Positions 1-41,349 of a stretch of DNA of 41,349 nucleotides are shown piece after piece. The DNA is from Promethearchaeia archaeon. Lineage in GTDB: Archaea > Asgardarchaeota > Lokiarchaeia > Sigyniarchaeales > SOKP01. The notes under the pieces are model-generated. The model saw only the letters and a program-made list of their open reading frames with translations. It made no database searches and was not told the origin of the DNA. The stretch is taken from assembly GCA_029856105.1 (NCBI GenBank), contig JAHQWH010000064.1, forward strand, positions 1-41,349. Direction: 5' to 3'. Numbering within the stretch: position 1 is the stretch's first letter; the number at the start of each line of letters is the position of its first letter. The translations under genes and the position numbers were made by a program.

Positions 1-143
1 TAATACTTTCTTCCTATTTTGACTTTAAACTTTTATATAAACAACTATTTAAAAAAAAATTAAAAAAGAAAATAGTATTCTCCTTTTTATATTTAATAGA
101 ATTATATAATTGAAAATAAAAAAAAAAAGATCGCGATATTAAA

Positions 144-1439
144 ATGCCAGGTAAAAAATTTGAAGTACAAGCAATTAACGACGAAATCCTTGCGAAGTTT
201 AGCCTTAAAAATCGATATTCTTTTTTGAATAATAATTTAACGGCTATACTTTCAACAAAGGAATTCAACTTCTTTAAAGAAGTTCAACGATTTTGTATGC
301 GCTTCGAAAAAAAAAACGAAATTACGCACGGACCTGAAGAAGACATTTACGATTGGGTTCCCGCTTTTGGAGAAAAGGGTTATATAACCCGTCAGCACAC
401 ATTCGACGAATGTGATGTTCATTACGACTATTGGGGCTTAGCTGCTGATTTTTTGCGAAATTTAGCAATCGATATGTTTGATCCTCAATTTGCGATGGGA
501 GGAGGTGCAACCGTCCTTGCAATAAATCCCATTTATGAACATCACGAAAATGTTCCTGAACGATTAGAAGCTCTTAAAGATTTGGTTACTGGGGTGTCTC
601 CTGGGGCTATTCTTATTACAGAACCAGAAAGAGGTTCGGATGCCGTACATCAATTAACCACTTGTGACCTACAAGAAGATGGTTCTTTTTTACTTAATGG
701 AGTTAAGATTTTTAACACTAACGCGCCCAAATCTAAGTGGTTAGTAGCTTACGCAACTGCAGAGAAAAACAACGGGAACACGATGGCACAATTCTTAATT
801 AATGCCAATTGGGATGGTGTTCATATTGAACGTGCTGGAGTACCATGGGTTCCAAAGCTCTATCTTGGAAAAGAAACGCTTACGAACGTTCGAGTTCCAA
901 AAGAATATGTCCTCGGGGGCATCGGGAAAGGACGTGAATATATGTTTGAAGGCTTAGTGCCTGAAAGAATTTCTATCGCAATAATGGGTGTTAGTGAATG
1001 CTGGGGAGCATTATCACATGCAATAATTTATGCCAACAATAGACAGCAATTTAATCAAATGATTCTTAAATTCCAAGGAGTCGGTTTTCTTTTGACCGAT
1101 TTATGGGCAAGAACCACTAATCTAACCCTTGGATTGCTCAAATTCTGTGAGTCGTTTGATGAAAAGTACGAAAAATTTCAAGGCAATATTCCAAAAAACA
1201 TTGCCCAAGCAATGGTTGCCTCAGCAAGTCAGTTCAAGTATCACGCTTCGAAACTCGCGAAAAAGGTGTGTTACGAATGCGCAAATAACATGGGTGGAGC
1301 TGGATTGTGTGATAACACTCTTATGCACGATTACATGAATATCTCGAGGATTCAAGAAATAGTTGGCGGTTCGAGACAAATCCAGCAGTACATAATGTCG
1401 ATGTCGTTAAGACAATTGTACAAAATGTCCGTTTCGTAA
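144..1439 (+). CDS. Acyl-CoA dehydrogenase (paralog 1)
   Basis: ITEPERGSDA, LNGVKIFNTNA, RQQFNQ, GGAG and C-terminal EIVGGSRQIQ motifs of the ACAD family. Confidence 0.93.
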   Translation: MPGKKFEVQAINDEILAKFSLKNRYSFLNNNLTAILSTKEFNFFKEVQRFCMRFEKKNEITHGPEEDIYDWVPAFGEKGYITRQHTFDECDVHYDYWGLAADFLRNLAIDMFDPQFAMGGGATVLAINPIYEHHENVPERLEALKDLVTGVSPGAILITEPERGSDAVHQLTTCDLQEDGSFLLNGVKIFNTNAPKSKWLVAYATAEKNNGNTMAQFLINANWDGVHIERAGVPWVPKLYLGKETLTNVRVPKEYVLGGIGKGREYMFEGLVPERISIAIMGVSECWGALSHAIIYANNRQQFNQMILKFQGVGFLLTDLWARTTNLTLGLLKFCESFDEKYEKFQGNIPKNIAQAMVASASQFKYHASKLAKKVCYECANNMGGAGLCDNTLMHDYMNISRIQEIVGGSRQIQQYIMSMSLRQLYKMSVS

Positions 1440-1760
1440 AATCCATAAATTAAATAATTCCTTTTTTTTTTTGGATATTTTTTTATATTACAACTTTTTT
1501 GACACCTAACAAAGGAGGTGTTTTTCTCTTCATTATTTAGCGCTCTTATTTATTGGTTGGTTATAGATTTTTGCGTGAGAATTAAGAATTATTGATTAGC
1601 AAAAGGCACGCATTTAACAACCGAATACTGTTATTTGTGTACGAGAGTGCGAAGCTCATTAATCTCTCTTTTCTATTATATTAGAAGAAGGTTGCTTAGT
1701 ATTTTTACCAAAAATAAAAAAAAAATAAAAATTGTAAGAGATTTATATAAATTGGATGTC

Positions 1761-3065
1761 TTAGATGCCCGACATCTTGTAGAGCTGTCTCATGGCCATA
1801 GACATAATATAGTTTTGGATTTGTCGGCTCCCTCCAACGATTTCAGCGATTCTAGACATGTTTAATAAATCTTGCATTAGAGTGTTATCGCATAGTCCAG
1901 CGCCGCCCATAAGATTTGCCGCTTCGTAACAAATTTCTGCTGAAAGTTTAGCAGTATGATACTTGAACTGACTAGCAGAAGCTACTAAAGCTTGTGAAAT
2001 GTTTCGGGGAAGTGTTCCTCCAAACTTTTCCATCTTACTGTCATAATTTTTGCAAAACATTAAAAGTCCAAGCGTGACGTTAGTTAATCTTGCCCAGAGA
2101 TCGGTTAAAAGAAAACCCACTCCTTGGAATTTTAGAACCATTTGATTAAATTGCTGTCTATTATTGGCGTATATAGCAGCATGAGCAACTGCGTTCCAAC
2201 ACTGGGCTACGCAATCGATTGCTATTCCTATTCTTTCCGGAACCAAACCTTCAAAAAGATGTTCTCGTCCCTTTCCCACGCCACCTAACACGTAATCCTT
2301 TGGTACTCTAAGGTTATCTAACCTTTCTTTCCCCAACCAGACTTTTGGTACGTATGGTATGAAAACTCGTTCACAGTTCCAACCGTCCCACGAGGTATCG
2401 ATTAGGAACTGAGCCATCGTGTTTCCGTTGTTTTTCTCTGCAGTAGCGTAAGCAACTACGTATCCCGATTTAGGGCCATTAGTACTAAAAATCTTTTCTC
2501 CATTTAAAAGAAAACTACCGTCGTCTTGCTCGTCGCACGTGGTCAACATATGTACTGCGTCCGAGCCCCTTTCTGGTTCGGTGATTAATATTGCTCCTGG
2601 TGTTACCCCCGTCACAAATTTTTTCATAATTTCTAATCGTATGGGCATATTTTCGTGATGTTCGTAAATAGGGTTGATAGCTAGCACGGTTGCACCCCCA
2701 GCTAACGAAAATTGGGGGTCAAAAAAGTCTACGGCTAAACATCTCATTAATTCCGCAGTTGCACCATAATAGTCGTAATTAACATCAATCATTTCGAATT
2801 TGTGAGCTCTGGTTAGGTACCCCGCCTCTCCAAACGCGGGGATCCAATCGTAAACATCTTCGTCAGGACCGTGCGTAATATTGTTTTTCTTTTCGAAACG
2901 CATGCAGAATTTTTGAGCTTTTTTTAGAAAATTAAATTCGTTAGGTTCTAAGATAGCGGTTAAATTCGTGTTTAAAAAAGAATATCTGTTTTTTAGACTT
3001 AACTTTTCAAGGATTTCGTCATTGATAGCTTGAGTCATAAACTTAGTTTTTTTTTCTTCTTCCAT
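1761..3065 (-). CDS. Acyl-CoA dehydrogenase (paralog 2)
   Basis: Same ACAD motifs (ITEPERGSDA, LNGEKIFSTNG, RQQF, GGAG); colinear with paralogs 1 and 3. Confidence 0.93.
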   Translation of the reverse strand: MEEEKKTKFMTQAINDEILEKLSLKNRYSFLNTNLTAILEPNEFNFLKKAQKFCMRFEKKNNITHGPDEDVYDWIPAFGEAGYLTRAHKFEMIDVNYDYYGATAELMRCLAVDFFDPQFSLAGGATVLAINPIYEHHENMPIRLEIMKKFVTGVTPGAILITEPERGSDAVHMLTTCDEQDDGSFLLNGEKIFSTNGPKSGYVVAYATAEKNNGNTMAQFLIDTSWDGWNCERVFIPYVPKVWLGKERLDNLRVPKDYVLGGVGKGREHLFEGLVPERIGIAIDCVAQCWNAVAHAAIYANNRQQFNQMVLKFQGVGFLLTDLWARLTNVTLGLLMFCKNYDSKMEKFGGTLPRNISQALVASASQFKYHTAKLSAEICYEAANLMGGAGLCDNTLMQDLLNMSRIAEIVGGSRQIQNYIMSMAMRQLYKMSGI

Positions 3066-3259
3066 TTTTCTAACTCCTATTTTTTTAATCTATTTGAAAT
3101 TTAAAAGAGAAATAGTATTACTAAGAGAAATATGATTTGTCTTTTTAACTTTTTTTATTGAATATGTATTAGCAATAGAAATATTGATAATTAAGATTAT
3201 TTTCACATCAAAATCAAAAAAAAAAAAAAATTATAAGAAAACATAAACAATTGAACGTC

Positions 3260-4579
3260 CTATATGCCCGACATCTTGTAAGTTTGACGTAACGCCATGC
3301 TAAGAATGTATTGTTGAATTTGCCGGCTGCCACCCACGATCTCTTGAATTCTTGAGATGTTTAGCAGGTCGTGAGTGAGGGTGTTATCACAAAGTCCAGC
3401 ACCTCCCATAAGATTTGCGGCTTCGTAGCAAATTTCTTTCGAAAGAGAGGTTGTATGGTATTTGTATTGACTTGCCCCGGCAACCATAGCTTGAGCAAGA
3501 TTTTTTGGAATTTCTGGTCCATATTGTTCAACTTTCTCGTCGTATTTTTCACAGAACCTCAGCAACCCCTGGGTAACATTTGATAATCTTGCCCAGAGAT
3601 CGGTCAAAAGAAATCCTACGCCTTGGAATTTTAGAACCATTTGATCGAACTGTTTTCTGTTGTTAACATATATGGCCGCATGAGCTATAGCATTCCAAGA
3701 TTGCGATGTAGCATCGAGTGCGATACCTATCCTTTCAGGTACTAACCCTTCAAATAAGTGTTCGCGACCTTTTCCTACGCCGCCTAACACGTAATCTTTA
3801 GGCACTTTAAGATCTGTAAGGTGTTCGTGACCTATCCACACTTTTGGGACCCAAGGGATAAAAACGCGATCGCAACTCCAACCGTCCCACGAAGTATCGA
3901 TTAGAAACTGAGCCATCGTGTTCCCGTTGTTTTTCTCTGCAGTAGCATAAGCAACGACGTATTTCGCTTTAGGGCCATTAGTACTAAAAATCTTTTCTCC
4001 GTTAAGAAGGAAGGATCCGTCAGGTTGCTCGTCGCATGTGGTCAACATATGAACTGCATCGGAGCCTCGCTCAGGTTCGGTGATTAAAATCGCTCCAGGC
4101 GATTCACCGGTGACAAATTTCTTTAAGATTTCTAATCTAATTGGTATATTTTCGTGATGAAAATAGATCGGATTTATGGCTAAAATAGTAGCCCCCCCTG
4201 CCATAGAAAACTGAGGGTCAAAGAAACTTAAGGCTAAACATCTCATTAATTCTATAGCTAATCCGTGTTCTGGAAAATTTAAGTCAATTTCTTCGTAAGG
4301 ATGAGCGCGTGAAATTAACCCTTCTTTTCCAAAATCGGGGATCCAATGGTAAAATTCTTCGTCTGGGGCATGAGTGATGTTATTCTTTTTTTCGTAGCGA
4401 ACACAAAACTTTTCAGCTTTCCTAAGAAAGTTCATTGGCTTTTGGTCTAATATCGTCATTAAATTAGTATTCAAGAAAGCATATCGATTCTTAAGGCTTA
4501 ACTTTTCAAGAATCTCGTCGCTAATGGCTTGGTCCATAAATTTGGTTTTTTTTTCATTTTCCATAATTTTTCCTACCAC
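3260..4579 (-). CDS. Acyl-CoA dehydrogenase (paralog 3); real start probably ATG at 4564
   Basis: ACAD motifs; MENEKKTKFM aligns with the paralog 2 start MEEEKKTKFM and follows a GGTAGGA SD-like sequence. Confidence 0.93.
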   Translation of the reverse strand: MVGKIMENEKKTKFMDQAISDEILEKLSLKNRYAFLNTNLMTILDQKPMNFLRKAEKFCVRYEKKNNITHAPDEEFYHWIPDFGKEGLISRAHPYEEIDLNFPEHGLAIELMRCLALSFFDPQFSMAGGATILAINPIYFHHENIPIRLEILKKFVTGESPGAILITEPERGSDAVHMLTTCDEQPDGSFLLNGEKIFSTNGPKAKYVVAYATAEKNNGNTMAQFLIDTSWDGWSCDRVFIPWVPKVWIGHEHLTDLKVPKDYVLGGVGKGREHLFEGLVPERIGIALDATSQSWNAIAHAAIYVNNRKQFDQMVLKFQGVGFLLTDLWARLSNVTQGLLRFCEKYDEKVEQYGPEIPKNLAQAMVAGASQYKYHTTSLSKEICYEAANLMGGAGLCDNTLTHDLLNISRIQEIVGGSRQIQQYILSMALRQTYKMSGI

Positions 4580-4661
4580 TTTTTGACAATTTTATGATTT
4601 TACATCAAATATATTCTACTATGAAGAAGGTGATTTAACTTTTTAATTTATTTAGTAGAAT

Positions 4662-5405
4662 TTACATTATTATTTTTTTTAATCTGTTAGAAAATTTCTT
4701 AGAAATTATTAACGCGGTTTCAAAAGGACAGTTCTTCTTGAATTGAATAACGGTAATAAAATTTTCAATCCCCACTAAAGATAAAATCCCGTAATCTTCG
4801 AGAGAAATTAATTCGTGTATTCTAGAATTTCCGATAATAAATCGGCTTTCTAGTAGCCTAATAATTTCAGATAATACGTTAGAATTAAGGTAAGAGACTA
4901 TAACTCTTCCTGTTTGAGTAAGTAATGCAGAAGATATGACGAAAGACGAGAAAGTATGGAGTTCTTTAAAAACTTCAATTAATTCCTTTTGGATTTCTTC
5001 TGAAACTAGCTTTTTGCTTTCGATGATCTCATCAACGTTTTTTTCAAAGTTTTGGTATTCTGAAACTTCGCCATCAAAATCCTCAGTAAGCAGCTGTAAA
5101 TCAAACTTGTTCAGGAATTCGCTTTTAATTTCTCTCAATTGATTCCTTAATTCGACGAGGTTATCGGTTCTATCGCTAAATAAAGCGAACATTAATTCAC
5201 TTGAGTCCGCTTTTTCAACCTCAAAAATAAATCTAAACGGTCCGACCTCTATTTCAGATAGCTCCTTAGTTCTTAGAGTTTGTTTAACAAAAGAGAAAAT
5301 CGCGCTTAAAAAGCTACTTGTCAGTTTAATGTCAAAACTATCTTCATATGTTTTATAAAAGATTAGCTCCCCTGAAGATTTCATAATGAAAATATTTTTT
5401 ATCAT
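4662..5405 (-). CDS. Longin-like domain + roadblock/LC7-like domain protein (Asgard eukaryotic-signature type)
   Basis: N-terminal IKNIFIMKSSGELIF...LTSSFLSAIFSFVK and F.NKF longin pattern; C-terminal VISSALLTQTGRVIVS roadblock-like beta-hairpin. Confidence 0.7.
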   Translation of the reverse strand: MIKNIFIMKSSGELIFYKTYEDSFDIKLTSSFLSAIFSFVKQTLRTKELSEIEVGPFRFIFEVEKADSSELMFALFSDRTDNLVELRNQLREIKSEFLNKFDLQLLTEDFDGEVSEYQNFEKNVDEIIESKKLVSEEIQKELIEVFKELHTFSSFVISSALLTQTGRVIVSYLNSNVLSEIIRLLESRFIIGNSRIHELISLEDYGILSLVGIENFITVIQFKKNCPFETALIISKKFSNRLKKIIM

Positions 5406-5634
5406 GCAAGTTCAAAAAATAAATTTATTTTACTAAATAAAACAGATTTTATACTTTTTTAATAATAGTTTAAGTTTAAAAATTCTTGTATAGTTCGTTC
5501 TTATAACATTAAAGTAATAGAATTACACATTTTTATCAAAAATTTAATTTGATGAAAAAATTAATTTAACAATTTAATTTAATTTTAATAGCCCAAATTA
5601 AGGTTTTTATTTTTTGTTCGAGAAATGAAAAAAA

Positions 5635-6399
5635 TTAGAACCCCTCAAATTTAGCCCATTCGTCGTCGTCGTCGATCTCTTCTTCTTCTTCGAGGTATTC
5701 TTCAGCTTTTTTTGCCTTAGTCCCTTCAGCTGACTCTTCTTCGTACTCATCATAATCGTCGTCAAAACTTATGGCTTTATCTAAGTCTGTAGTTATTTCT
5801 TCCTCGCTAATTTTTATTTCAGGGATTGGTTCTTCTTCGCGCTTTTTCTTTCCAACAAGTTTGAGATAGTCTCCATGAATTTTAATTGTTATTGGTGTTT
5901 CTTCTTGTAGAAGGCGCACTACTACTTCCTCACTACTTGATGTATCGTGCGGCATACGCATTACAATAGCTCTGGAGCCTTCAAATACGCCGCTTATAAT
6001 TTCAACTGTATCTCCCGATTCTAAATATTCGGTAACACTCCTTGGGAGGATTACGTGTTTTAACTCGACTAATTCAATATTTTGAACGATCCTTCCTTTT
6101 ATATGGGGTATACCTTGTACTGCAATTTGGACCGCCCTCTTCTGTGGCGCTTCAAAGAACACATAGCCTGGTAATAAAGGGGATACGAGCATTGCCCTAA
6201 TATCAGGAACAACATCCAAGATTTTAAATCTATAGAAAATTTGTTTTAAAATATTGCTTTCTTGGTTAATTGTTGTTCTTACAGCAAAGAGAGTAGTAGA
6301 AGGTTCTTGAACTTCTTCTTTCTCGATAACAATTAAGTTATCTTCTAAATCTGTCCCTTTCTTCTCACTCTCTTTTACATTATCCTCTTGATCCGCCAT
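5635..6399 (-). CDS. spt5: Transcription elongation factor Spt5/NusG with acidic terminal extensions
   Basis: NGN domain (FAVRTT.NQE, LPGYVFFEA, GIPHIKG) plus KOW motif (GDTVEIISGVFEG). Confidence 0.88.
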   Translation of the reverse strand: MADQEDNVKESEKKGTDLEDNLIVIEKEEVQEPSTTLFAVRTTINQESNILKQIFYRFKILDVVPDIRAMLVSPLLPGYVFFEAPQKRAVQIAVQGIPHIKGRIVQNIELVELKHVILPRSVTEYLESGDTVEIISGVFEGSRAIVMRMPHDTSSSEEVVVRLLQEETPITIKIHGDYLKLVGKKKREEEPIPEIKISEEEITTDLDKAISFDDDYDEYEEESAEGTKAKKAEEYLEEEEEIDDDDEWAKFEGF

Positions 6400-6580
6400 A
6401 TTTTTTCACTTTTTCCTTATTTGAATTATCCTTATTTAAGATGTATAAATAACAATTTCTTAGAAAAGAAGTTTATGATCTAAAGGAAATTCTAAATTAA
6501 AAAATTTTGCTTTTTAAAGAGATTTTAAAAATAAGCGTAAAATTCTGCTTGATATGAACAAATAAAGATAATTTAATTTT

Positions 6581-6961
6581 TTAAAAGGGAATATTATTTA
6601 TATCTAATATTTCTGGAATTCTTCTGTTTCGATCAAGCCAAGAAATTTCAGCATTAGTATATCTCCAAGTAATTTCACACTTACCCAACTTACCTTCTAC
6701 TTTCGTTTCCCAATCCCATGGAGATATTACTACCAAATCACCTTTTCTTATCCATACTCTTTTTTTAATTTTACCACGAATTCTACCTATTCTATGATTA
6801 CCGTCTTGACAAAATACACCCATTCGTTCACTACCATATATATCAACAACTCTAGCAAACATTTCTCCAATTCGGGTATTTGGCCATTTTACGCGCGTAA
6901 TTACGGGGGGTATGTAAGGACCTCTAGCCTTCCCTCTCTTTACTTGTTTTTTTTTAGCCAC
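6581..6961 (-). CDS. eif1a: Translation initiation factor aIF-1A
   Basis: GEMFARV, C.DG..RIGRIRGKIKKRVWIRKGDLVVISPWD, ITWRY motifs. Confidence 0.93.
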   Translation of the reverse strand: MAKKKQVKRGKARGPYIPPVITRVKWPNTRIGEMFARVVDIYGSERMGVFCQDGNHRIGRIRGKIKKRVWIRKGDLVVISPWDWETKVEGKLGKCEITWRYTNAEISWLDRNRRIPEILDINNIPF

Positions 6962-6993
6962 AATCTTTTACCTTTTATTTTCAATTTATAAAA

Positions 6994-7329
6994 TTAAAAC
7001 TTATCTTCAGGTTTATATTCTCCTTTAATAAATACGATTTTTATACTTTTATCAGAACTATTACGAATATTATGCATTTCTTTTGGTTCTATTAAGAATA
7101 CGCTTCCTTCTGGAGCGTCGTATTCTTTATCTTCTATAATCATAATGCCATTACCGTCAACAAAATAGAAAGTTTCGTCGATCAAGTTATGTCCATGAGC
7201 TTTTTCGGCCATAAATTCGCCTGGTTTGAGCAAAATTAACCCCCAATCAATGCTAGGCCCGCGCATTAAATATTTTACGCCAGAATCTCCTTCTCTATAC
7301 TTAAAGTCGTTTTCGTTAACGCGTTTAAT
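6994..7329 (-). CDS. Cupin domain protein; probable ATT start at 7329 (ORF track uses ATG 7266)
   Basis: H.H...DETFYF..G.G and EPKEMH cupin motifs; the frame stays open upstream of the ATG to a TAA at 7335-7333, giving IKRVNENDFKYREGDSGVKYL. Confidence 0.75.
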   Translation of the reverse strand: MKRVNENDFKYREGDSGVKYLMRGPSIDWGLILLKPGEFMAEKAHGHNLIDETFYFVDGNGIMIIEDKEYDAPEGSVFLIEPKEMHNIRNSSDKSIKIVFIKGEYKPEDKF

Positions 7330-7398
7330 TTTTTATCACTTATTCTTTTATTATAAATCAAATTATCAAAATTAAATTAAGTTAAAAATTTTATTATA

Positions 7399-8598
7399 TT
7401 GGTAAATGAAATGGATTTAACTTTTAATTTTACAAGTATCCCTCATATAATTTTTGGTGCCAGAAAGTTAAATGAACTATATAACATAATACCAAAATTT
7501 GGAAAAAATGTTCTTTATGTAATCGGAGGAAAGTCGCTTAAGGAATCTGGTAAATGGGACGAGATTGTGAATGCGATGGATAAGAAATCGATAAATATTT
7601 CGATAATTTCGGTTTATGGAGAACCTACACCTACGCTTATTGACGAAGCTGTAGCGAAGTGTAAAAGTAAAAACATAGATTTAGTCGTAGGAATAGGAGG
7701 GGGGAGCGTTACCGACGCAGGTAAAGCGATTTCAGCAATGATTTCTAAAGAAGATTCAATTATGAACTACCTCGAGGGTGTTGGGAACAAAATACACGAT
7801 GGAAAAAAAATACCGTATATTGCGATCCCTACAACATCGGGTACCGGTAGTGAGGCAACAAAAAATGCGGTTATTTCTGAGGTGGGCCCTGAAGGTTTTA
7901 AGAAATCTCTTCGCCACGATAATTTAATCCCAAATTATGCCATTATAGACCCCGAACTTGTATTATCTAGTCCTCCTTCTGTGTCTGCCGCCTGTGGAAT
8001 GGATGCCTTTACACAACTACTAGAAGCATATGTTTCGCCTCGAGCAAGCCCTATCACTGACGCTTTAGCTTTTTCGGGCATGAGATATGTGAAAGACGCA
8101 ATAATACCTGCTTGTAGTACTCACGCTTTGGATATAGCCGTAAGATCTGCTATGGCGTACGGCTCTTTGATGTCAGGGATTGCCCTTACAAACGCAGGAT
8201 TAGGTATAGTTCACGGATTAGCGTCATCTTTAGGAGGATTATTTGAAATCCCTCACGGTGTAGCGTGTGGAACGCTTCTTGCGGAAAGTACAAAGATGAA
8301 CATAACGCAATTGCAAAAGATTGGCGATGCTGGTAAAAAGGGATTATTAAAATATGCTATAGTTGGGGCTTTACTTGCTGGTAAAAAAGTATTTGAAAAT
8401 GTTGATATTTCTTACTACTGTTCAATATTAATTGATACTCTTGAAAAATGGACATATGATTTAAAAATCGATCGTCTCGGAAAGTATGGTATTAAAATCA
8501 AAGAAATCGATAAAATTGTAGAAAAGGCAGGATTGAAAAACAATCCAGTGCAACTTAGACGAGAAGATATATTGGAGATAGTGCGAAATCGTATCTAA
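7399..8598 (+). CDS. Iron-containing alcohol dehydrogenase
   Basis: GIGGGSVTDAGK, IPTTSGTGSEAT, GMDAFTQLLE, GIVHG and IPHG motifs. Confidence 0.93.
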   Translation: MVNEMDLTFNFTSIPHIIFGARKLNELYNIIPKFGKNVLYVIGGKSLKESGKWDEIVNAMDKKSINISIISVYGEPTPTLIDEAVAKCKSKNIDLVVGIGGGSVTDAGKAISAMISKEDSIMNYLEGVGNKIHDGKKIPYIAIPTTSGTGSEATKNAVISEVGPEGFKKSLRHDNLIPNYAIIDPELVLSSPPSVSAACGMDAFTQLLEAYVSPRASPITDALAFSGMRYVKDAIIPACSTHALDIAVRSAMAYGSLMSGIALTNAGLGIVHGLASSLGGLFEIPHGVACGTLLAESTKMNITQLQKIGDAGKKGLLKYAIVGALLAGKKVFENVDISYYCSILIDTLEKWTYDLKIDRLGKYGIKIKEIDKIVEKAGLKNNPVQLRREDILEIVRNRI

Positions 8599-8618
8599 AA
8601 AAGTAACACTATAATATC

Positions 8619-9143
8619 TTAATAAATTTCAGATTTTTCTAATAATTTCTTTGCTAATAATTCGAACGCTAAATCTGTATTTTCTCCCGTTTTACTTGAA
8701 ATTCGCAAGTAATCAAACATCTCGTAATACTCCTTTACTTCCAAAACGTATGTGTCTTTTATTGTTATCAAGTCTGTCAAATCCGCTTTTGAGCCAAGTA
8801 AAAGAATAGGCAAATCAAAATTTTCCGTTCGACAGAGTTTAACCCACTCATCAACACAATTTAAAGAAATAGGCCTTGTTAGATCGAAAAGAAATAGAGC
8901 TCCTTTTGCACCCATTATGTAATTCTTGAGGAGAAATCTAAACCTCTCTTGCCCGCCAAAATCCCATATCTGGAGTAAAATTTTATTACCATCTAAATCA
9001 ATCTCTTTTAGAAAAAATTCAACTCCTAGCGTCATTTTTGTGTCTGCTAAAAATTTTCCCTCCACATAACGATGAAGAAGCGTAGTCTTACCAACGCCCC
9101 CTTCTCCAGTTGTAATAATTTTTAATACTCTAGGTTTAGACAT
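8619..9143 (-). CDS. Rab-like small GTPase (Ras superfamily)
   Basis: G1 GEGGVGKT, G2 TLGVEF, G3 WDFGGQERFR, G4 SKAD, G5 SSK. Confidence 0.92.
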   Translation of the reverse strand: MSKPRVLKIITTGEGGVGKTTLLHRYVEGKFLADTKMTLGVEFFLKEIDLDGNKILLQIWDFGGQERFRFLLKNYIMGAKGALFLFDLTRPISLNCVDEWVKLCRTENFDLPILLLGSKADLTDLITIKDTYVLEVKEYYEMFDYLRISSKTGENTDLAFELLAKKLLEKSEIY

Positions 9144-9282
9144 CTGATTACCAAATTATTATTTGAGCTTCAAAATTTTAAGCATTTAACTTTAAATGCA
9201 ATAAGATTTGTAAAAAATAACAAAAATAATTAATATTATTGAAATCTTAAAGTGTAATAAAGTTTTATAATTGAAGTGAGAG

Positions 9283-9302
9283 CCCTTTCCTTTAGGTGAG
9301 GG
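9283..9302. repeat. GC-rich hairpin resembling an IS200/IS605-family end
   Basis: CCCTTTCC-TTTA-GGTGAGGG imperfect stem in a very AT-rich intergenic region; no transposase nearby. Confidence 0.3.
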
Positions 9303-9364
9303 ATAAGATTTGCAACAAATCATTAATCCTCATCCATATATGGATCTAATTATTTAAACCATCT

Positions 9365-9796
9365 CTAATCGAAAGAAAGATATTTTTTCTGTCGTAAAAA
9401 AATCGTGCGGACTTCCATTTTATTTGCTTTTCTACGCAATTCTGCGTCGTTAGTTGCTAAAAAAACTCTTTTGCTTATACTTTTTAACTCCATACAAGAC
9501 TTTAATAAAAAGTTATCTGTAGTTTCTTCTTTTAATTTTATGTTTTGTTTGTAATCAATATTATATTTTTCGTTATTTTTTTCTAAATATAAAAGTCCAG
9601 CCTTAAAATTCATGTGAAATTTTATAGCTTCTGGTTCTCGAATCTTTTTAGCTTCTAATTCGTCAAGAATTTGCTTATAAACGATAAAAATAGTTTTTCC
9701 GTCTAATTTCGCCTCTATTTCGTATAGATAATCTATTTTAAATTGAAATGGAAGTAAAATAAAGTTAGCATCTATTACGATTAAATTTTCTAACAT
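9365..9796 (-). CDS. PIN-domain RNase-like protein (Fcf1/Utp24-like archaeal family)
   Basis: VIDANF, ILDEL, TDNFL and LATNDAELRRK motifs. Confidence 0.85.
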   Translation of the reverse strand: MLENLIVIDANFILLPFQFKIDYLYEIEAKLDGKTIFIVYKQILDELEAKKIREPEAIKFHMNFKAGLLYLEKNNEKYNIDYKQNIKLKEETTDNFLLKSCMELKSISKRVFLATNDAELRRKANKMEVRTIFLRQKKYLSFD

Positions 9797-9819
9797 TATT
9801 TGACAAATAGGTTAAAAAT

Positions 9820-10341
9820 TTAATAATTTTGGCGTTCTAATATTTTTTTCGTTAATAATCCAAAAACGTTATTTACATTATCTCCAGATTTGCTCGAAAC
9901 CTTTAAATAATCAAATAAATCGAATGCTTCTTTAAATTCCAAAGCATAATCATCATCAACCATAATATCATCAACCAAATCAGTTTTAGTCCCTAAAAAG
10001 AGAATTGGTAAATCGGGATCGTTCTTTCTGCAAATTTCAACCCATTGTTCTAATTTTTCTAAGGTAATTGGGCGGGTTAGGTCAAAAAGTAATAATGCGC
10101 CCTTAGCGCCTAAAACATAGCTTTCTAATAGAAATCTAAACCGTTGCTGTCCTCCAAAATCCCATAATTGCAGCGTGCAGTGATTACTATTGATTTCTAC
10201 CTCTTTAAGGAAAAATTCAACACCGATAGTCATACGAGTTTCGCCACTGAATTTTCCATCTACAAATCTATGAAGAAGTGTGGTTTTTCCTACGCCACCC
10301 TCGCCAGCAAGGAGGATCTTTAAGATAAACTTTTTAGTCAT
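9820..10341 (-). CDS. Rab-like small GTPase (Ras superfamily)
   Basis: G1 GEGGVGKT, G2 TIGVEF, G3 WDFGGQQRFR, G4 TKTD, G5 SSK. Confidence 0.92.
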   Translation of the reverse strand: MTKKFILKILLAGEGGVGKTTLLHRFVDGKFSGETRMTIGVEFFLKEVEINSNHCTLQLWDFGGQQRFRFLLESYVLGAKGALLLFDLTRPITLEKLEQWVEICRKNDPDLPILFLGTKTDLVDDIMVDDDYALEFKEAFDLFDYLKVSSKSGDNVNNVFGLLTKKILERQNY

Positions 10342-10572
10342 AATATAATCGCATAATCGAATAAAAGTTTTAAATAGAAGCTTAAAAGAACGCCTTAATT
10401 TCTAATCAAATTTTAAGTTTGTAATTTAATATAGATATTATACAAAAATTTTCTTATATAATTCTTTTTAATTACAAAAGAAATCCGAAACACCATTGAA
10501 CAATTAATATTTATTTTAAAATTTCTTATAGTTAATTGCACTTTTCAATCAATTATTAGATTAAAACAAATA

Positions 10573-10860
10573 GTGTTGAAAATGAAAAAGATAATACCAA
10601 CAGAGGAAGAGTTAACTAAATTACGAGTTAAATCATGGGGCGTTTGGGAAAAAGAGAAGAGTATTTTTGATTGGTCTTACGATAGTACGGAAACTTGTTA
10701 CATGTTAGAAGGAGAAGTCGAAGTAACGGATAATGCAACTGGGGAAAAACTAGAATTTAAAAAAGGGGATTTAGTACAATTTCCTAAAGGGTTAAAATGC
10801 GTTTGGAACGTTAAGAAACCCGTAAAGAAGTATTATAATTTTGGAGATTTAGATATTTAA
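10573..10860 (+). CDS. Small cupin (DUF861/Cupin_3-like)
   Basis: W.VWE...S.FDW.Y...ETCY.LEGEV...GDLV.FPKG..C.W.V pattern. Confidence 0.85.
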   Translation: MLKMKKIIPTEEELTKLRVKSWGVWEKEKSIFDWSYDSTETCYMLEGEVEVTDNATGEKLEFKKGDLVQFPKGLKCVWNVKKPVKKYYNFGDLDI

Positions 10861-11035
10861 TTTGAATTAATTCAATTTTTTTTCTATCTTATTTTTTAAT
10901 TATTTTTTCGATATTTGGTAAAACTATTATATAATTAACTGACGAATTATTAATCGAGGTTAATATTTGTGAAATTCTATTTCAATAAAATAGATCTAAA
11001 TAAAAATTAAAATTTCTAATAAGGGGCAAATTTTA

Positions 11036-13144
11036 ATGGAGGAATTAGAACGTAAACCATTTCTTCTAGAAAAGAATATTAAAATTTTTTTTGATGGTAT
11101 ACCGATACCGTCTTATGTTTGGCAAGAGAAAAATAACGATTTTATACTAATTGATTATAATAAAGCAGCTGAAAAAGTAACTAACGGAAAAATTAAGGAT
11201 CTTTTACATAAGAAAGCATCTGAAATTCATGAAGATAGAATAGATATTATTGAAGCGTTAAATCAATGTTTTCAAGAGAAAAAAAGTATTTATAAAATAT
11301 CTGAATATACTATGAAAACAACTGGCGAGGAAGTTTATGATTCCCTTAAAATGCATTTTCTACCACCCGATTTGATAATTGTTCATATAAATGATACAAA
11401 GCAATGGAAACTAGCGGAAAAAAAGCTTATGGCTTCTGAAGAAAAATATAGACAATTATTCGAACATTCACCTGAATCAATTGTGCTATTAAAATTAAAC
11501 GGGACAATATTCGATGTTAATGTTGCAACAGAAGTGCAATCTGGTTATAAAAAAGACGATTTACTAAACAAGAATTATTTGAAGTTAGCAGTGTATCCTT
11601 CAAACCTTATTCCATTATTTAAATCAAAAATGACTCGTTTATTAGAGGGAAAACCTATTAACCCTATTGAATTTGAAATATACAAAAAAGACGGAAGTAA
11701 AGCATGGATAAGAAGTCAAATCTCGTTGATAAAGGTCGGTGAAGAGCAATTAATCCAAGCGTTTTTAATCGATATCACTGAGCGTAAAAATTTCGAACAA
11801 AAAATTAGGCGAAAACTTGAAAACGAAAAATTCATTTCTACCATTTCATCAAGGCTTATTGGTAATATTGATATTGATAAGGCAATTAGCGAATCGCTTC
11901 TTGATATGGGAATTCTAATTGGTGCTACACGGGCATATATTTTACTGTTTAACGAAAAGGATTCTCTTGAATTTTATATCCAAGAATGGTGTGCTAAAAG
12001 AATTGAACCCCAAACGATTAACTTAACAACTATAGATTATAAAAAGTTTCCTTGGAGTTCAAAGCAAAGTAGAGAAAAAAATTTTATTTATATTAAAGAT
12101 ATATCAGAATTACCAGAAGAAGCAAGCGCAACAAAAAGAGAATTTGAAAAATTGAAGATTAATTCCTTACTTGTTTTTCCAATTAAAATTAAAAACGAAT
12201 TATATGGGTTCATAGGATTTGATAATATTGAACTGGTAAGTAAATGGGAAGAAGAAGATTTTTATTTACTCAAAACTACATCTGAAATTATTAGTAACGC
12301 TTTAGAACGCAAATGGTCCGAGGAAACATTGAAAGGAAGCCATCAATTACTAGCAGGGGTCCTTTCTTCTTTAACAGACACGATTTATCTTGTAGATAAT
12401 CATTTAAATATTATCTGGGTTAATAATGTAGCAAAACAAACATTTGGAATGCAATTAACTGGTAAAAAATGTTACAACGTTTTAATGCATCGCGGTAAAC
12501 CTTGTAAAGAGTGTATGGTCCTAAAAACCTTTTTAGATGGAAAAATTCACGAGAAAGAAAACGAATACGTCGACATAATTGGGAGCAAAATGGTCTGTTG
12601 GACTACTTCAAGTGCAGCTGGATTAAACCTCGAAGGAGAAACAGAACTGGCGATTGTGATAATACGCGACATTACAGCACGCAAATTAACAGAGGATTCA
12701 TTAATACAATCTGAAATTAGTTTGAAATTATTAAATGAAACCCTAATCCATAAAGTTGAGGAAAAAGCTATAGAATTAAAAGAATCAGAAGAAAATTATA
12801 AAAGAATGCTAAACGATTTAGATGTAGGATTTTATAAAGGAGAGTTCAAGGAAAAGTTATTAATACACAATGCGGCGTTTAATAAGATATTAGGTTTGAG
12901 TGAATCCATATCGCTGGTTGGATCTAAATCTTCCCAATTTTTTGTGGACGCAAATGATCAAAAAACATATTATAAAGATTTATTAGAAAAGGGTTATGTT
13001 AGAAATTTTACTTTTCAAATTAAATCTCCTGATGGGGAGATAATAAATGTCCAATTAAATTCTCATTTAATAAGGGATGATAAAGGTAATCCCAAAGAAG
13101 TCGAAGGTACGATCATTAAATTAACATACAATAATAAAAAGTAA
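11036..13144 (+). CDS. Multi-PAS/GAF sensory protein with no evident output domain
   Basis: PAS/PAC signatures (SEEKYRQLFEHSP, KKDGS..W, DITERK, RDITARK, IRDDKGNP) and a GAF domain (EWCA, SLLVFPI, GFIGFD); no His-kinase H box seen. Confidence 0.85.
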   Translation: MEELERKPFLLEKNIKIFFDGIPIPSYVWQEKNNDFILIDYNKAAEKVTNGKIKDLLHKKASEIHEDRIDIIEALNQCFQEKKSIYKISEYTMKTTGEEVYDSLKMHFLPPDLIIVHINDTKQWKLAEKKLMASEEKYRQLFEHSPESIVLLKLNGTIFDVNVATEVQSGYKKDDLLNKNYLKLAVYPSNLIPLFKSKMTRLLEGKPINPIEFEIYKKDGSKAWIRSQISLIKVGEEQLIQAFLIDITERKNFEQKIRRKLENEKFISTISSRLIGNIDIDKAISESLLDMGILIGATRAYILLFNEKDSLEFYIQEWCAKRIEPQTINLTTIDYKKFPWSSKQSREKNFIYIKDISELPEEASATKREFEKLKINSLLVFPIKIKNELYGFIGFDNIELVSKWEEEDFYLLKTTSEIISNALERKWSEETLKGSHQLLAGVLSSLTDTIYLVDNHLNIIWVNNVAKQTFGMQLTGKKCYNVLMHRGKPCKECMVLKTFLDGKIHEKENEYVDIIGSKMVCWTTSSAAGLNLEGETELAIVIIRDITARKLTEDSLIQSEISLKLLNETLIHKVEEKAIELKESEENYKRMLNDLDVGFYKGEFKEKLLIHNAAFNKILGLSESISLVGSKSSQFFVDANDQKTYYKDLLEKGYVRNFTFQIKSPDGEIINVQLNSHLIRDDKGNPKEVEGTIIKLTYNNKK

Positions 13145-13182
13145 TCTAATAGAAAGAAAATAACTAATAAAGTCTATTTAAC

Positions 13183-13737
13183 TCACGAAAACCTTTGTTT
13201 ATCTCGATATTCTTTAACGGAAACTTCTCGCACCTCTAACCTACTATTTTCTATTAAAGTTTCTTCGATAGCTTTAATTTCATCTCTAGTTTTAATATCG
13301 CTTTTTTTAAGTTTCTCAAGAATTTCTTTTTCTCCTAATCCCTTAGTATAATACTCCCTAAATTTTTCAACAGTCTCCTCGTTGTAAAAAATATAGTGTC
13401 TATTCGTAAAAATAATCAACCAATTCTTCTTGTTTTGCTTTTTCGATAAATGGTGCATCTTTTCTTGGATTTGGGGTAAGGGACGTTTAAGCTTTCTAGC
13501 AACCATTTTATCTTCGATTGAGCTACAATCCGATAAAAATTTTTTAAGTTTTTTATTAAAAAATAGAGTTGGAATGTAAGAAAGGGCAAATAGTACTATA
13601 GTAATAACAGTCATTATTATCGCTGCTAGTGGATAAAATATAAAAACGATAAGAATTGCAATAACAAGAAATATAAACCATTTTCTTCCAATTGTCTTTA
13701 GTGTTTTTACGAATTTGCTAGGCATACAAATCTTCAA
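13183..13737 (-). CDS. Hypothetical membrane protein (two N-terminal TM helices, basic cytoplasmic domain)
   Basis: Hydrophobic stretch at aa ~20-60 in a 184-aa ORF. Confidence 0.65.
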   Translation of the reverse strand: MKICMPSKFVKTLKTIGRKWFIFLVIAILIVFIFYPLAAIIMTVITIVLFALSYIPTLFFNKKLKKFLSDCSSIEDKMVARKLKRPLPQIQEKMHHLSKKQNKKNWLIIFTNRHYIFYNEETVEKFREYYTKGLGEKEILEKLKKSDIKTRDEIKAIEETLIENSRLEVREVSVKEYRDKQRFS

Positions 13738-13808
13738 ATTATGGTTAATTTGTTCTAATTTTATAATTTATGGGTTAAAAAATCGGTATAACCATATAAA
13801 TTACCGCA

Positions 13809-13959
13809 TTCTGGGTTCCCGAACCATCTGTTCGGCAGATTGTTTTTCGGATGTGACCAGGTTTTATCCTGTAATACCATGACCGTAGCCGAAGCTACAG
13901 TTTGCAAGTTCCCATAGACTTTCAACTACAGTACTATTTGCAACGCAAAACAGTTTAAC
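13809..13959 (-). rRNA. rrf: 5S rRNA gene, circularly permuted and intron-containing (exons 13959-13846 and 13815-13809)
   Basis: The 3' half of 5S (GUUAAA, helix V UUGCAA/UUGCAA, loop E AGUA/GAA, helix IV CUGUAG/CUAUGG with GAAA loop, helix I strand CUGUAGC) precedes UUCG and then the 5' half (GCUACGG UCAUG, helix II, AAC CUGG UCACAUCCGAA); all five helices can be drawn. Confidence 0.88.
13816..13845 (-). other. Predicted 30-nt BHB-type intron in 5S rRNA loop C
   Basis: Central helix UCCG/CGGG, 3-nt bulges AAA and AAC, intron stem AAC.AUCUG/CAGAU.GUU; removal restores CCGAAC-CCAG. Confidence 0.7.
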
Positions 13960-14095
13960 TTCCAGGCGAAAAATTTTTTTTTTAAAAAATTTATATGGTT
14001 TATTTTTTTTTCAACAACCATCTTATAAATTCGGCTATATTATTGTAAAATGCTTTCTTTATATGGTTGCAAGTATATAGAGTAGTAAAGACTAG

Positions 14096-14110
14096 TAATT
14101 AAACTTTTTC
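14096..14110 (-). promoter_or_regulatory. Candidate BRE/TATA promoter for the 5S precursor (alternative TATA TTTATAAG at 14029-14022)
   Basis: Minus strand reads GAAAAAG-TTTAATTA; similar AAAAAG-TT(T)AA elements lie upstream of ACAD paralogs 2 and 3. Confidence 0.4.
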
Positions 14111-14157
14111 ATAATGAATCGTTAAATTTAAAAGGAATAGCACATGACGCTTTAATT

Positions 14158-16305
14158 TCATTCCAATTTTCTACGGTCGTTTTTGTACCTTCTAATTCCA
14201 ACTATTATAATTGTTGACGATATTCCTGCCAAACCTACAATCATAATTGACGCAATAACTAGAACGAAGTCCGTAAATGGTTTAGGTATTGTAAAACTGA
14301 AATTATGCTCGTAATGAACGGTAGTATTATTTGTAAAGTCTCTCGCAATTACGAGGTATGAATATTCTCCAGGCTCCATTTTGTTTAAGGTAATGTTAAA
14401 CTCCCCTTTATTTTCATTGAAATGGTTAGATAATCTATGAGTCGAAAAGTCCGTGAAATTATTCTTTGATATTAGTAAAAATACGCTTTCGATTCCAGAA
14501 TGATTATCACTAGCGTTAATAGAAAACCGAAGATTATCAGATACTGTGGGGTTTATTGGTGCATAACTTACATTAGATACCATGGGATTGTCTGTATCTT
14601 TAAGCGTAGTAAAGTTATGATAGGAAGGAATTATATTATGACCCGTAATAATTGTACTATAATTCTCGTTTGCTCCAATTGGTAATCTAAAATCTACAAA
14701 CCCATTTTTATCAGCATAAACAGTTCGATATTTCCCATCTGTAGTTCTTAAGTTAATTCTTGCTCTCGGAACAATATTACCAAGATTATCTCTAACATGT
14801 AATGAAACGAGCTGACCTTCGTAAAAATTTTCGGTAAATTGATTTGGAACGCTTCTATATATGTCTGTGTATATATCCAGTTCGGGGTCGCCTAGTAAAT
14901 TGTATGTTAGAATATTTTTACGTTGCCACTCTTGCACCATTGAAGCGTCACCTCTTTTGAAGTAATCGCTATTCATATAGGTAACCTTAGAATCGTATAA
15001 CGCCCTTCCTTGTTGGAACTTTTTTTCATCGAAAAACTCTTTCCAAAACAATTTAGCGTTGCCACGATTTAGTTTTTCAAGATTTTCATCAAATTCATAA
15101 TACCAACTTACTCTTATAGCTCCTATGTAGCCCACTGCTCCCGCTAAAGGTCGTTTTATTAAACGCTCTCCTATGCTATAATCGCCTTGATCGTAAGAAG
15201 AAGTTGTACACACATCGGCGTAGAACAACGAAGGCATGTTTATATTGCTGCTTGATAAAGCATTTCCATTATCATAATATATTGTAGGGCTATCATCAGT
15301 AATCTTAGTTGGATCCCCATGACCAGCAATTATCACTGTAGAATAACCTAAATTAAACTCGTCAATAAAACTTGTAGCATTAAGAGGACTAAGCATATTT
15401 GGGCGTTCTGGATCGCTTGGCGTAAAATTGGAAGTAGTTTTTGTTAAATGCGTAAAATTCATTTCTGATACGACATAGTTCTGCCAAATATATTCTGTTA
15501 AGCGAGCCTCGTCTTCAGGTGGCACATATGAAGAAACGCCCCCTGCTAATAGCATTTTATTCATCCAATCTCCCATAAAAGGATCTGTTTCATATTTTAA
15601 AGTTTTGTTGATCATATCAGAGAGCTCTACAATATTATTAGCTGGTAGACGACCAACATAGATTTCTGGTATCCACGATACTTCATCAATATTTCCCGTG
15701 TATTCCGAAGATTCGCCCCATATACTATTGTTATTATCGTCCCACGATCCTGTTAAATCAGCGTAATAAAAATCAGTTGGTTTATAATAATCGTCCCAAT
15801 TCAAATATTCAGATTCACCACCTATTAGCGTTACATCTGGGTTATATACATATCTTATAGGAATTAAATTATCTTCAGCATCGCCGGCGAGAAGAACCCA
15901 TTGAATGTTTTCCTTTTCGTAATACTCTTTTATCATATTTCGAATTTGCTCTGCTTTATCCCTACCTTCATAATCCGAATAGTTGGATAAAACGATGGTT
16001 TTAACCCCTTTCTCGTTTTTCCATTCCATTAAGGGGGTAACAGCATCCAAAAAACTCGTGTCATTTATAATTATAAGCATCTCTATCTTTTGATCGTACC
16101 AAGTGGCGTTTAATGTTTCATAGTCAATTTCTGGCAATTGAGACAAATCAATTTCGGGGACGTTATTGGCTGTTTTCAATTTGTTTAATAGATTCTTATC
16201 ATTTGTAATTGGACTGCTAAATTCTATCATAAGGCTTACAACTGGAATAAGAACCAATATAATTAGTGAAAAAATTGCAAGTTTCTTAAAACCTGTTTTA
16301 GTCAT
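14158..16305 (-). CDS. Peptidase C25 (gingipain) family cysteine protease, membrane anchored
   Basis: WKNEKG, WVLLAGD, TDFYYADL, YVGRLP, AGHG (catalytic His), DVCTT (catalytic Cys), YNLLGDP; N- and C-terminal hydrophobic helices. Confidence 0.88.
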   Translation of the reverse strand: MTKTGFKKLAIFSLIILVLIPVVSLMIEFSSPITNDKNLLNKLKTANNVPEIDLSQLPEIDYETLNATWYDQKIEMLIIINDTSFLDAVTPLMEWKNEKGVKTIVLSNYSDYEGRDKAEQIRNMIKEYYEKENIQWVLLAGDAEDNLIPIRYVYNPDVTLIGGESEYLNWDDYYKPTDFYYADLTGSWDDNNNSIWGESSEYTGNIDEVSWIPEIYVGRLPANNIVELSDMINKTLKYETDPFMGDWMNKMLLAGGVSSYVPPEDEARLTEYIWQNYVVSEMNFTHLTKTTSNFTPSDPERPNMLSPLNATSFIDEFNLGYSTVIIAGHGDPTKITDDSPTIYYDNGNALSSSNINMPSLFYADVCTTSSYDQGDYSIGERLIKRPLAGAVGYIGAIRVSWYYEFDENLEKLNRGNAKLFWKEFFDEKKFQQGRALYDSKVTYMNSDYFKRGDASMVQEWQRKNILTYNLLGDPELDIYTDIYRSVPNQFTENFYEGQLVSLHVRDNLGNIVPRARINLRTTDGKYRTVYADKNGFVDFRLPIGANENYSTIITGHNIIPSYHNFTTLKDTDNPMVSNVSYAPINPTVSDNLRFSINASDNHSGIESVFLLISKNNFTDFSTHRLSNHFNENKGEFNITLNKMEPGEYSYLVIARDFTNNTTVHYEHNFSFTIPKPFTDFVLVIASIMIVGLAGISSTIIIVGIRRYKNDRRKLE

Positions 16306-16433
16306 TTAAAATCAATTAAATAAAAAGCGTCTTGTTTTATAATTATTTTTAGAGTAAATAATATGTTTTCAAATATTACAACTAATTAAAAATAAGAACG
16401 TGTATTTTATTTAAATAAAATTGAGAATTTATT

Positions 16434-16661
16434 ATGCCGCTTCGATTTAACACTTGTCCCTTTTGCCACGAGAAAATAGTATTTACCATAGAGATAGAAG
16501 ATATAGATTCATCTCAATATCCCGCTCCGGTGTATATCCTTCATAAAAGCAAATCTTGTGGTAAAACATCTACTTTTTATGTCGATAGCCTTTTAAGAGT
16601 TTCGTATAAAGAACTTGAGAAAAAACCTGGGGCGATTAAAACGTTAGAAACAACCAAGTAA
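16434..16661 (+). CDS. Small putative Zn-binding protein
   Basis: CPFC ... H....C ... FYVD motif, 75 aa. Confidence 0.6.
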   Translation: MPLRFNTCPFCHEKIVFTIEIEDIDSSQYPAPVYILHKSKSCGKTSTFYVDSLLRVSYKELEKKPGAIKTLETTK

Positions 16662-16795
16662 GATTTCTCTTAAGAATTTTATGTAAATCTTATATGTAAC
16701 GATTAATTTAATAGAAATACTGCTTTTTATTTTTGTAGCGAGTTTAGAAGATTTATTTAATTATTACTAACCAAAGTAGAATAGTTTAAGCTGAT

Positions 16796-18367
16796 ATGAC
16801 TAACGATTTAGAAGAGGTTTCAGGAATAGGAAAAGCAACAGCAGACAGGTTGAGAGCGTCTGGCATTGATACAGTTGAAAAATTAGCTTCAACGACTCCA
16901 GAAGAATTAACTAAGTTAAAAATCAAGGGAGTAGGTGAATCTACAGCTTTAAAGTATATTAAGAACGCTCAGAAATTAATTAAAGAAAAACCAAGTGATA
17001 CTAAACCTAAATTAAAGAAAGAAGAAGCTCCACCCAAGCCAGAAAAACATCAAAAACATGAACCAACTAAAAAACAAAAGCCAGTAAAAGGGAGTAATCT
17101 TAAAGAATTAATAAAAAAACAAGCAGAATGTAATATTGGATTAGTGGGTCATGTAGACCACGGTAAGACCACGCTAGTTAAGACCTTAACGGGCGATTGG
17201 ACGGATAGACATTCTGAGGAAATAGAGAGAGGGATTTCGATAAAACTAGGATATTCAAATGCGACTATTCTATACTGCCCTGAATGCGATGAATATCTTA
17301 CATATCATATGGCAGAATCTGCTAGAAAAAAAGGTCAACCAAGATTTGTTTGCCCCAACTGTAAAAAAAATTTAGAGTTTAGAAGAAATATTTCCTTCGT
17401 CGATGCTCCTGGCCACGAAATCTTAATGGCTACTATGTTAAGTGGAGCTTTTTTAATGAATGGCGCGTGTTTACTAATTGCCGCTGACGACGTTTGTCCC
17501 CAGCCACAAACGAGAGAACATTTAGCCGCATTGAATATTGCGGGAATCGAGAATATTATTATCATCCAAAATAAAATTGATGCTGTGTCAAAAGAGCAAG
17601 CGTACGAAAATTATAAGCAAATAAAAGCGTTTGTAAAAAATTCAATTGCTGAAAACGCTCCAATTATACCTATTTCCGCCGTTTTTGGCGTTAATATCGG
17701 TCTGATAGTTCGAGCGTTCGAAGAAATAATACCTTCTCCTAAAATTCGTGAAGATGAAGAATTTCAATTCTTAATTGCTAGATCTTTCGACATAAATCGC
17801 CCAGGCACAGAAATCAGTAAACTACGTGGCGGAGTTATAGGGGGTTCCGTATTAAAAGGTAAAATTAAGGTTGGTGAAGAAATCGAAATTAGACCGGGAC
17901 TTCGAGTTAAGAACGATTTTATACCAATTAAAACTGAAATAGTAAGTATTAGCCAAGGGAATAATCTTTTAGAAGAAGCTAATCTCGGAGGTCTAATTGG
18001 ATTAGGGACTAAATTAGATCCCGCCTTGACAAAGGGAGACTCTCTGATAGGGCATTTGGTTGGCAAAACTAACACATTACCCGAAATTGTTTCTCAAGTA
18101 GAGTTAAAAGTCAACCTTTTAGAAAGAGTAATTGGTTCTGAAATGCAAATAAGGGTTCAACAACTTAAACATAACGAAAAGCTCTTGTTAGTTGTTGGTA
18201 CTGAAAAAACAGCAGGAATTGTTACAAAAATTTTAAAAAATTCATATATTCTAAATTTAAGTCCACCTATTTGCCCTCTTGAGAATTCTATATTTGCGAT
18301 TTCTAGAATTATTAATAGACGTTATCGATTAATAGGATATGGTAAACTTTTTAATCAAAATCAGTGA
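16796..18367 (+). CDS. eif2g: Translation initiation factor aIF-2 gamma with N-terminal HhH domain
   Basis: NIGLVGHVDHGKTT, RGISIKLGY, Zn knuckle, FVDAPGHEILMATMLSGA, PQPQTREH, QNKID, RSFDINRPG, RYRLIGYG. Confidence 0.95.
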   Translation: MTNDLEEVSGIGKATADRLRASGIDTVEKLASTTPEELTKLKIKGVGESTALKYIKNAQKLIKEKPSDTKPKLKKEEAPPKPEKHQKHEPTKKQKPVKGSNLKELIKKQAECNIGLVGHVDHGKTTLVKTLTGDWTDRHSEEIERGISIKLGYSNATILYCPECDEYLTYHMAESARKKGQPRFVCPNCKKNLEFRRNISFVDAPGHEILMATMLSGAFLMNGACLLIAADDVCPQPQTREHLAALNIAGIENIIIIQNKIDAVSKEQAYENYKQIKAFVKNSIAENAPIIPISAVFGVNIGLIVRAFEEIIPSPKIREDEEFQFLIARSFDINRPGTEISKLRGGVIGGSVLKGKIKVGEEIEIRPGLRVKNDFIPIKTEIVSISQGNNLLEEANLGGLIGLGTKLDPALTKGDSLIGHLVGKTNTLPEIVSQVELKVNLLERVIGSEMQIRVQQLKHNEKLLLVVGTEKTAGIVTKILKNSYILNLSPPICPLENSIFAISRIINRRYRLIGYGKLFNQNQ

Positions 18368-18388
18368 AAACAATCATCTTTATATTAT

Positions 18389-18718
18389 TTAAGTAGAATA
18401 AGAAAGAAAAATTTCACGAATTTTTCCTTTTATAAATCTTATTGATGTGTCTACATTATCGAATATTTTTTGTAAAGTATCAATTACATTAGAATCATTA
18501 TTAGAATTCATTGGTTTCGTGATAATTTGTTTAGTTTCGTAGAGGATTAATGTGTCCTTAGCTTTAGCAAGAAAGTGAAGAATTATCTCAATCTTAACAT
18601 CTAAAGATAAAACTGTATCGTTTTTAATCTCTTTAAATTCGTAGAAAACCTCATCCATTATTCGCTTGTCTAAAAAGCTTAGGAAATTTTCAATATCATC
18701 AATGAAAATTACAATCAA
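18389..18718 (-). CDS. Hypothetical protein
   Basis: 109-aa ORF starting 6 nt after the stop of the upstream minus-strand gene. Confidence 0.6.
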   Translation of the reverse strand: MIVIFIDDIENFLSFLDKRIMDEVFYEFKEIKNDTVLSLDVKIEIILHFLAKAKDTLILYETKQIITKPMNSNNDSNVIDTLQKIFDNVDTSIRFIKGKIREIFLSYST

Positions 18719-18724
18719 TTTGTT

Positions 18725-20437
18725 TTAAGATCGTCTTTTATGATTAAAATAAATGATTAAACCAATAAGGATCAAAGCACCGTTCATACTTCCAAATATA
18801 AGAATCCAAAGTGGGAAATATGGCACATTTGTATTTATATAATTAACTTCGCTAAACGTATTTATTAACGCTTCCATTATTATTACATCATCTTGATAAA
18901 TTTTAACTGTGTAGTTTCCATTAGGAACATTCTCAATTAAAATCTCTCCATTTTCATTCGAATATGCGGGTGCCATAGGTTGATTTAAATCATTTGAGAT
19001 ATAAGTTCCAAATACTTTCCCAAAATAAAGTAATTCTATTCTATAACCAATTAAAGGCATACGTATGTTGTCGGTAATAACAATTTTGAGATCGTTCGAA
19101 GCATCATATTTTATCAAAAACGGGTTTGTTTCACCAACAATGAGATAAGGGATCGTTAATCTCAATCCCTTTCTTTTTACGGCATTTTCAGTAAAGATTA
19201 AGCTATAATCAACGGATGCTTGAGTAATGAACACTATGACGTCATAGTAATTAACAGGTCTATTAAATAAAGAACTATTGCTGATAACTTGATTTAATAT
19301 AATGGTGCTTTCAATTAAAGTTACATTTTCTAAATAAATATGTTCTGGGCCAGATATTAAAGAAGGAAAGTATATTCTTTCCCTTACATTTCTACCTTCG
19401 ATTAATCTATCAATAGCCCAGCTGTATCCAACGGGATCTTCAAATCTAAGAGTAAAATTCGTTTTAAATGTAAAAGAAAATAATTTAGCGTCAGCTGACA
19501 TTGTAACATTTATTAAATTATCTTGTTCTAAAAAGTCGTTAACTACTTGATCGTTGATTTTTAATTGTTGATCGTAAAATAGGTTCTTATCAAGCGGATT
19601 GACGATTATCTCTACAACGAGATTGTCTGCTAGTAAAGGAGGGAGCGTTATATTATCCGACCTCTTTAATCCAATTAGCGTAAAATTATAATAAAATGAA
19701 GGGCTAAAAGTTTGTTCCTGTTGCGTTAATGTTAAAATATTATTTGGTTCTAGAGCTAATTCCCATCCCGCAGGGGTCAATTTATATTCAAAAATGAAAT
19801 AAATAGAAAAATTGTGAAAACTATCCTGGAAGTAGTTTTGATAATCAAAGACTAAATAATCATCAGCATCAAGGGAGTATTCGTCTTCGCTTAATTCTTC
19901 AATGATGGAAGAAGATTCATTTTGTACAAATACTTGTTTGAGAACGAGTGGAAGCAATTTTGGGTTATAAATTAAATAACCTTCCGATCCACCTATAGAA
20001 CTATTATATTGAACGCTAAGCGACTCATTTATCAATACAGTTATTTCATCTGATTCTAGTAAAGACTTATCAAGATTATTGAACTGTGCTATTTCATTAG
20101 TTTGCATATATTGCGTTCCCAGATAGGTAATATTTAACGCTCCAGAAATTAGATCATCGTCGAGGTTAGGGTATCTCTCTGATAGATTAAAAAAACCTTC
20201 TTCATTAAAAGTAAGTTTAGTTATTGTAATATTCCCTAGACCTTGCTCTGGAACATCAAGAATTGGGGTATAATCGTCTTTGGAGAAGTCTTGTATCTTT
20301 GGATCGATGTTTATGTTAATATTTTCACGATCCAAAGAGTTATAATTAAAGAGATCATCCATAAAAATTAATGGAATTATAGAACTTAAGATTACAAAAA
20401 CGACTACGAGATATTTCCTGTAATTGGTGTTCATCAT
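18725..20437 (-). CDS. Large extracellular/membrane-anchored beta-rich protein with a carboxypeptidase-regulatory-like domain near the C terminus
   Basis: N-terminal TM/signal, SNENGEILIENVPNGNYTVKI motif, C-terminal TM followed by a basic tail, many N-x-S/T sequons. Confidence 0.65.
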   Translation of the reverse strand: MMNTNYRKYLVVVFVILSSIIPLIFMDDLFNYNSLDRENININIDPKIQDFSKDDYTPILDVPEQGLGNITITKLTFNEEGFFNLSERYPNLDDDLISGALNITYLGTQYMQTNEIAQFNNLDKSLLESDEITVLINESLSVQYNSSIGGSEGYLIYNPKLLPLVLKQVFVQNESSSIIEELSEDEYSLDADDYLVFDYQNYFQDSFHNFSIYFIFEYKLTPAGWELALEPNNILTLTQQEQTFSPSFYYNFTLIGLKRSDNITLPPLLADNLVVEIIVNPLDKNLFYDQQLKINDQVVNDFLEQDNLINVTMSADAKLFSFTFKTNFTLRFEDPVGYSWAIDRLIEGRNVRERIYFPSLISGPEHIYLENVTLIESTIILNQVISNSSLFNRPVNYYDVIVFITQASVDYSLIFTENAVKRKGLRLTIPYLIVGETNPFLIKYDASNDLKIVITDNIRMPLIGYRIELLYFGKVFGTYISNDLNQPMAPAYSNENGEILIENVPNGNYTVKIYQDDVIIMEALINTFSEVNYINTNVPYFPLWILIFGSMNGALILIGLIIYFNHKRRS

Positions 20438-20687
20438 TATTACTTCAAAATCTAATTATATAACAAAAAATTAAATAAATTTAATTAATTTTTCTTAAAT
20501 TTTTAATTTTTTCTTCAATTTCCATGTATGTCTGGATATGATACAAATATATTTATAGAATTTATTTTTACTTATTTATAACATCTTTTAAAGGTATATT
20601 AATACGCCCAATAGGACTATGTTATTTTTTTCCATTCCATATTAGTTTAAGTAATTTTTGATATATATATATTAAAAAATGATATAA

Positions 20688-22073
20688 ATGGTTCGAAAAC
20701 CAGATCGTAAAAATTTTTTGGAAAAGCTTAATACTGCTGTAGATTTTTTTGAAGATAATTCTCGTAACCTTTACAACAATGTCATTGCGATTTCACATAA
20801 TGACGCAGATGGCATTAGTAGCTTACAAATTATTCAAAATCTGCTTCATAAAATGAACTTTAATTACGATTACTTTATTTATAACCGATCTGTGTCATGG
20901 GCAAATTATCTTAGTGGAATTTTGCCTAAAGCTCAAAATAATAAGATGGCATTAATTTTTACAGATATTGGCTCCAATTTAACAGAACTCGTCCCGATCA
21001 TCAAAAAAAGAAAAGAAGATTTTTACATCCTCGACCACCATGAAGTAGATGGCGATATAGATTTTGATATGCTTCCAGATAATTTATTTTTTGTTAATCC
21101 TACGATTTTTGGGTTTGACGGACTTGATCATATATCTGGGGCTACTTTAGCTTATATGTTTGCAAAAAAGATTAATTTTGCTACAATAAAACAAGGCTGG
21201 TTAGCGGTTATTGGAATAGCAGGTGATTCATTAAAGTCAATGGACAAGCTTCAATCGTTCAATAAGGAGATATATCAAGAGTTGGTTGATGAAGAAGTTA
21301 TTTATGATGAAGAAGGATTAATTCTGTTCGGAGGCATGCATGATTCCATAAAAAACGGTTTAAAATATAGTATTTTACCTTTTTTAAATGGATTTGGTGG
21401 CGAGAATAATCAAAAGATTAAATCTTTCCTAAATAAATTGCAAATAAATCCAAGTAAAAGAGTTGTTGATCTAGATAAAACTGAAATTCAAAAAATCGTA
21501 GATAATACTAATTTAAATATCGGACGCTTTGCTTTATTGCCTCAAAAACAAGGTTTATTGAAATTTGCTTTCGAGCATGCTCTACTACTAAATATTTTGT
21601 CCTTTAAAAACATAAGCGCAGCACTTTCAATCATACGGCAAAGAACAATAACACGTTATGCTAAAGAAATCTACTTTGAATATGTTAGTGGTTTAGTTAA
21701 TAATATGAAAATACTATCAAATGATTTACCTCGCTATGAAACGGAAAAAGCAATTTTTGTAGATGTGGGAAATAGTCCAATCCCACCAAGCAATTGGTCC
21801 GATACGGCAAGCTTTACTTCTGTAAACGGGCTGTTAAACCCAGATAAAATGTTGTTTTTAGGGGGTTTTGAAAAAAAGTCTCAAATGGTAAAACTAAGCA
21901 TTAGATGTTCCAGGAAATATTTAGAAAATAATGAAATGGGCGTAAATAAAGTTATTAATGTAATTAAAGGGAATCTTGGAGGGACTGGCGGAGGACATAA
22001 ATTAGCAGGCGGAATTAGATTATCACTCCCATCGTTTAATATACTAAAACAAAGAGTAGATGGGTTCATTTAA
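20688..22073 (+). CDS. DHH/DHHA1 phosphoesterase, RecJ-like (archaeal RecJ/Cdc45-related family)
   Basis: HNDADG, TDIG, LDHH, SGA and GGGH..AGG motifs. Confidence 0.88.
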   Translation: MVRKPDRKNFLEKLNTAVDFFEDNSRNLYNNVIAISHNDADGISSLQIIQNLLHKMNFNYDYFIYNRSVSWANYLSGILPKAQNNKMALIFTDIGSNLTELVPIIKKRKEDFYILDHHEVDGDIDFDMLPDNLFFVNPTIFGFDGLDHISGATLAYMFAKKINFATIKQGWLAVIGIAGDSLKSMDKLQSFNKEIYQELVDEEVIYDEEGLILFGGMHDSIKNGLKYSILPFLNGFGGENNQKIKSFLNKLQINPSKRVVDLDKTEIQKIVDNTNLNIGRFALLPQKQGLLKFAFEHALLLNILSFKNISAALSIIRQRTITRYAKEIYFEYVSGLVNNMKILSNDLPRYETEKAIFVDVGNSPIPPSNWSDTASFTSVNGLLNPDKMLFLGGFEKKSQMVKLSIRCSRKYLENNEMGVNKVINVIKGNLGGTGGGHKLAGGIRLSLPSFNILKQRVDGFI

Positions 22074-22092
22074 ATAAAAAAAGTAAGTTATT

Positions 22093-22398
22093 ATGGATTT
22101 TATTGAAATAAAATCGAATAATTTGTATTTATTGCGAATAAGAGTAAAAACTAATTCTAAAAAACAAGAAATTTTGCGATATTCTGATACCGACTCTAAC
22201 TTGACAATATTACTTCGTTCGAAACCCGTTCAAAACAAAGCTAATAGAGAACTGTTAAATTTATTAAAAAAGAAACTAAAAGTGTCTTCAGATCAGGTTC
22301 AGATAATCGCAGGGTTAAAGAAAGCAGACAAAATATTACAAGTTAGCTTTTCTGAAAACATCGTAGAATCAGATATAATAAAGAGAATTTTCAATTAA
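22093..22398 (+). CDS. DUF167/UPF0235 (YggU-like) protein
   Basis: IRVK.NS, P.QNKANRELL..L, V.IIAG...ADK pattern. Confidence 0.8.
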   Translation: MDFIEIKSNNLYLLRIRVKTNSKKQEILRYSDTDSNLTILLRSKPVQNKANRELLNLLKKKLKVSSDQVQIIAGLKKADKILQVSFSENIVESDIIKRIFN

Positions 22399-22435
22399 AT
22401 AACAAAATCAACTTTAAGATATTACTGAAGTTAGC

Positions 22436-22798
22436 TCAGCTTCCAATCTTTATCATCTTACCGCATTTTAGACAAGTAATAAAATGGGTCATTCCCTCAT
22501 CCGCACTCCTAGTCTGACGAGTTTCTAAATGAGCTTTATCGTAACCGCATCTTCGACATTTAAAATTTTTAATAGAGCTTCTTAAATTTACTTCTTTCCA
22601 CTTCATAAATTCGTTGAGATTTGTTACTTCCTCTCTGATAGAATGTTCTATTTTAGTTTTTATTCTATAAGAGTTAGATTTTTCCTCAGTAAAAGGTTTC
22701 GTTGCACCACACTTACACTTAAATACTTTTTTACCGTTCACCGTTGAGGGGAGCATCATACCCCCTCCACATTCATCGCAAAACTCCAATATTATCAC
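22436..22798 (-). CDS. tfs: Transcription factor S (TFS)
   Basis: N-terminal FCDECG Zn ribbon; C-terminal CRRCG...QTRSADEG.T.F..CLKCG. Confidence 0.92.
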   Translation of the reverse strand: MIILEFCDECGGGMMLPSTVNGKKVFKCKCGATKPFTEEKSNSYRIKTKIEHSIREEVTNLNEFMKWKEVNLRSSIKNFKCRRCGYDKAHLETRQTRSADEGMTHFITCLKCGKMIKIGS

Positions 22799-22832
22799 AC
22801 CTATTAACTTACTTCTCTAATAAGATATTAAC

Positions 22833-23798
22833 TTAAAATTTTAAACCAAATATTAAGACACAAAAAATTACACCCGCTAAAAGATCTGCGGTTGTACCAG
22901 GGTTTAGCTTTCCATTTTGTTTTTGAAGGTTTTTATCAAATTTAATTGTTAGCTTTAATCCTTTTTTAGTAGAAATTCCTCCTTGTGAAATGATTTTTGA
23001 AGCCATTTCTGAAACTTTCACAGCTTCTGGTTCACCTGCTTTACGAATAATTAAGGTATCTAAATGGGTGCTAAGCAGTTTTAAATACGTATTGACAATT
23101 GTGTTATTTATGTCTTTATATTTCTCATAAGTATCAAAAAAATATGGTAAGCCTTCTTTTAATATAATATTGAAACCACTAGCGTACTCGTTGCTTATTA
23201 AATCGTATTCTTTTGATAGCTCAAATATTTTTTTAAGATTTATATTATCCTTAATAATATCCTTACGTGAATTTTCATCGTTTATATCATACTTTTCTAT
23301 GCTACCTAGTCCACCTGGAATACATATTTTTATAGCGTCGTATAAATTCACCGTATCTTTAACTGTAGCATCTTCGATAACCTTTCTAATTATAAATTCG
23401 AAATCTTCTATCTTTTTCATCTTTAATTTTATACAAATTGTAGCTGCAGCTGCTAGTGGAGCTAAGATAAGAATGTGTCCTAGTAAGACGTTACCTCCAG
23501 ACTGCCACTTCATCATTTGATTAGCCGATTCCTTAAAAAAAAGACCTAATTCAATAGAACTAAAACTTTCTTTTTCACTTTCTACAGAGTTATATACCGT
23601 TTCACAAAATCCCTTAAAATTAGGTTGGATTGCTGCTATACCCGCTAAAAAGTGTTCAAACCTTGTATTTGGAAAATTCTTCGTTCTATGGACATTTCCC
23701 GGTTTAGGCCACCCCGATAACTCCAGCAAGCTCGAAAGATTTATACACCTTACTAAATCATTAACTGATTGGGTAACGATTGCTTTTATAGGAGGCAC
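22833..23798 (-). CDS. citG: CitG-family triphosphoribosyl-dephospho-CoA synthase
   Basis: LE....PKPGNVHR, N..LG, DTLIIRKAG and NPGTTADL motifs. Confidence 0.88.
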   Translation of the reverse strand: MPPIKAIVTQSVNDLVRCINLSSLLELSGWPKPGNVHRTKNFPNTRFEHFLAGIAAIQPNFKGFCETVYNSVESEKESFSSIELGLFFKESANQMMKWQSGGNVLLGHILILAPLAAAATICIKLKMKKIEDFEFIIRKVIEDATVKDTVNLYDAIKICIPGGLGSIEKYDINDENSRKDIIKDNINLKKIFELSKEYDLISNEYASGFNIILKEGLPYFFDTYEKYKDINNTIVNTYLKLLSTHLDTLIIRKAGEPEAVKVSEMASKIISQGGISTKKGLKLTIKFDKNLQKQNGKLNPGTTADLLAGVIFCVLIFGLKF

Positions 23799-23857
23799 AT
23801 TTAAGATATTAATTTTAAAAATTAAAATAGTTTTTTAAAAATTTTTATAAAAGTAAA

Positions 23858-24169
23858 TTAATAATAAGTTAGTTCTAGAACCTTTTTCTCCTTAATTCTA
23901 TAGCCCTGGTTATCTGATGTGTTATATGAGATTGGTCTATATTTTTCATGTAGGTTTTTCCGATACAGAAATTTTTTTAGTCTTAATTTAACTGCTCTCT
24001 TTGACAATTTGAGTGGCATTACTATTTCTAATTCGTTTCCATTTCGATTGAGTTCAATTTGCGGCAATTGCTCCTCTAAAAATCTTAATAAATCGTCCAC
24101 ATATTGTTCTTTTTCTATACTCAAATCTTTGATATCAATTATTAATTCTTTAGTATCAACTTCATTCAT
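23858..24169 (-). CDS. rpl22e: Ribosomal protein eL22 (L22e)-like
   Basis: LSKRAVKLRLKKFLYRKNL..KYRPIS matches eukaryotic [27 protein letters not shown]; N-terminal IID...FL.E also aligns. Confidence 0.8.
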   Translation of the reverse strand: MNEVDTKELIIDIKDLSIEKEQYVDDLLRFLEEQLPQIELNRNGNELEIVMPLKLSKRAVKLRLKKFLYRKNLHEKYRPISYNTSDNQGYRIKEKKVLELTYY

Positions 24170-24305
24170 ATTCTAATCACTCAATATTATAATTAATGAT
24201 ATTATAAATTTTTTTTTATTTTGACCCTTTCAACAATTTTTATAAAAAGATTTAAATGAACTTTTTCTAATAATTATAAAGTACTTTTGAATATGGTGGA
24301 ATGAT

Positions 24306-25583
24306 TTGGTAGATTATGTAGATTTAAGTTATGAACCGAACGAAAATGATCTTGTTGTCATGTATTTCGTTGAAAAAGCGGTTGATTGTGAAAGTCTGGA
24401 AAAAGCGTGCGAGGAAATCGCTAAAGAAAGTTCAATAGGTACATGGACAGATATTTTGACGATGTCTGCAGATATTGCTGAACGCCTCGAACCATCTGCT
24501 TTTTATATAGATCCACAAAATCAAATTATAAAAATTGCTTATTCTGAAGAATTATTTGAAGCCGATAACATGTCTCAAATTCTTAGCGCTATTGCCGGTA
24601 ATATTTTTGGTATGAAGGTGATTAATAATTTAAGGCTTTTAGATATTACATTTCCTAAATATATAGTCAGCAAATATAAAGGACCTAAGTTTGGTATCAA
24701 TGGTATCAGAAAATTAACTAAAGTAGAAAAGAGACCCTTATTAGGAACAATAGTAAAACCTAAAGTAGGATTAAATGAGATCGAACATGCTAAAGTGTGT
24801 GAAGACGCGTGGATGGGAGGTTTAGACATAGTAAAGGACGATGAGAATTTAACCAGTATGGTCTTTAATAAATTCAATAAAAGAGTTGAAGAAACTTTAA
24901 AAGCCCGAAATAGAGCTGAGATTGAAACTGGTGAAAAGAAAATATATATGCCCAATATTACAGCTAAATTAAGCATTATGAAAGAAAGAGCAAATACAGT
25001 AATAGATAACGGCGGAGAATATATAATGGTTGATATTTTTACAGTAGGAATCTCCGCTTTACAAGACCTTCGAGATTATCTAGAAGATAAAAATGTCGTT
25101 ATTCACGCCCATAGAGCTATGCACGCAGCCTTTACGCGTAACAAAAAACATGGAATAACAATGTTAGCTTTAGCCAAAATAATGCGATTAATAGGAATGG
25201 ATCAATTGCACACGGGTACTATCGTTGGAAAAATGGAGGGTGATAAACATGAAGTTTTAGAGACAAATCAAGTAATAACAGAGTCAAAAATTAAAGGGAA
25301 TCATATAACCATGCTGGACCAAGAATGGGGTAATATTAAATCTACATTACCAGTTGCTTCAGGAGGTTTAAGCCCATTACACATTCCTGATTTAATAAAA
25401 TATTTAGGTAGTGACATGGTGTATCAGTTCGGTGGAGGCTGCCATGGTCATCCTAACGGTACAGAAACAGGGGCAAAAGCGATAAGACAGGCGATAGATG
25501 CTGTATTAGAAGGTTCTTCATTAGAAGAAAAAGCTAAGACCTCACCAGAGTTGAAGGATGCAATTAAAAAATGGAGGAAATAA
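24306..25583 (+). CDS. rbcL: RuBisCO large subunit, archaeal form III
   Basis: ESSIGTW, GTIVKPKVG, DIVKDDEN, HAHRAMH, GKMEG, ASGG and FGGG active-site motifs are all present. Confidence 0.95.
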   Translation: MVDYVDLSYEPNENDLVVMYFVEKAVDCESLEKACEEIAKESSIGTWTDILTMSADIAERLEPSAFYIDPQNQIIKIAYSEELFEADNMSQILSAIAGNIFGMKVINNLRLLDITFPKYIVSKYKGPKFGINGIRKLTKVEKRPLLGTIVKPKVGLNEIEHAKVCEDAWMGGLDIVKDDENLTSMVFNKFNKRVEETLKARNRAEIETGEKKIYMPNITAKLSIMKERANTVIDNGGEYIMVDIFTVGISALQDLRDYLEDKNVVIHAHRAMHAAFTRNKKHGITMLALAKIMRLIGMDQLHTGTIVGKMEGDKHEVLETNQVITESKIKGNHITMLDQEWGNIKSTLPVASGGLSPLHIPDLIKYLGSDMVYQFGGGCHGHPNGTETGAKAIRQAIDAVLEGSSLEEKAKTSPELKDAIKKWRK

Positions 25584-25722
25584 TTAATACTAATTTTTTA
25601 AAAAAATAGAAAGTGAATTACTGGAAATGAAATAAATTCCTCCTCGAATTAATTAAAGTTATAGTTTCATATTAAATCCGTAATGAGGTTGTTTTTTAAA
25701 GAATTGTTTCTTTTCATGAGAT

Positions 25723-26658
25723 ATGGATATGAATTTTAGCGATCTCATACTTTCGCAGTTGGTACGAAAAAATATACATGTTGCTTTTTTAAAAGTTGCA
25801 CGTCCATTAGAAATCGCACGATATCAATTTTATTTCGGAGGTGGTTCTGCAGATGCTGTTTTAAAGGAATTATGTTCCTTTCAAAATCATGATGGGGGGT
25901 TCGGACATGGTCTTGAATCGGATTTTCATTTACCCGAATCTACTCCTATGGCAACTTCTGTGGGGTTACGAATTTTGGATACTCTGCCTTCATCAACATT
26001 ACGGGATGAGATGATAGCAAAAGCCCTTCAATACTTAAGAAGTGCATTTTGTTTAGATCGAGTGGGATGGTTTTCAGTGACTCTTGCAGTAAATTCGTTC
26101 CCCCATGCTCCTTGGTGGACTTATGATATTTCCACACAAATGACTCCAATTGATAGGAACTGGGGAAATCCATCTGCTGAACTTTTTGGTTATGCTTATT
26201 CTTATAGAAATTTTATGCCCAATTGGCCTATTGATACATATATTGAACATGCTTTTCAATATTTTAAACAAAAATCAGATTTTCAGAGTGAACATGAACT
26301 ATATTGCTTTCTTCATTTATATCACCATCTCTCATCGGATTTACGTGTTCGTTTAGAAAAGAATTTGCAGAAGGGAATAAATTCATTAATTGTTATAGAT
26401 AAAGAAAAATGGTCTACTTATGTACCACAACCATTGGATTTTCTTATTTTTCCAGAAGATAATTTATGGGGGATATCTGAAGAAAACATAAGGAACAACT
26501 TACAGTTCTATATCTCCCTATTTGAAAAAAATACTTTAATTTACCCAAATTGGGAATGGGCCTCATATCCCTCTCATTGGTCTCTGGCCAAAAAAGAATG
26601 GATTGGGGTTCTAACTTTCAAATATCTCAAAAGACTTCAAGAATTTGGCGTTATTTAA
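25723..26658 (+). CDS. Hypothetical protein, prenyltransferase/squalene-cyclase-like alpha-barrel family
   Basis: ARPLE, FQNHDGGFGHGLESD (QxxDGG repeat) and PHAPWW motifs. Confidence 0.65.
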   Translation: MDMNFSDLILSQLVRKNIHVAFLKVARPLEIARYQFYFGGGSADAVLKELCSFQNHDGGFGHGLESDFHLPESTPMATSVGLRILDTLPSSTLRDEMIAKALQYLRSAFCLDRVGWFSVTLAVNSFPHAPWWTYDISTQMTPIDRNWGNPSAELFGYAYSYRNFMPNWPIDTYIEHAFQYFKQKSDFQSEHELYCFLHLYHHLSSDLRVRLEKNLQKGINSLIVIDKEKWSTYVPQPLDFLIFPEDNLWGISEENIRNNLQFYISLFEKNTLIYPNWEWASYPSHWSLAKKEWIGVLTFKYLKRLQEFGVI

Positions 26659-26779
26659 TTAGGAAGAAAAGTGAGTTTTCTCTTTAATTCTCAATGCACA
26701 TTCCAAACTTGATGTGTCTGTGATTCGATTATTTTGATATAGGGTGATTTCATTGATATATCTTGTTTTTTTTTTAATT

Positions 26780-27715
26780 TTATAGCATATCAGGATATAA
26801 TTTTGCAAAGTAATTATGGACGTGAGAACTTGCGAAGATCCCTGCTTCAGTTATAAGTCCATCTATGTATCTTCTACTTACGGTCTCAAAAGCAGGATTT
26901 AGGATAGTTAAACCCTCTGGAGCGTCCTCCCATACTTCTTTCGGGTCTCTCATTTCAATTTTTTCCAAAATACCAAAGGAAGTTTGAGGATTATATTTTA
27001 AAAGAGGGGATGCAACATAGAAGGGTACGTGTTCTTCGTGTGCCACTAATGCCAACAGTCGAGAACCAATTTTGTTAATAATCGTGCCCTCTGAAGTAAT
27101 AGAATCTGCTCCAATAATTATTAAATCTACTTCGTAATGATTAACAACCCAACGCATAGCACTATCAATTACGTGAATAACTTCAATTCCAGCATCAAGT
27201 AATTTTCTGACGGTTTTTTTTCCTTGTAATCTAGGTTGAGTTTCTGTTGCTACGACTTTAAAATGGTCTTTCCCCTGTCTTTTTGCCTCTAATAGGATAG
27301 CATTTACGATGCTTGAATGGCAATGAGTCATTATAATGAAGTTATCGTCCGTACTTACATCAGGAATTCTCCTTGCGCCTATTTCAGCTATTTTCTTTTT
27401 TGAATTTTGCATCAATAATTTATATTCATCCTTACAACTGGCAATTAATTCCAAAATTTCTTTTATTGATAATGAATCTATTTTTTTTTTTAATCGATTT
27501 GTAATATAATTAAGTCCATTTCTCAAGGCAGGCTCAGTCGCCCTCGTCTGGAATAAAATGGTATTAGCTTCTACTAATTTATTAAATAAATCTTCTGATG
27601 TAATGGTTTCACCAATTCTTTGCGCGTAATCGCTTAAGAATTGTATTGCACTAATTGCTACATTTGAAGCTCCCTGAATTTCTAAGGATTTAATCTTTTC
27701 AGCGTCCTTTAACAA
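26780..27715 (-). CDS. Ribose-1,5-bisphosphate isomerase (eIF2B-like)
   Basis: EIQGA, TRATEPALRN, MTHCHS, ETQPRLQG, GADSIT, NKIG and NPAFE motifs; next to form III RuBisCO. Confidence 0.88.
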   Translation of the reverse strand: MLKDAEKIKSLEIQGASNVAISAIQFLSDYAQRIGETITSEDLFNKLVEANTILFQTRATEPALRNGLNYITNRLKKKIDSLSIKEILELIASCKDEYKLLMQNSKKKIAEIGARRIPDVSTDDNFIIMTHCHSSIVNAILLEAKRQGKDHFKVVATETQPRLQGKKTVRKLLDAGIEVIHVIDSAMRWVVNHYEVDLIIIGADSITSEGTIINKIGSRLLALVAHEEHVPFYVASPLLKYNPQTSFGILEKIEMRDPKEVWEDAPEGLTILNPAFETVSRRYIDGLITEAGIFASSHVHNYFAKLYPDML

Positions 27716-27785
27716 TTGTTGTATATTTATTCACCAATTTTTTTAATGTTAATATATAGGATATCTATATTTTTAATTTATTATC

Positions 27786-27977
27786 TTACTTTAATTGATC
27801 TTCATTATCTGAATTCTGGGTCAACTCTAAATCCTTCGGATTTATCTCTATATAGAGAGCTCCAACGTAATCACACGAGGTACATTCAAATATGTTTGGT
27901 GTTAACCAACCCGCAACATTAACAGCGGTTTTCAAAGTAGGTTTTTTACACTTAGGACAAATTCTTATGCGTGCCAT
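27786..27977 (-). CDS. Small Zn-ribbon protein (start at ATG 27977 preferred)
   Basis: CPKC...GWLTP..FECTSCDYVG. Confidence 0.7.
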   Translation of the reverse strand: MARIRICPKCKKPTLKTAVNVAGWLTPNIFECTSCDYVGALYIEINPKDLELTQNSDNEDQLK

Positions 27978-28164
27978 TTTGCTTTTAATTAATTTTACTG
28001 TAATTAGAAATGAATAATTCTTATATTTTTTGATCAATATTCAATAATCACAAATAACATTTAGCCTCTATCATTATAAATACATAGATGTTCCTAAAAA
28101 AGTGTTAATATATTTTCTGTGATTTTACAATTTAACTGAAATAATCAACGCTTAACCTACTAAA

Positions 28165-29997
28165 ATGGATGATTTAGAGATAAAACGGAAAAGTATGCCA
28201 CACGAGCCTGGAGTTTACTTTTTTATCAACAAAAAGAGTTCTATTATTTATGTGGGTAAAGCTCTAAACCTTAGAAAGAGAGTAAATCAATATTTCCAAA
28301 AAACAAATTACAACGATCCCTTTTACGAAGAAAAAATTAAGGAGTTAGTTAAAAACATTCATTCTATTGACTTCATCGTTACAGAAAACGAAAAAGAAGC
28401 TAAAATCTTAGAAAATATACAAATTAAGAAACATCAACCTCGTTTTAACGTAATAATGCGCGATTCTAAGACCTATCCATGGGTTGGGATATTTTTTTCA
28501 GAAAAATACCCTAGAATTCGACTTATAAGAGGACCAGAAAAGTATTCTCAAGAAAATTTGTTTTTAGGGCCTTATACTGATAAAAAGGAAATCAGTAGAA
28601 TTTTAAGAGATTTGCGAAAAAATTTCCCTTATTGTTCTTGTAAAAATAAAGTAAAAAAAAAAAAAAGGCCTTGTTTGAATTACCAATTGAAGCTATGTCC
28701 GGGACCATGTATTGAAGCAGTAACTAAAGACGAATATTTAGAAAATATAAAACAAATAGAGCTGTTTTTAAAAGGTCAGACTGAAGAATTAAAGCGTCAG
28801 ATTGAAGATAAGATGAAAAATGCGGCACACTTGCAAGATTTCGAAAGTGCAGCTTTTTGGAGAGATAAACTCAACGCAATAGATAATTCTACAATAACTC
28901 AAAGTGTTTTGTTAGAAAACAAGGAAAATAAAGATATTATCGGTTACTTTAATGACGAGGGACAAAAATACATAGCGATGGTTATGATTCATATACGTGA
29001 AGGAAAGATATCGAATAAAAGTTCCTTTATATTAAATATAAAAGAGAAATTAATTCATAAGGATGAGATTTTCCCTTCAATAATGGAACAGTTTTACCAA
29101 AATGTGTCACACAATTTACCCGACACTATTGTTGTTCCGGAATTTTACGATGGAGTAGGCGTATTTAAAGAGATCCTTAAAGATTTTCGTGCTAATTTAA
29201 AGATTCGAATACCTATGGAAGAAGAATATGGCTTGCTTCGAATTGCGAATAAAAACGCTAAAATTATTGTTGAGCAAGAAATTCAAATGGAGGAAATTAA
29301 AAAGAAAGAGGAAGATCAAATTAAAAAAGCGCTGGAAGAAGCTAAAGAGATTTTTAATTTACCCAAAGCACCTAGAATAATTGAAGGGTTTGATATTTCT
29401 AATATTGAAGGGACAGATGCGACTGGATCTATGGTTTATTTTCTTGAAGGGCACCCTTATAATAAAAATTATCGCCATTTTAAGATTCGTACAAAATCTA
29501 CTCCGGATGATGTCGCTATGATGAAAGAAGTAATTAAAAGGAGATACACCATGATTCTAGAGCGTAATTTAGAGTTACCAGACTTAATCCTCGTTGATGG
29601 CGGAAAGGGTCAATTGAACGCAGGACATTCTGTTTTGAAGGATTTAGGCATTGATGGCATTCCAATTATTGGCTTAGCAAAGAAATTTGAGGAAATTTAT
29701 GTTCCCAACAAAAAGAACCCTATTATTTTGCCTAAAAATTCACAACTTCTTAAAATATTTCAAAGGGTCAGAGATGAGGCTCATCGTTTTGCAGTAAGGC
29801 TTCATAAAAAACAACGAATAAAAAGAGTAAAAAGATCTATTTTGGATGACATAAAAGGTATAGGCCCAGCAACTAGAAATAAATTGCTGACAAAATTTGG
29901 CAGTGTGGATAGTATTAAGGAAGCTTCTCCTGAAGAAATCACTCAAGTAGTTGGAAAAAAGTTGGCTGATACAATATTAAAGAAGTTGAATAGTTGA
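28165..29997 (+). CDS. uvrC: Excinuclease ABC subunit C
   Basis: GVY/YVGKA GIY-YIG domain, Cys cluster, UVR domain (FESAA..RD), RIIEGFDISN, PDLILVDGGKGQ, RDEAHRFA, C-terminal HhH. Confidence 0.96.
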   Translation: MDDLEIKRKSMPHEPGVYFFINKKSSIIYVGKALNLRKRVNQYFQKTNYNDPFYEEKIKELVKNIHSIDFIVTENEKEAKILENIQIKKHQPRFNVIMRDSKTYPWVGIFFSEKYPRIRLIRGPEKYSQENLFLGPYTDKKEISRILRDLRKNFPYCSCKNKVKKKKRPCLNYQLKLCPGPCIEAVTKDEYLENIKQIELFLKGQTEELKRQIEDKMKNAAHLQDFESAAFWRDKLNAIDNSTITQSVLLENKENKDIIGYFNDEGQKYIAMVMIHIREGKISNKSSFILNIKEKLIHKDEIFPSIMEQFYQNVSHNLPDTIVVPEFYDGVGVFKEILKDFRANLKIRIPMEEEYGLLRIANKNAKIIVEQEIQMEEIKKKEEDQIKKALEEAKEIFNLPKAPRIIEGFDISNIEGTDATGSMVYFLEGHPYNKNYRHFKIRTKSTPDDVAMMKEVIKRRYTMILERNLELPDLILVDGGKGQLNAGHSVLKDLGIDGIPIIGLAKKFEEIYVPNKKNPIILPKNSQLLKIFQRVRDEAHRFAVRLHKKQRIKRVKRSILDDIKGIGPATRNKLLTKFGSVDSIKEASPEEITQVVGKKLADTILKKLNS

Positions 29998-30044
29998 AAA
30001 AATTTAATTAAAAAAAAAATTTTGGATTGTTTATTTACAAACCT

Positions 30045-31310
30045 TTACAGATATTCATTCTTTATTTTTGAAAAGATTGTAAATATAATTATCATTGCAC
30101 CTAATAAAATGAATGTCAACCCTAAATTAACCATAGTTAGATATCCAATTATAGGATAAAGAACTGCTCTTATTAAGCTTGCAATCATATTTATAGCGCT
30201 TAACACTGTTGCTCTATTCTCCGTCTCTATTTGTTTATTTATACCTTCTGTAAAGATAAATCTTCTTGAAAAACCCATACCAATAATTATTAGAATTAAA
30301 GCAATGCCAATAGGTATCAAATTTATCAATGCCATAGAAATGTATGCAATTCCCGGAATTATTGTATATATTTGGAGAAAGATTTTTTTGTTACTGTATC
30401 GTTTTTCTAATCTTGGTATTAAGTTAGTAAATATTATTTGAATTAGAGTCATCGACGCTACTACAAATCCAAAGTATTCCATGTTAAAGTTTAACGCTTC
30501 AAGATATAACTGGTAAGTCCAAATAAGAAAAAATACTAAGGATTCCGTAATAACTTGGTTTAATGCTAATTTCCTTAAGATTCGATTTTTTATTAGTTCC
30601 GATACTCCAGATTTTACGATTTTAAGATATTTCTCAGACTTCTCTTTCACTAAATCGTGATTAGGTTCTTTAAGTGATATTGATATAATTGTTGCGGCGA
30701 TAAATGGGAAGAACATCAAGCTCATAGTGAGCTGTAGAGATATCATACCTCCGATTAGTGATCCTATTGGAGCAGATATTCCAATTCCTAGTAACATGTA
30801 AGTTCTACTTCGCGCCATAGTTTTTGTGATCTCTTGTTCTCTACCTAGTTTTCTTAGAGTATCGTACGTAAATGCCTGATCCGTGCCAGAAATCAGCGAA
30901 TATTCAATTGCAAATAATGTTTCCCCAATTATAAACAGTGTAATACTAGGATAACTCGAGTATATCAAAGCAGCTAAAGCTGCTGAAAGAGTTCCTAATA
31001 TAAGTGATAATTTTCGACTGAAATGATCTGCAATCGCTCCACATGGTATTTCAAAAATTAAAATCACTACAGTGAAATAACTCTGTAAAAACATCACTTC
31101 GACAAATGATATTTTTCCCCACATTAGGAAAAAAGGTAATAAAACTCCTGCAATTAGATGGCAACCCATGAAAAATTGAATTAAATAGGATTTCCATATA
31201 TTTGACTTCCATTTGCTCAAATTTGCCTGCAAATCTTTTATTTCATCTTCTTTAGGAGATTGAAGCGCTCTACCTCCAGTACATTCCTTTAATTTTGACA
31301 ATTTTTTCAC
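30045..31310 (-). CDS. MFS transporter
   Basis: ~12 TM segments; FEIPCGAIADHFSRK, SGTDQAF.YD and RATVLS motifs. Confidence 0.9.
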   Translation of the reverse strand: MKKLSKLKECTGGRALQSPKEDEIKDLQANLSKWKSNIWKSYLIQFFMGCHLIAGVLLPFFLMWGKISFVEVMFLQSYFTVVILIFEIPCGAIADHFSRKLSLILGTLSAALAALIYSSYPSITLFIIGETLFAIEYSLISGTDQAFTYDTLRKLGREQEITKTMARSRTYMLLGIGISAPIGSLIGGMISLQLTMSLMFFPFIAATIISISLKEPNHDLVKEKSEKYLKIVKSGVSELIKNRILRKLALNQVITESLVFFLIWTYQLYLEALNFNMEYFGFVVASMTLIQIIFTNLIPRLEKRYSNKKIFLQIYTIIPGIAYISMALINLIPIGIALILIIIGMGFSRRFIFTEGINKQIETENRATVLSAINMIASLIRAVLYPIIGYLTMVNLGLTFILLGAMIIIFTIFSKIKNEYL

Positions 31311-31506
31311 CTATTTTATTAAAAAATTTATATTTACTTTTCTATAATAAAAAACATGTTCGGGAAATCGTATTTGAAAAGTTTGAAGTAAAAGCTATGA
31401 AGTAGAATAAGAAAATTCTGCAGGAAAGGTTAGAAATACGATAAATTGAGTCTATTAAGAAAAAAATTCAAAGAATCAGAGAAAAAGCGTTGTTATGTCG
31501 TAGTTT

Positions 31507-31653
31507 TTATGTTTTTTATGGTAAAGTAATAGGATATGTTACCTTACAACCAAAAAACATAATTTTTATGGCTAATGAATTATTCATAGACGGATCGTGG
31601 ACTATCGTAATTCCACAATAATTCTTTTTCCATCCAGGTACTTTATTAGCCAT
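31507..31653 (-). ncRNA. Putative structured RNA / 5' leader upstream of the MFS gene
   Basis: Nested stems AUGGCUAAU/AUUAGCCAU, GAAUUAUU/AAUAAUUC, GUGGA/UCCAC, then a second long hairpin (11 bp + 9 bp); TATA-like TTTATAAA at 31713-31706. Confidence 0.45.
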
Positions 31654-31814
31654 GACACTTTCAACAAATATGTTTAATATTATACAGATTAATATGACAC
31701 AATAATTTATAAATTTAGCGTTCGGAAATACCCTTTAATTAGATTAGGTGGGAAAACTATGGGAAATTCTCCTTTTCTATAATTCTTATCTAAACTCAAC
31801 CAATAGAAAGAGTC

Positions 31815-33257
31815 TCAATTTAAATCTGAAATTACTAGATTGATAAGTTCAGCTGTGGTTTCACAATAAATTCGGGCTAAAGAATCGCTCTTTGCTTCAC
31901 TAATAACTCTAATTATAGGTTCTGTATTTGAAGGGTGAATAAGAACGAACCATTCCTTTTCTTTACCGAATCTAAGGTCGTAACCTATTTGGTTAACTTC
32001 TTCCCCCTCATCCCTCAATTCTTTCTTAATCCTTTCAATTATTAGTTTTACATCCTTGGTAGCGATTTTTATTCTATTTCTATAGGAAAAGAATTTCGGT
32101 AGTTTAGAGACGAGCTTTGATATTTTTTCTCCTGAGTCTACTAGTATCTCAACAATTTTAGCAGCAGCAAAAATTCCATCTCTAGTGTTATTAAAACTTG
32201 GGAACATTACACCCCCACACGACCCTTCACCGCCAAAAATTAAACTGTTTTTCGAAGTTTTACTTTGCTCTTTTATTAAATTGTACATTTTTTCAACTAA
32301 AAAGACCTCTCCTATTGGCGTTTTTATTACTCGTGCTCCGTATTTTTCAGCAATTACATCAAACATTGAAGAAGACGCTAAATTAGTTATAAAAATGACT
32401 TCTTCTGTTTGGTCCTCGTAATTTTTTAATTGGTGTTCCATAATAAGAGCTAAGCCAATATCCTCAGGATAACATATACCATTTTCACCTATAATTGCCA
32501 ATCTATCAGCGTCGCAATCGTGGGCAAATCCAACATCGCATTTACCTTCCCAAACCTCCATAATTAAATCTTTCAGGTTGTTTTGTATAGGTTCAATCGC
32601 TCTTGGAAATTTCTTATTTTTAATTAAATCGTTGTTGATTACCTTAACTTCACACCCCATTCCTTCAAGCATTTGAGGTGTAGCATGTTTGCCCGCTCCT
32701 GCTCCCGTATCTACAACGACTCTAAGATTGTTTTTTATTATTATACTTTCAATATTAAGATATTTAAACAGAGTTTGAATATAATCAGGGACAGGATTGA
32801 ATTTGGAGATGTTTTTCTTTAAATTTCGTTTAGGTGTTTTATAAGATTTCAAATTTATATCTTTTAAGATACGAGCAATCTGTTCTAGATCCTCGTTATG
32901 CAAATAAGTCTTTGAAGATAACAGTTTTAAACCATTCCATTCTTGAGGATTATGAGAGCCTGTAATAACAATTCCCGCAGGAATGTTTAACTTATTTTTT
33001 GCATGAATAATAATTGGTGTTGGACATACTCCAACATTTACCACGTTAAACCCTGTAGATATTAAGCCCTCAACAATACCCTTTTCAAGAGTCTTTCCAC
33101 TTGGTCGCGTATCTCTACCTATTATAATTTTTTTATTATCGCCATTAAACCATTCACCAAAAGCGATAGCAATCTTTTTTGATGTTTTAAAATTCAAATC
33201 TTTACCTGTAATTCCCCGAATACCACTAAAAGTAAAAATTAAATTATTTATTTCCAT
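31815..33257 (-). CDS. Phosphohexomutase (PGM/PMM/GlmM family)
   Basis: SGIRG, GRDTRPSG, ITGSHNP (phospho-Ser), HDCDADR, GGEGS and SNTEP motifs. Confidence 0.92.
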   Translation of the reverse strand: MEINNLIFTFSGIRGITGKDLNFKTSKKIAIAFGEWFNGDNKKIIIGRDTRPSGKTLEKGIVEGLISTGFNVVNVGVCPTPIIIHAKNKLNIPAGIVITGSHNPQEWNGLKLLSSKTYLHNEDLEQIARILKDINLKSYKTPKRNLKKNISKFNPVPDYIQTLFKYLNIESIIIKNNLRVVVDTGAGAGKHATPQMLEGMGCEVKVINNDLIKNKKFPRAIEPIQNNLKDLIMEVWEGKCDVGFAHDCDADRLAIIGENGICYPEDIGLALIMEHQLKNYEDQTEEVIFITNLASSSMFDVIAEKYGARVIKTPIGEVFLVEKMYNLIKEQSKTSKNSLIFGGEGSCGGVMFPSFNNTRDGIFAAAKIVEILVDSGEKISKLVSKLPKFFSYRNRIKIATKDVKLIIERIKKELRDEGEEVNQIGYDLRFGKEKEWFVLIHPSNTEPIIRVISEAKSDSLARIYCETTAELINLVISDLN

Positions 33258-33281
33258 AATAAATCGTTTGTAAAGAGAAAA

Positions 33282-34295
33282 TTAGGGTAATATTGGATTT
33301 CCTTCTAACTTATACTTCACGAGAGCTAACGCTCCCATTACGCCAATCGTATCCAAAAATTTTGTTACTTTTAATCTTGGAGGGTGATTTATCGTAAATA
33401 ATACGGGGTCGGTGTTGAGTTGTTCAATAACGGGAGGTAGAATTAAATCGTAATCTTTCATCATAGCTCCGCCGAAATATATTGAAGTACAATCGTAATA
33501 ATTGTTTACGAGTCCAACTCCCACTTTAATATAAAATATACACTGCCCTACAATGCTCTTAGAAAATTTATCGCCTCCTTTTGCTGCTTGGAAAATTTCC
33601 TTCGCCGTAATCTTAGACTCGTCGTTATCAATCATGAACATCAAAATTTTAGAGCTTAACTTAGTTGTTTTTATCGCGTCTAATGCTAGGTTTTTAACTC
33701 CCGTTCCTGAACTGTATACTTCCCAACACCCGAAAGCACCACAATTGCACTGATAATTACTCTGTCGATTAACATTTCCATGTCCGATTTCTGCAGCATT
33801 CCCATCCTTACCGAGCAATAAATGTCCGTTACAAATAACTCCACCACCAATCCCAGTTGATATTGTAATATAAACTAGATTATCTTTTTCATCGTCACTT
33901 GCCTCAAAATAATGTACGCCTAAAACCGACGCGTTACCATCGTTAATTAAATGGATTGGTACTCCTGGAAATCTTTCTTGAATTGGTTTTTTTAGGGGTA
34001 TTTCTTTAAAACCTAAGTTAGCATTATTGAAAACTTCGCCAGTTTCTGCATCTAAAGGACCGGCTGATGCTAGACCAATCCCTAAAACTTGTTCTTTATC
34101 AATATTGTTTTCAACTAACAATTGCGTTATTAAGGAAATTACGGTATTGCTAATTGAAAACTCGTTATCTTTCGGTGTTTGGGCAACTTTAATTATTATA
34201 TTTTCTTCCTTTAAATCAGAGGTACACAGAGCGACTCGAATCCGTGTGCCTCCAATATCTGCCCCAACGATAAATTCCTTTATTATTATCACCAA
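33282..34295 (-). CDS. ROK-family sugar kinase (glucokinase-like)
   Basis: ADIGGT, NDGNA, STGIGGG and EIGH...CNCG..GCWE motifs. Confidence 0.92.
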   Translation of the reverse strand: MVIIIKEFIVGADIGGTRIRVALCTSDLKEENIIIKVAQTPKDNEFSISNTVISLITQLLVENNIDKEQVLGIGLASAGPLDAETGEVFNNANLGFKEIPLKKPIQERFPGVPIHLINDGNASVLGVHYFEASDDEKDNLVYITISTGIGGGVICNGHLLLGKDGNAAEIGHGNVNRQSNYQCNCGAFGCWEVYSSGTGVKNLALDAIKTTKLSSKILMFMIDNDESKITAKEIFQAAKGGDKFSKSIVGQCIFYIKVGVGLVNNYYDCTSIYFGGAMMKDYDLILPPVIEQLNTDPVLFTINHPPRLKVTKFLDTIGVMGALALVKYKLEGNPILP

Positions 34296-34312
34296 TTATA
34301 TTTATTCAAAAC

Positions 34313-35113
34313 TTAATAATAATTTATCTCTATTAAATCGTTATTAATTATTTCTCTAAAAATCTTTACGATCTCTTTTTTTCTTTTTTCGTCAATTGCG
34401 TATACAAAGTATTCTGAAGGTATTCTTGCGATTGAATAGAGTTGGACAATATCCGGTTTAATTTTTTTTATAGCATAAGCTAATTGCTTAATATTTTCGT
34501 TATTATCATTAGAAATAAAATCTTCTCTGTATGAATTATAAATTAAACATTGAATAGCTAATTTCTTATTTTGCATATCTTTTCTCAATTTAACAAGCGA
34601 TTCAACAATGATATTAATGTCGCGACAATCTTCATGTGGTCTATTAGTGCTTATCAAGTCGTTTTCAGTAGCGGCGTCTAATTTTGCCAACACAAGATCA
34701 AAATGCTTTACTATTTCTCTAACTTCGCTCGAATAAAGAGTACTAGAATTAGTAAAAAGCGTAATAAGGGGAGGTTCGTTGGTCCATTTCAACTCACTTC
34801 TAACATCTAAAGTGATTGTGTAAAAATCTAATAAGTTTTCATTGAGCGTAGGCTCTCCTTGATATCCTGTAAAACTTAAACTTTTTAAATGGGGGACATA
34901 TTTTAATATTGAATTTAGTTCATTTCTAAAGTCTGATGTTGGAGGTAGTTTAATTCTAAATTTTGGGGAAACTAAGTTTTCTTTATTTGTTGCGCCGATC
35001 TCACAATAGACACAATCATAAGAACAAACTTTATAATTTAACAGTATATTTATTCCCAAAGAGAGACCTAAGCGTCTTGACTGGAAAGGTCCATAGGTAT
35101 ATTTTCTAGGCAT
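34313..35113 (-). CDS. Radical SAM protein
   Basis: YGPFQSRRLGLSLG, CSYDCVYC, GEPTL, TNSS and KLDA motifs. Confidence 0.9.
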   Translation of the reverse strand: MPRKYTYGPFQSRRLGLSLGINILLNYKVCSYDCVYCEIGATNKENLVSPKFRIKLPPTSDFRNELNSILKYVPHLKSLSFTGYQGEPTLNENLLDFYTITLDVRSELKWTNEPPLITLFTNSSTLYSSEVREIVKHFDLVLAKLDAATENDLISTNRPHEDCRDINIIVESLVKLRKDMQNKKLAIQCLIYNSYREDFISNDNNENIKQLAYAIKKIKPDIVQLYSIARIPSEYFVYAIDEKRKKEIVKIFREIINNDLIEINYY

Positions 35114-35222
35114 GGGATACGGATCTGTGAAATACTATTAACTAGATCAAATTATTTATCATAATCTATTTATCCTAAAAAATATTGCTTGTAGGCAATA
35201 TGAACTTAGCTTTTTATATAAC

Positions 35223-37892
35223 TCATCCATTTTCCGCCAAATACTGTTTTTTAAAAACGTAATATGTTTCAATCTCGAAGTGATCTTCTAAAAATTGTCG
35301 AACTTGCGATGAATTCATGCCGAAAAAGAGTCTTTGACTAGTTCTATTATGGTTATGAGCTGTAGACTTGCTCCAGCCATACTTATGATAAATGGAGCTA
35401 AAGGTTTCATCACATTTTATTTCTTTAATTATAAGTGGTAGGACTAATTCTTTACGAGCTTCTTCCCATGTCGAAAAACCTAATTGATTAAAAATTTGTC
35501 TTTTTAAGGCATATCGGTAATAAGATCTTTCATATTCATGTAAATATTTTTCAACCCTTAAATCCTTAAGGGCGTCGTTTTGCTTAAGGTACTGAAAAAT
35601 TAATTGCTTTAGAAGACTTGCTGGAATCCGTAACTTAGTTATACCTTCCCATCCATCAAGTTTTCCTATAACTGGTAAATTAAGAATGTTTTCTGTATCA
35701 ACAAGATATTTTAATTTTTGATATGATTTACCACCAAACAATGTTTCAATATATTTTCGAGTGAAACGATTAAAAACATTATTTATTTCATGAAGTTCAA
35801 AATGATTTTTTAATAAAAGATAAAAGACAGGTCTTAAAAATTTTATTTGAGCTTCTTCAAATGATCCCCAAAATTGATTAATTCTCCTTCTAACTGTAGT
35901 CACACTACATACTATACCAAGTTTTTTTAGTTTTCTTTGAATTTCAGTTTCCATATCGCCTAATGCTATATAGTAAGCAATAGCTACCATTGTTAGGTTC
36001 ATTTTATACCCTCCTCCTCCTCCTGTATTTGTATTAAGACCAGAACTTATCAGATTATGTTCTGAAATGTAATCAATTTCTCCAGATCTTAAAGAATTTG
36101 AGGAAAAATGGATTTCTACAGGTGTTCTTGTAAATCTTGAATTTATTATACCAAAAATTAATCTCCAATTATAATTTTCATTGACTTTAAGATTCTCAAA
36201 ACCAACTTGATTTAATATGTTATAAATTAATCTATGGAGTTTCCCTCCTTCACCATGCTCAAAAACAGCTTTATAAACATAAGACATCCATCGAGTATTC
36301 ATCGTATCTGTTGTAAATCCCGCAATGGTTTCACCCTTAGATTTGTCAGATTTTATTTCAGTTATCTCATATACTAAACCATACCATAGATATTTCCCTC
36401 TTGAATTAACAATTCTTTCGAATTTGGAAATATCTTCAAAATCAGATCTTTTAAAACTAAACTCTCCGCTCAAGCGTAGTTGCTTAGGATTAAATCCTAA
36501 TTCCTTGAATGCCCTTAGAATCTCTTTTTTATAGCTCTCAGAAGTGATTTTTGCATATTTTTTAAGAAATTGTTTTCCAAATTTAAATTTTTCATATTTT
36601 CGAGATAATTTCTTAATGAATTTAGATTGGGCATTTTTAATCTGAGTAGAATCCCAATCAAGGTGTTTTTTACAGTAGGCTTTAAACCCACGGATTTCCA
36701 CATATAATTTTAAGTTTAAAGGAGTTATAATTTTAAGTTTTTCGATGTTATTTTTAAATTCTACTTTTTCTTTTTTTGTCATCTCTTCTTTTTTGTACTT
36801 TTTGTAGAACTCCATAAATTTCTCTTCCAATTTTTCATATTTGCTGTTATCTTCAATGAGTTTTTCTATCATAACTTTAAATTCACTACTAATTTCGTTT
36901 TCTGTGGATTTTTCAATCTTTTGTCTATGGGGTGAATTACTATCTTTTCCTTCTCTGGTTAACTTTTTCATATTTCGCATCGAACTTCTATATTTTTGCG
37001 AGAGATGGGTAAAAAATTTGCTACGCACTCGATTAGCAAAAAACCTGTTCATAAGTTGCCACAAATTATTATTAAAATATAATTTAAAAGCCCGAATATT
37101 TTCTAATAATTCTAATTGGATCGGACCTAAACCCTGTATTCTTTCTGTTAAGGATTTTAATCTATTCTTTTCTATTTCAGTAAGTTTTTCGCGTTGAGAC
37201 TTTTCGTATAATTCCAAAAACTTTCGAGTCAAATCCTCGAACTCGTTATAACTCTCAAGGGCTCTTTTTAACGCGATTTTAAGCTCAGCGTTGCATTCTT
37301 CCTCGGAAGCCTCTTTTATCCATCGTTTAAGGATTGTTTTCCAACCCTCTTCTTTTTTCTGCTCTTCTTTTACTTCTTTCTTCTGTTTCGCTTTCTCTTT
37401 TTCTTCCGATTTTTTTTTCTGTTCTAACCACTGTTTAAATCCTTGTGTTTCCTTATTCGCATAAATTGGTCTTTTCCCAGTCTGTTGTTTATAGAGCCTT
37501 TTAGCTCTCTCGTAGTTTTTTTCTATGGTTTTATCCAAATCTTCTTCTTCCTGTTCGATTTTTCTAACTTGTTCGAGGATTTCTTCTAATTCTTGTCGAT
37601 GATCTTTGCTTTCCTCTATTTCTAATTGCTCTACCACGCCCTCATCTGGAGAAGTAAGTTCTTGCTCTAGTCCTCCTTCTTGACTATTGTTTTCTACTTC
37701 GGTCTCGTCAGCGTTTATTTCTTGGGGTATGTCGAGTTCGCGCATAATTTGAGCTACTTGCTGTTCTGTGGAGATCTCTTCTTGTTCTTCGTTCTCTTCG
37801 CGTTCTTCTTTTTCTTCATTTTGCTTATTTGCTAGCTCTTCTATGAATTCGTAAAAAAGTTCGGCTTCGAGTTGTTTCTCAGGTTTTTCCAT
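35223..37892 (-). CDS. Large modular protein: acidic N-terminus, duplicated helical domain, GIY-YIG-like nuclease domain, helical/HTH-like C-terminus
   Basis: aa ~503-628: YGLVYEI...IAGFT...RW...LH...EIDYI...GLN...GG follows GIY-YIG motif order; aa ~197-301 and ~331-433 align with each other. Confidence 0.6.
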   Translation of the reverse strand: MEKPEKQLEAELFYEFIEELANKQNEEKEEREENEEQEEISTEQQVAQIMRELDIPQEINADETEVENNSQEGGLEQELTSPDEGVVEQLEIEESKDHRQELEEILEQVRKIEQEEEDLDKTIEKNYERAKRLYKQQTGKRPIYANKETQGFKQWLEQKKKSEEKEKAKQKKEVKEEQKKEEGWKTILKRWIKEASEEECNAELKIALKRALESYNEFEDLTRKFLELYEKSQREKLTEIEKNRLKSLTERIQGLGPIQLELLENIRAFKLYFNNNLWQLMNRFFANRVRSKFFTHLSQKYRSSMRNMKKLTREGKDSNSPHRQKIEKSTENEISSEFKVMIEKLIEDNSKYEKLEEKFMEFYKKYKKEEMTKKEKVEFKNNIEKLKIITPLNLKLYVEIRGFKAYCKKHLDWDSTQIKNAQSKFIKKLSRKYEKFKFGKQFLKKYAKITSESYKKEILRAFKELGFNPKQLRLSGEFSFKRSDFEDISKFERIVNSRGKYLWYGLVYEITEIKSDKSKGETIAGFTTDTMNTRWMSYVYKAVFEHGEGGKLHRLIYNILNQVGFENLKVNENYNWRLIFGIINSRFTRTPVEIHFSSNSLRSGEIDYISEHNLISSGLNTNTGGGGGYKMNLTMVAIAYYIALGDMETEIQRKLKKLGIVCSVTTVRRRINQFWGSFEEAQIKFLRPVFYLLLKNHFELHEINNVFNRFTRKYIETLFGGKSYQKLKYLVDTENILNLPVIGKLDGWEGITKLRIPASLLKQLIFQYLKQNDALKDLRVEKYLHEYERSYYRYALKRQIFNQLGFSTWEEARKELVLPLIIKEIKCDETFSSIYHKYGWSKSTAHNHNRTSQRLFFGMNSSQVRQFLEDHFEIETYYVFKKQYLAENG

Positions 37893-38032
37893 TTTGTTTT
37901 TTTATCAGTTTTTTTCATTTTTTATCAGTTTTTTGTTTTATTTTTTTATTTTTTTATTTTTACTATATTTTTTAAATTGTTTTTTGGTAGATTTCAAATA
38001 AAATCGTACTGATCTAAATCTAAACGAATTAA

Positions 38033-38061
38033 ACGAGTACTCGTGATATAATAGCTTTTTG
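38033..38061 (-). promoter_or_regulatory. Candidate BRE/TATA followed by a perfect 12-bp palindromic operator
   Basis: Minus strand CAAAAAGC-TATTATAT-C-ACGAGTACTCGT, ~140 nt upstream of the 889-aa gene. Confidence 0.45.
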
Positions 38062-38125
38062 TAAAATTTCTGGAATCGATTTGATTTTCTCTTTTATCTT
38101 AACCATCATTTTTTGTTCTTTTTAG

Positions 38126-38480
38126 AATTTCAGGTCTTAACTTCGCAAGATCGCTCTAAACCACATCTTATGAGGTATAAGGTTACTAACAATAGCATTA
38201 CAGAGCTGAGATCCTTAGAAATTCTAATTTTAATTAATCCTAACAATACTGATTAAATAGAGCAAATTACTATTTAAATTTTGCCCAAAATACGCAATCA
38301 AAAGGTTACATGAAATAAGATGGTTGCAAGAGTAATAAAGTCGCCTAAATCGTATTAAGGATGATTTTAATGATCTGTACTATAAATAGAAATGATAGTT
38401 AAAAGAAATTAGAGTTTTAAAACGCAATTCATAAAAAGGCGTTCTTATTGCTATAATTTTCAATAAAATCTCTGCTTGAT
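38126..38480. repeat. Direct repeat, copy 1 (~355 bp)
   Basis: Aligns by eye with 40575-40961, including long identical blocks such as cgcaagatcgctctaaaccacatcttatgaggtataa and ggcgttcttattgctataattttcaataaaatctctgcttgat. Confidence 0.95.
38429..38479 (-). pseudogene. Remnant 3' end of the wHTH gene (SSRDFIENYSNKNAFL*)
   Basis: Matches the last 16 codons and stop of ORF 40910-41290. Confidence 0.8.
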
Positions 38481-38574
38481 AATATAGATGAGATAAATAC
38501 TGCAATTTTAATTCGTGGACATAAATACTGGAATTAAGAATTCTTTTTTTAAGAGCTAATACTCACTTTTATTA

Positions 38575-40338
38575 TTAAAACACATAACCACATCGTTTAC
38601 ATATGTGTTTTTTAGCATAAATAGGTACAATAGAAATATAAGACGAAATTTTTGACTTGTCCTCGACTAGTTTAAAGTTTTTTTTACCAATCGTTCCGCA
38701 CATTGGACACCAAATCTCCTGTTTCAGTTTTAATTTCCAACGAGAACTAACTCTCAGTTGAGAATTTTTTGAGGAAATATACCTTCTCTTCTCAAGAAGA
38801 TAAGACAGATTCTCTCTAAGAAAGTCGAAATCTCCGTTTTCGATATACGTAATATTAAAGTCGATAAAATTACGGATTTGGTTCTTAGCTGATTTATCTA
38901 TTTTATCAATGTTAATATCATAAATGGAAAATAAATTTTTAATAAAAGACGCTATTTTTTTCAAGAGCAAATTTGAATTTGATAATACCCCGATAATAAT
39001 ATAAGTTAGATCGCCTTTTTCTAATGAGAAGCATTTGGGAAGTGAAAGTGCTTGCTCCCATCTTCTGGGAAAATTGCATTTTTCAATATATGGGGGATAG
39101 ATATCTAAAATTTTATGATCAAGGTTTCCTGAAAAAAAGCTTTCAGCAATATAATCTACCTTGTTTTCTACTTCTAAATATGCAAGGTCAATGTTTGAAT
39201 ATACTTGTTCTTTCCCTTTAAAAATTATTCCGAAATAATCAATCCATTGCTTCTTAAATCGTTTGTTGAGTTTCGGATCTTTTCGATTTAGACCATGTGA
39301 TGTTATTAGTGGATTAAAAGTTCTAATATTTATACAATCTTCGTAGTGAATATAACGTAACGGAAAATTACACTCTGAACAATAAAAAAGATCTTTTACT
39401 CTCGTTTTGGTTTGCTTTAATATCTTGAAAAAATCACGGGTAAATGTATTTCCACACTGGTTACATGTTACATCTTCTTTTCCGTTGGAAATTTTTAGTA
39501 TAGCATTTGTTAAAATTGCGACTATCTTCTCTCGATAAACAGGATTAGACGCATCAATACCGTAAAATTCTATGCCTTTATCCCAAATAAGCTTTTCGCA
39601 AAATTCGGGAGTGAACCTATTAGGCATATCTTGACAGTTTGCGATCCCTATCACAGACTTATTTTTATAGTTTTTATCCAATATTTCATTTAGAATTTCG
39701 TTATAATGATACCTACTCATATTTTCAAAAGTTGAATCCGTTACTATTAATACTATATCCGAGGCCTCTAACACCTTTTCCCATGAAGATCGAAAGATTT
39801 CTGTTCCCGCAAAATTCCACAACATAATTGAACGGGTTACCCCATTGTATAACGTTATGTCAACGATGGTCATGGGAACATATTTAGACTTAATATCGTT
39901 TCCACAAATTAATTGTAATAAAGCAATCCCTCCAAATCCAATTATTGAAACCTTAATACTACCTAAAATTATATCATCAATGATTTTTTTAAAATCATCG
40001 AATGTTGCTCGATTTTCTCCCACATTCTCATCATAGATAGTTTGATCATACTTTTCAATAAATTTTGTTCTTATACTCAAAATTTTCGAATTAATATTAG
40101 AATCATCATCATCTAAATCCGAACAAACAATAATAATAATCCTATTAATTACACTATAGAAATATTTAAACTTCTCTGTTTGCGTATATTTAATCTCGCT
40201 TTGGCTAATTTTTTCCTTGAACTCTAAAAATGAACTTAAAAAATGAGTTAATAAGTCTCTATCTACATCAGTAGTTCCATATTCTCTAAAAAGTAATGAT
40301 TTTCCATTTTTGGTAAGAATATTTACGTAATGAATCAA
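38575..40338 (-). CDS. Longin + degenerate small GTPase + Zn-ribbon multidomain protein
   Basis: N-terminal longin (ILTKNGKSLL...LLTHFLSSF); GTPase-like region with GFGG(no GKT)LLQL, WNFAG and NCQD; CNQC/CSEC and CPMC/CKRC Zn ribbons. Confidence 0.75.
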   Translation of the reverse strand: MIHYVNILTKNGKSLLFREYGTTDVDRDLLTHFLSSFLEFKEKISQSEIKYTQTEKFKYFYSVINRIIIIVCSDLDDDDSNINSKILSIRTKFIEKYDQTIYDENVGENRATFDDFKKIIDDIILGSIKVSIIGFGGIALLQLICGNDIKSKYVPMTIVDITLYNGVTRSIMLWNFAGTEIFRSSWEKVLEASDIVLIVTDSTFENMSRYHYNEILNEILDKNYKNKSVIGIANCQDMPNRFTPEFCEKLIWDKGIEFYGIDASNPVYREKIVAILTNAILKISNGKEDVTCNQCGNTFTRDFFKILKQTKTRVKDLFYCSECNFPLRYIHYEDCINIRTFNPLITSHGLNRKDPKLNKRFKKQWIDYFGIIFKGKEQVYSNIDLAYLEVENKVDYIAESFFSGNLDHKILDIYPPYIEKCNFPRRWEQALSLPKCFSLEKGDLTYIIIGVLSNSNLLLKKIASFIKNLFSIYDINIDKIDKSAKNQIRNFIDFNITYIENGDFDFLRENLSYLLEKRRYISSKNSQLRVSSRWKLKLKQEIWCPMCGTIGKKNFKLVEDKSKISSYISIVPIYAKKHICKRCGYVF

Positions 40339-40574
40339 CTTTTACACTTACAAAAGTTTTTTTAATATAAGTATCAATTTTTAAAAAACCACTCTCAATA
40401 TTAAATATGTTTATTTTTGTTGATGAAAAGAAATGTGAAACATAAAAATTCCAGATGTAATATTAAAAACTACACTTCAAACAAGGTTTTTCATAAAAGA
40501 TAAAATAATTCTAAAATTCAGCTATGCTTTAATTTAATGTGATTTTTAATTAAAACAACTAATGTAAAGTTTTT

Positions 40575-40961
40575 AATTTCAGGCCTTAACCCCGCAAGAT
40601 CGCTCTAAACCACATCTTATGAGGTATAAAGTTAATAACAATAGCATTACAGAGCTGAAATCCTTAAAAATTTTAATTTTAATTTATTCTAACAATACTG
40701 ATTAAGTAGGGTAAAATACTATTTAGATTTTGCCCAAAATATGCAACCAAATAATTTTCGGTAAATATTCTCCGTAATCAAATGGTTATATGAAAATAGA
40801 TGGTTGCAAGAATAATAAAATCGCCTAGATCGGAATATAATCAAGTTTTATGATCCGTACTATAAATATAAATGTCGATTATAAAGAAAATAGAGTTCTA
40901 AAACGCAATTCATAATAAGGCGTTCTTATTGCTATAATTTTCAATAAAATCTCTGCTTGAT
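40575..40961. repeat. Direct repeat, copy 2 (~387 bp, ~30-bp insertion relative to copy 1)
   Basis: See copy 1; overlaps the 3' end of the wHTH ORF. Confidence 0.95.
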
Positions 40962-41349
40962 TCAAGTTGGATTTGGCGAATTCTCTCGCAAATGTTCTCC
41001 AAGCAAGATTCTGGAACTTTTTCTCTCCCAAATTCGCGTAAAATAGCTTCCTTGATAGGATCGTCTTGATTCAGAACCATGCTCTGGATAAACTCAGAGA
41101 TGATTAGCGATATTGTTCCAAATGAAGCTTTCATTTTTCCCTCTCTTCTCAATTTCTTAATCCACATCTGTTCGAGCTCGGAAAGGTAAGAACACGCTAA
41201 GGTGTATATAAAATCCACTCCCTTTGCGGTAATATCGATAGCTCGTTTTCCCTCATCCCAATGACTTTCTATCAGTTGTGTGTTTTCCAACTTATCTAAA
41301 TACTTTGAGACGACTTAGTGTTTTTTGTAATTAAAGTGATCCATAATGT
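40910..41349 (-). pseudogene. Winged-helix regulator-like gene with in-frame TAA at 41317-41315; 5' end probably outside the window
   Basis: Upstream of the tracked ORF the frame reads IMDHFNYKKH*VVSKYLDKLENTQLIESHWDEGKRAIDITAKG, a recognition helix plus wing pattern. Confidence 0.6.

What the first reader, a model, noticed from the sequence alone, without database searches (positions are those of the whole stretch)
13809..13969. Circularly permuted 5S rRNA gene predicted to mature as a covalently closed circle
Seen: on the minus strand the two halves of 5S rRNA are in swapped order. The transcript reads GUU AAA CUGUUUUGC G UUGCAA AUAGUA CUGUAG UUGAAAGU CUAUGG GAAC UUGCAA A CUGUAGC [UUCG, 13893-13890] GCUACGG UCAUG GUAUUACAG GAUAA AAC CUGG UCACAUCCGAA... 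The normal 5' and 3' ends (7-bp helix I) are joined by a C(UUCG)G tetraloop, and the gene opens in helix III instead. Leader and trailer form a BHB-like motif: outer helix UCGC/GCGG, central 4-bp helix CUGG(13965-62)/CCAG(13814-11), and 3-nt segments AAG and AAU. The inner flanking helix is missing, so the motif is relaxed. Established: archaeal tRNA-splicing endonuclease cuts after the second bulge nucleotide and RtcB ligates; this route matures permuted tRNAs and circular SRP RNA in Thermoproteales. Inference: cuts at 13960/13959 and 13809/13808 plus ligation give ...GAAC CCAG AA|GUU AAA..., exactly the canonical helix III with its AA bulge. With the intron also removed, the product is a 121-nt circle. 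I recall permuted 5S rRNA from some algal mitochondria but not from archaea. Standard 5S models would probably miss or only partly hit this gene.
Basis: partly seen in the sequence, partly recalled or inferred. Interest (0 to 1): 0.97.

Follow-up and report, generated by a model that had tools for sequence, protein, structure and literature searches.

The report
Back-to-front 5S rRNA gene, ring-forming
This Lokiarchaeial (Asgard) archaeon encodes its only 5S ribosomal RNA back half first, with an extra 30-base intron, between tRNA-splicing cut signals. Environmental RNA contains exactly the predicted cut-and-rejoined 121-base form, which explains why standard tools find no 5S gene in these relatives of eukaryotes.

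Summary

- **Gene order.** On the minus strand, 13959-13846 holds the 3' half of 5S, then helix I closed by UUCG, then the 5' half. A 30-nt insert (13845-13816) and a 7-nt micro-exon (13815-13809) follow.
- **Standard models fail.** Rfam finds no 5S in the window or in the genome, which is 92% complete. The rearranged sequence matches sister-family 5S end to end.
- **Flanking motif.** Leader and trailer form a processing stem and a relaxed bulge-helix-bulge motif with covarying pairs. The insert has its own such motif.
- **RNA evidence.** Metatranscriptome contigs from two studies carry CCGAA-CCCAGAA-GUUAAAC, so the intron is removed and the ends are joined. One contig is 151 nt, which is 121 plus a 30-nt overlap.
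- **Enzymes.** The genome has two EndA paralogs and RtcB.
- **Spread.** The layout occurs in 120 of 135 genomes of the family and in 17 other Asgard families that matched the model (10 genes inspected by eye). It has two break points and about 30-nt introns at several sites.
- **Open point.** It is not proven that the ring, rather than a re-opened form, sits in the ribosome.

I found no paper in the held library describing this. The scan had already noted the same layout at least 51 times on other Asgard DNA.

The parts
14017..14040 (-). Conserved promoter-like element (AUAGCCNA..UUAUAAGAUGG; TATA-like TTTATAAG at 14029-14022), about 20-25 nt upstream of the processing stem
   Evidence: Read. 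The same motif sits at the same distance in homologs. Its promoter function is inferred, not tested.
13988..14000 (-). 5' strand of the 13-bp processing stem (AACCAUAUAAAUU)
   Evidence: Pairs with 13802-13790 in the minimum-energy fold of the precursor. Homologs have a different but complementary pair, UUAACCACA.../...UGUGGUUAA.
13966..13969 (-). BHB outer helix, leader strand (UCGC)
   Evidence: Pairs with GCGG at 13807-13804. All 4 pairs change on both sides across homologs.
13962..13965 (-). BHB central 4-bp helix, leader strand (CUGG)
   Evidence: Pairs with CCAG at 13814-11. It is 100% paired in the alignment, with CG 12, UA 12 and UG 2 at the variable pair. It forms in the minimum-energy fold.
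13959..13961 (-). Leader bulge AA|G, with the inferred 5' cut between 13960 and 13959
   Evidence: The RNA joint lies within GAA|G. The exact position is ambiguous by 3 nt because GAA occurs on both sides. The cut rule holds in 106 of 119 genes.
13846..13959 (-). Main exon (114 nt): 5S 3' half (helices II', V, IV, loop E, I'), the UUCG cap, then the 5S 5' half (helices I, II, III 5' strand, loop C up to CCGAA)
   Evidence: It is covered contiguously by RNA contigs.
13890..13893 (-). UUCG tetraloop joining the conventional 3' and 5' ends of helix I
   Evidence: Helix I is 100% paired with 2 compensatory pairs. The loop is exactly 4 nt in 110 of 114 family genes and is UUCG in 59. RNA contig depth across it is not lower than in neighbouring regions.
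13816..13845 (-). 30-nt BHB intron in loop C (central helix UCCG/CGGG, bulges AA|A and AA|C, inner helix AAC/GUU, then an AUCUG/CAGAU hairpin)
   Evidence: Absent from the RNA contigs and from many orthologs. BHB pairs are 100% paired with one compensatory pair. The boundaries can slide by 2 nt.
13809..13815 (-). 7-nt micro-exon CCCAGAA (helix III 3' strand plus the AA bulge). CCAG at 13814-11 also serves as the trailer strand of the BHB central helix.
   Evidence: Present between CCGAA and GUUAAAC in RNA contigs, where TGGG appears between the two sides of the joint.
13804..13808 (-). Third bulge nucleotide U (13808; inferred 3' cut between 13809 and 13808) and outer helix trailer strand GCGG (13807-13804)
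   Evidence: The bulge nucleotide varies (U, A or G) among homologs, as expected if it is unpaired.
13790..13802 (-). 3' strand of the processing stem (AAUUUAUAUGGUU)
   Evidence: The stem covaries across homologs.
13777..13782 (-). Run of six U, a likely archaeal terminator
   Evidence: Read. A T-run follows the stem in homologs. This is inferred.

Best explanation
This is the organism's real, expressed 5S rRNA gene, written in circularly permuted order.

A transcript of about 225 nt, roughly 14002 to 13777 on the minus strand, folds into three nested elements. These are a 13-bp processing stem, a 4-bp outer helix and a relaxed bulge-helix-bulge (BHB) motif whose 4-bp central helix pairs leader CUGG with trailer CCAG. 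The archaeal tRNA-splicing endonuclease cuts two nucleotides 3' of the central helix on each strand (AA|G and AA|U). It cuts the same way at a second BHB that brackets a 30-nt intron in loop C. RtcB then joins the ends.

The product is a 121-nt RNA in which ...CCGAA-CCCAGAA-GUUAAAC... rebuilds helix III with its AA bulge. The conventional helix I ends stay capped by UUCG, so the product is a covalently closed ring.

Shown:
- the permuted order;
- the covarying 5S fold and BHB;
- loss of the intron and joining of the ends in RNA;
- presence of EndA and RtcB genes;
- conservation across the family and beyond.

Inferred:
- which enzymes act;
- the exact cut positions within the repeated GAA;
- that the ring itself is the form built into ribosomes. 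I put this last point at about 0.65.
For: - **No conventional 5S.** None is found in the window or in the 92%-complete genome.
- **Order.** The rearranged sequence matches the sister-family 5S HMM as one hit. The genomic order gives two swapped hits.
- **5S fold.** The permuted fold is 92.9% paired, against 33-42% when slid, with 16 doubly changed pairs.
- **BHB.** The motif is 95.1% paired, against 15-52% when slid. All outer-helix pairs are compensatory, and the motif forms in the minimum-energy fold.
- **RNA.** Contigs from runs X16 and X19, two separate studies, show a joint from 13962 to 13846 with TGGG between. In RNA sense this reads CCGAA-CCCAGAA-GUUAAAC. The X16 contig is 151 nt, which is 121 plus a 30-nt repeat of its own start. 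X19 depth across the tetraloop is about 92,000, similar to neighbouring bins. No X19 contig runs into the leader.
- **Joined form not in DNA.** It is absent from the DNA of this genome and of the 38 other genomes of the genus without the type-B break point.
- **Enzymes.** Two EndA paralogs (98.5 and 72.3 bits) and RtcB (558.8 bits) are present.
- **Spread.** The covariance model R1 finds one full-length copy in 120 of 135 family genomes, two closed genomes among them. It also hits four other families in the class and 13 more in the phylum. Ten of these genes, read by eye, are permuted.
- **Second break point.** Relatives with a loop C break give a canonical junction under the same cut rule.
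- **Cap.** The loop closing helix I is 4 nt in 110 of 114 genes and mostly of UNCG type.
- **Product fold.** The minimum-energy fold of the ring is the 5S three-way junction.
Against: - Only assembled contigs of RNA runs could be laid, not raw reads. They cannot show RNA ends, strand or stoichiometry. A de Bruijn cycle could also arise from a mix of precursor and a re-opened linear form.
- The inner helix of the terminal BHB is only 3 bp, and the leader bulge is then 2 nt, so the motif is not a strict 3-4-3 BHB.
- No enzyme assay, RNase R test or ribosome preparation exists for this organism.
- The genome is 92% complete, so an unassembled conventional copy cannot be excluded for this genome alone. 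Two closed genomes of the family were matched by the permuted model, but they were not themselves searched with RF00001.
Confidence: 0.8

Rival explanations
1. The ring is only a processing intermediate, as classically described for archaeal 16S and 23S rRNA and for permuted tRNAs. It is re-opened, for example in the UUCG loop, to give a conventional linear 5S that enters the ribosome.
For: - This fits the classical archaeal rRNA pathway and permuted tRNA maturation, as described in PMC7758197 and PMC12918454.
- Contigs cannot show RNA ends.
- An earlier check in this scan priced the 'ring is the ribosomal 5S' claim low for another genome.
Against: - The linker is only 4 nt, has a fixed length in 110 of 114 genes and is mostly a stable UNCG cap. 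That leaves no spacer for end-trimming enzymes.
- X19 contig depth across the loop is as high as in flanking bins.
- The circular SRP RNA of Thermoproteus and circular 23S rRNA show that rings can be final forms.
Confidence: 0.15
2. The transcript is cut at the BHB sites but mostly left unligated. The working 5S would then be a linear permuted molecule, or two pieces held by base pairing, with ends in helix III. The ligated form would be a minor by-product.
For: - Brown-algal mitochondria use a linear permuted 5S (PMC4267664).
- X19 depth falls towards the junction.
Against: - An unspliced loop C intron would leave the 7-nt micro-exon unattached, yet the RNA contigs carry it joined on both sides.
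- By my estimate, about 11,000 of about 29,000 depth units at the 5' end continue through the junction. None continue into the leader.
- The fall in depth is expected, because contigs that cross the joint are only partly laid.
Confidence: 0.04
3. The locus is an assembly artefact or a pseudogene, such as a collapsed tandem 5S repeat or a chimera, and the true 5S gene is unassembled.
For: The genome is a 238-contig MAG that is 92% complete with 6% contamination.
Against: - The same layout occurs once per genome in 120 of 135 family genomes from many studies, including single-contig genomes.
- Pairs are maintained by compensatory change.
- The only conventional 5S found in the genus lies next to a bacterial 23S rRNA, so it is a contaminant.
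- The RNA is highly abundant.
Confidence: 0.01

Closest known systems
Permuted, circularised SRP RNA gene of Thermoproteus tenax (Plagens et al. 2015, eLife, PMC4731332)
   Same: A structured non-coding RNA gene is permuted at the DNA level. [quoted passage not shown] RNA-seq shows the termini ligated into a circular molecule that is the functional form.
   Different: The RNA here is ribosomal 5S, not SRP RNA. The host is an Asgard archaeon, not a crenarchaeon. The trait spans many families rather than a few species. The gene also carries BHB introns, and the break point differs between relatives. No binding, cleavage or northern data exist here.
Circularly permuted tRNA genes (Cyanidioschyzon merolae; Soma et al. 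2007, as cited in PMC4267664; also reported for Thermofilum, from my own knowledge)
   Same: The 3' half is encoded before the 5' half. A BHB forms at the leader-trailer junction, and expression goes through a circular RNA.
   Different: In tRNAs the circle is an intermediate. It is re-opened by RNase P and tRNase Z at an intervening spacer. Here the natural ends are joined by a 4-nt cap with no spacer, so re-opening is not expected.
Permuted mitochondrial 5S rRNA of brown algae (Valach et al. 2014, PMC4267664; Rfam mtPerm-5S)
   Same: This is a 5S rRNA whose helix I is closed into a hairpin and whose gene order is permuted, and standard 5S models miss it.
   Different: The algal ends lie at the junction of the alpha and gamma domains. 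The final RNA is linear and stays permuted, and no BHB or ligation is involved. Here the break is in helix III or loop C and is repaired by ligation. No Rfam family, mtPerm-5S included, matches this locus.
Circular or circularly permuted 23S rRNA in archaeal ribosomes (PMC12918454; Pyrococcus furiosus, PMC7758197)
   Same: BHB cleavage and ligation of an rRNA, with the ligated form kept in the mature ribosome.
   Different: Those genes are collinear, and only the RNA is circularised. PMC12918454 states that circularisation applies to 16S and 23S 'but not 5S rRNAs'.
Archaeal BHB introns in rRNA and tRNA genes
   Same: The 30-nt loop C insert has a central 4-bp helix, two 3-nt bulges and an inner helix. 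It is missing from the RNA.
   Different: I found no report in the held library of such introns in a 5S rRNA gene. They leave a micro-exon of only 7 nt.

Membership tests
5S rRNA (Rfam RF00001) | Three-way junction with helices I-V, maintained by covariation | tested here: met
   The fold is 92.9% paired in the permuted register. Every 5S helix except the 2-bp distal part of helix III holds at least one compensatory pair. The minimum-energy fold of the ring gives the three-way junction.
5S rRNA (Rfam RF00001) | Sequence similarity to 5S of relatives over the full length, including the loop E AGUA/GAA motif and loop C CCGAAC...GGAAGUUAA | tested here: met
   The rearranged sequence hits the HMM of eight sister-family 5S genes over hmm 4-114 (30.4 bits, E 2e-10). 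Other species score 42-50 bits.
5S rRNA (Rfam RF00001) | Scores above the Rfam gathering threshold | tested here: not met
   In genomic order there is no hit, even at E<=10, as expected for a permuted gene.
5S rRNA (Rfam RF00001) | Abundant RNA, and the only 5S candidate in the genome | tested here: met
   There is no other 5S in G000. Summed contig depth reaches about 100,000 in metatranscriptome X19, though contig depth is only a rough guide.
BHB-dependent permuted RNA genes (permuted tRNA, Thermoproteus SRP RNA) | 3' part encoded upstream of 5' part, with the natural ends linked | tested here: met
BHB-dependent permuted RNA genes (permuted tRNA, Thermoproteus SRP RNA) | Leader and trailer form a bulge-helix-bulge motif | tested here: met
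   The central 4-bp helix is present in all 35 distinct sequences first tabulated. The outer helix covaries. The motif is relaxed: the inner helix has 3 bp and the leader bulge is effectively 2 nt.
BHB-dependent permuted RNA genes (permuted tRNA, Thermoproteus SRP RNA) | RNA molecules carry the ligated junction at the predicted site | tested here: met
   Contigs of two RNA studies carry it, and one closes on itself at 121 nt. The junction is absent from DNA.
BHB-dependent permuted RNA genes (permuted tRNA, Thermoproteus SRP RNA) | Cleavage by the tRNA-splicing endonuclease and ligation by RtcB | not testable with these tools
   The genes are present: EndA on C107 and C12, RtcB on C191. Enzyme activity was not assayed.
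BHB-dependent permuted RNA genes (permuted tRNA, Thermoproteus SRP RNA) | Covalently closed product (RNase R resistance, divergent RT-PCR) | not testable with these tools
   The only evidence is a self-overlapping contig, which is compatible with a ring but does not prove it.
Archaeal BHB intron | BHB at the exon-intron boundaries, insert absent from the RNA and from orthologs | tested here: met
   The motif is UCCG/CGGG with bulges AA|A and AA|C, and AAC/GUU with one compensatory pair. The insert is absent from RNA contigs and from about two thirds of family genes.
Brown-algal mitochondrial permuted 5S (mtPerm-5S) | Ends at the alpha/gamma junction, a linear permuted final RNA, and a match to the Rfam model | tested here: not met
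   No Rfam match. The break lies in helix III and is repaired by ligation.

The most novel reading that the evidence does not exclude
In a large part of the Asgard archaea the ribosome's 5S rRNA is a covalently closed ring. It is made from a permuted, sometimes intron-bearing gene by the tRNA-splicing machinery. The break point has moved during evolution, from the AA bulge of helix III in most genes to loop C in others, even within one genus. This suggests repeated re-permutation, perhaps through the circular RNA itself. It would be the first natural circular 5S rRNA and the first permuted rRNA gene in a cellular (non-organelle) genome.
Probability: 0.6. Interest if true: 0.95.

Novelty: new variant of a known kind. 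Interest (0 to 1): 0.9.

Why it matters
- **Annotation.** 5S rRNA is a universal ribosome part, and its gene is taken to be easy to find. Here it is invisible to Rfam, so standard annotation will report these genomes as lacking 5S. This touches genome-quality standards that ask for 5S, 16S and 23S.
- **Role of the splicing machinery.** The tRNA-splicing endonuclease and ligase system becomes essential for making a ribosomal RNA, and possibly for making it circular. This happens in the closest archaeal relatives of eukaryotes, whose genomes also seem rich in such introns.
- **Ribosome biology.** It would be a natural test of whether a ribosome can work with a 5S that has no ends.
- **Evolution.** The two break points and the scattered 30-nt introns give a system for studying how BHB elements are gained, lost and moved.

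Tried and rejected
- **Rfam.** The gathering scan of the window gave no hits. The permissive scan of 13600-14200 gave only weak snoRNA and miRNA matches (E 1.7-4.6), which I take as chance.
- **ARAGORN.** It found no tRNA.
- **Infernal on the rearranged sequence.** This was not possible, because the tools take only stored loci. I used nhmmer instead.
- **Conventional 5S in G015.** It follows a bacterial 23S rRNA and so is a contaminant.
- **Chance hit.** One exact-pattern hit, L058 in a Pseudomonadota bin, is a chance match in GC-rich DNA.
- **RNA runs X15 and X18.** Single low-depth contigs cover the leader or the intron. They may be precursor or contaminating DNA, and I draw nothing from them.
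- **Unresolved motifs.** The terminal BHB of the permuted genes in families f3 (G026) and f4 (G029) could not be resolved by eye or by the blind search. The strict automatic rule left 13 of 119 family genes unresolved, because of a mismatch next to the central helix, a truncated contig or more than two introns.
- **Literature.** Six searches of the held library found no archaeal permuted or circular 5S. Subscription journals are not covered.
- **Not used.** No structure prediction or complex prediction was run.

Full report
**What is in the sequence.**
I read 13650-14150 on the minus strand. From 5' to 3' it shows:
- leader UCGC (13969-66), CUGG (13965-62) and AA (13961-60);
- GUUAAAC from 13959, followed by the 3' strand of helix II, helix V (UUGCAA/UUGCAA), loop E (AGUA opposite GAAC), helix IV (CUGUAG/CUAUGG) and the 3' strand of helix I (CUGUAGC);
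- UUCG (13893-90);
- the 5' strand of helix I (GCUACGG), loop A, the 5' strand of helix II, then CUGG UC ACAUCCGAA ending at 13846;
- a 30-nt insert (13845-16);
- CCCAGAA (13815-09), U (13808) and GCGG (13807-04).

Further out, AACCAUAUAAAUU (14000-13988) is the exact complement of AAUUUAUAUGGUU (13802-13790). A TATA-like TTTATAAG lies at 14029-22 and a run of six T at 13782-77.

**Standard tools miss it.**
- Rfam at gathering thresholds finds nothing in the window.
- A permissive scan of 13600-14200 gives no 5S at E<=10.
- ARAGORN finds nothing.
- RF00001 has no match at E<=10 anywhere in the 3.66-Mb, 92%-complete genome.

**It is a 5S in swapped order.**
I built an HMM from eight normal-order 5S genes of the sister family, which score 53-69 bits with RF00001. 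I searched both forms with it.
- The genomic sequence gives two hits in reversed order: hmm 49-115 first, then hmm 3-42.
- The rearranged sequence (13889-13846 + 13815-13809 + 13959-13894) gives a single hit over hmm 4-114 (30.4 bits, E 2e-10).
- Orthologs from other species score 42-50 bits when rearranged.

**Homologs and covariation.**
A DNA search found the locus in 21 of 24 genomes of the same genus sampled, all permuted. I aligned 28 genes (A1).
- The permuted 5S fold plus the outer helix is 92.9% paired, against 33-42% when partners are slid by 1-3 columns. Sixteen of 38 pairs change on both sides. Helix I, which is closed by the tetraloop, is 100% paired and has two compensatory pairs.
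- The terminal BHB (outer, central and inner helices) and the intron BHB are 95.1% paired, against 15-52% when slid. All four outer-helix pairs are compensatory. The variable central pair is CG in 12, UA in 12 and UG in 2.
- The predicted precursor 14003-13777 folds at -57.9 kcal/mol (z -2.9). The fold contains the 13-bp stem, the outer helix and the central CUGG/CCAG helix with the AAU bulge.

**The cut rule is general.**
Cutting two nucleotides 3' of the central helix on each strand gives ...CC(A/G)GAA-GUUAAAC..., the canonical helix III with its AA bulge.

Some relatives have a second layout, which I call type B. Their leader reads ...GCG CCGG AA|CCAUCCGAAC..., and their trailer reads ...ACCCGG UC|N CGC.... 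The break is therefore in loop C. The same rule again restores the canonical ...CCCGGUC-CCAUCCGAACCCGGAAGUUAAAC....

I ran a census of 119 genes from the family. I required a 4-bp central helix, at least 2 adjacent outer pairs and a restored 5S junction. This resolved 106 genes:

| Feature | Count |
|---|---|
| Type A break | 76 |
| Type B break | 30 |
| Product length 119-123 nt | 68 |
| Product length 149-153 nt | 36 |
| Product length 180-181 nt | 2 |

The extra length comes from inserts of about 30 nt, each with its own BHB. They lie in loop C, at several positions in loop D and helix IV, and in the 3' strand of helix I. Sister species differ in whether they carry them.

**RNA evidence.**
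Twenty public runs hold the stretch, six of them RNA. I laid the contigs of four metatranscriptomes from four studies on 13700-14060.
- Runs X16 and X19 show a joint that 'goes back 117', from 13962 to 13846, with TGGG in between. In RNA sense this is CCGAA-CCCA-GAAG..., that is CCGAA|CCCAGAA|GUUAAAC. The intron is gone and the micro-exon is joined to the start of the gene, as predicted.
- The cut can slide within the shared GAA.
- The X16 contig is 151 nt. Its first 30 nt (13921-13892) repeat at its end, which is what a 121-nt cycle gives in a k=31 graph.
- In X19 the summed depth across the tetraloop bin is about 92,000, similar to neighbouring bins. Contigs that pass 13959 all continue as the junction form (loose ends TGGGTTCGGATG...), and none enters the leader. 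A second loose-end consensus shows the joined form of a related species.
- X15 and X18 each gave one low-depth contig that covers the leader or the intron. These may be precursor or DNA.

The joined sequence is absent from the DNA of this genome. It is also absent from the 38 other genomes of the genus without the type-B break. It occurs only in the three type-B genomes, where that stretch is naturally contiguous.

**Enzymes, host and spread.**
- The genome has two tRNA-intron endonuclease paralogs (open frames of 200 and 202 codons; 98.5 and 72.3 bits) and RtcB (558.8 bits).
- An exact pattern for the capped helix I found 39 real loci among GTDB species. Nearly all are labelled Promethearchaeota or Promethearchaeia, which is Lokiarchaeota.
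- A covariance model of the permuted gene (R1) finds one full-length copy in 120 of 135 genomes of the family, across 12 of 13 genera and including two single-contig genomes.
- It also hits four other families of the class, whose genes are permuted on inspection.
- It hits 13 more families of the phylum. The six genes I read are permuted, with the 5' half downstream of the 3' half.
- The sister family f2 has ordinary 5S genes that start near a promoter and end at a T-run, with no BHB.
- The one 'normal' 5S in the genus lies behind a bacterial 23S rRNA and is a contaminant.

**Ring or intermediate.**
The junction shows that ligation happens. Joining the two ends of one molecule gives a ring. 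Several observations favour the ring as the final form:
- the cap is exactly 4 nt in 110 of 114 genes and is UUCG in 59, so it offers no spacer for trimming;
- RNA depth does not drop at the cap;
- the ring folds into the 5S three-way junction.

Against this, contigs cannot show RNA ends or amounts, and archaeal 16S and 23S rings are classically described as intermediates. I put the ring as the ribosomal form at about 0.65.

**Comparison with what is known.**
- The closest known case is the permuted, circular SRP RNA of Thermoproteus (PMC4731332).
- Next are permuted tRNA genes, whose circle is re-opened.
- Brown-algal mitochondrial 5S is permuted but stays linear and unligated (PMC4267664).
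- Circular 23S rRNA comes from collinear genes. That paper states that 5S is not circularised (PMC12918454).

Six searches of the held library found no description of a permuted or circular archaeal 5S, or of BHB introns in 5S. The mechanism is a known kind applied to a new and universal RNA, so I class it as a new variant of a known kind.

Earlier notes of this scan record the same layout at least 51 times in at least 49 other Asgard genomes. Those notes are unpublished AI notes. They led me to run the phylum search, which bore them out for the families I inspected.

Noticed in passing
L020, L022, L054, L057, L060, L061 and 24 genes of genus g22 (e.g. L118, L122): There is a second break point (type B, in loop C between GGUC and CCAUCC) instead of the AA bulge of helix III. 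Both types occur within single genera (g1, g15, g22), so the break point has shifted more than once or is polymorphic.
   Followed up: partly
L019/L021, L054, L114-L117, L121, L144, L171-L173, L202-L206: Introns of about 30 nt with their own BHB lie at other 5S sites: several positions in loop D and helix IV, the 3' strand of helix I, and a second loop C site. There are up to two per resolved gene, and probably three in L115. Presence differs between sister species (L051 versus L052).
   Followed up: partly
L040 (G015:C263): A bacterial 23S-5S-tRNA stretch is binned into a Lokiarchaeial MAG, which is contamination. It would count as that MAG's '5S' in quality checks.
   Followed up: yes
G020:C36 end and G020:C51:21527-21607; G111:C211:1-82; G083:C4:1-62; G072:C109:5220-5394: Some assemblies break inside the 5S gene or hold a second partial or weak copy. 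G072 has a 30-bit second match about 700 nt downstream of the first. These may be extra copies or decayed duplicates.
   Followed up: no
G032:C1:1399892-1400758 (L033): The sister family, which has ordinary 5S, holds three identical copies in tandem at about 375-nt spacing in a closed genome. A tandem array is the kind of starting material from which a permuted gene could arise by deletion.
   Followed up: no
window 14158-16305 (-) and 11036-13144 (+): The neighbouring genes are a peptidase C25 family protein (192 bits) and a multi-PAS-domain protein. The 184-codon frame just downstream (13183-13737) has no Pfam match. The 5S gene is not linked to 16S or 23S rRNA.
   Followed up: partly
same genome, other contigs (scan notes e1-5701528, e1-5701534, e1-5701202): Earlier first-stage notes report BHB-type introns inside protein-coding genes (elf1, uL11, a hydrolase) of this genome. 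If real, the splicing machinery has unusually many clients here.
   Followed up: no
L112 (G029, f4) and L113 (G026, f3): These are permuted 5S genes whose terminal motif I could not resolve. G026 has a 7-nt rather than 4-nt loop on helix I, and G029 has an apparent repeat, CCAUCCGAAC...CCAUCAGAAC, near its 3' end.
   Followed up: partly

What the first reader, a model, noticed from the sequence alone, without database searches (positions are those of the whole stretch)
13809..13860. 30-nt intron in 5S loop C leaving a 7-nt micro-exon
Seen: after CUGG UCACA the sequence folds as central helix UCCG/CGGG, bulge AAA, intron stem AAC-A-AUCUG(CCGAA)CAGAU-G-GUU, with AAC on the opposite strand. This is a relaxed bulge-helix-loop motif. 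Cutting after the second nucleotide of each 3-nt segment removes 13845-13816 and yields CUGG UCACAUCCGAA|C CCAG, restoring the conserved CCGAAC of loop C. The downstream exon is only CCCAGAA (13815-13809). Established: BHB introns are known in archaeal tRNA, 16S/23S rRNA and a few mRNAs; I do not recall one in 5S. Inference: two independent splice predictions both land on the consensus sequence, which is unlikely by chance. An unspliced expansion hairpin in loop C is the alternative.
Basis: partly seen in the sequence, partly recalled or inferred. Interest (0 to 1): 0.88.

Follow-up and report, generated by a model that had tools for sequence, protein, structure and literature searches.

The report
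Spliced intron in permuted 5S rRNA
This Asgard (Loki-type) archaeon's only 5S ribosomal RNA gene is written back half first and also carries a 30-base tRNA-style intron in its loop C; public RNA data show the intron removed and the 7-base piece behind it joined on both sides, and I found no published report of an intron in any 5S rRNA.

Summary
Observation confirmed and interpretation supported. On the minus strand, 13959-13846 holds a circularly permuted 5S rRNA: 3' half, helix I capped by UUCG, then 5' half. A 30-nt insert follows (13845-13816), then CCCAGAA (13815-13809).

- **Fold:** the insert forms a relaxed bulge-helix-bulge motif, UCCG/CGGG with 3-nt AAA and AAC segments.
- **Relatives:** many lack the insert and read exactly the predicted joint, CAUCCGAAC-CCGGAA. 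Twenty-five of 106 family genes carry a 30-31-nt insert at this site. Its sequence varies and its hairpin covaries.
- **RNA:** contigs from two independent studies read ...UCACAUCCGAA-CCCAGAA-GUUAAAC..., so the intron is gone and the micro-exon is joined on both sides. One 151-nt contig closes on itself as a 121-nt ring.
- **DNA:** the joined form was not found in 135 family genomes or two large DNA collections. All 19 DNA copies with this exon signature keep the intron.
- **Enzymes:** the genome encodes a catalytic and a His-less EndA paralogue, plus RtcB.

Not shown: that EndA makes the cuts, the order of the two splicings, and whether the ribosomal 5S stays circular. I found no published 5S intron. 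This scan had already noted permuted, intron-bearing Asgard 5S genes on other DNA.

The parts
14022..14038 (-). Promoter-like BRE/TATA element (ATAGCCGAAUUUAUAAG), kept in the orthologues' leaders
   Evidence: Read. The same ATAGCCGAnnTTATAAnATGGTT block lies upstream in orthologues. Promoter function is inferred only.
13988..14000 (-). 5' arm of the 13-bp clamp stem that brings leader and trailer together
   Evidence: It is the perfect reverse complement of 13790-13802. It forms in the minimum-energy fold of the 211-nt precursor, z = -3.4. It covaries in relatives (CCACAU/AUGUGG against CCAUAU/AUAUGG).
13960..13968 (-). Leader strand of the terminal BHB: CGC-CUGG-AA, cut predicted after 13960
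   Evidence: CUGG pairs with the micro-exon's CCAG and CGC pairs with the trailer's GCG in the fold. In 68 relatives the 4-bp helix is paired in 68 of 68 and the 3-bp outer helix fully in 64 of 68, with many different pair combinations.
13846..13959 (-). Exon 1 (114 nt): 5S 3' half (13959-13894), UUCG cap on helix I (13893-13890), 5S 5' half (13889-13846) ending in loop C ...UCCGAA
   Evidence: Put back in normal order and spliced, it aligns end to end with normal-order 5S genes of the sister family and folds into the three-arm 5S shape. It is covered by RNA contigs in X3, X7 and X8.
13816..13845 (-). 30-nt BHB-type intron in loop C (hairpin AAC-A-AUCUG(CCGAA)CAGAU-G-GUU, then CGGG-AA)
   Evidence: Absent from the RNA contigs that read across the joint. 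Absent from the DNA of many same-genus orthologues, exactly at this point. The hairpin covaries. It occurs once in the genome.
13809..13815 (-). 7-nt micro-exon CCCAGAA (last base of loop C, 3' strand of helix III, AA bulge)
   Evidence: RNA contigs and loose ends read CCGAA-CCCAGAA-GUUAAAC. The CCCA can come only from here, because the leader reads CCUG at the matching place.
13804..13808 (-). Trailer strand of the terminal BHB (U of the AAU bulge, then GCGG), cut predicted after 13809
   Evidence: The third bulge base varies among relatives (U/A/G/C), as expected if it is discarded.
13790..13802 (-). 3' arm of the 13-bp clamp stem
13777..13782 (-). U6 tract, a likely archaeal terminator
   Evidence: Read. 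Inferred only.

Best explanation
The 30 nt at 13845-13816 are a genuine intron of the archaeal protein-spliced (bulge-helix-bulge) kind. It sits in loop C of a circularly permuted 5S rRNA gene.

In the precursor, exon bases UCCG pair with intron bases CGGG to form the 4-bp central helix. The 5' cut lies in the AAA bulge, between the central helix and the intron hairpin. The 3' cut lies in AAC, between the central helix and the CCAG helix. Cutting after the second base of each segment and ligating restores the conserved loop-C sequence CCGAAC.

The remaining 7-nt exon CCCAGAA is bounded on its other side by a second, terminal BHB made of leader and trailer (CGC-CUGG-AAG with CCAG-AAU-GCG). That splice joins the micro-exon to GUUAAAC, the first base of the 3' half. 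The result is a 121-nt RNA with a complete 5S sequence, probably a closed ring, because helix I is sealed by UUCG.

Shown: the intron is absent from the RNA and the micro-exon is joined on both sides. Inferred: the cutter is the (alpha-beta)2-type splicing endonuclease and the ligase is RtcB. Also inferred: the two splicings occur one after the other rather than releasing a free 7-mer. CCAG can pair either with the leader CUGG (terminal BHB) or with the helix III CUGG (the intron motif's outer helix).
For: RNA:
- X3 (study P2) holds a 151-nt contig, 100% identical to the window, that reads 13921->13846, then CCCA, then 13962->13892.
- X8 (study P4) has two contigs with the same joint. Its loose ends read CCCAGAAGUUAAACUGUUU after 13846 and ACCUGGUCACAUCCGAACCCA before 13962.
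- No contig of X3 or X8 was laid on the intron, while X8's exon word depth reaches about 10^5.

DNA controls:
- The doubly joined sequence is in none of 41 same-genus genomes. Among 135 family genomes the only hit has two mismatches and belongs to a gene with the other breakpoint.
- It is also absent from 241 million metagenome records and from the 185,579-species genome set.
- The intron-less joint with this exon signature is in no family genome.
- All 12 true metagenome contigs and all 7 genomes with this exon signature carry the 30 nt.

Comparison:
- Same-genus orthologues without the insert read CAUCC|GAACCCGGAA.
- 25 of 106 family genes carry a 30-31-nt insert at this site, in four genera.
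- In 16 distinct sequences the central helix is 100% paired and invariant, 7 of 9 hairpin pairs change on both sides, and no shuffle of 500 reaches the covariation score.
- The first two bases of the 5' segment (exon) never vary, while the third (intron) varies A/U/G.

Product: the spliced sequence put back in normal order aligns over its whole length with normal-order 5S genes of the sister family and folds as a 5S.

Machinery:
- One EndA paralogue is most similar to crenarchaeal catalytic subunits (3p1z_B, E 3e-34) and keeps the His.
- A second paralogue has Asp at the catalytic His position.
- RtcB is present at 559 bits.
- A preprint reports two EndA paralogues in 44 of 60 Asgard genomes (10.64898/2026.10.13.758758).
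Against: - Contigs cannot give amounts, ends or strand, so a minor intron-retaining fraction in ribosomes is not excluded.
- One low-depth RNA-library contig (X7, depth 2.1) runs unspliced from the leader into the intron. It may be precursor or contaminating DNA.
- The motif is not a strict hBHBh': the 3' site lies in a 5x3 internal loop.
- The minimum-energy fold slips by two A-U pairs, and the BHB register is 1.6 kcal/mol higher.
- No enzyme assay links EndA or RtcB to these sites.
- How a 7-nt exon is held for two ligations is unexplained.
Confidence: 0.88

Rival explanations
1. The 30 nt are an expansion segment that stays in the mature 5S rRNA as an extra hairpin on loop C, like the retained insertions of Halococcus morrhuae and some Clostridia.
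For: Retained 5S insertions are documented. [quoted passage not shown] The insert is a self-contained hairpin, and the unspliced molecule still folds as a 5S.
Against: RNA contigs of two studies lack it and read the exact joint. Nothing was laid on the insert in X3 or X8 despite very deep exon cover in X8. The insert splits the conserved CCGAAC. The intron's CGGG, which pairs with exon UCCG, is invariant and the 3-nt segments are kept across four genera. A mere expansion hairpin would not need either feature.
Confidence: 0.03
2. The joined RNA comes from unsampled strains whose DNA lacks the insert, so splicing of this particular intron is not shown. The window's copy could be unspliced or dead.
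For: The insert is present in some genomes of the genus and absent from others. The environmental RNA runs hold mixtures of strains: X8 carries a T>C variant at 13896.
Against: The X3 contig is identical to the window over all 147 laid bases. The loose ends carry the UCACAUCC...CCCAGAA signature. Every DNA copy with that signature has the 30 nt: 7 genomes and 12 metagenome contigs. No family genome has the intron-less joint exactly. This is the only 5S gene found in a 92% complete genome.
Confidence: 0.05
3. The insert is removed by another route, for example RNase III-type excision of an intervening sequence as in bacterial 23S rRNA, or self-splicing.
For: Hairpin intervening sequences cut out by double-strand-specific RNases are known in bacterial rRNA (cited in PMC7812874).
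Against: That route leaves the rRNA in pieces, whereas here the exons are covalently joined. Thirty nucleotides are far too few for a group I or group II ribozyme (established knowledge). The conserved geometry, a 4-bp helix between two 3-nt segments, is the signature of the splicing endonuclease, and EndA and RtcB are both encoded.
Confidence: 0.03

Closest known systems
Archaeal BHB introns outside tRNA: 16S/23S rRNA introns of Thermoproteales and Desulfurococcales, and the cbf5 pre-mRNA intron of Crenarchaeota (my own knowledge; BHB definition as in bioRxiv 10.64898/2026.10.13.758758)
   Same: A short insert in an essential RNA, bounded by a 4-bp helix between two 3-nt segments. It is removed by protein enzymes, and the exons are ligated to restore a conserved sequence. 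It is present in some relatives and absent from others.
   Different: The host is 5S rRNA, for which I found no published intron. The downstream exon is only 7 nt and is itself bounded by a second BHB. The gene is also circularly permuted. The motif is the relaxed form.
Permuted, circularised SRP RNA of Thermoproteus tenax (Plagens et al. 2015, PMC4731332) and permuted tRNA genes (PMC3218864, PMC3978253, listed)
   Same: The 3' part is encoded before the 5' part. Leader and trailer form a BHB, the splicing endonuclease and ligase join the new ends, and RNA-seq shows the joint.
   Different: Those genes are not reported to carry a separate intron a few bases from the circularisation site. Here two splicing events share the 4-nt CCAG.
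Retained 5S rRNA expansion segments (Halococcus morrhuae, PMC7530397; survey PMC7812874)
   Same: Extra hairpin-forming sequence inside a 5S gene, in some bacteria also in loop C.
   Different: Those inserts remain in the ribosomal 5S. This one is missing from the RNA and carries a splice motif.
Heavily interrupted tRNA genes of Asgard archaea (bioRxiv 10.64898/2026.10.13.758758)
   Same: Same phylum, and the same presumed machinery with two EndA paralogues. Many introns, gained repeatedly.
   Different: That study contains no occurrence of 'rRNA' or 'permuted'. This is a non-tRNA substrate.

Membership tests
Archaeal BHB intron (strict hBHBh') | 4-bp central helix between the two cleavage sites | tested here: met
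   UCCG (13851-13848) pairs with CGGG (13821-13818). It is paired in 16 of 16 distinct intron-bearing sequences, with pair probabilities of 0.75-0.98.
Archaeal BHB intron (strict hBHBh') | 3-nt bulge at the 5' site, flanked by the central helix and an inner (intron) helix | tested here: met
   AAA (13847-13845) lies between UCCG and AAC/GUU plus AUCUG/CAGAU. In the inner helix 7 of 9 pairs change on both sides and 85% of cells are paired. In the single-sequence ensemble this register is a minority, 1.6 kcal/mol above the minimum.
Archaeal BHB intron (strict hBHBh') | 3-nt bulge at the 3' site, with the outer helix stacked directly on the central helix | tested here: not met
   AAC (13817-13815) faces UCACA (13856-13852) in a 5x3 internal loop closed by CUGG/CCAG. 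It therefore belongs to the relaxed (HBh'-like) class. From the literature as I recall it, broad-specificity (alpha-beta)2 and epsilon2 enzymes accept that class (PMC3239211 abstract).
Archaeal BHB intron | Exons ligated precisely, with cuts after the second base of each 3-nt segment | tested here: met
   RNA reads UCCGAA-CCCAG. The register is ambiguous by up to 2 nt because of the A run. Relative L103 (CGGG-AU-C) restores CCGAAC only in the BHB register.
Archaeal BHB intron | Splicing endonuclease and RtcB-type ligase encoded | tested here: met
   Two EndA paralogues are present: G000:C107 with the His, and G000:C12 with Asp at the His position. RtcB scores 559 bits.
Archaeal BHB intron | Cleavage by EndA demonstrated | not testable with these tools
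   This needs a recombinant enzyme assay or genetics.
5S rRNA (Rfam RF00001) | Matches the covariance model | tested here: not met
   There is no match in the window or the own genome, even at E = 10. This is expected, because the model cannot read a permuted, interrupted gene. The joined sequence could not be given to the Rfam tool.
5S rRNA (Rfam RF00001) | Three-arm fold with conserved loop A, loop C (CCGAAC) and loop E motifs, homologous to normal-order 5S genes | tested here: met
   The spliced 117 nt, put back in normal order, align over the full length (47-56% identity) with sister-family 5S genes that score 54-67 bits on RF00001. The minimum-energy fold is the 5S shape.
Retained 5S expansion segment | The insert is present in the mature RNA | tested here: not met
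   Spliced contigs occur in two studies, and nothing was laid on the insert in X3 or X8.
BHB-circularised permuted RNA gene (Thermoproteus SRP RNA type) | Swapped halves, a leader-trailer BHB, and an end-to-end joint in RNA | tested here: met
   Gene order. Terminal BHB paired in 68 of 68 relatives (central helix) and 64 of 68 (outer helix). Joint 13809->13959 in RNA. Whether the ring persists in ribosomes was not testable.

The most novel reading that the evidence does not exclude
The working 5S rRNA of this lineage's ribosome is a covalently closed 121-nt ring built from a 114-nt exon and a 7-nt micro-exon by two interlocked tRNA-type splicing events. The order of the two events is set by the micro-exon's CCAG switching partner between the leader CUGG and the helix III CUGG. 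The introns (three sites seen in the family) and the permutation breakpoint (two positions) move over evolutionary time, possibly through reverse-transcribed circular RNA.
Probability: 0.5. Interest if true: 0.9.

Novelty: new variant of a known kind. Interest (0 to 1): 0.76.

Why it matters
5S rRNA is among the most conserved and simplest genes known, and I found no published intron in any 5S rRNA. In these archaea, close relatives of eukaryotes, an essential ribosomal RNA can be made only by the tRNA-splicing machinery. That machinery acts twice within 40 nt and handles a 7-nt exon.

- **Substrate range:** this widens the known targets of archaeal EndA/RtcB to all three rRNAs.
- **Annotation:** it explains why 5S genes look missing in this family. 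RF00001 finds nothing convincing in most of its genomes.
- **Evolution and mechanism:** it offers a natural system for studying intron gain and loss and micro-exon ligation. A gene of about 120 nt shows three intron sites and two permutation breakpoints.

It also bears on whether ribosomes can carry a circular 5S rRNA.

Tried and rejected
- **Rfam:** the whole window at gathering threshold and the locus at E <= 10 gave no 5S hit, only chance snoRNA/miRNA hits far below threshold. RF00001 on the own genome gave nothing.
- **ARAGORN:** no tRNA or tmRNA in the window.
- **Strong RF00001 hits in the family:** the hits in G072 and G015 are bacterial-type 5S genes, probably contamination. I did not use them.
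- **Intron copies elsewhere:** searching the own genome with up to 3 mismatches found only the intron itself, so there is no sign of a repeated mobile element.
- **Neighbouring genes:** the ORF at 13183-13737 has no Pfam family. A link between the 5S gene and its neighbours (PAS protein, C25 peptidase) was not pursued.
- **aIF2-gamma (16796-18367):** I checked it for the ~30-nt breaks that an earlier scan note reports in a relative. It is one open frame here with no obvious 10-codon insert.
- **Pattern hit L144:** this is an unrelated coding sequence, a chance match.
- **RNA-run limits:** contig depth cannot rank spliced against unspliced forms. The lack of cover on the intron in X3 and X8 is counted only together with the contigs that bridge it. 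X1 is DNA-like and comes from a 90-95% relative, so it says nothing about RNA.
- **Literature:** searches found no paper on a 5S intron, or on a permuted or circular 5S in archaea, beyond low-level, unvalidated 5S circles in Sulfolobus and Halobacterium (PMC3326292).

Full report
**What is there.** The minus strand between 14000 and 13790 holds a 5S rRNA gene written in swapped order.
- The 3' half (GUUAAAC...CUGUAGC) lies at 13959-13894.
- A UUCG tetraloop at 13893-13890 seals what are normally the free ends of helix I.
- The 5' half (GCUACGGUCAUGG...CUGGUCACAUCCGAA) lies at 13889-13846.
- Then come 30 extra bases (13845-13816), and then CCCAGAA (13815-13809).

Rfam's 5S model sees nothing in the window or in the whole 3.66-Mb, 92%-complete genome, as expected for such a layout. 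The DNA query found one copy in the genome. Nearby genes include a Ras-family GTPase and aIF2-gamma. GC content is 30-39%. The same-order relatives include single-contig genomes of 4.4 and 6.0 Mb. Together these point to a Loki-type Asgard archaeon.

**The observation.**
- The 52-nt stretch folds with CUGG/CCAG and UCCG/CGGG at high pair probability.
- The exact BHB register lies 1.6 kcal/mol above a minimum-energy fold that slips along the A run.
- The single-sequence z-score is only -1.7, so one sequence alone would not settle it.
- The motif is the relaxed kind. The 5' AAA is a proper 3-nt bulge, while the 3' AAC faces UCACA in an internal loop closed by CUGG/CCAG.

**Comparative evidence.**
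- In 22 same-genus loci the gene is conserved. Two (L020, L022) have the other breakpoint.
- Two other loci (L017, L018) carry a different 30/31-nt insert at the same point, with inner helix GGC/GCU instead of AAC/GUU.
- Across the family I read 106 permuted genes. Twenty-five carry a 30-31-nt insert at this site: g1 9 of 38, g12 11 of 44, g13 4 of 4, g16 1 of 7.
- All 25 are genes whose permutation breakpoint lies after loop C. None of the 28 genes with the breakpoint before loop C has it.
- On 16 distinct sequences (alignment A1) the outer and central helices are 100% paired, and 7 of 9 hairpin pairs change on both sides.
- 92.3% of cells pair, against 53-57% with partners slid by one column. 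No shuffle of 500 reaches the covariation score.
- The intron's CGGG never varies, as needed to pair with the conserved exon UCCG. The third base of the 5' segment varies (A/U/G) while the first two never do, as expected if the cut falls after the second base.
- One relative (L103) has CGGG-AU-C, and only the BHB register restores CCGAAC there.

**The other side of the micro-exon.** Leader CGC-CUGG-AAG and trailer CCAG-AAU-GCG form a second BHB inside a 13-bp clamp (14000-13988 with 13802-13790).
- Both form in the minimum-energy fold of the 211-nt precursor, z = -3.4.
- In 68 relatives the 4-bp helix is paired in all, and the 3-bp outer helix in 64, with at least eight different pair combinations.
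- Cutting after the second bulge base joins ...CCCAGAA to GUUAAAC....

**RNA evidence.** Fourteen listed runs hold part of the stretch, twelve of them on record as RNA. Four were laid.
- In X3 (study P2) a 151-nt contig, identical to the window, reads 13921->13846, then CCCA, then 13962->13892.
- X8 (study P4) has two contigs with the same joint. Its loose ends read CCCAGAAGUUAAACUGUUU after 13846 and ACCUGGUCACAUCCGAACCCA before 13962.
- The aligner places GAA on the leader copy, but CCCA can come only from 13815-12, since the leader has CCUG there. The RNA therefore reads UCACAUCCGAA-CCCAGAA-GUUAAAC: intron out, micro-exon joined on both sides.
- The X3 contig equals one 121-nt turn plus 30 repeated bases. 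Either a closed k=31 graph or a read running more than once round would produce this. Both need reads across the UUCG cap and across the new joint, which fits a ring. A mixture of precursor and a differently opened product is not excluded.
- X7 (study P3) holds a low-depth unspliced contig (13966->13820), either precursor or DNA.

**Is the joined form DNA somewhere?**
- No genome of the genus has it. In 135 family genomes the only near match (2 mismatches) is a gene with the other breakpoint type.
- It is absent from the metagenome and species-genome collections.
- The intron-less joint with this exon signature is in no family genome; the nearest matches differ by one base and belong to other lineages.
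- All 12 true metagenome contigs with the signature carry the 30 nt, as do all 7 genomes.

**Product and machinery.**
- The spliced sequence, put back in normal order (117 nt plus the 4-nt cap), aligns over its whole length with the normal-order 5S genes of the sister family. It folds into helices I-V with loops A, C and E.
- The genome encodes an EndA paralogue most similar to crenarchaeal catalytic subunits, with the His kept, and a second paralogue with Asp at that position.
- This fits an (alpha-beta)2 enzyme, the class I recall as accepting relaxed motifs. A preprint reports the same pair in most Asgard genomes. RtcB is present.

**Mechanism and what is inferred.**
- Shown: the intron is removed and both joints are made.
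- Inferred: EndA cuts and RtcB joins.
- Inferred: the two events are sequential, because a free 7-mer held by four base pairs is an unlikely ligation substrate. CCAG can pair with the leader CUGG (terminal BHB, as in the fold) or with the helix III CUGG (the intron motif's outer helix). Either order is conceivable, and no data decide between them.

**Comparison with known systems and novelty.**
- BHB introns are known in tRNA, 16S/23S rRNA and cbf5 mRNA.
- BHB-circularised permuted genes are known for tRNA and SRP RNA (PMC4731332).
- Retained 5S expansion segments are known, in bacteria also in loop C (PMC7812874).
- I found no paper on an intron in 5S rRNA, or on a permuted or circular archaeal 5S, apart from low-level, unvalidated 5S circles (PMC3326292).
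- I rate it a new variant of a known kind.
- This scan has already noted permuted Asgard 5S genes, some with a 30-31-nt intron, on other DNA. Those notes were leads only. Everything above was tested here on this window.

Noticed in passing
L019, L021, L067, L112, L114, L115, L117, L119-L121, L124-L128, L130-L132 (relatives; not in the window): A second 30-nt BHB-like intron site lies between loop E and helix IV: ...CUGC-AA|A-AGUGC...GCACU-GCAG-AA|U.... It occurs in roughly 20 of 106 family genes. Two genes (for example L126) carry both this intron and the loop-C intron.
   Followed up: partly
L146 and L148 (metagenome contigs Ga0114923_10020748 and Ga0209976_10014616): A third site: a 31-nt insert in loop D (UUGA-AA|A...UUAA-AA|G), in genes that also carry the window's loop-C intron. 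One roughly 120-nt RNA gene therefore has at least three intron positions in this lineage.
   Followed up: partly
L020, L022, L046, L048-L050, L068, L069 and 20 more, against the window: The permutation breakpoint has two positions, even within one genus. One lies after loop C (CCCRGAA|GUUAAAC, as in the window). The other lies before it (CCCGGUC|CCAUCCGAAC). Each has its own leader-trailer BHB.
   Followed up: partly
window 13835-13830; L017:911-962; L088 (G145): The introns repeat nearby exon sequence. The window's intron loop holds CCGAAC again. L017 has the 11-nt border TCCGAATGGCT twice. L088 has a 31-nt insert a few bases upstream that duplicates GGATAATACCCGGTCCC. This hints that these introns arise by local duplication.
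   Followed up: no
L031 (G072:C68) and L043 (G015:C263): These are bacterial-type 5S genes scoring 81 and 52 bits on RF00001, in two family genomes with 5-7% contamination. They are probably foreign contigs, not a second archaeal 5S.
   Followed up: partly
window 16796-18367 (+): aIF2-gamma here is a single 523-aa frame. It has a roughly 105-aa N-terminal helix-hairpin-helix extension and a 13-aa insert in the zinc-knuckle region relative to Pyrococcus aIF2-gamma. No 30-nt break of the kind noted by the scan in a relative was seen.
   Followed up: partly
window 14016-14038 (-) and orthologous leaders: A conserved block ATAGCCGAnnTTATAAnATGGTT lies upstream of the clamp stem in most same-genus loci. 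It is likely the BRE/TATA promoter of a stand-alone 5S unit. No 16S or 23S gene is in the window.
   Followed up: no
window 13820-13966 (run X7): A 151-nt contig in an RNA library runs unspliced from the leader through exon 1 into the intron at depth 2.1. It may be precursor RNA or DNA carry-over.
   Followed up: no
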